Source of the DNA: Malacoraja senta
Lineage: Eukaryota
DNA: 64,000 nt
Direction: 5' to 3'
Assembly (NCBI GenBank): GCA_038087875.1
Contig: CM075988.1
Span: 806,001 to 870,000 of the forward strand
This document shows positions 1 through 64,000 of this stretch, piece after piece. The stretch's first letter is position 1; each line of letters starts with the position of its first letter. The position numbers and the translations under genes were made by a program. Below the pieces are notes generated by a model. That model made no database searches. It was not told where the DNA came from and saw only the letters and a program-made list of their open reading frames with translations.

Positions 1-385
1 CTAGAGTGTACAAGCCCAGCCGCTCCATTCTCTCAGCATATGACAGTCCCGCCATCCTGGGAATTAACCTTGTAAACCTATGCTGCACTCCCTCAATAGC
101 AAGAATTCCTCAAATTAGGGGACCAAAACTGCACACAATATTCCAGGTGTGGTCTCACTAGGGCCCTGAACAACTGCAGAAGGGCCTCTTTGCTCCTATA
201 CTCGACTCCTCTTGTTATAAAGGATAACATGCTATTCGCTTTCTTCACTGCCTGCTGTACCTGCATGCTTACTTTCATAGACTGATGAACAAGGACCCCC
301 AGATCCCGTTGTACTTCCCCTTTTCCCAACGACGCCATTTAGATAGTAATCTGCCTTCTTGTTTTTGATACCAAAGTGGATAACC

Positions 386-520
386 GGGGTGGGAGATTGC
401 AACCTTCACGTGGTCCGCCCTGTTTCGGCGAATGCAATCAACGTGGCGTGCACAATCAAATAAGATCAAATAGAACAAGTTGTCCTCCAACTTTAGACTG
501 TGCACACCATACGCAAGGAG
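386..520 (+). mobile_element. Short 5'-truncated retroposon, family uncertain, with 12 bp TSD
   Basis: AAGTGGATAACC is repeated at 374-385 and 521-532. Removing the insert restores the CR1 sequence. The insert ends ...ccatacgcaaggag. Confidence 0.8.
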
Positions 521-708
521 AAGTGGATAACCTCACATTTATCCACATTAAACTTCATCAGCCATGCATCTGCCCACTCCCCCAACCTGTCCAAGTCACC
601 CTGCACTCTCATAGCATCCACCTCACAGTTCACTCTGCCACCCAGTTTTGTGTCATCTGCAAATTTGCTAATGTTACTTTGAATTCCTTCATCCAAATCA
701 TTGATGTA

Positions 709-2324
709 CAGTGGCTTGCAAAAGTTTTCATACCCCTTGAACTTTTCCACATTTTGTCACGTTACAACCACAAACGTAAATGTATTTTATTGGGATTTTA
801 TGTGATAGACCAACACAAAGTGGTGCATAATTGTGAAGTGGAAGGAAAATGATACATGGTTTTCAAATGTTTTTACAAATAAAAAAATGAAAAGTGTCGC
901 GTGCAAAAGTATTCAGCCCCCCTGAGTCAATACTTTGGAGAACCACCTTTCGCTGCAATTACAGCTGCAAGTCTTTTGGGGTATGTCTCTACCAGCTTTG
1001 CACATCTAGAGACTGAAATTTTTGCCCATTCTTCTTTGCAAAATAGCTCAAGCTCAGTCAGATTGGATGGAGAGCGTCTGTGAACAGCAATTTTCAAGTC
1101 TTGCCAGAGATTCTCAATTGGATTTAGGTCTGGACTTTGACTGGGCCATTCTAACATATGAATATGCTTTGATCTAAACCATTCCATTGTAGCTCTGGCT
1201 GTATGTTTAGGGTCATTGTCCTGCTGGAAGGTGAACCTCCACCCCAGTCTCAAGTCTTTTGCAGACTCTAACAGGTTTTCTTCCAAGATTGCCCTGTATT
1301 TGGCTCCATCCATCTTCCCATCAACTCTGACCAGCTTCCCTGCCCCTGCTGAAGAAAAGCATCCCCACAGCATGATGCTGCCACCACCATGTTTCACAGT
1401 GGGGATGGTGTGTTCAGGGTGATGTGCAGTGTTAGGTTTCCGCCACACATAGCGTTTTGCATTTAGGCCAAAAACTTCAATTTTGGTCTCATCTGACCAG
1501 AGCACCTTCCTCCACATGTTTGCTGTGTCCCCCACATGGCTTGTGGCAAACTGCAAACGGGACGTCTTATGGCTTTTTTTCAACAATGGTTTCTTCTTGC
1601 CACTCTTCCATAAAGGCCCGATTTGTGGAGTACACGACTAATAGTTGTCCTGTGGACAGATTCTCCCACCTGAGCTGTGGATCTCTGCAGCTCCTCCAGA
1701 GTTACCATGGGCCTCTTGGCTGCTTCTCTGATCAATGCTCTCCTTGCCCAGCCCATCAGTTTAGGTGGACGGCCATGTCTTGGTAGGTTTGCAGTTGTGC
1801 CATACTCTTTCCATTTTCTGATGATGGATTGAACAGTGCTCCGTGAGATGTTCAAAGCTTGGGATGGTTTTTTATAACCTAACCCTGCTTTAAACTTCTC
1901 CACAACTTTATCCCTGACCTGTCTGGTGTGTTCCTTGGGCTTCATGATGCTGTTTGTTCACTAATGTTCTCTAACAAACCTCTGAGGCCTTCACAGAACA
2001 GCTGTATTTATACTGAGATTAGATTACACACAAGTGGACTCTAGTTACTAATTAGGTGACTTCGGAAGGCAATTGGTTGCACTGGATTTTATTTAGGGGT
2101 ATCAGAGTAAAGGGGGCTGAATACTTTTGCACGCGACACTTTTCAGTTTTTTATTTGTAAAAAAATTTGAAAACCATGTATCATTTTCCTTCCACTTCAC
2201 AATTATGCGCCACTTTGTGTTGGTCTATCACATAAAATCCCAATAAAATACATTTACGTTTGTGGTTGTAACATGACAAAATGTGGAAAAGTTCAAGGGG
2301 TATGAATACTTTTGCAAGCCACTG
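709..2324 (-). mobile_element. Full-length Tc1/mariner transposon, Passport (PPTN)-like, IR/DR type
   Basis: TA TSD at 707-708 and 2325-2326. ~214 bp near-identical TIRs starting CAGTGGCTTGCAAAAGT, each with an inner direct repeat (gcaaaagtattcagccccc). Internal transposase present. Confidence 0.97.
927..1945 (-). pseudogene. Tc1 DD34E transposase with a single 1 bp frameshift near 1590
   Basis: ORF 1580-1945 (paired-like DNA-binding domain, GRPPK) plus ORF 927-1586 (WSDETK, QQDNDPKH, SPDLNPIE; 34 residues between D and E). Restoring one base in RRKPLL gives 339 aa. Confidence 0.95.
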
Positions 2325-3509
2325 TATATTGTAAATAGCTGCTGTCCCAGCACCGAGCCTTGCGGTACCCCACTAGTCACTGCCTGCCATTCTGAAAGGG
2401 ACCCGTTAATTCCTACTCTTTGTTTCCTGTCTGCCAACCAATTTTCTATCCATGTCAGCACTCTATCCCCAGTACCATGTGCTCTAATTTTGCCCACTAA
2501 TCTCCTCTGCGGGACTTTATCAAATGCTTTCTGAAAGTCCAGGTACACTACATCCACTGGCTCTCCCTTGTCCATTTTCCTAGTTATTTCCTCAAAAAAT
2601 TCCAGAAGATTAGTCAAGCATGATTTCCCCTTCGTAAATCCATGCTGACTCGGACCACTCCTGTTACTGCTATCCAAATGTGCGGCTATTCCATGTTTTA
2701 TAATTGACTCCAGCATCTTCCCCACCACCGATGTCAGGCTAACTGGTCCATAATTCCCTGTTTTCTCTCTCCCGCCTTTCTTAAAAAGTGGGATAACATT
2801 AGCTACCCTCCAATCCACAGGAACTGATCCTGAGTCTATAGAACATTGCAAAATTATCACCAATGCATCCAAGATTTCTAGAGCCACTTCCTTAAGTACC
2901 CTGGGATGCAGACCATCAGGCCTTGGGGATTTATCAGTCCCACCAGTCTACCCAACACCATTTCATGCCTAATGTGGATTTCCTTCAGTTCCTCCGTCAC
3001 CCCAGATCCTCTGGCCACTACTATATCAGCAAGATTGTTTGTGTCCTCCTTAGTGAAGACGGATCCAAATTACCTGTTCAACTCATCTGCCATTTCCTTG
3101 TTCCCCATAATAAATTCACCTTTTTCGGTCTTCAAGGGTCCAACTTTGGTCTTAACTAGTTTTTTCCTCTTCACATAACTAAAGAAGCTTTTACTATCCT
3201 CCTTTATATTCTTGGCTAGCTTACCTTCATACCTCATCCTTTCTCCCTGTACTGTCTTTTTAGTTATCTTCTGTTGCTCTTAAACATTACCCAATCCTCT
3301 TGCTTCCCGCTCATCTTTGCTACGTTGTACTTCTTCTCTTTTATTTTTATACTGTCCCTGACGTCCCTTGTCAGCCACGGTCGCCCCTTACTCCCCTTGT
3401 TATCTTTCTTCCTCCTAGGAATGAACTGATCGCGCACCTTCTGTATTATTCCTAGAAATACCTGCCATTGTTGTTCCACTGTCATCCCTTCTAGGGTATC
3501 TTTCCATAT

Positions 3510-4150
3510 TTGAGGAATATAAAGCAAGGAGGAAAGAACTCAAGCAGGCGATAAGAAGGGCCAAAAGTGGCACAAAATGAGTTTGGCATGTTGGATTAAA
3601 GAAAATCCCAAAGCTTTTCATACCTACATTAAAAACAACCAGAGAGAAGGTAAGACGGCTCAAGCATAAATGAGGGGAATTTGCACTTGTTGTCTGGGGA
3701 TATAGGTGATGTACTAAACTTTCCATGTTTTCATCAAAGAGAAGGACATGGAGGACAGTGAGATTAATGTGGAGGATATACAGCAAGAACAGTTTGAGAT
3801 TGAGGAGAGGTTTTAGAGCTCTTCAAGTGCATTAAGATGGATAAATCCCCAGGACCTGATGGGAACTATTGCAGGTTATTGAGAGACAAGACAGGAGATT
3901 GCAGGATCCTTGACAAAGATCGTTGGGTCTTCTCTAGCCACAGGTGAGGTCCCAGAGGACTGGAGAGTAGCTAATGATTTTCCTTTATTTAAAAAAGGCA
4001 GGTAGAGAGAATGCAGGGAATTATAGGCTGGTGAGAATCACATTAGTGGTGGGGAAGCTATTGCAGAGGATTCTTCGACAGGATTTACTCCTATTTGGAA
4101 GAGAATTGGTTAATAAGGGACATGGCATGGCTTTATACACGGCAGATCGT
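3510..4150 (+). mobile_element. Degenerate CR1 ORF2 fragment
   Basis: DKSPGPDG-like and [13 protein letters not shown] coding remnants with many disruptions. Confidence 0.75.
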
Positions 4151-4151
4151 T

Positions 4152-4403
4152 AAAACATGGAAAATAGGTGCAGAAGTAGGTCATTCGGCCCTTTGAGCCA
4201 GCACAGCCATTCATTGGTTGATCATCCAAAATCAGTACCCCGTTCCGGCTTTTTCCCCATATCCCTTGATTCCCTTAGCCCTAAGAGCTAAATCTAATTC
4301 TCTCTTGAAAACATCCAGTGATTTGGCCTCCTTTGCCTTCTGAGAATTCCACAGATTCACAACTCTCTGGGTGACAAGGTTTTTCCTCATCTTAGTCCTA
4401 AAT
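4152..4403 (-). mobile_element. CR1 3' end fragment
   Basis: Reverse complement of the CR1 3' end seen at about 15020-15260. Confidence 0.8.
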
Positions 4404-5016
4404 CAGATTCAGATTCAAACTTTATTGTCATTGTGCAGTGTACAAGTACAGAGACAACGAAATGCAGTTAGCATCTCACCCAGAAGAGCGAACATAGAAT
4501 AATGGAACAGTAAAATATATATATGTACATACAGTAAGTAGCAGTAGTGCATTTTTTCTGGGGGAAGGAGTGTCCGGGGGGGGGGGGGGGTGACTGGCAA
4601 TCACCAAGGTGCAGAGTTCAGTAGTGTAACAATCGCAGGGAAGAAGCTGTTCCTGAACCTGCTGGTCCGGCAACGTAGAGACCTGTAGCGCCTCCCGGAT
4701 GGGAAGAGGGTAAACAGTCTGTGGTTGGGGTGAGAGCAGTCCTTGACGATGCTGCGCGCCCTTCGCAGACATCGCTTGTTCTGGGCAGACTCAATGGAGG
4801 GGAGTGAGGAACCGGTGATGCGTTGGGCAGTTTTCACCACCCTCTGCAGTGCTTTCCGGTCGGAGACAGAGCAGTTGCCATACTATACTGTGATACAGTT
4901 AGTAAGGATGCTCTCGATGGTGCAGCGGTAGAAGTTCACCAGAATCTGAGGAGACAGATGGACCTTCTTTAGTCTCCTCAGGAAGAAGAGACGCTGGTGA
5001 GCCTTCTTGACCAGTT
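4404..5016 (-). mobile_element. Rex1/Babar-type LINE 3' portion with (TCTGAA)n tail
   Basis: ORF 4601-4840 (KDCSHPNHRLFTLFPSGRRYRS...RFRNSFFP), then AATAAA and a microsatellite tail. Confidence 0.85.
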
Positions 5017-5039
5017 ATGCTTCCATGATGTTGACGCCA

Positions 5040-5720
5040 CCCACCCCACTGTTTTGTTTAAACCAACCGATGTAGCACTAGCAAACCTGCCTGCCAGAAT
5101 GTCGGTCTCCTTCCAATTAAGGTGCAACCCGTCCCTTTTGTACAGGTCACCTCTGCCCCAGAAGAGATTCCAGTGATCTAGAAATCTAAATCCCTGCCCC
5201 CTGCATCAACTCCTTAGCCACACATTGAGATCCCCTTTCTCCCTGTTCCTACCCGCACTAGCACGAGGTACAGGAAGCAACCCAGAGATAACCACCCTAG
5301 AAGTCCTGCTTTTCAGCCACCTGCCTAGTTCTCTATACTCACGTTGCAGAACCTCCTTCCTCTTCTTACCCACGTCATTTGTGCCCACATGCACAACTAC
5401 TTCCGGCTACTCCCCTTCCCTCTCGAGGATGTTCTGGAGGCAGTCTGAAATATCTTGGATCCTGGCACCAGGGAGGTAACACACAATCCTCGAGCCTCGC
5501 CTGTCACCACAGAATCTCCTGTCTGCACCTCGGACAATGGAGTCATCCACCACTGTGGCGCTGCCTGACGTCGGTCTCGCCGGTCAAGTCTCAGCACTAG
5601 GATTCGAGTCACAGACCCGTCCGCCGCTCGGACTGGAAGCTTCGTCTACCCCGACAGCTCCCAAGAGGGTGTACCTGTTCGCAAGAGGTACTTCCACCGA
5701 AGTTTCCTGCACTCGCTTCA
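5040..5720 (-). mobile_element. CR1 ORF1 fragment (SGNH esterase-like domain)
   Basis: ORF 5206-5394 (HVGTND...VVISGLLPVPRAS) is typical of the CR1 ORF1 esterase. Confidence 0.85.
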
Positions 5721-5936
5721 ACCCCTTTTCTTTCTATGTCTTACTAACTTGATCAAGAATTATGAGGAGGTGACAAAGGTAATCGATGAGGATAGGGCGG
5801 AGGATGTCGTGAACAAGGATTTTAGTAAGACATTTGTTAAAGTCCCCCATTGATCGAGCAGGTTAAAATGCCGGATTGACAGTGACATGGTCATATGGAT
5901 TCAGAGCTGGATTAGTGATAGAAGACTGAGCGTTAT

Positions 5937-6392
5937 TGTAGTAGCCATTTAGCTTAACTCAGTACATTACAATTATATCTAGTTACCTTTAATTTTGTCT
6001 GCCCATGTAATTATGTGGGTGGGATATATAGAGTCTGGGGCGTGTTTTTAGCTAGAGGATTCTGGCGCAGACTCCCAGATAGTTAGTTCAGTTTGGTGAA
6101 GGCCATGGAAGAGACACAGTTTTCGATCATGTCCATGAGCTAAGAGCATAATTGATATATCAGTTGTCAGACGATGTGCTTTTACAAGAAGTTTTATGAA
6201 TTATCTTACTGCTTTGTACTACAATAAAGAAACTATTAATTAAGAGTCTGTTTCTGGAATATTCATATTTCGACTGCTTGGAATGTCTCATGGAGAGCTC
6301 GTGGAATACGTAATGATACTTATCTAACCATGGCCAGCAAATTAGTGACTATCGGGAACTAAAATCTTGAGACGTCGTAAAGACTGTCCCCA
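5937..6392 (+). mobile_element. Solo LTR (456 bp) inserted in a CR1 fragment
   Basis: TG...CA termini, 5 bp TSD GTTAT (5932-5936, 6393-6397), TATA-like gatatatag near 6025 and AATAAA near 6223. Confidence 0.85.
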
Positions 6393-6589
6393 GTTATGGT
6401 GCAAGGAGGTCTGTGATCAGTGTAGTTCCGCAGGGATCTGAGATGGGAACTCTATTGTGCAAGGTGTTGTACTTTGGGAGGTTGAATGTCAGGAGAGAGT
6501 AGACGGTTAATAGCAAGATCCTTAACAGCAATGATGTCCAGAGGTGATCTTGGAGCCCGAGTTCATAGCTTACTAAAAGTGGCAACACA

Positions 6590-6720
6590 AGGGAGGCGCA
6601 GCGGTAGAATTGTTGCCTTACTGTGCCAGTGACCCGGGTTTGATCTCGACTATGGGTGCTGTCTGTACGGAGTTTGTACATTCTCCCCGTGACCTGCGTG
6701 GGTTTTCTCCGAGATATTTG
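6590..6720 (+). mobile_element. tRNA-derived V-SINE/HE1-like SINE, 5' part
   Basis: A/B-box-like head (gcggtagaattg...ggtttgatc) and core gtctgtacggagtttgtacattctccccgtg shared with copies at 16010 and 21083. Confidence 0.8.
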
Positions 6721-7214
6721 CTAGGGCACTGAGTACAAGAGTCAGGAAGTCCTACGACAATAAAAATGTGGAGGCTTTCGAAAGGGTGCAGGGGAAATTT
6801 ACCAGAATGCTGCCTGGATTAGAGGATATTACCTACAGGGAGAGGCTGGACAGATTTTGATTGTTTTCTCTGGAACATCGGCAATTGAGGGGAGCAATAC
6901 ATAAAATGATGAGAGTCATAGATAGGGTACACAGTCAGAACCTTTCTGTCAGGATGGAAAAATCAAAACTACTGGACATAGCTTTAAGGTGAGAGGGGGA
7001 AAGTTTAAAGGAGATGTGAAAGGTCATCCAATTTCCCTTATTTAGCCATCCTTATCCCATCAACTGGCCTCTAAAGGTTAAAGGAGTGTCTCACTAACTT
7101 GAATTAGTTATTTTAAAGATGGCAAAGATTGATGAGGTAGGGCAGTGATGTTGTATAGATGGATTTTAGTCAGGCCTTTGATAAGGTAGACTGATCCAGA
7201 AGATTAAAATATAC

Positions 7215-7610
7215 ACATAACCCGTGACACCCTTACTAATCAAGAATCTGTCAATCCCCACCATAAAAATATCCATTGACGTGGCCTCCATAGTCATCTG
7301 TGGCAAAGAATTCCACAGACTCACAACCCTCTGACTAAAGAAATTCCTCCTCATCTCCTTTTGAAAGGTATGTCATTTTATTCTGAAGCTATGGCCTCTC
7401 CCACTAGTGGAAACATCCTCTCCATATCCACTCTGTCCAGGTCTTTCACTATTCTATAAGTTTTAATGAGGTGCCCGCTCATCCTTCTAAACTCAAGCAA
7501 GTTCAGGCATTGTACCATCAAACACTCATCATATGTTCACCCAATCATTCCTGGAATCATTCTTGTAAACCTCCTCTGGACCCTCTCGAATGCCTGCACA
7601 TTCTTCCTGA
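7215..7610 (-). mobile_element. CR1 3' ORF2 fragment
   Basis: MRRNFFSQRVVSLWNSLP and ERVQRRFTRMIPG peptides. Confidence 0.85.
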
Positions 7611-7664
7611 AACTGCTCATTTGAGCAATGAGAATGGACGGACATGGATTATTGCTTGACCACC

Positions 7665-8490
7665 AAGGGCGCCGTACGATTGGCAGCCTCTGCCAACAGT
7701 CTGTCTGTTTTTTCATCCTTTTGTTATTTTTGGTCTGTTTAAAAGTATGTTTTTGGAGGTTTCTTAGTCTTTTTATGTGGGGGAGGTGGGGAAGGTAAGG
7801 TGAAAACCGTTTCTCAGTCACTTCCTGGTCGAGGATGCGACTATTCTCTGAGTCGTGTCTTCCCCACCACCCTCGCGGCCTACCATCTGGATTGGCGTGG
7901 CCTTTCCCGTCGGAGACCGGCCAAAGCTTCAACAGTGGCGTGATTTACCATCACGGAGCAGGCGATACTTTACTGGGGATCGCCGTGTTGGGCCTGCTGC
8001 TTAACATCGTGGAGCTGTGGTTTGCGGAGCTTCTAGCTGCGGGTGGCGCTGACTTTAACATCGCAGAGTCCTGGGATCCCTTTGCCGAGGGCCGCCAGTG
8101 TTGGAGCTCCGCCCAGCTCTGCCTGTGGACTCGGAAGACGCGGTCTCTGGTAAGAAGTGGCTGATTCGTAAACTCCAAGCCGCTGAGAGTGTTCTTCCGC
8201 TCCGATGCTGGAGTTCCGATCATCCCGGCAAGAGGGCCTGAAACATCGGGCCGCCATATCTGCGGAGGGCTCAAAGGCCCCGACCACAGGTGAACAAAGA
8301 CAAAGAGGAAGATGACTGAACTTTATTGCCTTCCCTCGCAGTGGGAACCGTTGATTCCGCTGTGTGGGGATGTTCATGTAAAATTCTATCGTGTGTTGTG
8401 TTATTTTTATCGTATGGCTGTATGGTAACTCAAATTTCACTGTACCAATTGGTGCATGTGACAATAAATGTAAACTTGAAACTTGAAACT
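7665..8490 (+). mobile_element. GC-rich non-autonomous retroposon with AATAAA and (AACTTGA)n tail
   Basis: No credible ORF. Same layout as 51997-52842 (T-rich 5' part, GC-rich body, gtgacaataaa plus microsatellite tail). Confidence 0.65.
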
Positions 8491-8804
8491 ATAAGAATTG
8501 ATCGTGACATCATATTCAGCACAGGCATTTGGGTCACAAGGGCCTATTCTTGTGCTGTACTGTTCTATGCACTATGTTCTATGAATGACCAAGCAAGCAT
8601 AAAGAGCAAGCACAAAGATCTTGTTCCTGCTATTTTTCTACCTTTCTGAAAAAACTGTATTAAATAGATTACCATAGTTTTAAATTGCTTTCTAATTCAC
8701 TTATAAACTGTTAAGTCTGGACTGATTGGGAGGAAAGATCCCAGCACAAGTCAACCCAACAAATACAATTGTTATTATGGATCCTTCTTTGGTAGAGTAC
8801 TTAC

Positions 8805-8872
8805 TCTCTGTCACGGTTTTGATACTGGTCATGGGTGTAGCTTGGCGGAAGACAAGCCTCCACATTGTCTTT
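8805..8872 (-). CDS. TMEM107: TMEM107 second coding exon (68 nt), KDNVEACLPPSYTHDQYQNRDR(+2 nt)
   Basis: Acceptor tatttttttgttgcag| and donor GA|GTAAGT. The phase-0 start is in frame with the previous exon. Peptide aligns with remembered human DSNIQACLPLTFTPEEYDKQDI. Later exons were not found and presumably lie left of the window. Confidence 0.9.
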
Positions 8873-10292
8873 CTGCAACAAAAAAATAAGCACCACAGAA
8901 TGAACTACATTAGAAAGCAATTGAAAAGAAAATTAATGTAAATTCAGAAAAGTTTAAAAAAAATCAAATTTGTTCTTTCAGTCCATCAAAACTGACCACT
9001 ACTCAGAATTTTCACATTGTTCCCTGCTGCTCTTGCCAAATTTAATGGGCGGGCCTTTTGGGACCAGTGACCAGAGTTCTATTAGCTTTAAATTAGTCCT
9101 GACTGATCCACAGGTTAGTTCTAAATTGCAGCAAGACCAATTTTGATGTTATTAGACAAGAATTTACAACAGGTAATTGGAGTAGACTGTTTGTAAATAA
9201 AAGGATGTTCGGAAAATGGGAATCTTTGAAAAGTGTGACTAAGAGAGTTCAAAGTATGCATGTTGCTGTTGGAGTGAAGGGCAAGGCAGGTTGAACCTGA
9301 GATGATGAGAGAAATTAAGGATTTGGCCAGGTAACAGGATGCCTGGATTTGGTATAAGCAGCTGGGATCAAGTGTATCACTGGGACATTGAGAAGCATAC
9401 TTATGAAATAAATCAGAAAGGCAGAGATTCCCTTATCATGTAGCAATACACTGTAAATGGATCTATTGTAATCATGTATTGTCTTTCTGCTGACTGGTTG
9501 GCATGCAACAAGAGCTTTTCACAGTATCTCAGCTTTCGAGGACATATTTAACAAATTGAACCCCGACCAACGCTTTGCTGTATGGGTGGTCCAGTCAATA
9601 AGGTTTGAAATCTCACACAAATACTAACCCTTGATTTTTACAGCTATCAGCAATCTCCCTACTCATCTGCTCCTCTAATCCCTGTTGACTATTGGGAGAT
9701 CTAGTTTACATCCCATGTAAGTGATCATTCCCTTACTGGTACTAAGTTCTACACATATAGTCTCAGGACAATGCCCCAAGAGTGTTCACTCTGAGCACTA
9801 CAACCACCCTCCTCTCTTATCTGCACCTTTATCAAGTCTGCAGCATCTATACTACGGAACATTAAGCTGTCGTTCAGCCCTTCTCTAGGCTACGTTTCTG
9901 TTATGACTACATCCCAGGACCAAGCTAATCCATGCCCTGAGTTAGTATGATGTAGTGATGCTAAAAAAGCAAGCATTAAATATTCCCAAATACAAAGGAT
10001 AAGAAAAGAGATGGGGTCAGCAAAACTCAATGAGAAAATTACAATGTTGGAAAGAGAAGATGGTGCACGAGTTAAAAATTGAATCTGTTTGGTTAGCGGC
10101 AAGAAATAGCAGAAGGAACATTATAATTATGGGTGTGTTCTGAAGATTACCAACAGGTAGGAGCGATAGGAGCAAATGTATGTTTACAGAGAAAAACTGA
10201 AATTAAAGATTAGTTATAGTGGGAAATAGTCAGTTATCACAACGTAAAATGAATGGTAATAGTGTTAAGGGCAGAAAAGGTTAAGAGATTTC

Positions 10293-10610
10293 TGGTGGCA
10301 CAATAGCACAGCTAGTAGAACTTCTGCCTCAGTGGCAGTAATGCGAGTTCAATCCTGATAACTGTGTTGTCTGTGTGGAATTTACACGCGACCACATGGG
10401 TTACCCCTGGGGTCTCCGGTTTTCTTTTGCATCCAAAGAAATGCAGATTGTTTGGTTAATTGGCCACTATAAATTACCCTGACTGTATTGGCAAATAGCA
10501 GAATTAGGGGGAGAGCTGATGGCAGTGTGGGGATAATACAGAAAATTAGTGGAGCAGAGAATTGCTGTGAGCTTGCATAGAGTAACTAGGCTAATTGGCC
10601 CCTTCTAAGC
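10293..10610 (+). mobile_element. Degenerate V-SINE-like SINE
   Basis: Head with B-box-like gagttcaatcc and gtctgtgtgga core. Confidence 0.65.
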
Positions 10611-10700
10611 CGTAAGGAAATATGGAAAATTTGTTGGATCATTTTCTAGAATACGTTATTGGTCAAATAAGAACAGACGTCGCCCACGCCAGACTCCTAA

Positions 10701-12702
10701 TCTATGTTACTAAAAGTAAGATCTTGACCGCTTTCGACTCACTGTGATGTGATTTCCGAGGGAACGCCGCCACCTACGGCCGTCATTTTTGGCCACCTCG
10801 CTCAGAGCCCCCCTCCTGGACTGGACCGGAGGATTTTTCCCATCGATGAAAAATCAGAGATATTCATGTTTTTAAAAATTTCGCCATTCTCTCTGCTGCC
10901 CCCGCTGGCGGCAGGGGGGAGGGACTATAAAACCCGGAAGTGTCGTGCCTCACTCAGTCTCTGGAGGAAGCGAGAGGGTCACTGCCACTGCTCTCTGAGC
11001 TGCGTATAACACTGAACGCACGTCTACTCGATGTGAGTCCCCTCAATGTGGTTGTAAAGTGGCTGCTGCCAAATTGTTTGCCTTGCCTTTTAAAAAACGT
11101 TTGTGTTCACAAAGTGGGTTGGTTGTGAAGTGGCTGCTGCCAAATTGTTTGCCTTGCCTTTTAAAATCTTTGCAACAGTTTTCGGATGGATAAAGCATGA
11201 ATAAACATTTTATTAGATCAGGACTGTGTTTAATTGCAAAATTGGCGCTCATGCCATGACTTCCGCTTAGTGGCAAGATGGCGCCGATGACGTCATTTCC
11301 GGTTGGCGTCAAGATGGCGCTGACTGCGTCATTTCCGGTTCATGGCAAGATGGTGCTGACTGCAGAAGGCATAGTGAAGACGTCGTTGAATAATTCAAAA
11401 GAGCTGACTGCTCTGTCTATGGTGAGTGTGTTTATTGGACGTTATTTAAAGCACGTTTTTGCTTCAGCAGCAGCCGCCTCTACAGGCTTTAAACGTTTGA
11501 ATCATTCGGTTTACACACTGTATGTTTACCACGTTCTGAACTTGCTTGGCATTTTAGTAGTAGTGGCATTCAGTCAGTCAGTCCAGAGACCATGAGTTAG
11601 TCCCAAGGCAGTGAGTCCAGAGGCTATGAGTGGGTCGCTCACTGCCCCCTCCCCCCCCCCCCCACTGGCATCCCCACCTCAAGACGTTGCCCTCCGCCTA
11701 GCTATAGGATGCTCCCCCTCCTGAAGCCGCCCCCATCCCCCGCTGGATTCACAAATTCTTCAGTGAATCGAGAGGATTGAGAATTACAACAAATTACAAC
11801 CGCTCAATCTCTCTATATTAAAATTGTCTCATTTTTTTATCAACAGCAAATAGCCATCAAGAGGCAGTGAGCAGCAGAACACAACAAGAGACACAACAAG
11901 AGGGAACTTAATAATTCTCATCTTTAACATTTAATTTGTTCATATATTTTAAGAGTCATTCACAATTTAAACTTTAATAAATCCTTTTTCCACTTTTCAT
12001 GCCTGCGTGTTCTTCATCACAATGGGAACCTAATAGGCAGGAATGACTGCTCTGTGGGGGCGCCGCTAAGAGTGCATGGGGGGGAGGTTGTGGGGAGATG
12101 GACTGAACGCGTGGGGGAATGGGAATGGCAAGGAGCAGAGTGGGGGGATGAAGGGAGGGGTGACTGAATGAACTGCCACCACACCAGCCGTGACTGCACT
12201 GCCAGCCCACCTGCCGTGAGTAAGTGAACTGCCAGCCCACCAGCTGTAAGTAACTGAACTGCCAGCCCACCAGCCGTGTGTGACTGCACTGCCAGCCTGA
12301 GTGCCCACCAGCCCTAAGTGAACTGCCAGCCCACCAGCCATGAGTAAGTGAACTGCCAGCCCAATAATCCATTCAGTCCACCCTCTCCCCCTTCTCTCTT
12401 ACAGTGTCACCTATTTTAGGCACAATTTCTGGCAGTTTCTCAGCTGCCAGTCTGCCAGGTCTGAGTGACTGTTCTGCCAGGCCTCAGTGACTGAGCTGCC
12501 AGCCCAAGAATCCATTCGGCCCACAATGTCCATGCTAGCCCTCTGGAAACCAGACCCTTCGGCCCACAACACCCATACTAGCGCAACAGAAAGCACCCCC
12601 CACTGGCCAGCAATATTGGAATTGGTGGAGAGGTGAAATATTGCGTTGGGTGACCAGCCCTCTCGTGTGATGCTGGGACCCAACGGGTCCCACTTAGTCA
12701 AG
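10701..12702 (+). mobile_element. Non-autonomous Helitron inserted at A|T in a Rex1-type RT fragment
   Basis: 5' TCtatgttactaaaa. 3' hairpin GGGACCC-aac-GGGTCCC then ...ttagtCAAG (CTAG variant). No TSD. Flanks rejoin as Rex1-like RT coding (ARLL..IDYSSAFN.IIPSKL). Confidence 0.85.
12160..12365. repeat. ~30 bp minisatellite (gtgaactgccagcccaccagccgtgagtaa) inside the Helitron
   Basis: About six imperfect tandem units are visible. Confidence 0.85.
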
Positions 12703-12814
12703 TATTGACTATAGCTCTGCCTTCAACTCGATAATCCCGAGCAAACTCATCTGTACTGGACCTCGGTGTTAGCACCCTCCTCTGCCACTGAATCCTTGAC
12801 TGTCTTACCCATAG

Positions 12815-13325
12815 ATTTTAATCCAAACATGCGTGAAGTGTTGCACTTTGAGTGGTTGAATGTAGGGTGAAAGTGTCCTGTTAATGGCAAAACCCTCAAC
12901 AGCATTGATGTACAGAGGGATCTTGGGTCAATATACAGCTCCCTGAAAGTGGCAATGCAAGTAGATAAAAGTGGTAAAGAAGGCGTGTGGTATGCTTGCT
13001 TTCATCAGACAGGACATTAAGTAAAAGAGTTAGGAATTACATTGCAGCTTGTTGGAACTTTAATATGGCTACACCTGGAGTATTGCAAGCAGTTCTGGCC
13101 ACCCCATTATAGGAAGGATGTGGAGGCCTTTCACAAACTCAAAATATCCCCAAATCATTGAAGTACATTCTGAAGTATGGTCATGACATAGACAGGTTCA
13201 TGGATAGAACAGGTTTGGAGGGATATGGACCAAACACGGGCAGAAGTGGCTAGAGTAGCTTGCACATGTTGGCCAGTGTGGCCGAAGGGCCTGTTTCCAC
13301 ACTGTATCACTCTACGACTCTACAA
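12815..13325 (+). mobile_element. Degenerate CR1 fragments including a 3' end
   Basis: HLEYC/QFW-like remnants and a ggccgaagggcctgtttcc tail. Confidence 0.75.
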
Positions 13326-13402
13326 GGTCCTGCTTTTTGTTCATGTTAAATGGAACATTTGCCCTGTTATTGAAAATAATGTCATCAGAACTCTTGCATA
13401 GG

Positions 13403-15280
13403 GAACATAAAAACTGACTGCAAAAGTTTTTATAGATATGTGAAGAGAAAGAGATTAGTTAAAACAAATGTAGGTCCCTTGCAGTCAGAAACAGGTGAAT
13501 TGATCATGGGGAACAAGGATATGGCGGACCAATTGAATAACTACTTTGGTTCCGTCTTCACTAAGGAAGACATAAATAATCTGCTGGAAATAGCAGGGGG
13601 CCGCGGGTCAAAGGAGATGGAGGAACTGAGTGAAATCCAGGTTAGTCGGGAAGTGGTGTTGGGTAAATTGAATGGATTAAAGGCCGGTAAATCACCAGGG
13701 CCAGATAGGCTGCATCCCAGAGTACTTAAGGAAGTAGCTCCACAAATAGTGGATGCATTAGTGATAATTTTTCAAAACTCTTTAGATTCTGGAGTAGTTC
13801 CTGAGGATTGGAGGGTAGCAAACGTAACCCCACTTTTTAAGAACGGAGGGAGAGAGAAAACGGGGAATTACAGACCAGTTAGTCTAACATCGGTAGTGGG
13901 GAAACTGCTAGAGTCAGTTATTAAAGATGGGATAGCAGCACATTTGGAAAGTGGTGAAATCATTGGACAAAGGCAGCATGGATTTACGAAAGGTAAATCG
14001 TGTCTGACGAATCTTATAGAATTTTTCGAGGATGTAACTAGTAGAGTGGATAGGGGAGAACCAGTGGATGTGTTGTATCTGGACTTTCAGAAGGCTTTCG
14101 ACAAGGTACCACATAAGAGATTAGGATACAAACTTAAATCACACGGTATTGGGGGTTCAGTATTGATGTGGATAGAGAACTGGCTGGCAAACAGGAAGCA
14201 AAGAGTAGGAGTAAACGGGACCTTTTCACAATGGCAGGCAGTGACTAGTGGGGTACCGCAAGGCTCAGTGCTGGGACCCCAGCTATTTACAATTTATATT
14301 AATGATCTGGATGAGGAAATTGAAAGCAACATCTCCAAGTTTGCAGATGACACTAAGCTGGGGGGCAGTGTTAGCTGTGAGGAGGATGCTAGGAGACTGC
14401 AAGGTGACTAGGATAGGCTGGGTGAGTGGGCAAATGTTTGGCAGATGCAGTATAATGTGGATAAATGTGAGGTTATCCACTTTGGTGGCAAAAACAGGAA
14501 GGCAGACTATTATCTAAATGGTGGCCGATTAGGAAATGGGGAGATGCAGCAAGACCTGGGTGTCATGGTACACCAGTCATTGAAAGTGGGCATGCAGGTG
14601 CAGCAGGCAGTGAAGAAAGCGAATGGTATGTTGGCTTTCATAGCAAGAGGATTTGAGTATAGGAGCAGGGAGGTTCTACTGCAGTTGTACAGGGTCTTGG
14701 TGTGACCACACCTGGAGTATTGCGTACAGTTTTGGTCTCCAAATCTGAGGAAGGACATTATAGCCATAGAGGGAGTGCAGAGAAGGTTCACCAGACTGAT
14801 TCCTGGGATGTCAGGACTTTCATATGAAGAAAGACTGGATAGACTTGGCTTATACTCACTAGAATTTAGGAGATTGAGAGGGGATCTTATAGAAACGTAC
14901 AAAATTCTTATGGAGTTGGACAGGCTAGATGCAGGAAGATTGTTCCCGATGTTGGGGAAGTCCAGGACAAGGGGTCACAGCTTAAGGATAAGGGGGAAAT
15001 CCTTTAAGACCGAGATGAGGAAAAACTTTTTCACACAGAGAGTGGTGAATCTCTGGAAGTCTCTGCCACAGAGGGTAGTTGAGGCCAGTTCATTGGCTAT
15101 ATTTAAGAGGGAGTTAGATGTGGCCCTTGTGGCTAAGGGGATCAGGGGGTATGGAGAGAAGGCAGGTACGGGATACTGAGTTGGATGATCAGCCATGATC
15201 ATATTGAATGGCGGTGCAGGCTCGAAGGGCCGAATGGCCTACTCCTGCACCTATTTTCTATGTATCTATGTATCTATGTA
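13403..15280 (+). mobile_element. Young 5'-truncated CR1 LINE (RT to 3' tail)
   Basis: ORFs 13440-14411, 14445-14705 and 14775-15179 are in one frame, separated only by point stop codons. (TATGTATC)n tail. Confidence 0.95.
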
Positions 15281-16009
15281 TTCACCCATGGGCATAGATG
15301 GGGGTTCAAGTTAATTTCATTTGAAATTGGGAACGTTTGACAATATAGCACCCTCTCCCACTACAGCAAAGATTTATAGTCAAGTCAAAACCTCTGACTA
15401 AAAGGCAAGATGCTTGCAACTGAATCACAGCTAACATTCAATCAGACCTCAGTGCAGAGATGAAAAACAAGCATGTGGGCCTGGAGAATCCTTGCAGATA
15501 TCAACATCTCTTCATATCATTACTTGCCAAAGGACAACTGGTCATCAGCACCAGAGAAGTGTTCGTGTTTAAATGAGACACGTGACACATTTTTCCCCAT
15601 CACCAGGTGGACCTTACCACAAGATCCTTCAGAACATCAATGTTGTGAAGGAGCATGAAAAGAAACAAGTTTGAGGATTCTTGCCCCTCACTGCTCAAGT
15701 GCTATTTCATCTATTGAGGAAAACCAGTGCATTCACCACTGAGACTTTCACCTATCCCTTTGTTACCTTCACAAATCTCATCAATCTAATGCTCTCCTGC
15801 CTGGCCTCAGTCTCCACCATAACCTTTGCTCTTACTAACCTCAGTTGTCTATGGCATATCTTACCCCAAGTCTCACTCTTGCCACCCATGTCTTTAGTCT
15901 CTTCAAGAAGTACTGAGGTGCCAAGGGACAATTAGAAATTCTCATTGTTTTAATGAGATCCTACAGTATTTCTCTACTCGTGATCTGTGCATTTCCTGCT
16001 CACTGTAGC

Positions 16010-16298
16010 AGACAGTGGCCTAGTGGAAGAGTAGCTGCCTTGCAGGGCCAGAGACTCTGTTCGATCCTAACTGGAGATGCTTGTCTGTACGTTCTCCCCG
16101 TGACCTGTGTTGGTTTTCTCCGTGATCTTCGGTTTCTCCCATGCTCCAAAGATGAACAGGCTTGTAGATTAATTGGCTTGGTATAAATGTTTTTAAAAAT
16201 TGTCCCTAATGTGTGTAGAGTGGTGTTAATCTGCAGGGATCGCTGTTCGGTGAGCTGAAGGGCCTGTTTCCACGCTGCATCTCTAAACTAAACTAAAC
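16010..16298 (+). mobile_element. V-SINE/HE1-like SINE with CR1-like tail and (CTAAA)n end
   Basis: tggcctagtgg A box, gttcgatcc B box, V-SINE-like core and gaagggcctgtttcc tail. Confidence 0.85.
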
Positions 16299-16387
16299 AC
16301 TACAGGAAAGTTCCAAGCTTCTCTTAAAAGTCTTTGCCTCTTAATCCGATACATCTTTTAAGACTTTTAAAAATCCTTCTCTTCAAC

Positions 16388-16600
16388 CAGGGGTGTCAAA
16401 CTCACGGCCCGCCAGTCAGATGCTGCCCGCAAAGGGGTCTGATCAGGCACGCAGGATGATTTCCCTGATGCCAGAGCGGGCTGCAGCTGTCCACGGTGCC
16501 GGATCGGACTGCGTTCACCTGTGCACGGCGCGATCCGGCGCGGATGAAGTCGCATTTTGCCCGTGACCTAAAATGAGTTAAGATGAGTTTGACAGCCCTG
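16388..16600. mobile_element. hAT-type MITE (213 bp)
   Basis: TIRs CAGGGGTGTCAAACTCA / TGAGTTTGACAGCCCTG. 8 bp TSD tcttcaac / tctttaac (1 mismatch). Confidence 0.88.
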
Positions 16601-16836
16601 TCTTTAACAAATCACTTAGTTCTCGCTCCATTGTTGATGACCATTTTGATCTAAATGAATGTAAGTGATGTGGTTTGGGACACTATTGGCCCTGTATTAG
16701 TCCAGGTTGTTGCCCAACACCTCCTGACCACAGATGCTAGTCCTACCAAATAATTAGCTTTGCCGAGGGCTGAACCTCAGCATCGGGGCAGGGGACTGTT
16801 CCCCATATTTCTCCCATATTTTTCCCCAATACTTAC

Positions 16837-16923
16837 CCTGGACCAGAAGATATTAACTACTATGAGAAAATGAGACACAAGTGTCAGAAATCGTGATGGT
16901 ATTAGGCTGGTAGGCATCGGCAT
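16837..16923 (-). CDS. TMEM107: TMEM107 (or TMEM107-like) first coding exon, MPMPTSLIPSRFLTLVSHFLIVVNIFWSR
   Basis: Manual minus-strand translation: ATG at 16923, 87 nt = 29 codons, then donor AGG|GTAAGT at 16836. Matches the remembered human TMEM107 N-terminus (MGRVSGLVPSRFLTLLAHLVVVITLFWSR) in length and motif. An upstream acceptor (tctttgtttttgcag|) puts the exon start at 16954. Confidence 0.93.
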
Positions 16924-17072
16924 CTCCAATTCTTACTCTGCACTCAAGTTCTATCTGCAAAAACAAAGAAGAATCTTTTAAAGGCCAAGACATTTATTCT
17001 CTCGACTCTACCCAAATATGGAAATTAGTATTATTCAATAACTTATTTCATGGAGAATGCATGTGAAATAAA

Positions 17073-17585
17073 GTCATAGTGATACAGTGTAGAAACAGGC
17101 CCTTTGGCTCAACTTGCCCACACCGGCCAACATGTCCTAGCTACCCTAGTCCCACCAGCCTGCATTTGGTCCATATCCCTCCAAAACTGTCCTCCCTGTA
17201 TGTCCAACTGTTTCTTAAATGTTGGGATAGTCGCTGCCTCAACTACCTCCTCTGGCAGCTTGTTCCATACATCCACCACCCTTTGTGTGAAAAAGTTACC
17301 TTTTTTCAGATTCAGATTCCTGTTAAATCTTTTGCCCTTCACCTTAAATCTATGACCTCTGGTTCTCGATTCACCTACTCTGGGCAAGAGACTATGCATC
17401 TACCCGATCTATTCCTCTCATGATCATATACACCTTTATATGATCACCCCTTCATCCTCCTGCACTCCAGGGAATAGTTCCAGTCTACTCAACCTCTGAG
17501 TCCTGGCAACATACTCATAAATCTTCTCTGCATCCTTTCCAGCTTGACAACATCTTTCCTAAACATGGTGCCCCGAATTAACACA
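17073..17585 (-). mobile_element. CR1 3' end
   Basis: ORF 17109-17399 (TRGHRFKVKG...NFFTQRVVDVWNKLP) and the tail. Confidence 0.85.
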
Positions 17586-18229
17586 AATAGAAACAGAAAA
17601 TACAAGAAATATCTTGCAGGTCATGCAACATTTGTGAACAAACTACAGAATCTCTTCTCACCGATGGCACCAAAACATAATCACTTCCAACATTATTTTG
17701 TCGTTAAATTCAGTTTTCTAGCATCGGTAGCCTTTTTTTGTGGAAACCAAAGGAAGTAGTTGAGACATGTACAAAAACAACACTTAAAATACATTTGGAT
17801 AGTTATATGGATAGGATAGGTTTACAGGGTTATAGGCCAAATGCAGACTTCTTTGTCGGCATGGATGAGTTGTCCTGAGGGACCGGTTTCTGTGCCGTAC
17901 GGTTCTATGAAACAAATACATGCAAAGTGTTGGTGTAACTTTTTTGTCTCCTTTTTCTTAATGCCATGATGATGATCAGAGGCCTAATTCCTGTGTTCTG
18001 CTCGTCACAACCTACAGAGCCCTCTTTTAAACCTGTCTCGGCAGCCAGCACCTTATGGCTACAAGTGTATGATTGAGATACAACGCACTTCATCGTCACC
18101 AATGGAGAAGCCCCTCCACCTCTCTCTTCTCCACACATTGTCTCCTGAAAATATGCCACGCTGCACCCCAAACCTTTCTGAAGGCTTAAGGTAGCGAGAG
18201 AGAGAGAGAGAAAGCAAGGCCTATATGAA

Positions 18230-18570
18230 GTTAGAGAAGTCAATGTTCATACCAATGGGGTGTAAACTACCCAAGCGAAATATGAGGTGCTGTTCTTCCA
18301 TCCCATGCGAAATATGAGGTCCTGTTCCTCCAAAACCTTGCCCTTGCTTTCTCTCTCCATCCCCTTCCCCTTCCCAGTTCTCCCACTAGTCTTACTGTCT
18401 CTGACTAGATTCCATCTTTGTTCCGCCCCCTCCCCTGACATCAGTCAGAAGAAGGGTCTCGACCCGAAACATTGCCCATTCCTTCTCTCCAGATGCTGCC
18501 TCACCCGCTGAGTTACCCCAGCATTTTGTGTCTACCTTCGATTTCAACCAGCATCTGCAGTTCTTTCTAT
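18230..18570. mobile_element. Penelope-like element fragment (ORF end on minus, pLTR with degenerate hammerhead-like motif on plus)
   Basis: LEEQ.LIFR.G peptide on minus. cagaagaagggtctcgacccgaaac near 18446. Confidence 0.75.
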
Positions 18571-18979
18571 CCCAACCTTCCAATTAACCTTCCAGAACCT
18601 ACCTGAAGTGTGTTGACCAGAACAAAATTGTATATTGCAGTTGCAGCCCAACCAGTACTTTGTGCAGGTTGATATTACGTCCCTGATTGTGTAGCCCATG
18701 CCTCTGTGAATCCTATGATCCCGTATATTTTACTATCACAAAGACTTATTTCCACATGAAAAACAAGCACACTCAAGTCCCTCTTCCTTCATTTCATTTA
18801 GCACTGCACTATTTTGTGTCTACTTTCTCTCCTTATTCCTTCCACTGAAACGTTCTTCCAAATTTCTTTATTTATCTGCCACTTATCCAACACAGACGGT
18901 CTATCAACGTCTGCTTGCTGTTTTGCAACATCCTCATCATTACTTAACACCAGTGAAGTGTGAGCAGGTTTTGTTTGAG

Positions 18980-19014
18980 TGACGTCAATCACTCAGCAGT
19001 TGTTTCCTAGCAAT
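18980..19014. promoter_or_regulatory. CRE palindrome plus RFX X-box-like motif ~2 kb upstream of the TMEM107 ATG
   Basis: TGACGTCA at 18980-18987 and GTTTCCTAGCAAT at 19002-19014 in apparently non-repeat DNA. Motif match only. Confidence 0.4.
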
Positions 19015-19489
19015 GTGCGAGCTGCGAGCCTTGGGCATGTAGTTTACTGCAGTGCCGTGTGAGGGAGAGGTTTTTGCATATAGATTGAAGAGGGGTTATT
19101 GATGGACTGGTGACAGATGAGGAAAGGTTGTGAATTCAGCAGTTGAAAAGGTTAGTAGTGGAACTATCTCAACCTTAGTGAGTTGATGATTGACCATGAC
19201 AACTTAATTCAGAACTTCGGCCACATTGCTCTCAGAATTCACTTGTTGGCAACAAACCCCCACGGCACTCTAAGTTCGGACAGGCTTCTTGCCTCTCCCT
19301 GCCTATGTAGAATGGTGGGCCCCTGTTCTATTTCTCTGCCTATTGTCTTCTGGAGATAGAGGATGCCACCCTCCACCCCAAACCTCTCTGAAGCACAGAG
19401 AAATGCTCCACAGTGGAAAGAAATATTATCTTGGTGGATGGGTATGAAAGCAGCTAATTCCTTTCAACAGCGGTTGAATGGGGTTAGGT

Positions 19490-20229
19490 TAGGTTAGGTA
19501 AGGGGGAGGTGCAGCGAGACCTGGGCATCGTTGTACACCGGTCACTGAAAGTTGGCTTACAGGTACAGCAGGCAGTGACGAAAGCTAATGGAATGTTGGC
19601 CTTCATAGCAAGAGGATTTCATTATAGGAGTAAAGGGGTTCTTCTGCAGTTGTATAGGGCTCTGGTGAGACCACATCTGGAGTATTGTATACAGTTTTGG
19701 TCTCCTAATTTGAGGAAGGACATCCTTGTGATTGAGGCAGTGCAGCATAGGTTCACGAGATTGATCCCTGGGATGGCGGGACTGTCATATGAGGAAAGAT
19801 TGAAAAGACTAGGCTTATATTCACTGGAGTTTAGAAGGATGAGGGGGAATCTTATAGAAACATATAAAATTATAAAAGGACTGGACAAGCTAGATGCAGG
19901 AAAAATGTTCCCAATGTGTGGCAGCTCCAGAACCAGGGGCCACAGTCTTAGAATAAAGGGGAGGTCATTTAAGACTGAAATGAGAAAAAACGTTTTCACC
20001 CAGAGTTGTGAATTTATGGAATTCCCTGCCACAGAGGGCAGTGGAGGCCAAGTCACTGGATGGATTTAAGAGGGAGTTGGATAGAGCTCTAGGGGCTAGT
20101 GGAGTCAAGGGATATGGGGAGAAGGCAGGCACGGGTTATTGATAGGTGACGATCAGCCATAATCACAATGAATGTCAGTGCTGGCTCGAAGGACTGAATG
20201 GCCTCCTGCACCTATTTTCTATGTTTCTA
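19490..20229 (+). mobile_element. CR1 3' portion
   Basis: ORF 19509-20069 and the conserved 3' UTR. Confidence 0.92.
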
Positions 20230-20682
20230 ACACCAACTGCAAGTCTGGACATCTACATCCCTGATGAGCATTTATTTATGTCAAAAACAAAGAAATGTAC
20301 ATCCCTGATGAGACTCCATTTATGTCAAAAACAAAGAAACATTCAGCTTTTTGTGACACGCATCTCTGTTCTCTTGCGATGAAGCAGCCAGTAACTTACA
20401 GTTATTGAGTGGTGCAATACAGAAGGCCCTTCGACCCACCATGCCCATATCAACGGTCAGAATAATCTGTACTAATTGTTCCTTTATTATTAATTTCTCT
20501 TGTACGGTGGAAAGATTTAATAGGAACCTGATGGCAACTTTTTTTCACATTCACGGCGGTGGGTCCATCAAACGAGCTGCCAGAGGAAGTAGTTAAGTAG
20601 GAAGTGGGGGGGGGGGGGGTCAAAGGGCCTGTTTCCATGCTGTATAACTGCCAAACCATCATTGAGGAACAGAAAACTAAGT

Positions 20683-20868
20683 AAGAAAGAACTGCAGATG
20701 CTGGTTTAAATCGAAAGTAGATACAAAATGCTGGAATAACTCAGACAGGCAGCATCTCTGGAGAGAAGGAATAGGTGACGTTTCGGGTCTGAAGGGCTGA
20801 AACGTCGTCCATTCCTTCTCTCCAGAGATGCTGCCTGTCCCGTTGAGTTACTCCAGCATTTTGTGTCT
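20683..20868. mobile_element. Inverted pair of Penelope-like pLTR fragments
   Basis: Arms at about 20718-20785 and 20797-20868 are reverse complements, meeting at hammerhead-like remnants. Confidence 0.8.
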
Positions 20869-21082
20869 GCAGACAGCTGAGTGAGATTTACTTCTGAACA
20901 TAATAAGAAACATCCAAGTAGCAGCAGAGAAAAACATTCCCTCCCAAAGCATTTGATTAAAATTTCCCATGGTACTGAACAGAAGTGCAATCAGACAAAA
21001 TTCACTGTGCAGTTTGTATGCAGCTAGCTCCCTCCACACCAGGCGGTCGTTGCAACATTGCGACAACTGTTGCAACCAACAT

Positions 21083-21345
21083 GCGGCGGCACAGTGGTAG
21101 AGTTGCTGCCTTACAGCGCCAGAGACCTTGCTGTCTGTATGGAGTTTGTTCATTCTCCACGTGACCTGCGAGGGTTTTTTCCAAGTGCTCTGGTTTCCTC
21201 CCACACTCCAAAGATGTACAGGTTTGTAGGTTAATAGGCTTCAGTAAAGTTGTCCCTAGTGTGTGTGTGGGATAGTGTTAGTGTGTGGGGATGGCTGATC
21301 GGTGGGCCGAAGGGCCCGTTTCTGCGCCATATCTCTAAACTAAAA
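21083..21345 (+). mobile_element. V-SINE/HE1-like SINE
   Basis: Same head, core and tail as the 16010 copy. Confidence 0.85.
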
Positions 21346-21964
21346 ATAAATAAACATGTGTTCCAGATCGACTGGAAGCTGAGGGAACCTGCAAAACATC
21401 AACCTCGAGTTGCTGAGAACTGAACAGTTTCATCTTTGCTGCTGCTCAATGATGTGTGGCAGACCACTGAGCTACATACAGGTTAGAGCAGCTCAGAAAT
21501 AGGTGCACAGGCAGGAGGACTTTTACATACATTGAAAATGCAATGGGAGTTTATTGCAAATGTGGTGAACACCAAGAGCATGGATCCTAATTGGGGCAGG
21601 TCGTGGAAACCACCTGCAGATATCGCTCAGGGTGGAATGTAATTCAGGCCATCAACGGGATGAGGAAGGTGGGAAGGTCACCAGGGAGAATGGCAATGGG
21701 GGGGCAGGGGGCTTGGGGTGTGGTGCTGGGGGAGGGGGAGAAGTCCTTGGAAGAGTGGATTTGGGACGTTGGTGAGGGGTGCAGGGGGGGTCCTGGACCC
21801 AAAGCTGCTCTACAGCTCCAAAATCTGCTTTATCTGATGGATAGGTTTTATGATAGATCTCCTGCCCCAACCCACAATACCTAGATTCCCATCTTATCCC
21901 TCAATTTCTTAATTTCAGGGATATTTCCCTATCCTTCCCAACTCCCTTGATCTAGGGAACAGTT

Positions 21965-23620
21965 ATAGAATCATAGTCATACAGCACTGAAAGAAACCCT
22001 TTGGTCTAACTTGCCCATCCAGACCAAGATGCCTCAACTATATTAATCCCACTGGCCCATGTTTGGCCCATATTCCTCTAAGCTGTTCATATCCATGTAC
22101 CCGTTCACATGTCTTTTAGATGTTATTGGAGTACCTGCCTCAACCACCTCCTCCAGCAGGTTGTTCCATATACCCTCCACCCTCTGTGAAAAAAAGTTGC
22201 CCCTCAGGATCCTATTAAATCTTTCCTCTCTCCTGAAACCTATGGCCTCTGGATCATGATTCTCCTATTCTGGGTAAAAACTGTGCATTCATCATATCTA
22301 TCATGATAATCATCTCCGTCATTTTATACACCTCCATAAGATCAGCCTTCAGCCTCCTGCGGTCCAAGGAATAAAGTCCTAGGCTGCCCAACATCTCCCT
22401 ATTGCTCAGGCTCTCATGTCCTGGCAACATCCTCATAAATCTTCTCTGCACTGTCTCCAGCTTAACCACATACTTCCAATGGCAGGGTGACCAAAATAAC
22501 ACATTACTCCAAATTTGGCCTCAACAACATCTTGTACAACTGTAACATAACATCCCAACTTCTATACTCTGAAAAGGGTCTTGTCTCAAAACATCACCTA
22601 TCCATGTCCTCCAGAGATGCTGCCTGACCCGCTGAGTTACTCCAGTACTTTAGGTCCTTTGCTAGTTCAGTTCTATACTCAATATCCTGACTGATGCGGG
22701 CCAATATACGGAAAACCTTCTTGACGTCCCGATCTACCTTTGAAGCTATTTTTAGGGATCTATGTACCTGCACTCCTAGATCCCTCTGGTCTACAACACT
22801 TCCCAGGGCCCAGTTTTTCATTATGAAGATCCTACCATGCTTTGACTTCCCAAAATGCAACCTCTAGCACTTTTCGGCGTTAAACTGCATTAACCATTTC
22901 TCTGCAGCACGCCCAGCTGATCGATATCCTGCTGTAATATTTTGACAAACATCTTCACTATTTACAATACCACTCACTTTAGTGTCAGCTGTGACTTATT
23001 AATCATGCATTCTACATTGTCATCCAAATCATTGATACAAATCCCAACTTGCCCAGCACCGTTCTCTGAGGCACACCACTGGTCACCATACAAAAAAACC
23101 TTCACAATCATCCTCTGCTTTCTTCCACCAATCAGTTCTCTATCCAGTCGGCTAGCTCTCCCTGGATCCCATGCAATCTAACCTACCAGAGCAGCTTCTC
23201 ATGCACAACCGTATCAAAGATTTTGCTGGTCCAAATAGACAACATATTTGGCTTTGCCCTCATCAATGTTTTCAGCTACTTCTTCAAAAGACTCAAACAG
23301 TTCCATAAGACACAATCTCCCATGTGCAAAACCATCCCGAAGCAGCCCGTCTATGCAAATGCATATATACCTTATCCCTCAGAATCCACTCCAGGAACTT
23401 TCTATGACAGATGTTTAGCTTATGGTCTACTGTTCCCAGACCTTTCCTCACAGCACTTCATAAATAGAGACATTAGCTATCTCACCTGTGACTGATGATG
23501 TTTCATAGGCTCCTGCAATTTCCTCTCTAGCTTCCCACATTGTCATCGGACATATTTGATCAGTCGGAGATTTATCTACCTTCATATATTTTAGGACATC
23601 CAGCACTACCACCACCATAA
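21965..23620 (-). mobile_element. Old degenerate CR1 with a small Penelope pLTR insert (about 22570-22660)
   Basis: ORFs 22254-22502, 22594-22860 and 23448-23666 give CR1 peptides. Confidence 0.8.
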
Positions 23621-23757
23621 TATGGCCTGTTCTCAAAACTATTCTCAATTCTTTGCTTTTCCCCACTTCCCTTCCCTTGATCCCAGGATCAGTTCTATTT
23701 GTTACCTAAAATTGACTTTATCCCAGGAAATCTCCCCGTCTTATCCCCAGTTCTGTG

Positions 23758-24803
23758 ATAGATTTACTAGAATGTTGCCTGGGTTTCAACAACTAAGTTA
23801 CAGAGCCAACGATAAATATGTGGATTTCAAATATGTTTGAAACATTACACCTAGAAGAGATAAGACTCCTCCTAGCAGGTAAACCAGATCACCTCCACCT
23901 GACGTGGTCTGCATTTATAGAATTATTACAAACATAGGGTGCAAAAGTACTTTAAAAAAATAAAAAATTGAGGTCAGGTAAGGGGGGATGATAGTTGAAG
24001 AGTTGGTATGTCCTATTTACGTGATGCTCAAAAAAAACACATTTGTTTTTCTTTTTTTCTCTTTCTCTTTTCTTTTCTTAGGGCCTATTTCTTAACTCTT
24101 TTTCTTTTTGTTTTTAATTTCGCTCTTATAGGGTCTTCGTCCTTTTTTGTTGTTACATTTTCTACACTTTTCTACACTTGCACTTTTTCCTTCACTTTCT
24201 TCTTTCTTTCAATCTTTTCCTTTTCTAGTGTAAAAAAATAAATAAAGGGAGTACATTAATTGTAAGAAGATATAAATGACGAGTATTAATGTATGTGGTT
24301 GTAATGTAATGTACTTCTAATAAATAAAAATTAAAAAAAACAACAAAAAAAAAACTAAGTTACAGAGAAAGGTTGAACAAGTTAGGGCTTTATTCTTTGG
24401 AGCGCAGAAGGTTAAGGGGGGACTTGATAGAGGTCTTTAAAATGATGAGAGGGATAGACAGAGTTGACGTGGATAAGCTTTTCCCATTGAGAGTAGGGAA
24501 GATTCAAACAAGGGGACATGACTTGAGAATTAAGGGACAGAAGTTTAGAGGTAACATGAGGGGGAACTTCTTTACTCAGAGAGTGGTGGCTGTGTGGAAT
24601 GAGCTTCCAGTGAAGGTGGTGGAGGCAGGTTCGTTTTTATCATTTAAAAATAAATTGGATAGTTATATGGACGGGAAAGGAATGGAGGGTTATGGTCTGA
24701 GCGCAGGTATATGGGACTAGGGGAGAATACGTGTTCGGCACGGACTAGAAGGGTCGAGATGGCCTGTTTCCGTGCTGTAATTGTTATATGGTTATATGGT
24801 TAT
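23758..24803 (+). mobile_element. CR1 3' portion with (TTATATGG)n tail, interrupted by an L1 3' end
   Basis: ORF 24373-24720. Same subfamily as 55630-56520. Confidence 0.88.
23806..24352 (+). mobile_element. 5'-truncated L1 (ORF2 end, T-rich 3' UTR, AATAAA, poly-A)
   Basis: 15 bp TSD AACTAAGTTACAGAG at 23791-23805 and 24353-24367. Confidence 0.88.
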
Positions 24804-25094
24804 AGCCTAGTACTACGGAAAAACGTATCTGCCTCAGTCCTGGGAAAAGTTTGCGTTACCTTCTGCCCCTTGGTCTGTAGAATAGTTGCCTAATTTATTT
24901 CAATTCCCTTGAATCCCGGTGCACATAATTACTTTAACCTCACCTCACAATCCAGGGGAGATTACTGGGCTTTTACCTCGCATCCCCTGACCACAGCTTC
25001 CAGGCCTTTACTCCACTGCCCTGGATCTTGGTGATGCCCTTCAACCGCGAACTCTTGCCTAGGCCTTGATTATGTTCATGTTCGTACGTGAAAG

Positions 25095-25515
25095 GAGGAG
25101 AACTAAGCTATTCGGCCTATCGTCTACTCCACCATTCAATCAGGGCCATTCTATCTTTCCCTCTCAACCCCAATCTCCTGCCTTCTCCCCATAACCCCTG
25201 AAACCCATACTAATCAGGAATCTATTAATCTCTACCTTAAAATTAGCTACTGACTTGGCCTCCACTGCCTTCTGTGGCAATGAATTCCACAGATTCACCA
25301 CCCTCTGGCTAAAGAAATTCCTCCTCATCTCCTTCCAAAAGGAACATCCCTTAATTCTGAGGCTATGACCTCTGGTCCTAGACTTTCCCACTAGTGGAAA
25401 CATCCTCTCCACATCCACTCTAAAAAAAGGCCTTTCACTATTCACCAAGATTCTATGAGCGCCCTCTCCCTTATCCTTCTAAACTCCAGGGAGTACAGGC
25501 CCAGTGCCATCAAAT
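25095..25515 (-). mobile_element. CR1 3' end
   Basis: ORF 25164-25448. Confidence 0.85.
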
Positions 25516-25620
25516 GCTATGGAAGTTATAAACAAGTTACTTTAAGTTATAAACAAGTTACTTCTTATTTTTACCTTTGCACCTTTTGTATCTTTGTGTG
25601 TAAACATATAAACCAATATG

Positions 25621-26066
25621 ACGCCGGGGCAACTACACCCGGTGAGAACGGCCAGGAACATCGGGCCTCCGTAGAGGCAACTGTGGAGGCCTCAATAGGC
25701 CTGACTTTGGGTGAACTGGGGTTGGGGACTGGACATTGTGCCTTCCCCCACAGTGGTAATCATTGTGGGGGGATGATTTTGTGTGTAATGTGTAGTGTCT
25801 ATGTTAGTCTTTGTCCAAGATGGCGGTCGGAAGGGAGAGTGGACGTTGGCGCGCTTTAGCAGCCGCTGCTCTCTCTTCCATATTGTGTTTTTGATTTTTG
25901 TTTTAGGATTTAATTCTATCTTGAATTTGTGTTCTGGTGATGTCTTTGCTATTTATTTCATTCTGTTTATATGTTTCTACACTATTTGTTAAACTTTGTA
26001 AGGTGTCCTTGAGACTTTGTGAAATGCGCCCATAAATAAAATCTATTATTATTATTATTATTAATA
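25621..26066 (+). mobile_element. Non-autonomous retroposon fragment(s) with (ATT)n tail
   Basis: cccataaataaaa then (tat)n. Flanked by the repeated tataaaccaatatg, a probable TSD. Confidence 0.6.
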
Positions 26067-27129
26067 TTATAAACCAATATGTGTGGTGTTATAAAACCAA
26101 TATTATAAACCAATATGTATGGTGTGTGTGTAACCTTGGCATAAAGTTGCTTTAGCTGGAACATAATGGTGGCAGGACAGCTGAGAGATTAAAGTTAAAT
26201 TTAAGGGTGGCGAGTCAAAGAGAGAGATATGAGGGGAATGTAAAGTTTAATAAGACTGAACCAAGGTCGGAAGTAATGGTGACGAGACAGTGAATGTTAG
26301 AATTGACGATATTTTGATGCGAAAGGAGTACAGCATGTAAGATAATGTAGCAGAAGATAAGGCTGAAAACTGTAATAGAAAGCTGCTTGTTTCTGTGGAT
26401 CAGAGAGCAATTAGAGAGCAGACAGGTGGTGTCATCTCTGAATGTTCCAAGCTGAATATTAGCAAATAAAGGCTTTTCGTCTTCTTGAAGAATTCTCCGT
26501 GTCATCTTATCCAAACTTTGAGTCTTAAAACCACGACAATGCTCATCACATGTTAACCCACTCATTCCAGGGATCATTCTAAAAAATTTCCACTGGACCC
26601 TCTCATGCGCTCTCGAAATAAATGCTAGCATTGCATTTGTCTTCCTTACTTACTACCAATTCGACTTGAAGTTATTTTTTTGTGAATCCTGCACCAGCAC
26701 TCCCAAGTCTCTCTGCACCTCCGATTTCTGAATTATTTCCCCATTTAGAAAATAGTCTACGCCTTTATTCCTGCTACCAAAATACACGATTCCACATTTT
26801 GCTCCGCTGTATTCCATCTGCCACTTCTCTGCCCACTCTCCCAACCTGTCCAAGTCCAGTAGAGTTCCTGCTTTTTCTACACTACCTGCCCCTCCACCTA
26901 TCTTCGTATCACCTGCAAACATGGCCACAAAGCCTTCAATCCCCTGATGCAGTGTTGGCAGGTTGCCCGAGCAAGTGTGAGGGGGAGAGTGGGGCCACAC
27001 ATAAACTGGACAGCTCATATACCGCCTGCATACCTCACTACCCAATGGTATCAACATTAGTCTCAACTTCAAGTAATCCCCCTTCCCCCTCTCTCTCCCT
27101 CTCCCCCTCCCCCTCCTCCTCCCCCTCCC

Positions 27130-27570
27130 TCTCCCGCCTCCGGAGAGGACGCGCCGTTGCCCGGGCGACCACGGGCCGCAAATAGCCGATCAACGCAGCC
27201 GAGCCCCGATTTCACCGCCAGCCGGCGGCCCGGGCTTTGGTCATTTATGCACGGCCGTGGCAGACGCCTCTGCCCTCCCGTTCCTGGCTAGGCTAGGCCA
27301 GGCCCGGCTAGGCTAACCCCTTCCCCCGTGGCCGCGCTCCCAGCGCCGCGCAAATCCCACCTTCCTCCCGCTCGGTTCACGGCCCGCGTCCACGCGCCTG
27401 CGCACGGGGACTCTTAGTAATGTGCGGGGTACTTTCCACGGCGCGGTGCATGGCGGGTGATCCGACGGCCATTGCAGCGTAGAGGCACCGGCTGGCAGCG
27501 CCCAGCGCCTGTCCCAAATGCTGACCGGTGCATCAATTGAGGGGGTGTGGCGCATTCCGATAAGCGGTAG
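27130..27570. promoter_or_regulatory. CpG-island promoter-like region (copy 1) with X-box and NRF1 motifs; candidate TMEM107 promoter / 5' UTR exon
   Basis: CpG-dense sequence not resembling the other repeats. GTTGCCCGGGCGAC at 27156-27169 and GCGCCTGCGCA at 27394-27404. Possible minus-strand donor CG|GTGAAA at 27215. Confidence 0.6.
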
Positions 27571-27743
27571 TGCACATTTTCATCTGCAATCGTGCAATAC
27601 ACAATTTTGTGATCTCAGATAAAACCCAAGGGTCCGTACTTAGGATAGAATTCTGGAAGATCAAATAATGAAGAATACAAAGAATTCTTCAGCATCTTAA
27701 AGCCTGAAGAATAACTAGGGAGAAAATAAGGACATCAACAATA

Positions 27744-28673
27744 AGCGAGTTCAGTATTCCAAATGCGCATGCCCAGGTCATAGGTCACTCGCAATAAACA
27801 CTCTCGGCAACCGTCTGAAGAAGGGTTTCGGCCCGAAACGTTGCCTATTTCCTTCGCTCCATAAATGCTACTGCACCCGCTGAGTTTCTCCAGCATTTTT
27901 GTGTACCTTTGATTTTCCAGCAACTGCAGTTCCTTCTTTAACACTCTCGGCAACCGTGCCGCCACATGCACACAGACCTGCGCCTCAACCGCAGCCAGGA
28001 TCGAACCCGGGTGTCCGGCGCCACAATCGCTGCTGCACCGCCATTGGACCATCCCCGTCCCCTCCCGAGTGCCCCACCCCCGTCCGGGGGTGGCCGGAGA
28101 CCCCAGACCGACCGTAGTCAGACGGGAGCGGCGGCCCAAGCTCACAGCCAATGCGGAGATGAAGCGCCAAACCCAGCTGAATTCTGCAAGTCCCGCCGGG
28201 TTAACCAACAGCCCTGGACTGACGGGAGTGGCGGCCCAGGCTTACAGCCAGCGCGGAGAAGAAGCATTAACTCCAGCTAAACTCTGCCTGTCCCGCCGGG
28301 TTAACCAACAGCCCTGGACGGACGGGAGTCCGTGGCTGTCAGTTAACATGGTGGGGCAGGTTGAGTTGAGATGGAGTTAGCGCTTCTTCTCCGCGCTGGC
28401 TTTGGGCCTGGGCCGCCGCTCCTGTCTGACTACGGTCGGTCCGAGGTCGCCCCGGACGTCTCCGGCCCCCCTGGACAGGGGTGGGGCACTCGAGAGGGAA
28501 CGAGGATGGTCCAGTGGCAGCGCTTGCGGCACCAGACACCCGGGTTCGGTCCTGGCTGTGGATGAGGTGCAGGTCTGTGTGCATGCGGCGGCCCGGTTGC
28601 CGAGAGTGTTTATCGCGAGTGACCTTTGACAAATCCCATGATTCTTTGCGTATTTCGGAATACTGAACTCGCT
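27744..28673. mobile_element. Foldback-like non-autonomous DNA element with long imperfect inverted arms (copy 1)
   Basis: Termini AGCGAGTTCAGTATTCC / GGAATACTGAACTCGCT flanked by TA on both sides. Arms are reverse-complement similar over several hundred bp. Internal 100 bp tandem (28121, 28221, 28321). Confidence 0.8.
27815..27939 (+). mobile_element. Penelope-like pLTR fragment starting at a hammerhead-like core (duplicate at 31980-32104)
   Basis: CTGAAGA-a-GGGTttcgGCCC-GAAACGTT. 18 bp TSD AACACTCTCGGCAACCGT at 27797-27814 and 27940-27957. Confidence 0.85.
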
Positions 28674-29610
28674 TATATTGTCTACGTGTGGAGCCACGGG
28701 AAACGGGCAAAGTTAAATTGTTTCCCTTGCTATTTACCTGGAGAAAGACATGGAAGCTCGACAACTCGGAGAACTTACAAGTAATGCCTTGAAGAAAGTT
28801 CATATTACAGAAGAGGAGGTGCAGGAAACCTTAAAATATTAACGTAGATACATGCCTGGGACATGATTAAGTGCATTTGACCTGATCAAGGACTGTGGGA
28901 AGCAAGGCCCTGGCGGATTCATTTGCATCAACTGGTAAGATGCTGGAAAATTGGAGGTTAGGTAACGTTGGCCTATATTTCAGAAAGGCTGTAAAGTAAA
29001 GGATGGAACTACAGGCTGGTGACAACATTAATGGTGGGTAAGTTATTGGAGGGAATTCTGATAGTATTTATTTGCATTTGGGTAAGCAAGGACCAATTGA
29101 GTAAGAGTTAGGATGTCACGTTTCAGTTTTGGATCAGACATTAAAGTGATTGCAGCTGGAATATCTTGAGCAGTCTGGTTGCCATACTATAGGAAGGATG
29201 TGATTCAGCCAAAATGGGTTCAGAAAAGATTCACAAGAATATTACCAGAACTGGAGGATTAGAGTTATAAAGAACGACTGGATAGGCAGGGTCTTTATTT
29301 CCTGGAGCGTATGAAGCTGAGGTGTGATTAGTTGATCAGAGATAGGGGCTGGTCTGTTAATGTCAGAGTGATAATGTCGAAACAGTCCCTTCAGCCCAAC
29401 GTCCACACCGGCCAACATGCCCCAGTTACACTAGTCCGACCTGCCAGCATTTGGTCCAGATCTCTCCAAACCTATCCTATCCTTGTATCTGTCTGTTTCT
29501 TAAATGTTGTGATAGTCCCTGCCTCAACTACGTCCCCTGGCAGCTTTTTCCATACATCCATCACCCTTTGTGTGAAAAAATAGGAAGGAGGGGGACAAGG
29601 ATAGTAAGCT

Positions 29611-30982
29611 TTTTTATTTTTTTTATTTTTATTAGGTCATACACAGTAGTATAAACCAAGAATAATAAAATACATTTCATGTACAACTTCTTGTTTTTAA
29701 ATTTAATAATAAAAAAGTAGAAGCAAAAAGAGAGAAAAAGAAGGTTCGGTAAGGTGGTGAGAGTGATAGTTTGTGAAAAAGTACAAGAAAAAGAGAGAGA
29801 AGACAAAAAAAAGATAAAATAAATAAATAAATAAATAAAAAGATAAAAGGGATATACCTGCTTCGTATCTTTGCGCACCCCTCACCCGGTTCTGAAACAG
29901 TTCATTTCCAAGGTTATGTTGCACCATATGCTTGTAATAAATCGATAAAGGAAGACCAAATCTTTAAGAATTGGTCTGATTTGCCTGCTAGGACGAATCT
30001 CATAACTTCTAGGTGTAACATTTCAGACATGTTTGAAATCCACATTTTAAGCGTTGGTGTTGGTGCATTTTTCCAGAATTTTAATATGTTTTTTTGCCGT
30101 TATTAAGCCATAATTAAGGAAACTCTTTTGGAACGAAGTCAGCTCAGAGCCGACCTCCATTGATCCAAAGATAATCAGTTCTGCGTTGGGGTTCAATTTT
30201 ATTTTAAATAGTTTGTAAAAATTTCAAAAATTTCCTTCCAAAACTTCTGAAGTTTTATGCAAAAGACAAAAGTGTGTGCTGTAGTTGCATCTTGAGATGA
30301 GCATTTATCGCAGATGGGAGACACATTTGGAAACATTTTATTCAGTTTAGTTTTTGAGTAATATAATCGATGTAAAGTTTTGAATTGAATTAAAGTATGT
30401 CTTACATTAACCGAACATTTATGTACATATAGCAAATATTTATCCCATCTGTCTTTCGAGATATTTATATAGTTCTTGTTCCCAATCTCTTCTAATTGCA
30501 TCAGATGGTGGTATCTCTATGTTTAAAATTATATTATACAAATATGATATTAAATTAGTTGAGTCTGCCTCTGTTCATAGCTTCATCTAATATATCTGAA
30601 GTCGAAGTTTTATGTTCTTGTGTATGTTTTTTCAAGTAGTCACGGATTTGAAGGTATTTAAAGTATTGATTACTTTTCAGGTTGTATTTAAGCTGTAGTT
30701 GTTGGAATGATAAAAGGTTTCCCATTTCATACATATCTCAAACGTTTTAATTCCTATTCTTTCCCAAAGTGTAAACGTTTTGTCGATAATAGATGGTTTA
30801 AACGACGGATTATTAACAATAGGAGAAAGAAGCGATAGAATTCTTAATTTGAAAGTTAATTTTATTTGTTTCCAAGTTCGTATTGTACTATGAATAATTG
30901 GATTTTTCTTGTAAATTGTATTCAGTTTTATCGGTGAAAGAAGGATCGCTCCTATATTAAAAGGAGAGCAATCCTCTCTCTC
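29611..30982 (-). mobile_element. L1 3' part, truncated by the duplication junction
   Basis: Poly-T, then L1 ORF2 C-terminal CCHC region (PICDKC...H.FVFC). Confidence 0.9.
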
Positions 30983-31304
30983 ATACAACATTTTGCTCTG
31001 CTGTATTCCATCTGCCACTTCTCTGCCCACTTTCCCAACCTGTCCAAGTCCTGTAGAGTTCCTGCTTTTTCCACACTACCTGCCCCTCCACCTATCTTCG
31101 TATCACCTGCAAACATGGCCACAAAGCCTTCAATCCCCTGATGCAGTGTTGGCAGGTTGCCCGAGCAAGTGTGAGGGGGAGTGGGGCCACACATAAACTG
31201 GAGGGACAGCTCATATACCGCCTGCGTACCTCAACACCCAATGGTATCAACATTAAAGTCTCAACTTCAAGTAATCACCATCTCCCCCTCCCCCTCCCCC
31301 TCCC

Positions 31305-31740
31305 CCTCCCGCCTCCGGAGAGGACGCGCCGTTGCCCGGGCGACCACGGGCCGCAAATAGCCGATCAACGCAGCCGAGCCCCTATTTCACCGCCAGCCGG
31401 CGGCCCGGGCTTTGGTCATTTATGCACGGCCGTGGCAGACGCCTCTGCCCTCCCGTTCCTGCCCCGGCCCGGCTAGGCTATCCCCTTCCCCCGTGGCCGC
31501 GCTCCCAGCGCCGCGCAAATCCCACCTTCCTCCCGCTCGGTTCACGGCCCGCGTCCACGCGCCTGCGCACGGGGACTCTTAGTAATGTGCGGGGTACTTT
31601 CCACGGCGCGGTGCATGGCGGGTGATCCGATGGCCATTGCAGCGTAGAGGCACCGGCTGGCAGCGCCCAGCGCCTGTCCCAAATGCTGACCGGTGCATCA
31701 ATTGAGGGGGTGTGGCGCATTCCGATAAGCGGCAGTGCAC
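31305..31740. promoter_or_regulatory. CpG-island promoter-like region (copy 2)
   Basis: X-box-like motif 31331-31344 and NRF1 motif 31559-31569 are retained. Confidence 0.55.
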
Positions 31741-31908
31741 ATTTTCATCTGCAATCGTGCAATACACAATTTTGTGATCTCAGATAAAACCCAAGGGTCC
31801 GTACTTAGGATAGAATTCTGGAAGATCAAATAATGAAGAATACAAAGAATTCTTCAGCATCTTAAAGCCTGAAGAATAACTAGGGAGAAAATAAGGACAT
31901 CAACAATA

Positions 31909-32838
31909 AGCGAGTTCAGTATTCCAAATGCGCATGCCCAGGTCATAGGTCACTCGCAATAAACACTCTCGGCAACCGTCTGAAGAAGGGTTTCGGCCCG
32001 AAACGTTGCCTATTTCCTTCGCTCCATAAATGCTACTGCACCCGCTGAGTTTCTCCAGCATTTTTGTGTACCTTTGATTTTCCAGCAACTGCAGTTCCTT
32101 CTTTAACACTCTCGGCAACCGTGCGGCCACATGCACACAGACCTGCGCCTCAACCGCAGCCAGGATCGAACCCGGGTGTCCGGCGCCACAATCGCTGCTG
32201 CACCGCCATTGGACCATCCCCGTCCCCTCCCGAGTGCCCCACCCCGGTCCGGGGGCGGCCGGAGACCCCAGACCGACCGTCGTCAGACGGGAGCGGCGGC
32301 CCAAGCTCACAGCCAACACGGAGATGAAGTGCCAACCCCAGCTGAATTCTGCAAGTCCCGCCGGGTTAACCAACAGCCCTGGACTGACGGGAGTGGCGGC
32401 CCAGGCTTACAGCCAGCGCGGAGAAGAAGCATTAACTCCAGCTAAACTCTGCCTGTCCCGCCGGGTTAACCAACAGCCCTGGACGGACGGGAGTCCGTGG
32501 CTGTCAGTTAACATGGTGGGGCAGGTTGAGTTGAGATGGAGTTAGCGCTTCTTCTCCGCGCTGGCTTTGGGCCTGGGCCGCCGCTCCCGTCTGACTACGG
32601 TCGGTCCGGGGTCGCCCCGGTCGTCTCCGGCCCCCCTGGACAGGGGTGGGGCACTCGAGAGGGAACGAGGATGGTCCAGTGGCAGCGCTTGCGGCACCAG
32701 ACACCCGGGTTCGGTCCTGGCTGTGGATGAGGTGCAGGTCTGTGTGCATGCGGCGGCCCGGGTGCCGAGAGTGTTTATCGCGAGTGACCTTTGACAAATC
32801 CCATGATTCTTTGCGTATTTCGGAATACCGAACTCGCT
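31909..32838. mobile_element. Foldback-like element (copy 2)
   Basis: Duplicate of 27744-28673. Confidence 0.8.
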
Positions 32839-33274
32839 TATATTGTCTACGTGTGGAGCCACGGGAAACGGACAAAGTTAAATTGTTTCCCTTGCTATTT
32901 ACCTGGAGAAAGACATGGAAGCTCGACTACTCGGAGAACTTACCAGTAATGCCTTGAAGAAAGTTCATATTACAGAAGAGGAGGTGCAGGAAACCTTAAA
33001 ATATTAACGTAGATACATGCCTGGGACATGATTAAGTGCATTTGACCTGATTAAGGACTGTGGGAAGCAAGGCCCTGGCGGATTCATTTGCATCAACTGG
33101 TAAGATGCTGGAAAATTGGAGGTTAGGTAACGTTGGCCTATATTTCAGAAAGGCTGTAAAGTAAAGCATGGAACTACAGGCTGGTGACAACATTAATGGT
33201 GGGTAAGTTATTGGAGGGAATTCTGATAGTATTTATTTGCATTTGGGTAAGCAAGGACCAATTGAGTAAGAGTT

Positions 33275-33493
33275 TGGGTATATACTGAGGTCCGAACTGG
33301 CGGCCCAGGCCCAAAGCCAGCGCGGAGAAGAAGCGCTAACTCCATCTCAACTCAACCTGCCCCACCATGTTAACTGACAGCCACGGACCCCCTATCAGTC
33401 TGAAGAAGGGTTTCGGCCCGAAACGTTACCTATTTCCTTCGCTCCATAGATGCTGCTGCACCCGCTGAGTTTCTCCAGCATTTTTGTGTACCT
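33275..33493 (+). mobile_element. Chimeric insertion: 90 bp locally matching segment plus Penelope-like hammerhead pLTR
   Basis: 17 bp TSD CCAATTGAGTAAGAGTT (33258-33274, 33494-33510). The empty site is present in duplication copy 1 at about 29093. Confidence 0.9.
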
Positions 33494-34013
33494 CCAATTG
33501 AGTAAGAGTTAGGATGTCACGTTTCAGTTTTGGATCAGACATTAAAGTGATTGCAGCTGGAATATCTTGAGCAGTCTGGTTGCCATACTATAGGAAGGAT
33601 GTGATTCAGCCAAAATGGGTTCAGAAAAGATTCACAAGAATATTACCAGAACTGGAGGATTAGAGTTATAAAGAACGACTGGATAGGCAGGGTCTTTATT
33701 TCCTGGAGCGTATGAAGCTGAGGTGTGATTAGTTGATCAGAGATAGGGGCTGGTCTGTTAGTGTCATAGAGTGATAATGTCGAAACAGGCCCTTCAGCCC
33801 AACGTCCACACCGGCCAACATGCCCCAGTTACACTAGTCCGACCTGCCAGCATTTGGTCCAGATCTCTCCAAACCTATCCTATCCTTGTATCTGTCTGTT
33901 TCTTAAATGTTGTGATAGTCCCTGCCTCAACTACGTCCCCTGGCAGCTTTTTCCATACATCCATCACCCTTTGTGTGAAAAAATAGGAAGGAGGGTGACA
34001 AGGATAGTAAGCT

Positions 34014-36893
34014 TTTTTATTTTTTTTATTTTTATTAGGTCATACACAGTAGTATAAACCAAGAATAATAAAATACATTTCATGTACAACTTCTTGTTTT
34101 TAAATTTAATAATAAAAAAGTAGAAGCAAAAAGAGAGAAAAAGAAGGTTCGGTAAGGTGGTGAGAGTGATAGTTTGTGAAAAAGTACAAAAAAAAGAGAG
34201 AGAAGAAGACAAAAAAAAGATAAAATAAATAAATAAATAAATAAATAAAAAGATAAAAGGGATATATCTTTGCGCACCCCTCACCCGGTTCTGAAACAGT
34301 TCATTTCCAAGGTTATGTTGCACCATATGCTTGTAATAAATCGATAAAGGAAGACCAAATCTTTAAGAATTGGTCTGATTTGCCTGCTAGGACGAATCTC
34401 ATAACTTCTAGGTGTAACATTTCAGACATGTTTGAAATCCACATTTTAAGCGTTGGTGTTGGTGCATTTTTCCAGAATTTTAATATGTTTTTTTGCCGTT
34501 ATTAAGCCATAATTAAGGAAACTCTTTTGGAACGAAGTCAGCTCAGAGCCGACCTCCATTGATCCAAAGATAATCAGTTCTGCGTTGGGGTTCAATTTTA
34601 TTTTAAATACTTTTGTAAAAATTTCAAAAATTTCCTTCCAAAACTTCTGAAGTTTTATGCAAAAGACAAAAGAGTGTGCTGTAGTTGCATCTTGAGATGA
34701 GCATTTATCGCAGATGGGAGACACATTTGGAAACATTTTATTCAGTTTAGTTTATGAGTAATATAATCGATGTAAAGTTTTGAATTGAATTAAAGTATGT
34801 CTTACATTAACCGAACATTTATGTACATATAGCAAATATTTATCCCATCTGTCTTTCAAGATATTTATAGATAGTTCTTGTTCCCAATCTCTTCTAATTG
34901 CATCAGATGGTGGTATCTCTATGTTTAAAATTATATTATACAAATATGATATTAAATTAGTTGAGTCTGCCTTTCTGTTCATAGCTTCATCTAATATATC
35001 TGAAGTCGAAGTTTTATGTTCTTGTGTATGTTTTTTCAAGTAGTCACGGATTTGAAGGTATTTAAAGTATTGATTACTTTTCAGGTTGTATTTAAGTTGT
35101 AGTTGTTGGAATGATAAAAGGTTTCCCATTTCATACATATCTCAAACGTTTTAATTCCTATTCTTTCCCAAAGTGTAAACGTTTTGTCGATAATAGATGG
35201 TTTAAACGACGGATTATTAACAATAGGAGAAAGAAGCGATAGAATTCTTAATTTGAAAGTTAATTTTATTTGTTTCCAAGTTCGTATTGTACTATGAATA
35301 ATTGGATTTTTCTTGTATATTGTATTCAGTTTTATCGGTGAAAGAAGGATCGCTCCTATATTAAAAGGAGAGCAATCCTCTCTCTCCATTATTATCCAAT
35401 CTACCTGTTGGGCAGAATTGTCCAACAAGTAAATTACATTTTGATATTCATTTCCCAGTGATAGTACAAAAAATTGGGTAGTGTCAGTCCTCCAAATTCT
35501 TTGGGCTTACACAAGTGTCTTCTTTTGAATTCTGTGGGACTTATAGTCCCATATGAAATTTGTGGTATCAGAGCCGAGTTTTTTTTTAAATTTTAGGTAA
35601 ATATATTGGTATTGATTGATATAAATATAAGATTTGTGGCAAAAAAAACATTTTTATGTCATTTATTCTGCCTATTAAAGACATCGGTAGTGTTTTCCAA
35701 AATTTAATCAAAGCATTTAATTTAGTAAGTAAGGGCATATAGTTTGCATTGAATAGAGATTTATATTTTCTGGTAATTTGGATACCCAGATATTTAAATT
35801 TTTCTGTAACAATTCTAAAGGGGAATTTTAAAAGGTATGTCGGTTCTTGAGGTTTTATCGTCATAATTTCACTTTTATTCCAATTTATTCTGTATCCAGA
35901 GAAGGATCCAAATTCCTCTATTAAATTTAATATATTTGGTATGCTGATTTGCGATTTTGTAATATATAATAATACGTCGTCTGCATATAGTGATATTTTA
36001 TTATTTGAATGTTTGTATTATAACCATGGATGTTTGGATGCGTTCTTATACTTTCTGCTAAGGGTTCTATCATAAGAGCGAATAGCAGGGGTGATAGTGC
36101 ACATCCCTGTCTATTGCCCCTGGATAGTTGAAATTTCGGAGAGGGTATATTATTGGTCAGTATTCTAGCAGTCGGCTTGTCATATAATAATTTTACCCAT
36201 AAAATAAAATTCTCAGTCATTTAAAATTTTTGCAATACTTTGAAGAGATAGTCCCATTCAACCTGGTCGAATGCTTTTTCTGGTTAACGGAGAGTGATCA
36301 GAAATGATACTATTATCATATTTAGGATTCGTTGTATTAGGAATTAATTTCGTGTCCACTAAAAAATAATCGATACGTGAGTAAGTTTTATGTACCATTC
36401 AGTAAAAAGAGTATTCCCTTCCAACTGGATTAGCGATCCTCTGTTATATTTGTATTTTTTATATATGTATTTAGGAGTTCACTGGCTTTTGATTTTATGC
36501 TAAGCCTCTTTTGTTGTGTAGATTTATCCAGGTATGGATCTAAAATGTAATTGAAATCTCCCCCCATTATTACATTTTGATAATTAAGCTCTGAAATTAT
36601 ATTCAGTATTTTGTTAAAAAATTGAGGATTATCAAAATTAGGCGCATATATATTTACCATAGAAAGTGGTATAGAGTTGATTTCTCCCGTAACTATAACA
36701 TATCTCCCCTCTTTATCTGCTATGATATTCTTTGATTTAAATGGTATACCTTTACGAATGATAATTGCAGTACCTCTAGATTTAGAGATATATGAAGAGT
36801 AATATGTTTGGGCAATCCAATTTGCCTTCAGTCTGGTCTGAGCTTAAAGTTTCAGGTGTGTTTCCTGTAAGAAAATTTTGTCTGTATTAAGTG
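34014..36893 (-). mobile_element. L1 element A (ORF2, disrupted; large deletion between EN and RT at about 36280)
   Basis: NIYAPN, GGDFN, RQGCALSPLLF, FKYLGI and CCHC motifs. The EN-end sequence is joined directly to EKAFD. Confidence 0.92.
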
Positions 36894-39800
36894 ATTTTTT
36901 TTTATTTTAATTTTTTTATTTTATTAGAAGCAATGTACATACATCTCAATCATAATATGCAACATATTACATTTCTTGTACAACTTCTTTTTTTCCCTTT
37001 TTTGTAAACTTTAACCTATAATAGAAAAGGAGAAAAGAAAAAAGAGAAAGCAGAAAAGATTGAGGATAGTAGTGAAGTGTAGTCTGCAGTAATTGGCGTT
37101 AAGTGAATGATAATGGTTAAGTAGTCTGCGTGCTAGAAAATGTGAAAAGAAAAGAAGAAGAAAAAAAAAGGGGGGCCTTAAGAAAAGAAAAAGAAAATAA
37201 GTAAGGAATCTAAAAAAGGTAAGGCTAAACAAGAAGGAAAGGGAATGTGTCTAATTCCTGACGGTTCACACCCATCACCTAGTTCTAAAATAATTATTTT
37301 CCAGGGTTGTGTTGCACCATATTACACCCGTAACAAATCAATGAAAGGTGACCATATTCTTAAGAATTGCTCTTGTTTTCCTGCTAGAACAAGTCTCATT
37401 TCCTCAAGATGTAGTATTTCCGACATATTTGTAATCCACATTTTAAACGTTGGGATTGGAGCGTCTTTCCAGAATTTAAGTAGGTTTTTTTGCCGTTATC
37501 AAACCGTAGTTTAATAAACATCTTTGAAATGTAGTGAGTTCGGAACAGGCTTTCATTGTTCCGAAAATAATCAATTCTGTATTTGGGTCCAGTCTGAATT
37601 TAAATATTTTTGAAAAACTTTCAAAAATTTCCTTCAAAAATTTCTGAAGTTGTGCACAGGAGGCAAATGAATATGCTATTGTTGCCTCTTTAGTTAGGCA
37701 CTTATCACAGATGGGAGAGACATTTGGAAATGTTTTATTTAATTTTGTTTTTGAGTAATATAATCTGTGTACAATTTTAAATTGGATCAATATGTGTCTA
37801 ACATTGATCGAACATTTATGTATATATAACAAATAGTCTACCCATCTTGGAGATTTCTATAGACAATTCTTGTTCCCATTCTTTCCTTATACCTTCTGTC
37901 GAAGGTATGTCTATATTTAAAATAGTATTATAAAAATACGATGTTAAGTGATCCAATTCTGCCTGTCTATTCATGCATTGTTCTAAAGGATCCAACTTCA
38001 AATTTTGATAATCTTTAGAATGTTTTTTCAAATAATCTCGAGTTTGTAAATATCTAAAATATTGGTTACTTTCTAAATTGTATTTAAGCTGTAAATCTTG
38101 GAATGGTAAAAAATTTCCCGCTTCATATAAATCTTCCCAAGTCTTAATTCCTAATCGTTCCCAGAGAATAAATGTTTTGTCAATAGTCGATGGCTTAAAC
38201 GTGGGGTTGTTAGCTATCGGTGAAAGAAGCAAAAGATTTCTTAGTTTAAGAGAGGATTTTATTTGTCTCCAAATTCGTATTGTACTGTGAATCATCGGGT
38301 TTCTATTATATATTGTGTTTTTCAGTTTTATTGGTGAGAAAAGGATCGCTCCTATATTAAAAGGAGTGCAATCCTCCTCCATTATTGACCATTCTAACTG
38401 TTGTGTTGAACTGTCTAACCAATACATTATATTTTTAATGCTCACTGCCCAATGGTAGTACTTAAAGTTGGGAAGTGTAAGTCCACCGTATTCTTTGGGT
38501 TTACATAAATGTCTTCTTTGAATTCTATGGGATTTATTGTCCCATATGAAATTTGAAATGTATGAATCAATTTTTTTAAAGAAGTTTTTAGGTATGTATG
38601 TAGGTATTGATTGGAATAAATATAGTATTTGTGGAAGAAAAATCATTTTAATGGCATTAATTCTGCCTATTAAGGACATCGGTAGTGTTTTCCAAAATTG
38701 GATCGACGTTTGCATTTTAGTAAATAAGGGCAAGTAGTTTGCATTAAATAGTGATTTATGTTTTCTAGTGATTTGAATACCCAAATATTTAAATCTTTCT
38801 GTAGTAATTCTAAAGGGGTATTTTAAAAGATGTGTTGACTCTTGAGGTTTTATCGTCATTATTCTGCTTTTATTCCAATTTATTCTGTATCCTGAAAAGG
38901 AACCAAATTCTTCTATTAAATTTAATAAATTTGGTATATTAATGTGTGATTTTGTAATGTATAGTAATACATCGTCTGCATATAATGATATTTTATTATT
39001 AGAGTTTTTAGTGTTATAACCATGAATATTAGGGTGCATTCTTATGTTTTCTGCTAAGGGCTCTATCGCCAGGGCAAATAGAAGTGGTGATAAAACACAT
39101 CCCTGTCCATTGCCCCTGGATAGTTGAAATTTCTGGGGATAGTATATTATTAGTCAGTATTCTAGCCGTGGGCTTATCATATAGTAATTTTATACATAGG
39201 ATAAAATTATCTCCCATTTGAAATTTTTGTAATACTTTAAAAAGGTATACCCATTCCACCTGATCAAATGCTTTTTCTGCATCCAATTAAATAATTGATA
39301 AGTCTTCCTCTTCTATCTTATATGAATACATTATGTTAAAGAGACGTCTCAAATTATTAAACGAATGTCTCTTGGGTATAAACCCCGTTTGAACCGGGTT
39401 GATTAATTTACTAATATATTTACTTAGTCTTCTTGTTAAGGTTTTAGCAAATATTTTCTGATCTGTATTTAATAATGCAATGGCTCTATATGACCCGGAG
39501 TGTTCTAAGTCTTTATCCTTTTTAGGTATTAGTGTTATAGTCGATTCCGCCAATGTTTCTGGTAATTTCTGTTCTTTGAATCCATATATGTAAAGTTTCA
39601 GTAGACGTGGAGAAATTGTTTCATAATTTTTTTTATGGTGTTTTACTGTTCGTCAAAGACTTTATTGACTCTTCTATTTCATTAATTGTGATTTGAGCTC
39701 CTAATTCTTCCTGTTCCATCACATTAAGTTTTGGGAGATTATATTTTTCCCAAAGGTTTGTGATTTTGACATTATCTGTTGATACTTTTGATGTATATAA

Positions 39801-41485
39801 ATTTTGGTAGAATTGAGCAAATCTTTTGTTAATATCTTTGGGTAGTGTTATCAATTCCCCTTTATCTGACTTAATTTTAGAACTCGTATGTTCCTTTTCC
39901 CGTTTTTTTAATTTGTCATGCCAAGAGTTTATGTGGCTTGTCGCCAAATTCAAAATTTTCCTGTTTTGTAATTTGGAATAGTCTAATAATTCTTTCGGAT
40001 AAGATTCTATTTAATTTAAATTTCAATATTAATATCTTATTATGTTTATCTCTAGTTGGATCTTTGGTGTTGTCCAAGTCCAATTGTCTAATTTTTTCAG
40101 TTGTTCCATTTTATTTTTTTTATTTTGAAATGCTTGATAAGAAATTATCGATCCTCTGATAAATGCCTTAAACGATTCCCATAATAATGAGGGTGATATA
40201 CCTGGTGTATCATTGGTCTCAAAAAAAAATTCCATCTGTTTTCTTATATATGCACAACCCTGTGGGTTGCTTACAATTTGGGGATTATTGGTCATTCCCT
40301 TCTATTATTAAGAAACAAGTTAACGGCGCATGATCTGAAATGATACTACTATGGTATTTTGGATTTGATGTAAATGGAATTAATTTCGTATCTTAAAAAG
40401 TAATCAATTCGTGAGTAGGTTTTATGTACCATTGAGTAGAAAGAATATTCCCGTCCGGCTGGATTTGCAATCCTCCATACATCTGTTATATTTGTATTGT
40501 TTATGTATGTATTTAAGAGTTCGCTAGATTTAGATTTAATCTTTAATCTTTTTTGTTGTGTTGATTCATCCAAATAATTGTCAAGAACGCAATTGAAATC
40601 TCCTCCAAATATTACATTTTGATAATTAAGCTCTAAGATTAAGTTCAAAATGTTATTAAAGAATTGAGGATTATCAAAATTTGGCGCATAAATATTTACT
40701 AAGGTAACTGTGGTCGAGTTTATCTCTCCCGTAACTATGACATACCTCCCATCTTTGTCTATTATTTTATTCTTTAGTTTAAATGGTATTCCTTTTTGAA
40801 TTATGATTGCTGTACCTCTAGATTTAGTACTATATGAGGATTGGTATGTCTGACCGATCCAATTAGCCCTCAGCCTTGTCTGCGCTTGTAATTTCAGGTG
40901 TGTTTCCTGTAAAAAAATGATGTCGGCCTTGAATGACTTTAATTGTGTCAAGGTCTTACCCCTTTTGATTGGCTCATTAGCAGCCCTTATATTCCAACTA
41001 CAAAACGTGATTCCTCCTATTTTCTTTTGTTTATCATCTTGCATTATGAATTACTTTAATACCTTTAAGTCATATGGTGCAACACAATACCTCAGGCCTC
41101 TAGGTGTTGGGTGGGCACTCACAGTTGCTAATTTCTGTTTGTATATCCCCTTTAAACTTGAAAAAAACAACAGAAAAGCGTGAAGTGACATAAAAATAAA
41201 AAAGATGATATTATAGTATCTAAAAATAAGGATACTATAAAAAAATAACCACCTACCTTCCGTAGATGTTAATTTACATTAAGCTCCGCTCCCTTGACCA
41301 ACTGTTGTAAGAAGGAATATAGGACAGTTCAAAACCGAGTGATATATATTTAAAAAAAACAAAAAAACTTCGAACCTGTCTATCTAAATACATCTTCAAA
41401 TAATCTAGCATTAAATATATACTAATATATACTAGTATATACTAATATATACTTACAATTATTACATTTTACTTCCCAGTTAGGT
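36894..41485 (-). mobile_element. L1 element B (near-complete disrupted ORF2 plus upstream non-coding sequence)
   Basis: ORF 40349-41044 is an APE endonuclease (LQETH, NIYAPN, GDFN, RIDYF). RT pieces include YADD in 37816-39039. Own poly-A tail at about 36894-36925. Confidence 0.93.
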
Positions 41486-41699
41486 AAGGATAGTAAGCTA
41501 AGGGGAACTTTTGTTGATCAGAGAGGTTGTAAATTTGTTTTTTAAATGGAAGTGTATGTAATATTTAGGGCATGAAAAACAATGATTCCAATAAAACAAT
41601 CTCAAAATGTAGGTAAAGAGCACCACATTAAAACAAAAAAAATGTCTTGGTTTAATTTTAAAATGAGAATATTAGTATATCTTAAAACCTGAAGCTTCA

Positions 41700-42445
41700 T
41701 GAAGGTTCTTTTGAATCTTGGGGTCCAAGCCCATAATTCTTTGAAAGAGGCAACACATGTAGAAAGAGTGGTAAAGAATGCATGTGGTAAGCTGGCTTTC
41801 ATAGGTCAAGCCATTAAGGTTTGGGTCCTATAAATTTTTATCATTACTTCCTGACTCTTACACTCAAAGAGTCAGGAAGTCATGATAAAACGTTATAGGA
41901 CTTTGGTTAGGCCGCATTTGGTGTATTACGTGAGGTTCTGGTGGTGTGTTACTGGAAGGACGTGGAGGCTTTTGAGAGGGTGCAGACGAAGTTTACCTGG
42001 ATTAGGGGATCTTAGCTACAAGGCGAGTATAGACAGACTTGGATTGCTTTTCTTTGGAATGCCAGAGGTTGCAGGGAGACTTGTTGGTAGTATATTATGA
42101 GAGGCATAACTAGGGTAGACGGGCAGAGCCTTTTTTCCTGGATGGAAAACAACAGATACTAGAAGGCACAGCTTTCAGGTGAGAGGGGCAAAGTTTAAAG
42201 GAGATGTGAGGGATGTTTTGTTTTTATATAGAGGGTGGTGAGTGCCTGAAATGCTCTGTCAGGAGTAGTAGCTGAGGCATTATGATTAAGGCATTTAAGA
42301 GACTTTTAGATAGGCACATGGATATGCAGGGAATGGAGGGATGTCCAATTTGTGCAGATAGATGAGTTGGTCTTGGCATCATGATCAGCCCAGACATTGT
42401 GGGCCGAAGGGCCTGTTCTTAAGCAGTACTGTTAAATGTTCTAAC
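41700..42445 (+). mobile_element. Degenerate CR1 3' portion
   Basis: YRTLVRPHL peptide and a ggccgaagggcctgtt tail. Confidence 0.8.
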
Positions 42446-43766
42446 AGTTTGATCTACGAATGAAGTGTTTTATGCAAGAGATTTAAAACATTTTTCTATT
42501 CTGATTTCATAAAGTAATTATTGCAGATAGAGAGACTGCTAAATACACAAACAACTAATTATTGATAGGTGCAGTAAGTTCAGCTGAAATATGATATGCA
42601 TCATCAAGAAATGGGATCTAATAATAAATACTGAATTTGCCAATAATTCAGTTCAGCTGATGAGATCCGAGGGCTTCAGGAAATGTTACAATGGGAGTTG
42701 GAATGTGATGTCTGCTTCTCTGAAAATATGTTTGTAGAGAAGGAAAACATTGAATTATATTAAGATTTATAATTGTGTGATCAGCAAAGCACAGCTGGTT
42801 TATACAAGATGCATGTAATGCTTTTAAATGAAAGAACTAGGGAGAACATTGTGGTAGTGCCAACAGGATGTGCAGAGCAGAGCTGAGGTCAAATATTTAT
42901 TTGATACAGGACGGATACACAATCTCCAAAATGTAATCCACATAGGCTTCAGCTCATTGGTTAGTTCTATGAAAAATCAATGGGAAATTCAATAAGCTTT
43001 CGCAGTAACGCTTACACGTGCATTTATTGTACAGTTAGTGCATTTCAACGCTGGTTATTGATGAAGCAGTATTGGAAATTCTTGCCAGTTCATTTTGGCG
43101 TTGAATCTTTAGAAAGACCCTGTGAACAAAACAAGACCAACTCAATGAATGTTACAAATTTTTAAGAGCCCTGTCAGGGAAGATGCATGGTTGATGATTT
43201 CTCAGGCTGGCATTCAAGAATCAGGAGTCACTCTCAGAATAAGAAGTTGGCCATTCAGTACCAACTTGAAAATAATTTTTATCTTTGAGGAAGTGAATGC
43301 CATGTATATTCCAAAGAGCTAACTGAAGTACCTCTAAAGTGGGACATTAAACCATCCTATAGGTACAGATGCACTATGGACAATGTTTTACTTGAGGCAT
43401 CAGAGTTAGTGCTACTGCTAGTGAGAATTCATGAATTATACCGTACTGTGTTAAGTAGTGAACACACAGAGTGCAAATACAAAATACAAAATATAATGTA
43501 AATTATAAAAATGAACGGTCACAACAACGTAGCAGTTGAATAGGAAATGGACCGGTGATGGGCCAAGGTTGTGACTCGGTTTGAGGAGATCCAGGGTCAT
43601 TGCCTTGCCTGGCTCTTCTTTTCGTGAGTATGTCTCTATTGCAGGAGGTAGTGTCGACCACAATCCTTTTCCTGTTCTCCCAGTCTCGGAGATTCTCTGA
43701 AACTTGTTTCACCTCCTTTAGCTTTATGATCAACATGAACATTTATGCTTAGGTTTCCTTCAGCTT

Positions 43767-44046
43767 CACCATAGGTTTAAGGTGAAGGGGAAAAGATTTA
43801 ATAGGAATCTGAGGGATAACTTTTTCACACAAAGGGTGGTGGGTGTATGGAACAAGCTGCCAGAGGAGGTAGTTGAGGCTGGGACTATCCCAACGTTTAA
43901 GAAGCAGTTAGCCCGGTACATGGATAGCACAGGTTTGGAGGGATATGAACCAAACGCAGGCAAGTGGGACTAGTGTAGCTGGGACATGTTGACTGGTGTG
44001 GCAAAGTTGGGCCGAAGGGCCAGTTTCCACACTCTATTACTCTATG
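43767..44046 (+). mobile_element. CR1 3' end
   Basis: ORF 43782-43973 and the tail. Confidence 0.88.
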
Positions 44047-44060
44047 AATCCGAGTCCATG

Positions 44061-44170
44061 CTGTTTGTATCATCAGCCTTAATGATCACTGTTGTTCCCA
44101 TGCTGTTCTGGTCACTGTTGATCCAAGGAATTTGAACAACCGTGACAATTAAGGCTGATGATATAAACAG
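44061..44170. repeat. 37 bp-arm inverted repeat with 36 nt spacer
   Basis: ctgtttgtatcatcagccttaatgatcactgttgttc versus the reverse complement of 44134-44170: 4 mismatches. Confidence 0.9.
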
Positions 44171-44544
44171 TTCTGCTTTCATAATGATGCTCTTTCTCAG
44201 CACTTGACCCCTCAACCACATGACCTTTCCATAGAACTGTATGACACAAGAAAAGGCCCTCTGACCCACAATAACTGCACCGAAGATGATGATAAGTTAA
44301 TCTCTGATGCCTGCAAGTGATTCATATCCCTCCATATGCATGTGCCGATCTGAAAGTCTCGTAAAAGCCATTATCATATCTGCTTCCATGATCACCCCAG
44401 GCAGCACATTCTGGACACACTGCACTGTGTTTAAATAAATAAGTAAACAAATAAACAGATAAATAATTAAATAAATATTATAGACAAATAAATAAATAAT
44501 ACATAGACAAATAAATAAAATCATTAAATAAATCTCTCTCTCTA

Positions 44545-46220
44545 TCAATTCAATTCAATTTCAATTCAATTTAAAAACTTTATTGGCATGATACAAAAAA
44601 CATTGTTATATTGCCAAAGTATGAAACATGACATACATATTTAAGATGCATAATTATAAATACAAGTATACAGTGCATAGATAGATATGTCCCTGTACAT
44701 AAACTCGCAAGAGGCCTATAGCCTTTTATTGATTGCTACACGTTCTTGTAGCTGTAATCAGTACAACAGGATAGCTAATTTAGCAATTCAATATTAATTT
44801 CTTAGTGTCAGTTAATGTCAATTAGTGTGTGCGTACATATGTGCATATTGGTCATTCACCGTCTCTCAGGTTATGGCATGCTGTTACGTATTGTGCACCA
44901 AGATGTGCCGTATTTCCTTCACCAAGGATTATTCTTAGTTTCGATGTATCATCGAGTTCCTTAAAGTCAGGGTTGCCTGACTGAGTTTGTCAAAGTATGT
45001 TTTCCTTGTTTTGTCAAATTTTTTGCATTTTAGAAGGAAGTGCACCTCCGTTTCAACCTCAATCTGTCAAACAGTGGCCACATATTCTGTTTTCTCTTGG
45101 TTGCCAGAATCTCTTCTGTCTTCCTTTTTTCAACTGCCAAATAGTGGTCACTTAGCCTGTATTTGGTGAGGGTCTGCCTCTGTTTTATGTCTCTAACAGT
45201 TGAGAGATAGTCTGCCAATTTATAATCTCTTTTTAGGGCACGGTAGCATTCTAATCTGCTTTGGCTTTTGGTTTCTTTATCCCAATGTTCCAAATATGTT
45301 TCTTTACATTGTTTGATAATTTGGTTCACTCTAACTGGTGATTGGGGATAAGTATTGATCTGAGGCTGGTCAGGATTTAACTGGATAGGGTTTAACTGAA
45401 TGGGGGTAGTTAGTCCTCCGTACCAACTGACACAGGGAACTCTTTTCTGGGCTCCCCTCTTGTGTTTTATGGGATTTAAACTGGAGGGTATCTGGTGGGC
45501 TAGAATTAAGGAGATTCCAAAAATTTAGTGCTCTTTTCTGGATATTTATTATCAGTGGGTATCTGCCTAATTCTGCCCTACATGCGTTTGTTGGTGTTTT
45601 CCTATGGATGCGGAGGATGTTCCGACAAAATTCCGCATGCAGGGCCTCCGTTGTATGTTTTTCCCCATTTACTATAACTATGGTGACTGAGCGGCCCCCA
45701 TACTTCACTACCATAAAACGCAATAGGCTGATTACACTGTCAAATATTTTAAGCCAGATTTTAATGGGAATTTGGATGTTGTAGAATCTTCTTTTTATTG
45801 CATACAGAGCTCTTCGGGGCTTTCTCTTTTAGTGCATTCACTGCCATATTGAAGCTCCCTGATGCTGCAACAGTTAGACCAAGGTAAGTATAGCTCATAG
45901 TGTGTTCGATAATAACACCATTGAGAGTAAATTTGTACTTATCTTCCTGACATCTGGGTTTTTTCTGGAAAATCATGATATTGGTTTTCTTTAGATTTAC
46001 TGCCAGGGCCCAATTTTGGCAGTACTCATCAAGTAGGTCCAACTGTTGCTGCAGTCCCTGTTCTGTGGGGGACAGCAGAACCAAGTCATCCGCATAAAAA
46101 CAGAGATTTTACCTCTCCGTCCAGGAGACAGAGGCCCGGCGCAGTGCTCTGGTCCAGCTTTATTGCCAAATCGTTTATATATAAATTAAACAGTGTCGGG
46201 CTCAGATTGCAGCCTTGCCG
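44545..46220 (-). mobile_element. RTEX-like non-LTR retrotransposon 3' half with (TTGAA)n tail
   Basis: GVRQGCNLSPTLFN, YADDLVLL, YTYLG, RAELGRYPL and LTKYRLSDH peptides. Clade assignment is from memory. Confidence 0.75.
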
Positions 46221-48020
46221 GACGCCTCTTCTCTGTCTCTATCTCTATCTCTATCTATCTCTCCCCTATCTCCCCATCTCTCTCCCCATCTCTTTCTCCC
46301 CTCTCTCTCCATCTCCCTCTCCAACCATCTCTCTCCATCCCATCCCCCCTCCCATCCACCCCCCCTCTCCATCCATCCCCCTCTCCATCCCCCCCCTCTC
46401 TCTCTATATATATATATCCCATCTCTCCCTCTCTCTCCATCTCTCTCTCCATCCCTCTCCATCTCTCTCTCCATCTCTCTCTCCATCTCTCTCTCTCCAT
46501 CTCTCTCTCTCCATCTCTCTCTCTCCATCTCTCTCTCTCCATCTCTCTCTCCAACTCTCTCCCCATCTCTCTCTCCCCATCTCTCTCTCTCCAATCTCTC
46601 TCTCCTCCATCTATCTCTCCCTCTCCATCTATCTCTCTCCTCTCTCTCTCTCTCCATCTCTCTCTCTCTCTCCATCTCTCTCCTCTCTCTCTCCATCTCT
46701 CTCTCTCCATCTCTCTCTCTCCATCTCTCTCTCTCCATCTCTCTCTCTCCATCTCTCTCTCTCCATCTCTTCTCTCTCCATCTCTCTCTCCATCTCTCTC
46801 TTTCTCCATCTCTCCCTCTCTCTCTCTCTCTCTCTCTCCATCTCTCCTCTCTCTCCTCTCTCTCTCTCCATCTTCTCTCTCTCTCCATCTCTCTCTCTCT
46901 CTCCATCTCTCTTCTCTCTCTCCATCTCTCTCTCTCCATCTCTCTCTCTCCCTCCATCTCTCTCTCTCCTCCATCTCTCTCTCTCCCTCCATCTCTCTCC
47001 CTCCCTCCATCTCTCTCTCTCTCCCTCCATCTCCCTCTCTCTCCCTACATCTCTCTCTCCCCCCTCCATCTCTCTCCCCCCCCCCCATCTCTATCCCCCC
47101 CACATATCTCGCTCCCCCCTCCATCTCTCTCTCTCCCTCCATCTCTCTCTCTCCGTCCATCTCTCTCCCTCCCTCTCTCTCTCTCTCCATCTCTCTCTCT
47201 CCCTCCATCTCTCTCTCTCCCTCCATCTCTCTCTCCCTCCATCTCTCTCTCTCCCTCCATCTCTCTCTCCCTCCATCTCTCTCTCTCCCTCCATCTCTCT
47301 CTTTCCCTCCATCTCTCTCTCCATCTCTCTCTCTCCCTCCATCTCTCCTCTCCCCCCTCCATCTCTCTCTCCCCCCCACATCTCTCTCTCCCCCATCTCT
47401 CGCTCCCCCTCCATCCTCTCTCTCTCCCTCCATCTCTCTCTCTCCCTCCATCTCTCTCTCTCCCTCCATCTCTCTCTCTCCCTCCATCTCTCTCTCTCCC
47501 TCCATCTCTCTCTCTCCCTCCCCATCCTCTCTCTCTCCCTCCATCTCTCTCTCTCCATCTCTCTCTCTCCCTCCATCTCTCTCTCCCTCAATCTCTCTCT
47601 CTCCCTCCATCTCTCTCTCTCTCTCCATCTCTCTCTCTCTCTCCATCTCTCTCCCTCCATCTCTCTCTCTCTCCCTCCATCTCTCTCTCTCCCTCCATCT
47701 CTCTCTCTCCATCTCTCTCTCTCCATCTCTCTCTCTCCCTCCATCTCTCTCTCCCTCCATCTCTCTCTCTCCCTCCATCTCCCTCTCTCCCTCCATCTCT
47801 CTCTCTCCCTCCCTCTCTCTCTCCCTCCATCTCTCTCTCTCCCTCCATCTCTCTCTCTCTCCCTCCATCTCTCTCTCCCTCCCTCTCTCTCTCCCTCCCT
47901 CTCTCTCTCTCTCCCTCCCTCTCTCTCTCTCTCCCTCCCTCTCTCTTTCTCTCTCACTCTCTCTCTCTCCCTCTCTCTTTCTCTCTCCCTCTCTCTATCT
48001 ATCTCTCTCACCATCTCTCT
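46220..48020. repeat. 1.8 kb pyrimidine-strand simple repeat ((CT)nCCAT / CCCTCCAT units)
   Basis: Almost G-free plus strand. Source of the spurious SL-rich and ER-rich ORFs. Confidence 0.97.
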
Positions 48021-48312
48021 AAAACTCTCTAAAACTCTAATCTTGTTTTGTACCTATATTTGCGCAATAACGGTACACGATGGTGAGACCAATTTCAGGC
48101 TCACATTACTCACCATTGTCCTGGCATGTGCAGTATCAATTTCCGTTCAGATTGATGTTATATTTTACGTTATTGACGTTTAAAACAGCGCACCCACTTG
48201 CTGTCTTTACTTGACTGGTGTCACACAGGGCACGCAAAGGGTTCTCAGCCGCACCAGCGCAGTTTGATGGAATATTGCGTTGGGGGAACGGCACCCAATG
48301 CTTGGTTTATTT
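48010..48312 (+). mobile_element. Short non-autonomous Helitron-like element
   Basis: ctaaaactctaatcttg 5' motif and ggaatattgcgttggg 3' motif shared with the Helitrons at 10701 and 54664. Confidence 0.6.
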
Positions 48313-48829
48313 CAAAACCCAAGGTAGAGAACTGAACCATAACAAATACCTAGCATTATGAAACCTACAACCTGGTGTTCTGAGCAAAGTGGATGAACAA
48401 GACACATTAATGTGTATCTCCCAAAATTCTCCAGTTTCTGGAAAGGACCAGGTAGATTGGAAGGAACCAAATAACACTGCTTTTAAAGCAAGGGAGGGGG
48501 GAGGGGGAGAGAAAATATTTGTCTACAGACCAGTTGAGGAGATGAGGAAGAATTTCAGTAGTCAGAGGGTGGTGAATCTTTGCAATTCATTGCCACAGAA
48601 GGCGGTGGAGGCCAAGTCAATGGATATTTTGAATGCGGATAAAATATCCATTGAGGAGTGGGTGTAGAAGGGTCCAGTCTTTGCAGACTGGAGAGGGAGG
48701 AGTTTGTGAGTGAGGCTCCCCATTCACCACCACATATACTTAAAGCAAGACTCCAGTCTGAAAAGACTGCACCCCTTTCGCACAGACCCCTCTCCAATCA
48801 CCACTTCACACCCAATTACCCACACCCTC

Positions 48830-50073
48830 CATGCTGCACAACATCACTTCTCCATCATCAACAATAAAAATAGAGGTGGAGAGGCTTTTCAGAAGACAGA
48901 AAAGCTGAAAATCTCCAGGACAATGTCCCCCCTCTACTCTCAAGCTCCGTGCTAACAAATGGCATTGGTCTTCACAGACAGTTTCAACCAGTCCCTGCAA
49001 ACCTATACTGTCCCTGCCTGCTTCAAAGTCTCCCCTATTGTTCCTGTATCCAAAAACGTAAGGATTACAGGTCTTAATGACTACAGGCCTGTCGCACTGA
49101 CCACTGTAGTCATGAAGACCCTTGAAAGGCTTGTGCTGGCCAAGCTGAAAAATATCACAAGGTGGACTCTCTGCAGTTTGCAAATCGGGCCAATAGATCT
49201 GTGAATGACACAGTCAACCTGGGCCTGCATTTCATCCTCCAGCACCTAGACCGCCAGGGAACCTATGCCTACAGACAGGAAGTGTCACAGCTAGCGTCTT
49301 GGTGCCATGCAACAACCTGGAACTCAATGCTCTTAAGACAGTGGAATTGATTGTAGACTTTAGGAGAGCTCCCCCTCCCCTCACCCCACTCACCATCAAC
49401 ATACCACAGTCACATATTTTAAGTTCCTGGGAACCACCATCTCCAAGGACCTTAAATGGGGGGCTACCATTGACTCCACAGTCAAAAAGTCACAACAGAG
49501 GTTGTACTTCCTGCGGCAGCTGAGGAAGCACAATCTACCACAGGCAATGATGGTCCAATTCTACACGGCCATCGTAGCGTCTGTCCTCACCTTCTCCATC
49601 GTGGTCTGGTTTGGCTCAGCCACCAAGCACGACATCCGGAGGCTGCAGCGAATCGTCCGATCAGCTGAGGTTATTGGCTGCAACCTTCCCTCCATTGACG
49701 AACTGTACACTGCAAGGGCCAGGAAGTGAGCGGGTAAGATCATCTCTGACCCCTCTCACCCTGGCCACAAACTCTTTGAATCACTTCCCTCTGGAAGGTG
49801 ACTCTGGACTGTCAAAGTTGCCACAGCCAGACATAAAAAGTTTTTCTCCACGAGTAGTGGCTCTACTCAATAACCCAAAATCTGTCGCCTCCTTTTGCTC
49901 TGGTATTTTATTTAATTCACATGTTTAATCAATAATGTTTTATTATTAATGTTTTATGTATCATTCTTAACTGTCACTGGGTGTCATGTTGTCACTTGCG
50001 GGCTGAGCAACAAGGCAAATTCCTTGTATGTGAATACTTGGCCAATAAACATATTCATTCATTCATTCATTCA
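48830..50073 (+). mobile_element. Rex1/Babar-type LINE with internal RT deletion and (TTCA)n tail
   Basis: [21 protein letters not shown] and YFLRQLRK peptides. AATAAA and tail. Confidence 0.9.
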
Positions 50074-51319
50074 TTGAGGAAACCAGTTGTGAATCCATAT
50101 GACCAAGTCATTGTGGATCTTGTGCATCTTAATCTACATAGTCTACTATGGGGAACTACAAAAAACCCTGTACACCACATCCACTGCCTTTCCCTTTTCA
50201 ATCACCTTTGTCATCTCCTCAAAAATTTCAATCAAGTTTGTAAGACATCAAGTCCGGAACAAAGCATCGGTGGAGTGGACTGCTGGAGGCCCTGCCGCTT
50301 ACAAAACTGTGATGACTGTTCATAGTTAGCTCATTCCCATCCTGAAGTGACAATAGGGATTAGAGTCCAGTTAAAGGAACCCCCAGACAAAACTGCAGCT
50401 GCTCACGCATGTGAACTACTGGTAAACACAGCTAAATACATTGGTGCATTCTCATTGGCTGAGCAACAGGTGTCAGTCCGATGCGAGCAGCTTGCATCTT
50501 TGGGCACTTTGGGCATTTCACTGTTTTCGCATTGTCTTATTTCCTGTTTTACACTCTACTCAGCTCTGACTTCACTTTAGGTCAATGCTGGCAATTTGCA
50601 AATCATTTAATTATTCTGTTCCGTGTGTACTGAGTGTGTACGAGCCATTTATGTTTAGGCTAGCTACTGAGCGCATATTATATTATTTTGTCTAGATATT
50701 TCTAATGGTATTATTTTGAACACTTGGGGGCGGGCATTTGATGCATAGAAGAGCATTTCATATATCATATTGGACAGTGTGACCAGATCAGACCAGGCAC
50801 AGAAGGTGGAGAAAACACAGTTCTAACCAAAGCGAGAGAACAGAAAGCTCTGACTGGGATGAGAATAAGGAGGACCTGGTATGTTCATCTCTTTGTTTGT
50901 ACAACTACTTCAATAAAGAATCAATCAAGCCAGAAATAATGACTAGATCTGTTTTTTTTAATCTGCTTAAGATCACACTTACTACCTGTGTAGTAATGGC
51001 AACAGAAAGTAGGACATTGGAAAAGTTAGAAATTGCCATTACAGAGTGTGTTGTGAAATGCTGATCATATGGCAAAAGCACGATTCTCCTGCCCCCAAAT
51101 GACATTGGATGGACTGTAGCAACACTTAACAGATATGTTGCTAAATTCTCAATGGCCAAGCAACATCACAGTTCTCATTGCCCTGGTAGCATACCACACT
51201 CACCAGCTAAGTGCCAATGGACTTACTTCACTCTGATTGCCCCAATGATCGTAAACAAGATGTGGTGTTAGCAGGATTCTGCATTGTTATGAAAAGTTGG
51301 TCAAACATTACGCTAAAAA

Positions 51320-51510
51320 CAATGTGTTAAAGGAACTGAGTGGGTCAGGCAGCATCTGAGGAGGGAATGGACAGATGACATTTCTGGTCAGGAACCTTCA
51401 TCAATCTGAACGATCCCATCCCAAAACACCGTCTGTCCCTTACCTACTGTGAGGCTGCCTGACCCTCTGAGTTCCTCAAGCAATTTGTGTTTTGCTCAAG
51501 ATTCCAACAT
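51320..51510. mobile_element. Degenerate inverted Penelope-like pLTR pair
   Basis: aggaactgagtgggtcaggcagc ... gctgcctgaccctctgagttcct inverted arms. Confidence 0.65.
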
Positions 51511-51544
51511 CTGTGTGAGACAATTATTAAGCAGGCAAATAACA

Positions 51545-51727
51545 ACTTTATTTTGGGGATTTTATTCGTAGTTTCTCCCATCTTCAAACAAAGTACATTA
51601 TAACAAAACAGCACTGAGAAGTTATACTGAATGAGATCCAGTGTAACCTCAAGCCCCAAAGCTCCTTGCACCCAGCAGGTTATTCACAATCACACATTTC
51701 CATCAGAGCTCAATTTTTGTCATTAAC
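51545..51727 (-). other. Possible terminal exon of an unidentified upstream gene
   Basis: Acceptor-like ttttcaatttctgtaaatttgttacaacag|, short frame (x)LMTKIEL*, tandem AATAAA at 51566-51561 and 51552-51547. Pattern only. Confidence 0.25.
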
Positions 51728-51819
51728 CTGTTGTAACAAATTTACAGAAATTGAAAATACAAAAAAGTGTTAGGAATCTGAAATAAAAGAGAAAATGCTG
51801 GAAACACTTAGTGACTGTG

Positions 51820-53545
51820 AGTTCAGTTCAGTTCAGTTTTATTTGTCATATGTAGGTTAACACAGGGTCGACGGTACAAAATAAATAAAAGAATCAACAT
51901 ATATGATGTGTTTATGAGTTCAGAAGCCTGATGGCATGATGATAAAAACTGTTCTTAAGTCTGGTGGTACGTACAGCCATGCTCCTGTATCGTCTGGGCG
52001 GCGCGACTCTCGTTTGCAGCGGCCTCTGCAGTCCGTCTGTCTTTTTATTATTTTTGTCTCGTTTTTATGTAGTTTTTTTTTTTTTTTTTGTACGGGTATG
52101 TGTGTGGGGGGGGGGGGACTTTAAAATCTTTCCCCTGCACGGGAGACCCGACCTTTTCTTTGTCGGGTCTATGTTGTCGTTGGGGCTGGGCAACATGGAG
52201 CGGCCTCCAGCAGGAACGACCTGGGGCTCCAGTTGCGGAGCTGCGGACTACTCACCGTCACGGGGCTGGCCGAGTCCGGAGTGGGTGGAGCTGTGGTGGA
52301 GACAATCGCTGCGACCCGACCCCCGGAGATTCGGAGGCTACAACCGCGGGTCTGGCGGACGGCAACACCGGAAGCCCGCGGGTCCCCTGGTGGGAGACCG
52401 CTTTTCGGGGCTTCCGCAGCGGCGACTTCTCCCGCCCGAGTTGCGGGGTTGAAGAGCACCTGGAGCGGGGCTTTACATCATCGCCCCGCGCGGCTTGGAG
52501 TGACCGCGGGACTTTGCGAGCGCGCGCCGGGGCTCTAACACGAAGACCCAGTGCGCGACCTTGCATCACCCGGCGTGGCTTTAATGGCCGCGGGACAATC
52601 ACCATCGCCCGCCGGGGGCTTTGACTTTGACTCTGACATCGGGGGGGGGGGGGGGAGTGCAGTGGAGAGATAGGTTTTTTTTGCCTTCCATCACAGCGCT
52701 GTCATGGATGTATGTGTAAATTGTGTTGTGTCTCGGGTCTTCTTCGTTTTGTAATGTAAGGCTGCAGAAACGACATTTCGTTTGGACCTCAAGGGGTCCA
52801 AATGACAAATTTGTCCAAAAAGACAAATAAATTGCATTGTATTGTATTGTCTGCCTGATGGTAACAAGGAGAACAGTCTACGTGCTGGGTGGCTGTGGTC
52901 CATGATGATGCTGTGTGCCTTCCGCAGGCACCGCCTGTGGAAAATGTCCTGAATGGCCGGGAGACAGTTGCCAGTGATGTGCTGTGTCGCCTTCACCACT
53001 GTAGTGATTTGCGGCTGTGAGCAGAACAGTTTCCGTACCAGACTGTGATGCAGCCCGTCAACAGGCTCTCGATGGTGCAACTGTAGACGTTTGTGAGGAT
53101 GCTGGCGTTCATGCCAAACTTCCTCAGTCTTCTCAGGAAAAAGAGCCGCTGGCGGGCTTTCTTAGTTATTGTGTCCGTGTGCAGTGTCCAGGAGAGGTCC
53201 TCAGTGATGTGCACACCGCGGAACTTGAAGCTGCTGACCCTTTCAACCTCAGCATCACCGATGTGGATGGGCAGGTGTCCACTCCCCTGCTGTCTCCTGT
53301 AGTCCACGATCATCTCTTTAGTTTTGCTGACATTGAGAGAGGTTATTTTCCTGGCACCAGCTGTTTAGTGCCTTTACCTCCTCCCTATAGGCCGTCTCAT
53401 TATTGTCTCTGTTCAGCCCCAGGATGGTTGTGTCGTCAGCAAACTTTAAGATGATGTTGGAGCTGTGCTTAGCAATACAGTCGTGCGTGAACATGGAGTA
53501 CAGGCGAGGACTGAGCACACAGCCCTGTGGTGCGCCTGTGTTGAG
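51820..53545 (-). mobile_element. Rex1/Babar-type LINE (RT to 3' end), interrupted at 51997-52842
   Basis: ORFs 53318-53518 (KFADDTT), 52993-53313 (ARQRLFFLRRL) and 52691-53080. (CTGAA)n tail. Confidence 0.9.
51997..52842 (+). mobile_element. CpG-rich non-autonomous retroposon with (ATTGT)n tail
   Basis: TSD tgtatcgtctg / tgtattgtctg (51986-51996, 52843-52853). No credible ORF. Confidence 0.75.
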
Positions 53546-54547
53546 GAAATGGAGTTAATATTTTGGGTCAAAGATAATTCATCAGAATAATGGACATTAT
53601 TCCATTAATGAGCCAGGTAACCAATCAGTAGATTGTTCAGATGGGGAAGGAAACAAGAGCATCTGGAGGTAACCGACTGGCATCTGGATAGTGGGAAAAT
53701 GTCTGCATATACTACACCCAAGCGGAAACTGTAGGCACTATATCACTCTTTAGAAAAAAATTTAGGGAGTGTGACAGGACAGATGAAGAGTGGATTTTTC
53801 CACAGGTTGAGCAGTAACAACTAGAAGTCACTAGCTCAAAGTATGGGAGCATCTACTGAGGAACGAGGCAAGAGACTTCTTCGCCCAGAGGTAGTGAATT
53901 TTTGGAATTTCCCAACCAAGAGGACTGCAGAGACTCCAACTTTGAATATATCCTAGATGGAGATCAATAGATTTCTAGATATTGGGAATCATAAGAAACA
54001 ATGTGTTAATGCAAGAACGTGGCATTGAGGCAGTCTTGATGTTGTTGAACAGCAGAGCAGAGCAGGAAATGAAGACAAAAAGTATGAAATAGGGAGTCAA
54101 GATGGTAGCAGCAACGAATGTGGGGAACCAAAGGTGCCAGTAAGCGGATTAGGGTCTTACCCTCCACACCCTGAAAAACGCTCCGGATGCTGCGAGGTCA
54201 GCTGCGGGTGGCGCCCTGGGGGCACGAAAACTGAACGGTGGTCAGGTGAAGCGATGGACAACAGTTGAGGATCAAGGCATCGGTGGAGTGGTCCGTTGGA
54301 GGCTCTGCAGCAGCCTGGGGCTCGATTGGATCAGGTGCCGCTCCAAGTGGCCAAGAGCGCGGATCGGACGCAGACTTCAGCGGCACAGCGCGGTGGAGGA
54401 CACCAACAACTGAACAATGGGCCTTTATGCCAAGTTAAGAACTCTACATTTATAGCAGGTTAAATTTGAATCATGAAAAATGGCACCTAAACATCGCAAC
54501 TCTTGTATGCTATCTCAATGTACTGTCCTACACTTAAGATTGTGCTT

Positions 54548-54660
54548 ATCTATCTATCTATCCATCCATCCATCCATCCATCCATCCATCCATCCATCCA
54601 TCCATCCATCCATCCATCCATCCATCCATCCATCCATCCATCCATCCATCCATCTTCCAT
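54548..54660. repeat. (TCTA)n(TCCA)n microsatellite
   Basis: Directly visible. Confidence 0.97.
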
Positions 54661-54663
54661 TCT

Positions 54664-57600
54664 TCTATACATAACTAAAACTCTCATCTTGACCTCTTCC
54701 AGTTTGTGTTGTTTTCATATTTGTGCAGAAATGGTACCTGATAGAGCTACGATTTTCGGCACTTAACTCGACATTCTCCTGCACTGCAAGTGCACTAACT
54801 TTTGTTCCGATAGGTGTAATATTACAAAAGTTATTAAGGTTTAAAAATCATAAAACACCGAGCATGCGCAGATTGGTCTTCTCTCCTGTCAATCAACCGG
54901 CGACAAGGAGAATAAAGCTGAATGGAGCGGAGTGAGCTGAGTGTAGAGAGTGATTGGGGGCTGCATCTGCGTCGATGACCACCACGAGCCGGGAGCCGCT
55001 GAGTGAGGCCGGGGTCTGCTGAATGGGGCCGGGGCCCAGAGCCGCTGAGTGAGGTGGAGCCGGGAGCCGTGAGTGCGGCCGCATGCCGTGAGCGCGACCG
55101 GGAGTCGTTGAGTGCAGCCAGGAGGCGCTGCGTGTGGCTGGAGCCGGGAGCCGCTGTGAGGACGGGGATGCGGCCGGGATCCGCTGAGTGAGGCTGGGGC
55201 CGGGAGCCGTTGAGTGAGACCGGGGCCTGGGCCGGGTGCCGCTGAGTGAGGCTGGAGCCGGAAGCCGCTGAGTGAGGCTCGAGCCGAACCCGGGAGCCGC
55301 AGCATGAGGCTGGGTCCGGGAGCTGTCCCCATCCCAAGCTGCAGGATGCTCCCCACCGGTCCCCGCCTGAAGCCGTCCCCGTTCCCAGCTGCAGTCCATT
55401 CGGCCAACAACACCCGTCCTAGCCCAAGAAAAGTAAATTCGGCCCACAATGCCTGTACTAGCCTTCAGGACACCAGTCCCAACCGCCCACAACTGTACTA
55501 GCCCAAGTAAAGTCCATTCGGCCCAATATCCATACCAACCCTCCGGAAACCAGTCTCTTCGGCACACGTACTATCCCTCCAGAAAGCCCCCACCGCGCCA
55601 GCCACTGCCAGGAACCCTCCCCCCACCCATATAACCATATAACCGTTACAGCACGGAAACAGGCCATGTCGGCACTTCAAGTCTGTGCCAAACACTTTTT
55701 TTTTTCCCCTCTACTTTCTTCCCCCTAGTCCCATCTACCTGCACTCAGACCATAACCCTCCATTCCTTTCCCGTCCATATACCCATCCAATCTATTTTTA
55801 AAGTATAAAATCGAACCTGCCTCCACCACTTCTACTGGAAGCTCATTCCACACAGCTACCACTCTCTGAGTAAAGAAGTTCCCCCTAATGTTACCCCTAA
55901 ACTTCTGTCCCTTAATTCTCAAGTCATGTCCCCTTGTTTGAATCTTCCCTACTCTCAATGGGAAAAGCTTATCCACGTCAACTCTGTGTAACCCGCTCAT
56001 CATTTTAAAGACCTCTATCAAGTCCCCCCTTAACCTTCTGCGCTCCAAAGAATAAAGACCTAACTTGTTCAACCTTTCTCTGTAACTTAGTTGCTGAAAC
56101 CCAGGCAACATTCTAGTAAATCTCCTCTGTACTCTCTCTATTTTGTTGACATCCTTCCTATAATTAGGCGACCAAAATTGTACTCCATACTCCAGAATTG
56201 GCCTCACCAATGCCTTGTACAATTTTAACATTACATCCCAACTTCTATATTCAATGCTCTGATTTATAAAGGCCAGCACACCAAAAGCTTTCTTTACCAC
56301 CCTATCTACATGAGATTCCACCTTCAGGGAACTATGCACAGTTATTCCTAGATCCCTCTGTTCAACTGCATTCCTCAATTCGCTACCATTTACCGTGTAC
56401 GTCCTATTTTGATTTGTCCTGCCGAGATGTAGCACCTCACATTTGTCAGCATTAAACTCCATCTGCCATCTTTCAGCCCACTCTTGCAAATGGCCTAAAT
56501 CTCTCTGTAGACTTTGAAAATCTACTCCCTCGGGACCCCGCCTGAAGCCGTCCCCCTCCCCCTCCCCCGGCTACAGGACGCACCCCCCGCATTTGAAGCC
56601 GTCCCCGACCAAGTTGCAGGATGACCCTCACCGGTCCCCACCTGAAGCCGGTGAGGTACGGCAGCGGCAGGCCACGGCAGTGGCAGGGGTAGACCATGGC
56701 AGCGGCAGGCAGGGGTAGGCTGCGGCAGGGGTAGGCCACGGCAACACTCCCCCCCTTCAGCCGCCGATAGGCCCCGTCTGAAGCCGTCCCCACCCCCGGC
56801 TACAGACACGCTCCCCCTCCCAAAGATCCTATGCTCCCCCTGCCTGAAGCCGTCCCCCTCCCTCGGCTGCAGGATGCTTCCCCTTCTACTGGTCCACGAC
56901 AGTCCCTGCAAGAACCCCCCCCGGCTGCAAGACGCTCCCCCACCCCCAGCACCCAACAGACCCTTCCTTCAGCCGTCACCCTCCCCCAGCTGCAGGACGT
57001 CCCCCCCGCACCGGCCCCTGCCTGAAGCTGTCCCCGTCCCCAGCTGCAGGACGTTCCCCCCCACTCACCCCCGCCTGAAGTCGTCCCCATTCCAGCTGCA
57101 GGATGCTCCCCACCGGTTCCCGCCTGAAGCCAGTAAGGAGTGGAAGTGGTAGGCCACAGTAGCAACAGGCCACAGCCACGGCAGCGGTAGGCCATGGCAA
57201 CGGCAGCGGTATTCCACGACAGCGATCGACAGCGACAGGCCACGGCAGCGGTAACCCACGACAGCGATAGGCCACAGCAGCAGTAGGCAGCAGCAGCAGT
57301 AGGCCATGACAGCGATAGGCCACGGCAGCACTCACCCCCTCCCCGACAGGCCCCTCCTGAAGCCCTCCCCCTCCCCCGGCTGCAGGACCCTTGCCCCTCC
57401 CCCACCGGCCCCCCATCCCCTGGCTGCAGGACGCTTCCCCTTCCAGCCCCCGATAGCCCCCGCCTGAAGCCGGCTGCAGAATGCAACAAGAAAGAATGGA
57501 CTGAATAAATCTCATCTTTAACGTTTAAATTGTTGTTATATTTTACGAATTATTCACATTTTAAGCTTTAATAAATCCCTTTTCCACTTGTCGTGCCCGT

Positions 57601-57847
57601 GAGCTGCGCCTGCTGGGGATGGATGGGGGGAGGTTGAGGGGGGATGGAGTGAGTGCCTGGAGGGGGGGGAGGGCAAGGGGCGGAGTGGGGGATGGGTGAG
57701 GGGAGGAGGGGAGATCTGGGGTATCACAACGGGAACCTGTCAGCCGTGACTGCGCAGTTGGGGGCTATGCAGGAATGGTGGAATATTGCGTTGGGGAACC
57801 AGGCCTCCCGTGTGACAACGGTACCCAGAGGCTCCCTCTCAGTTTAG
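54664..57847 (+). mobile_element. Non-autonomous Helitron with GC-rich internal minisatellites and a nested CR1
   Basis: 5' TCtatacataactaaaactctcatcttgacc. 3' ggaatattgcgttggg, a degenerate hairpin and ...cagtTTAG|t, homologous to the 10701-12702 element. Tandem arrays at about 54987-55320 and 56525-57480. Confidence 0.75.
55630..56524 (-). mobile_element. Young CR1 3' portion
   Basis: Uninterrupted 254 aa ORF 55725-56489 and a (TTATATGG)n tail. Confidence 0.95.
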
Positions 57848-58196
57848 TGTATAATACTACTTTTACTGAACTGTATGCAAAAAAGGACTGCATCGTGGCA
57901 CATGTCACAATAAAGTATCATTGAACCATTGAGAAATGCAAATTGTGAAGCCGGAAGCAATATAGGTAGAATGGGAGGGGGCAGGGGGAACAACATTGCA
58001 AATCCATGTGGGGCATAGGGAAGAAAGGAGGAGGCAAAATAAAAAGATGGAGTCCTTCCCTCTGAACCCAGGTCGTATCAGCTTCAAAGTCATCTTGTTG
58101 AGTCTCATTGTAACTCATTTTCACCTAACACAGAGCTAACAATGGCATGTTTCCTTTATCCTCATTACTATTTTTGCATATCTTGCATTCATCTAT

Positions 58197-58660
58197 CCAT
58201 CTATATCTATATACTCTAAAAAGTCTGGTCTTGTTTGTCTGTCTGTCTGTGAGCTCAAGGAACTATTGCCAAAATGGTACACAATAGTGCAAAAGAATTT
58301 GCAGAATCTTATTCAGCTTTTAACCCTTGGTCGTTCGTATCAAGTTTCTTCACATTTGATTTATATTTTACAAGAAATTTTACATTTTTACACTTAAATA
58401 CTCAAGATTTGGAAATAAAGAGAGGTCCTACGCCAAAACAGTACACGTTAGCGCATAAATTTGTGCATCACCTTACGCACCATTCTCCCGTTGTCGTTCC
58501 TGTCAAGTTTCATTTAGATTTGATGTTATATTTCACAAGTTATTGAAATTTAAATATTTAAAAAAGCCAAATTCTCAGAATGACTGTTACTGTGTTATGA
58601 GATGTTTCTGACAGCTGCAATGCAATGACCAGAGGGAGAAGGGGGAAGGGCTAGGCCAAG
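58197..58660 (+). mobile_element. Helitron-like 5' fragment
   Basis: tctatatactctaaaaagtctggtcttg and aaaatggtacacaatag resemble the other Helitron 5' ends. Confidence 0.5.
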
Positions 58661-58666
58661 ATACAT

Positions 58667-58699
<33 letters not shown>

Positions 58700-58711
58700 C
58701 AGAGATAGAGA

Positions 58712-59240
58712 TAGACAATAGACAATAGGTGCAGTAGGCCATTTGGCCCTTCAATGTGATCATGGCTGTTCATCCCCAATCAGTACCCAGTTCCTGCCTT
58801 CTCCCCATATCCCCTGACCGCTATTTTTAAGAGCCCTCTCTCTTGAAAGCATCCAGAGAACCTGCCTTCACCGTCCTCTGAGGCAGAGAATTCCTCGTCT
58901 CCGTTCTAAATGGCTTACTCCTTATTCTTAAACTGTGGCCCCTGGTTCTGGACTCCCCCAACATCGGGAACATGTTTCCTGCCTCTAGCGTGTCCAAGCC
59001 CTTAACAATCTTATATGTTTCAATGAGATCTCCTCTCATCCTTCTAAACTCCAGAGTGTACAAGCCCAGCTGGTCCATTCTCTCAGCATATGACAGTCCC
59101 GCCATCCCGGGAATTAACCTTGTAAACCTACGCTGCACTCCCTCGATAGCAAGAATGTTCTTCCTCAAATTAGGGGAACAAAACTGCACACAATACTCCA
59201 GGTGTGGTCTCACTAGGGCTCTGTACAACTGCAGAAGGAT
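58712..59240 (-). mobile_element. CR1 3' portion next to an (AG)n microsatellite
   Basis: ORF 58827-59228. Confidence 0.9.
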
Positions 59241-59628
59241 GTCTTCCCTCTTCTCCTCCCTTCTTCCATTACCTCGTCATCCCTCTTCCTACCCCTATCC
59301 TCTCCCATTCCCCCTCATCCCCGAGCACTCTCTCCCCCTCCTCTTCACCGTCCCTCTTCTTTCCCCTCTCCTCCTCCTCTATATAGATGTTCTTATCTCG
59401 TGTGACCCTTCATCCTAATCACTGGTACAGATTGTGAACAGCACGGGTCACAGCAACATCGCTATAGCACCTAACCGACAAATGGCAGAGTTACTGCTGT
59501 TCTGTTTTCTATCTGTTAACCAAGCCTCAATTCACATTGGTACATTGCCCCAATAATGATGGTTTATTAATCGTTGGAACAATATGTGGCACCTTTTGAT
59601 AATTGTAAAAGCCCACATCCTCTGATCC

Positions 59629-60721
59629 CAGTGTTTTCACTTTGAAGGAAATTACCCGAAATTCGGAAAATTCTGGTTGTCCAGGTAATTTTAGGGAAAT
59701 TAAATAATTTCTGGAAATTTCCGCATCTGGCCCTCAAGATGATTTAGGGGGAAAAAAAAGTATGTCTATGACCATCCACGCCTGCGCGGTTGAGGGAGGC
59801 CTGTCAGCCGTGTCACAGTTGAAAATGGCGGCGCTGACGTGGTAGGGACGCAAAATGACGGTCTCCCCACGCATACGCAGTGGGCCCGGGCGGGGTGAGA
59901 TCACAAGTTTCACTACATTGCCTCACGTCTGGGTGAGTGGGGCCGTGGAATATTGCATTGGGGGAGAGGGAGTCGGACGTGCTTGTTTTATATCAGGGGT
60001 GTCAATCTTCCCGCGAAGGTGTCCAATCCGGCCCGCGGGATGATTTGGGAAAAAAAAGTAGTGCCTGCTTCTCCAGGCCAGTGTCTGCCCGCCCGGCTCC
60101 ATCACAGCCTCCCCACCGGTCAGCCTGGCGTCCATGGAGTGGGTCTGCTGCCGACGGTCTGGGGAGACCATTCTCCCACTGCCGGGCTGGAGCGGGAACG
60201 ACTGTCTCTGAACCCAGTCCTGGCAGCGCCCATGACCCCGATACCAGGCCGGACCCCCACCTCCCCCATCGCGGGCCCTCTGACGCTGCGAGGGAGGGAG
60301 GGAGAGAGAGAAGGGGAGGGGGGAAGGAGAGAGAGAGAGGGAGGAGGGAGGGAGAGAGAGGGAGTGATAGAGGGGAGAAAGAGAGGGGGAGGGGGAGGGG
60401 GAGGGGAGGGGAGAGGGGGGGAGAGAGAGAGGGGGAGAGAGAGGAGGATAGTGAGGGGGAGGGAGACAGAGAGGGGGAGAGGAGAGAGAGATGGGGAGGG
60501 AGATAGAGGTACAAGTGAGTAACAGAAGCAGGCAGATGCGATGTAGTAACATAGATCTGTTTTACCTTGTTCTTCTTTGTGTTGTTAACGTGTGCCCGCA
60601 AAAGAAAAACAACAAATTGCATGCAGGATGCATTTTTGAAAATTTCCGGAAATACCATTAAATTCCAGGAAATTTGGGATTCTATTTCAGGACAAAAAAA
60701 TATTGAGGTGTGAAAGCACTG
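59629..60721. mobile_element. Composite non-autonomous hAT element (1093 bp)
   Basis: TIRs CAGTGTTTTCAC / GTGAAAGCACTG. Perfect 8 bp TSD TCTGATCC (59621-59628, 60722-60729). Subterminal ggaaattt repeats. Confidence 0.9.
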
Positions 60722-61017
60722 TCTGATCCATCAGTAACCATTATGTTGGTTATATCCTCAAATTTCAAGCAGATTTATCAAATGTGTTTTTCCTCTCACA
60801 AATCAATGTTGACTGCACTATATAGCAAATTGTATTAAAGTCAAGAATCTCTTACAATGTTTTCATTACTTGCTAGTTGACTCTCATTCTATTTCTCCAA
60901 AGCTTTAATCATCCTTTGTAAAAAACAAAATGCTGCAGGAAATCAACGTTGTGGATGTGGATGGAATGCATTTGTGGATGGAATGGACAGACAATGTTTT
61001 GATTTCAGATTTAATAA

Positions 61018-64000
61018 TTCTTTTTTTATTTTTATTTTTTTTATTTTATTAGAAGTATTTTACATTACAGTAATCTGCAATAACGTAAGTTTATACTTTT
61101 CTTGTACCACTTCTTATTTAAAACTTTAATAGCAAAAAAGGATAGAAAGAGTTAGTAAAGATAGTCAGTGAGTGATTGAAAGAGTGGTCCAGGAACACCC
61201 ATATGGACCTAAACCACAAGAAATAGTTTTTAAAAAAGAAGGAAAAAAAAGAGAAAAACCAAAAGGAGGAAAAAGAAAAAAGAAAAAAGAAAATAAGATA
61301 GGACAATATGAAAGGGATGTACCTACTTCTTATCTTTACTCACCCCTCGCCAGGTCCTAAAACCATTTATTATCAACATTTTGTTGACCCTATGTTTGTA
61401 ATAAGTCGATATATGGAGACCAAATCTTTTGGAATTGGTCTTGTTTACCTGCTAGGAGGAATCTCATATCTTCTAGATGTAACAATTCCGACATATTAGA
61501 AGTCCACATTTTTGTTGTTGGCGTGGGAGCGTTTTTCCAAAATTTCAGTATAAGTTTTTTTGCCGTTATTAAGCCATAATTAAGAAAACTCCTTTGAAAC
61601 GAAGTCAGCTCCAAACCTGCTTCTATTGTTCCAAAAATAATCAATTCTGCATTCGGTTTCAGTTTTATTTTAAATAATTTAGTGAAAACTTCAAAAATTT
61701 CATTCCAAAATTTGGATTTTTATACAAAAAACAAAAGAATGTGCTATAGTTGATTCTTTGATTAGGCATTTATCACAGATAGCAGAGGTATTTGGGTAAA
61801 ATTTACTTAATTTAGCTTTTGAATAGTATAATCTATGTAAAATATTAAATTGAATCAGAGTATGTCTTACGTTAATCGAGCATTTATGCACATATAACAG
61901 GTGTTTATCCCAACTCTCTTTCGAGATTTTTATAGCTAGTTCCTGTTCCCATTCTCTTCTAATCCCATCCGATGATGGAATTTCTATGTTTAAAATGGAA
62001 TTATACAGGTATGATATTAAATTAGCTGATTCCGCTTTTATATTCATTATCCCATCTAATAGGTCAGGAGACATATTTTGATATTCTCGTATGTACTTTT
62101 TCAAATAGTCACGTATTTGAAAATATTTGAAATATTGATTACTACTCAAGTTGTATTTAAGTTGTAGTTGGTGAAATGTTAAAAAACTTCCATTATCATA
62201 CATATCTCCAAACGTTTTAATTCCTACTCTTTCCCAATTTATAAAAGATTTATCTATCATAGAAGGTTTAAACGAGGGGTTATTCATTATAGGTGAGAGA
62301 AGCGATAGATTTCTTAATTTTAACGTTAATTTTATTTGTTTCCAAATTCTAATTGTACTATGAATAATTGGATTTTTACTATATATTGTATTCTTCATTT
62401 TTGTTGGTGAGAGAAGGATCGCTCCTATGTTAAAAGGGGAACAATCCTCTCTCTCCATTACTATCGAATACACCTGCTGGGCCGAATTGTCCAACAGGTG
62501 AATCATATTTTTGACATTTGTGGCCCAGTATTAATATAAAAAATTAGGGAGTGATAATCCGCCAGATTCTTTAGGTTTACACAAATGTTTTCTTTGGATT
62601 CTGTGGGATTTATAGTCCCATATAAAGTTTGTAATATCAGCATCCAATTAAAAAAACATTTTTTTTGGTAGCTATATCGGTATTGACTGGAATAGATATA
62701 AAATTTGTGGTAAAAAGATCATTTTTATAGCATTTATTCGGCCTATAAGAGACATCGGGAGGGATTTCCAGAATTTAATCAGTATGTTTAGTTTATTGAG
62801 TAAGGGCATATAGTTTGCATTAAATAGAGATTTATATTTTCTAGTAATTTCAATTACCAAATATTTAAATTTTTCTGAAGCGATTTTAAAAGGGAATTTT
62901 TTCAGGTGTGTCGGTTCTTGAGGTTTAATCGTCATAATTTCACTTTTATTCCAGTTTATTCTATATCCTGAAAAGGATCCAAATTCCTCTATTAAATTTA
63001 ATATATTTGGTATACTAATTTGTGATTTTGTGATATATAGTAGTACATCATCTGCATATAATGATATCTTATTATTTGAGTATTTTGTATTATACCCATG
63101 AATGTTCGGATGTATTCTAATACTTTCCGCTAACGGTTCTATTACAAGAGCAAATAGCAGAGGTGATAATGAACAACCCTGTCTATTTCCCCTTGATAAC
63201 TGAAATTTCGAGGACAAAATATTATTAGTTAATATTCTGGCCGTAGGCCTATCATATAATAATTTTACCCAAGCGATAAAATTCTCTCCCATTTGAAATT
63301 TTTGCAATACTTGAACCAGGTAATCCCATTCAACTTGATCAAATGCTTTTTCTGCGTCCAGTGAAATAATTGCTAAGTCTTGTTCTTCGGTTTTATGTGA
63401 GTGCATTATATTAAACAGATGTCTCAGGTTATTGCATGAGCATCTCTTGGGTATAAACCCTGTTTGATCCGGATTTATTAATTTACTAACATAGTTACTT
63501 AATCTTCTAGCTAATGTTTTCGCTAATATTTTTTGATCTGTATTTAACAGCGCAATAGCTCTATAAGAATCCGGATCTTCTAAATCTTTACCTTTTTTAG
63601 GTATAAGTGTAATCGTTGATTCCGCTAATGTTTCTGGAAGTGTATGTTCTTTAAACGCATATGTATACATTTTGTGTAGTCGTGGTGTAATTATCTCGTA
63701 AAATATTTTATAAAATTCATTACTAAAACCATCTGGTCCTGGTGTTTTTCCATTCTTTAATGTATTTATTGTTTCTTCTATTTCCTCAGTTGAAATTTGT
63801 GCACCTAATTCCTCTTGTTCGCTCGAATTGAGTTTTGGGAGATTACAATTATCCAGGAACAATGACTTTGGTACTATCTGCTAACGCTTTAGATGTATAT
63901 AAGTTTTGATAAAATTGAGCGAATCTTTTATTAATATCCTTAGGTAGTGTTAACAATTCCCCTTTATCTGATTTAATCTTTAAAATCGTGTGATCCTTTT
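61018..64000 (-). mobile_element. L1 element (ORF2 RT to poly-A), runs off the window
   Basis: ORFs 62672-63862 (KTPGPDG, DAEKAFD, YADD), 61700-62506 and 61390-61644. Poly-T at about 61020. Confidence 0.95.

What the first reader, a model, noticed from the sequence alone, without database searches (positions are those of the whole stretch)
33258..33510. Penelope hammerhead-like repeat inserted together with an exact inverted 90 bp copy of DNA from ~0.7 kb away
Seen: a 219 bp insert between 17 bp TSDs, absent at the matching site in duplication copy 1. It consists of tgggtatatactgaggtccgaact, then 33299-33388 (exact reverse complement of 32493-32582, also 28328-28417), then a pLTR with CTGAAGA...GAAACGTT. 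Known: Penelope-like pLTRs carry minimal hammerhead ribozymes. Inferred: the reverse transcriptase or the repair step switched template onto neighbouring genomic DNA or a local transcript during integration. Empty site, filled site and donor all lie in this window.
Basis: partly seen in the sequence, partly recalled or inferred. Interest (0 to 1): 0.75.

Follow-up and report, generated by a model that had tools for sequence, protein, structure and literature searches.

The report
Penelope insertion carrying copied neighbouring DNA
A young fragment of a Penelope-type retrotransposon landed in a cartilaginous-fish genome together with a flipped 90-base copy of DNA from 0.7 kb away, starting exactly at the tip of a hairpin: a kind of accident known for L1 and R2 elements but not found in print for Penelope elements.

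Summary
The donor belongs to a multi-copy repeat family, but the insert carries letters private to the local copy. The site is empty in a second sample and two related species. Contigs of one sample break exactly at both TSD edges, which supports a real filled form only indirectly. New here: the captured piece starts at the first base after the loop of a strong hairpin, and the pLTR end matches that loop (5 of 6 bases plus a wobble). Local capture during one integration is about 85% likely. Which DNA end did the copying is open: cDNA switch 0.5, target-end fold-back or twin priming 0.33. The hammerhead has only a 2-bp stem I and no visible role. Such templated insertions are published for L1 and R2; my searches found none for Penelope elements. 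This scan noted two similar Penelope captures (0.7 and 1.1 kb) in other genomes, unchecked here.

The parts
33258..33274 (+). left target-site duplication (17 bp)
   Evidence: X1 contig ends at 33274
33275..33298 (.). 24-nt filler of unknown origin
   Evidence: longest match elsewhere in the window 9 nt; local-patchwork tests not significant; 0 hits in metagenome contigs
33299..33388 (-). exact inverted copy of the local donor 32493-32582 (or 28328-28417)
   Evidence: 90 of 90; carries locus-private letters at 33314, 33345, 33367
33387..33392 (+). switch microhomology: 5 of 6 letters shared by the donor tip and the pLTR 5' end, the sixth a G:T wobble
   Evidence: family loose ends begin at 33387; pairing check
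33389..33493 (+). 5'-truncated Penelope-like pLTR fragment (105 bp; 107 if the shared AC is counted)
   Evidence: 96.9% to 27813-27908 and 83% to 18440-18543; family continues past 33493 in hundreds of contigs
33400..33427 (+). minimal hammerhead core: CUGAAGA, extra A, 4-bp stem II, GAAAC, GUU; stem I only 2 bp
   Evidence: no Rfam hammerhead hit
33494..33510 (+). right target-site duplication; its first 6 nt can pair with the family's continuation (4 Watson-Crick + 2 wobble)
   Evidence: X1 contig ends at 33494
32493..32582 (+). nearest donor: right arm of the inner hairpin, 676 bp from the TSD
32489..32492 (.). terminal 4-nt loop of the donor hairpin; the capture starts at the next base
   Evidence: unpaired in 8 of 8 folds (two spans, both strands, RNA and DNA parameters)
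31906..32841 (.). old imperfect inverted repeat of a multi-copy, unclassified repeat family; inner hairpin about 32386-32591
   Evidence: family depth and presence of its right end in organisms B and D
28328..28417 (+). identical alternative donor in duplication copy 1
29093..29109 (+). empty target site in duplication copy 1
31962..32122 (+). earlier plain pLTR insertion with an 18-bp TSD inside the left arm (twin at 27797-27957); not the source of the new insert
   Evidence: TSD; 3 differences in 96 bp and it lacks 33389-33397
26794..35386 (+). 4.2-kb tandem duplication (26794-30982, 30988-35386), about 1.1% substitutions, non-homologous junction
18224..18570 (.). older relative: pLTR (+) joined to an inverted end of the element's ORF (-); ties the pLTR family to an RT-zinc finger-GIY-YIG protein

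Best explanation
One integration event made the whole insert. Shown: identical 17-bp TSDs, an exact empty site, a pLTR fragment and a local inverted copy. Inferred sequence of steps: (1) a Penelope (Neptune-type) protein acting in trans cut the target with a 17-nt stagger; (2) the right-hand end primed reverse transcription inside uncut pLTR RNA, helped by 6 nt of pairing; (3) after about 107 nt the cDNA came off, near the point where many family copies end; (4) its G-rich 3' end paired with the exposed loop on the bottom strand of the hairpin 0.7 kb to the left (single-stranded DNA slightly more likely than a leftward transcript); (5) the RT or a repair polymerase copied 90 nt up the arm; (6) 24 more bases came from an unknown source; (7) the end was joined to the left target end. 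The ribozyme played no part.
For: Exact anatomy. Local origin: at 33345 and 32567 the rest of the family has a different letter in 95-100% of depth in 4 of 4 runs, and at 32514 the single contigs of organisms B and D differ; the insert has the local letter at all three. Left-arm units match only 73 and 66 of 90. Empty site in X2, X3 and X9. Microhomology lies at the loop end (where a cDNA would enter) and none at the 32582 end. Hairpin: -159 kcal/mol against -75 +/- 4 for shuffles, 0 of 200 as low; the capture starts at the first base after the loop. 3' pairing: 121 of 63,989 window sites pair as well. Precedent: R2 cDNA 'snap-back' onto nearby rDNA; L1 templated insertions.
Against: One event only. 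The microhomology fits equally well as the meeting point of two products (rival 1). Eight sites within 1 kb have equal microhomology, so given microhomology the loop choice is 1 of 8, and it was noticed after the fact. The bottom strand would be destroyed by ordinary resection, so an unwound flap, sister chromatid, copy 1 or an RNA is needed (inference). The anole Penelope protein initiates without homology to the target in vitro, against the 3' pairing step. The 24-mer is unexplained. The upstream family consensus may belong to another subfamily.
Confidence: 0.5

Rival explanations
1. Same single event, but the left (reciprocal) target end did the copying. It added 24 nt, then folded back on its own top strand or primed on a rightward transcript from the nearby CpG-rich stretch. 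It copied 32582 down to the hairpin tip and annealed there to the pLTR cDNA end.
For: Predicts an upstream, inverted donor, as seen. The anole Penelope protein extends both strands. Head-to-head pLTR pairs and an inverted ORF end in this window show that inverted 5' pieces are routine for the family. L1 reciprocal ends give local inversions. CpG observed/expected is 0.93 at 31280-31720.
Against: No microhomology at 32582, where this end would have to prime. Needs about 770 nt of exposed top strand while the 17-nt overhang survives intact (inference).
Confidence: 0.33
2. A chimeric source element elsewhere (90 bp already joined to a pLTR) was retrotransposed, and the nearby donor is a coincidence.
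For: The donor type is a multi-copy family. 238 joints and 2,318 loose ends were not displayed.
Against: The insert has the local copy's private letters. Depth over 33234-33287 (75, 5.4, 16.5 and 9.4 against flanks of 36-51, 4.7, 41 and 31) leaves room for at most about 3-4 single-locus equivalents (rough, the tool warns that depth is no copy number).
Confidence: 0.06
3. Two steps: a repair event first pasted the inverted 90 bp, and a pLTR later inserted beside it.
For: Short templated inversions are a known end-joining product (search listing only).
Against: One TSD pair encloses everything, no inner duplication was found, and the empty site is perfect.
Confidence: 0.05
4. Assembly or chimeric-read artefact.
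For: Hairpins can produce fold-back reads (own knowledge).
Against: X1 contigs stop exactly at both TSD edges while X2, X3 and X9 run through. A perfect TSD with a three-part insert is not a typical artefact.
Confidence: 0.04

Closest known systems
L1 templated insertions (bioRxiv 10.1101/2024.08.27.596794, passages seen; PMC11702581, sections 7 and 13 and passages seen)
   Same: A short piece of nearby genomic DNA is built into a TSD-bounded retrotransposon insertion. Reported in 22 cases among 3,598 solo insertions, and in 3 templated plus 3 inverted cases in cell clones.
   Different: Here the element is a Penelope pLTR without a poly(A) tail in a reference sequence. The donor is 676 bp away (the L1 text says typically within 15 bp), and the capture starts at a hairpin tip. 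Their supplementary figures with the distances were not seen.
R2 'snap-back' and 'extra template' 5' junctions (PMC11371274, passages seen)
   Same: The cDNA 3' end primes extra synthesis on its own cDNA or on nearby DNA before joining the upstream target.
   Different: Engineered, site-specific R2 in human cells; joins fall mostly within 100 bp of the nick.
Penelope 5'-inverted pLTRs and host-DNA capture in Adineta vaga (PMC3846280, passages and Discussion seen; PMC8557442, passages seen)
   Same: TSD-bounded pLTR insertions with an inverted 5' piece; captured host spacers; template jumps proposed.
   Different: There the inverted piece is the element's own sequence, and captured DNA lies between pLTRs. 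Donors next to the new site are not described in the parts I read.
Poseidon of Anolis carolinensis in vitro (PMC11167929, parts 1-2 of 4 seen)
   Same: Internal initiation in the RNA, both target strands extended, hammerhead cleavage not needed.
   Different: Initiation there is without target homology, and no switch to target-flanking DNA is reported in the parts read. The family here looks Neptune-type.

Membership tests
Penelope-like element (EN+, Neptune-type) | ORF with RT and C-terminal GIY-YIG endonuclease | tested here: inconclusive
   The insert has no ORF. An 83%-identical relative at 18224-18570 carries an ORF end that matches ray proteins at 20 of 25 residues. Four of five such proteins give GIY-YIG hits below Pfam's cutoff; three inspected show YIDD-like RT motifs and Cys-pair motifs before it. 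The link is indirect.
Penelope-like element (EN+, Neptune-type) | pLTR with a minimal hammerhead motif | tested here: met
   Core boxes, extra base after position 9, G10.1-C11.1 pair and palindromic 15.2-16.2, as listed in PMC4209133
Penelope-like element (EN+, Neptune-type) | 5'-truncated copies, inverted 5' pieces, variable 3' tail, optional TSD | tested here: met
   Three distinct TSD-bounded copies (17, 18 and 10 bp), two head-to-head pairs and one inverted ORF end in the window; the family continues beyond 33493
Penelope-like element (EN+, Neptune-type) | placement in an RT phylogeny | not tested
   No RT of this subfamily was available; no tree was built
Functional minimal hammerhead ribozyme | helix I of about 4-5 bp | tested here: not met
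   Only 2 bp can form in the insert; D. virilis motifs also have 2 bp
Functional minimal hammerhead ribozyme | self-cleavage | not testable with these tools
   The MFE fold does not give the hammerhead (z = 0.54); no Rfam hammerhead hit
Templated insertion at a retrotransposon 5' junction | retroelement and foreign piece inside one TSD pair, with an empty site | tested here: met
Templated insertion at a retrotransposon 5' junction | foreign piece copied from DNA near the insertion site, donor left intact | tested here: met
   90 of 90, locus-private letters, donor present in both duplication copies
Templated insertion at a retrotransposon 5' junction | microhomology or untemplated bases at the junctions | tested here: met
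   5 of 6 plus a wobble at one junction, 24 unplaced bases at the other
Composite (amplified) repeat family | same chimeric unit at many loci | tested here: not met
   Near single-locus depth at the 24-mer edge in 4 of 4 runs; a few copies cannot be excluded

The most novel reading that the evidence does not exclude
Penelope integration in cartilaginous fish regularly resolves its free cDNA end by landing on single-stranded hairpin loops or nascent RNA up to about 1 kb away, using the element's own telomerase-like RT. In genomes with very many young pLTR copies this would be a steady source of local inverted micro-duplications, and the usual inverted 5' pLTR would be the self-directed case of the same switch.
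Probability: 0.2. Interest if true: 0.68.

Novelty: new variant of a known kind. Interest (0 to 1): 0.4.

Why it matters
How Penelope elements finish integration is not known; the in vitro study I read leaves the later steps unvalidated. This locus keeps donor, empty site and filled site side by side, and the site is empty in two related species. It shows that the 5' end of a Penelope insertion can be completed on host sequence hundreds of bases away. The pLTR family is extremely abundant in these genomes (depth five to six orders above the flank), so a census of such junctions could test which end copies, on which strand, and whether hairpin loops are preferred. As a single event it has no evident functional consequence.

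Tried and rejected
No whole genome is held, so no genome-wide census was possible. Rfam over 26000-36000 gave 6 chance miRNA-like matches and no hammerhead. Exact pattern scans found nothing: hammerhead core in viral contigs and metagenome contigs, the 24-mer in metagenome contigs. I tested whether the 24-mer is a patchwork of local pieces. Parts of it resemble the switch junction in reverse, and an 8-mer recurs 25 bp upstream, but tiling tests gave p of about 0.07-0.7 in 16 of 16 comparisons. The 8-mer was reached by 291 and 408 of 1,500 control 24-mers, and by 73 of 3,000 in the narrowest post-hoc pool. Rejected as unsupported. The neighbouring pLTR copy as source was rejected: 3 differences, and it lacks 9 upstream bases. 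Which duplication copy was the donor cannot be told. A role for ribozyme cleavage was rejected: the insert runs uninterrupted across the predicted cut after 33427, and the switch lies about 40 nt upstream. No RNA holder was listed. Pfam on two short window peptides gave 0 of 2 hits. Of 6 representative-library hits, 2 (P0004, P0005) end in the same ORF tail; the other 4 were dropped as short repeat matches. Polymorphism within organism A is not established: X2 shows only the empty, copy-1-like form but at depth about 5. Literature searches for Penelope local capture found no such report; subscription papers are not covered. Earlier-finding look-ups by sequence, by place and by one word set were blank.

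Full report
Observation. The window holds a 4.2-kb tandem duplication (26794-30982 and 30988-35386) whose copies differ by about 45 substitutions, or 1.1%. Copy 2 has one 236-bp insertion at 33258: a 17-bp duplication plus 219 bp. The two TSD copies are identical and the empty site is 29093-29109. The 219 bp are 24 unplaced bases, 90 bases that are the exact reverse complement of 32493-32582 and 28328-28417, and 105 bases of a pLTR with the hammerhead core at 33400-33427.

Is it real? I laid 4 of 24 listed runs, all contigs, on 32100-33700. In X1 (organism A) one contig ends exactly at 33274 and another exactly at 33494. These are the branch points expected in an assembly graph holding both filled and empty forms (inference; X1 may be the source sample, so it is not independent). 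X2 (organism A, another sample, depth about 5) has one contig across the empty site with six differences. Copies 1 and 2 also differ at six places there, and the four displayed carry the copy-1 letter. Organisms B (X3) and D (X9) also cross the site in one contig without the insert. No displayed piece spans the internal junctions; 275,094 pieces, 238 joints and 124 variant rows were not shown.

Is the 90 bp local? Exactness alone does not settle it: another 91-bp exact inverted match lies between two CR1 copies, and parts of the donor draw hundreds of times the flank depth. But at 33345 the family has G in 23,187 of 23,470 depth units in X1 (99% or more in X2 and X3, 98% in X9). At 32567 it has G in 95-98% in all four runs. 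At 32514 the single contigs of B and D have C. The insert carries the local letter at all three places. The left-arm units next door match only 73 and 66 of 90. Depth over 33234-33287 is near single-locus level in all four runs, which caps an amplified chimeric unit at a few copies; this is rough, since the tool warns that depth is no copy number. Contigs that match the pLTR from 33387 continue upstream with a pyrimidine tract (142 in X1, 51 in X2), not with the donor.

The donor is the right arm of an old inverted repeat (about 31906-32841) whose right end is also present in B and D. Its inner hairpin folds at -159 kcal/mol against -75 +/- 4 for shuffles (0 of 200 as low). The terminal loop is 32489-32492 in 8 of 8 folds, and the captured piece begins at 32493. 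The pLTR end and the donor tip share 5 of 6 letters across that loop, the sixth being a G:T wobble. Eight sites within 1 kb match as well, so the loop choice is suggestive, not proven. At the 3' junction the family continues with letters that pair with the first six of the TSD (4 Watson-Crick, 2 wobble); 121 of 63,989 window sites do as well. An earlier plain pLTR insertion with an 18-bp TSD sits in the left arm in both duplication copies. It is 96.9% identical but is not the source. The 24-mer stays unexplained.

Family. An older relative at 18224-18570 (83% to the insert's pLTR) carries an inverted ORF end. Two representative proteins end in the same tail. Searching with one of them gave 7 ray proteins among 23 candidates. 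Four of five scanned have sub-threshold GIY-YIG hits, and three inspected show RT and Cys-pair motifs. The window peptide matches one at 20 of 25 residues. By the clade definitions in PMC8557442 (passages) this points to a Neptune-type element; no tree was built. A cartilaginous-fish host is my inference from these hits and from recalled repeat families. The hammerhead meets the minimal-motif features of PMC4209133 (parts 1-2 of 4) except helix I, which has 2 bp. The insert runs through the predicted cut site, in line with cleavage being dispensable in vitro.

Mechanism. Shown: one TSD pair, an exact empty site, an intact local donor, junction microhomology at the hairpin loop. Inferred: the cDNA came off after about 107 nt, paired with the loop on the donor's bottom strand, was extended 90 nt, gained 24 nt and was joined to the left end (0.5). 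The main rival is that the left target end folded back on its own strand, or primed on a rightward transcript, and met the cDNA at the loop (0.33). It explains the upstream, inverted position and fits the finding that a Penelope protein extends both strands, but it has no priming homology at 32582. A distant source chimera (0.06), two steps (0.05) and an artefact (0.04) are unlikely. RT versus repair polymerase, and DNA versus RNA template, cannot be decided from one junction.

Comparison and novelty. Templated local pieces in L1 insertions are published: 22 among 3,598, described as under 250 bp and within 15 bp of the site (passages), and 3 templated plus 3 inverted cases in cell clones. R2 cDNA ends snap back onto nearby rDNA (passages). 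L1 chimeras with various RNAs are catalogued in PMC13174262 (passages). Penelope elements capture host DNA between pLTRs in a rotifer. I also read the discussion of a retrozyme preprint and passages of an L1 review; neither bears on local capture. Searches found no report of a Penelope insertion templated on DNA beside its own site. Supplementary figures of the L1 preprints, which hold the donor distances, were not seen. Two earlier notes of this scan describe similar Penelope captures at 0.7 and 1.1 kb in other genomes; I did not check them. In this window 1 of 3 distinct TSD-bounded pLTR copies has captured sequence.

Verdict. Real, young and most likely a local capture during one Penelope integration (about 0.85). 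It is a known class of event in a new element type, with an unusually distant donor and a hairpin-tip entry. Interest 0.4.

Noticed in passing
window 31906-32841 and 27741-28676: Old inverted repeat with tRNA-like ends (recalled resemblance to a shark SINE head) and a 100-bp internal unit. Other family members also show opposite-strand joints, so the family may form palindromes habitually. Unclassified.
   Followed up: partly
window 30982-30988: The duplication junction joins an L1-like piece to a CR1-like piece without long homology, which favours a true tandem duplication over two haplotypes placed in tandem; not tested with reads.
   Followed up: partly
window 33394-33398: In all four runs 137-282 contigs per displayed row leave the pLTR here with unrelated upstream letters (agreement 0.32-0.41). 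This suggests a hotspot of 5' truncation just before the hammerhead core; the copy at 27813 starts there too.
   Followed up: no
window 20683-20868 and 51331-51490: Head-to-head pLTR pairs of an older subfamily.
   Followed up: partly
window 22560-22680: Plain pLTR insertion of another subfamily with a 10-bp TSD and no extra sequence.
   Followed up: partly
window 31280-31720 (and 27130-27560): CpG-island-like stretch (GC 0.70, CpG observed/expected 0.93) inside the duplicated unit, among decayed repeats; a possible promoter.
   Followed up: no
window 521-2306: Tc1/mariner-like element (by reading of the ORFs at 927-1637 and 1580-1957, minus strand) with long inverted ends (exact inverted matches 727-921 against 2112-2306).
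   Followed up: no
window 33428: The insert has A where about 70-87% of family depth has G, at the base after the predicted cleavage triplet.
   Followed up: no
P0004, P0005, P0007, P0012, P0013: Public gene models of host genes end in, or include, the Penelope endonuclease tail, and some carry host-gene names (such as 'mucin-2' for P0010) while being Penelope ORFs: mis-annotation or exonisation.
   Followed up: no
window 46230-48020: 1.8-kb CT-rich compound microsatellite.
   Followed up: no
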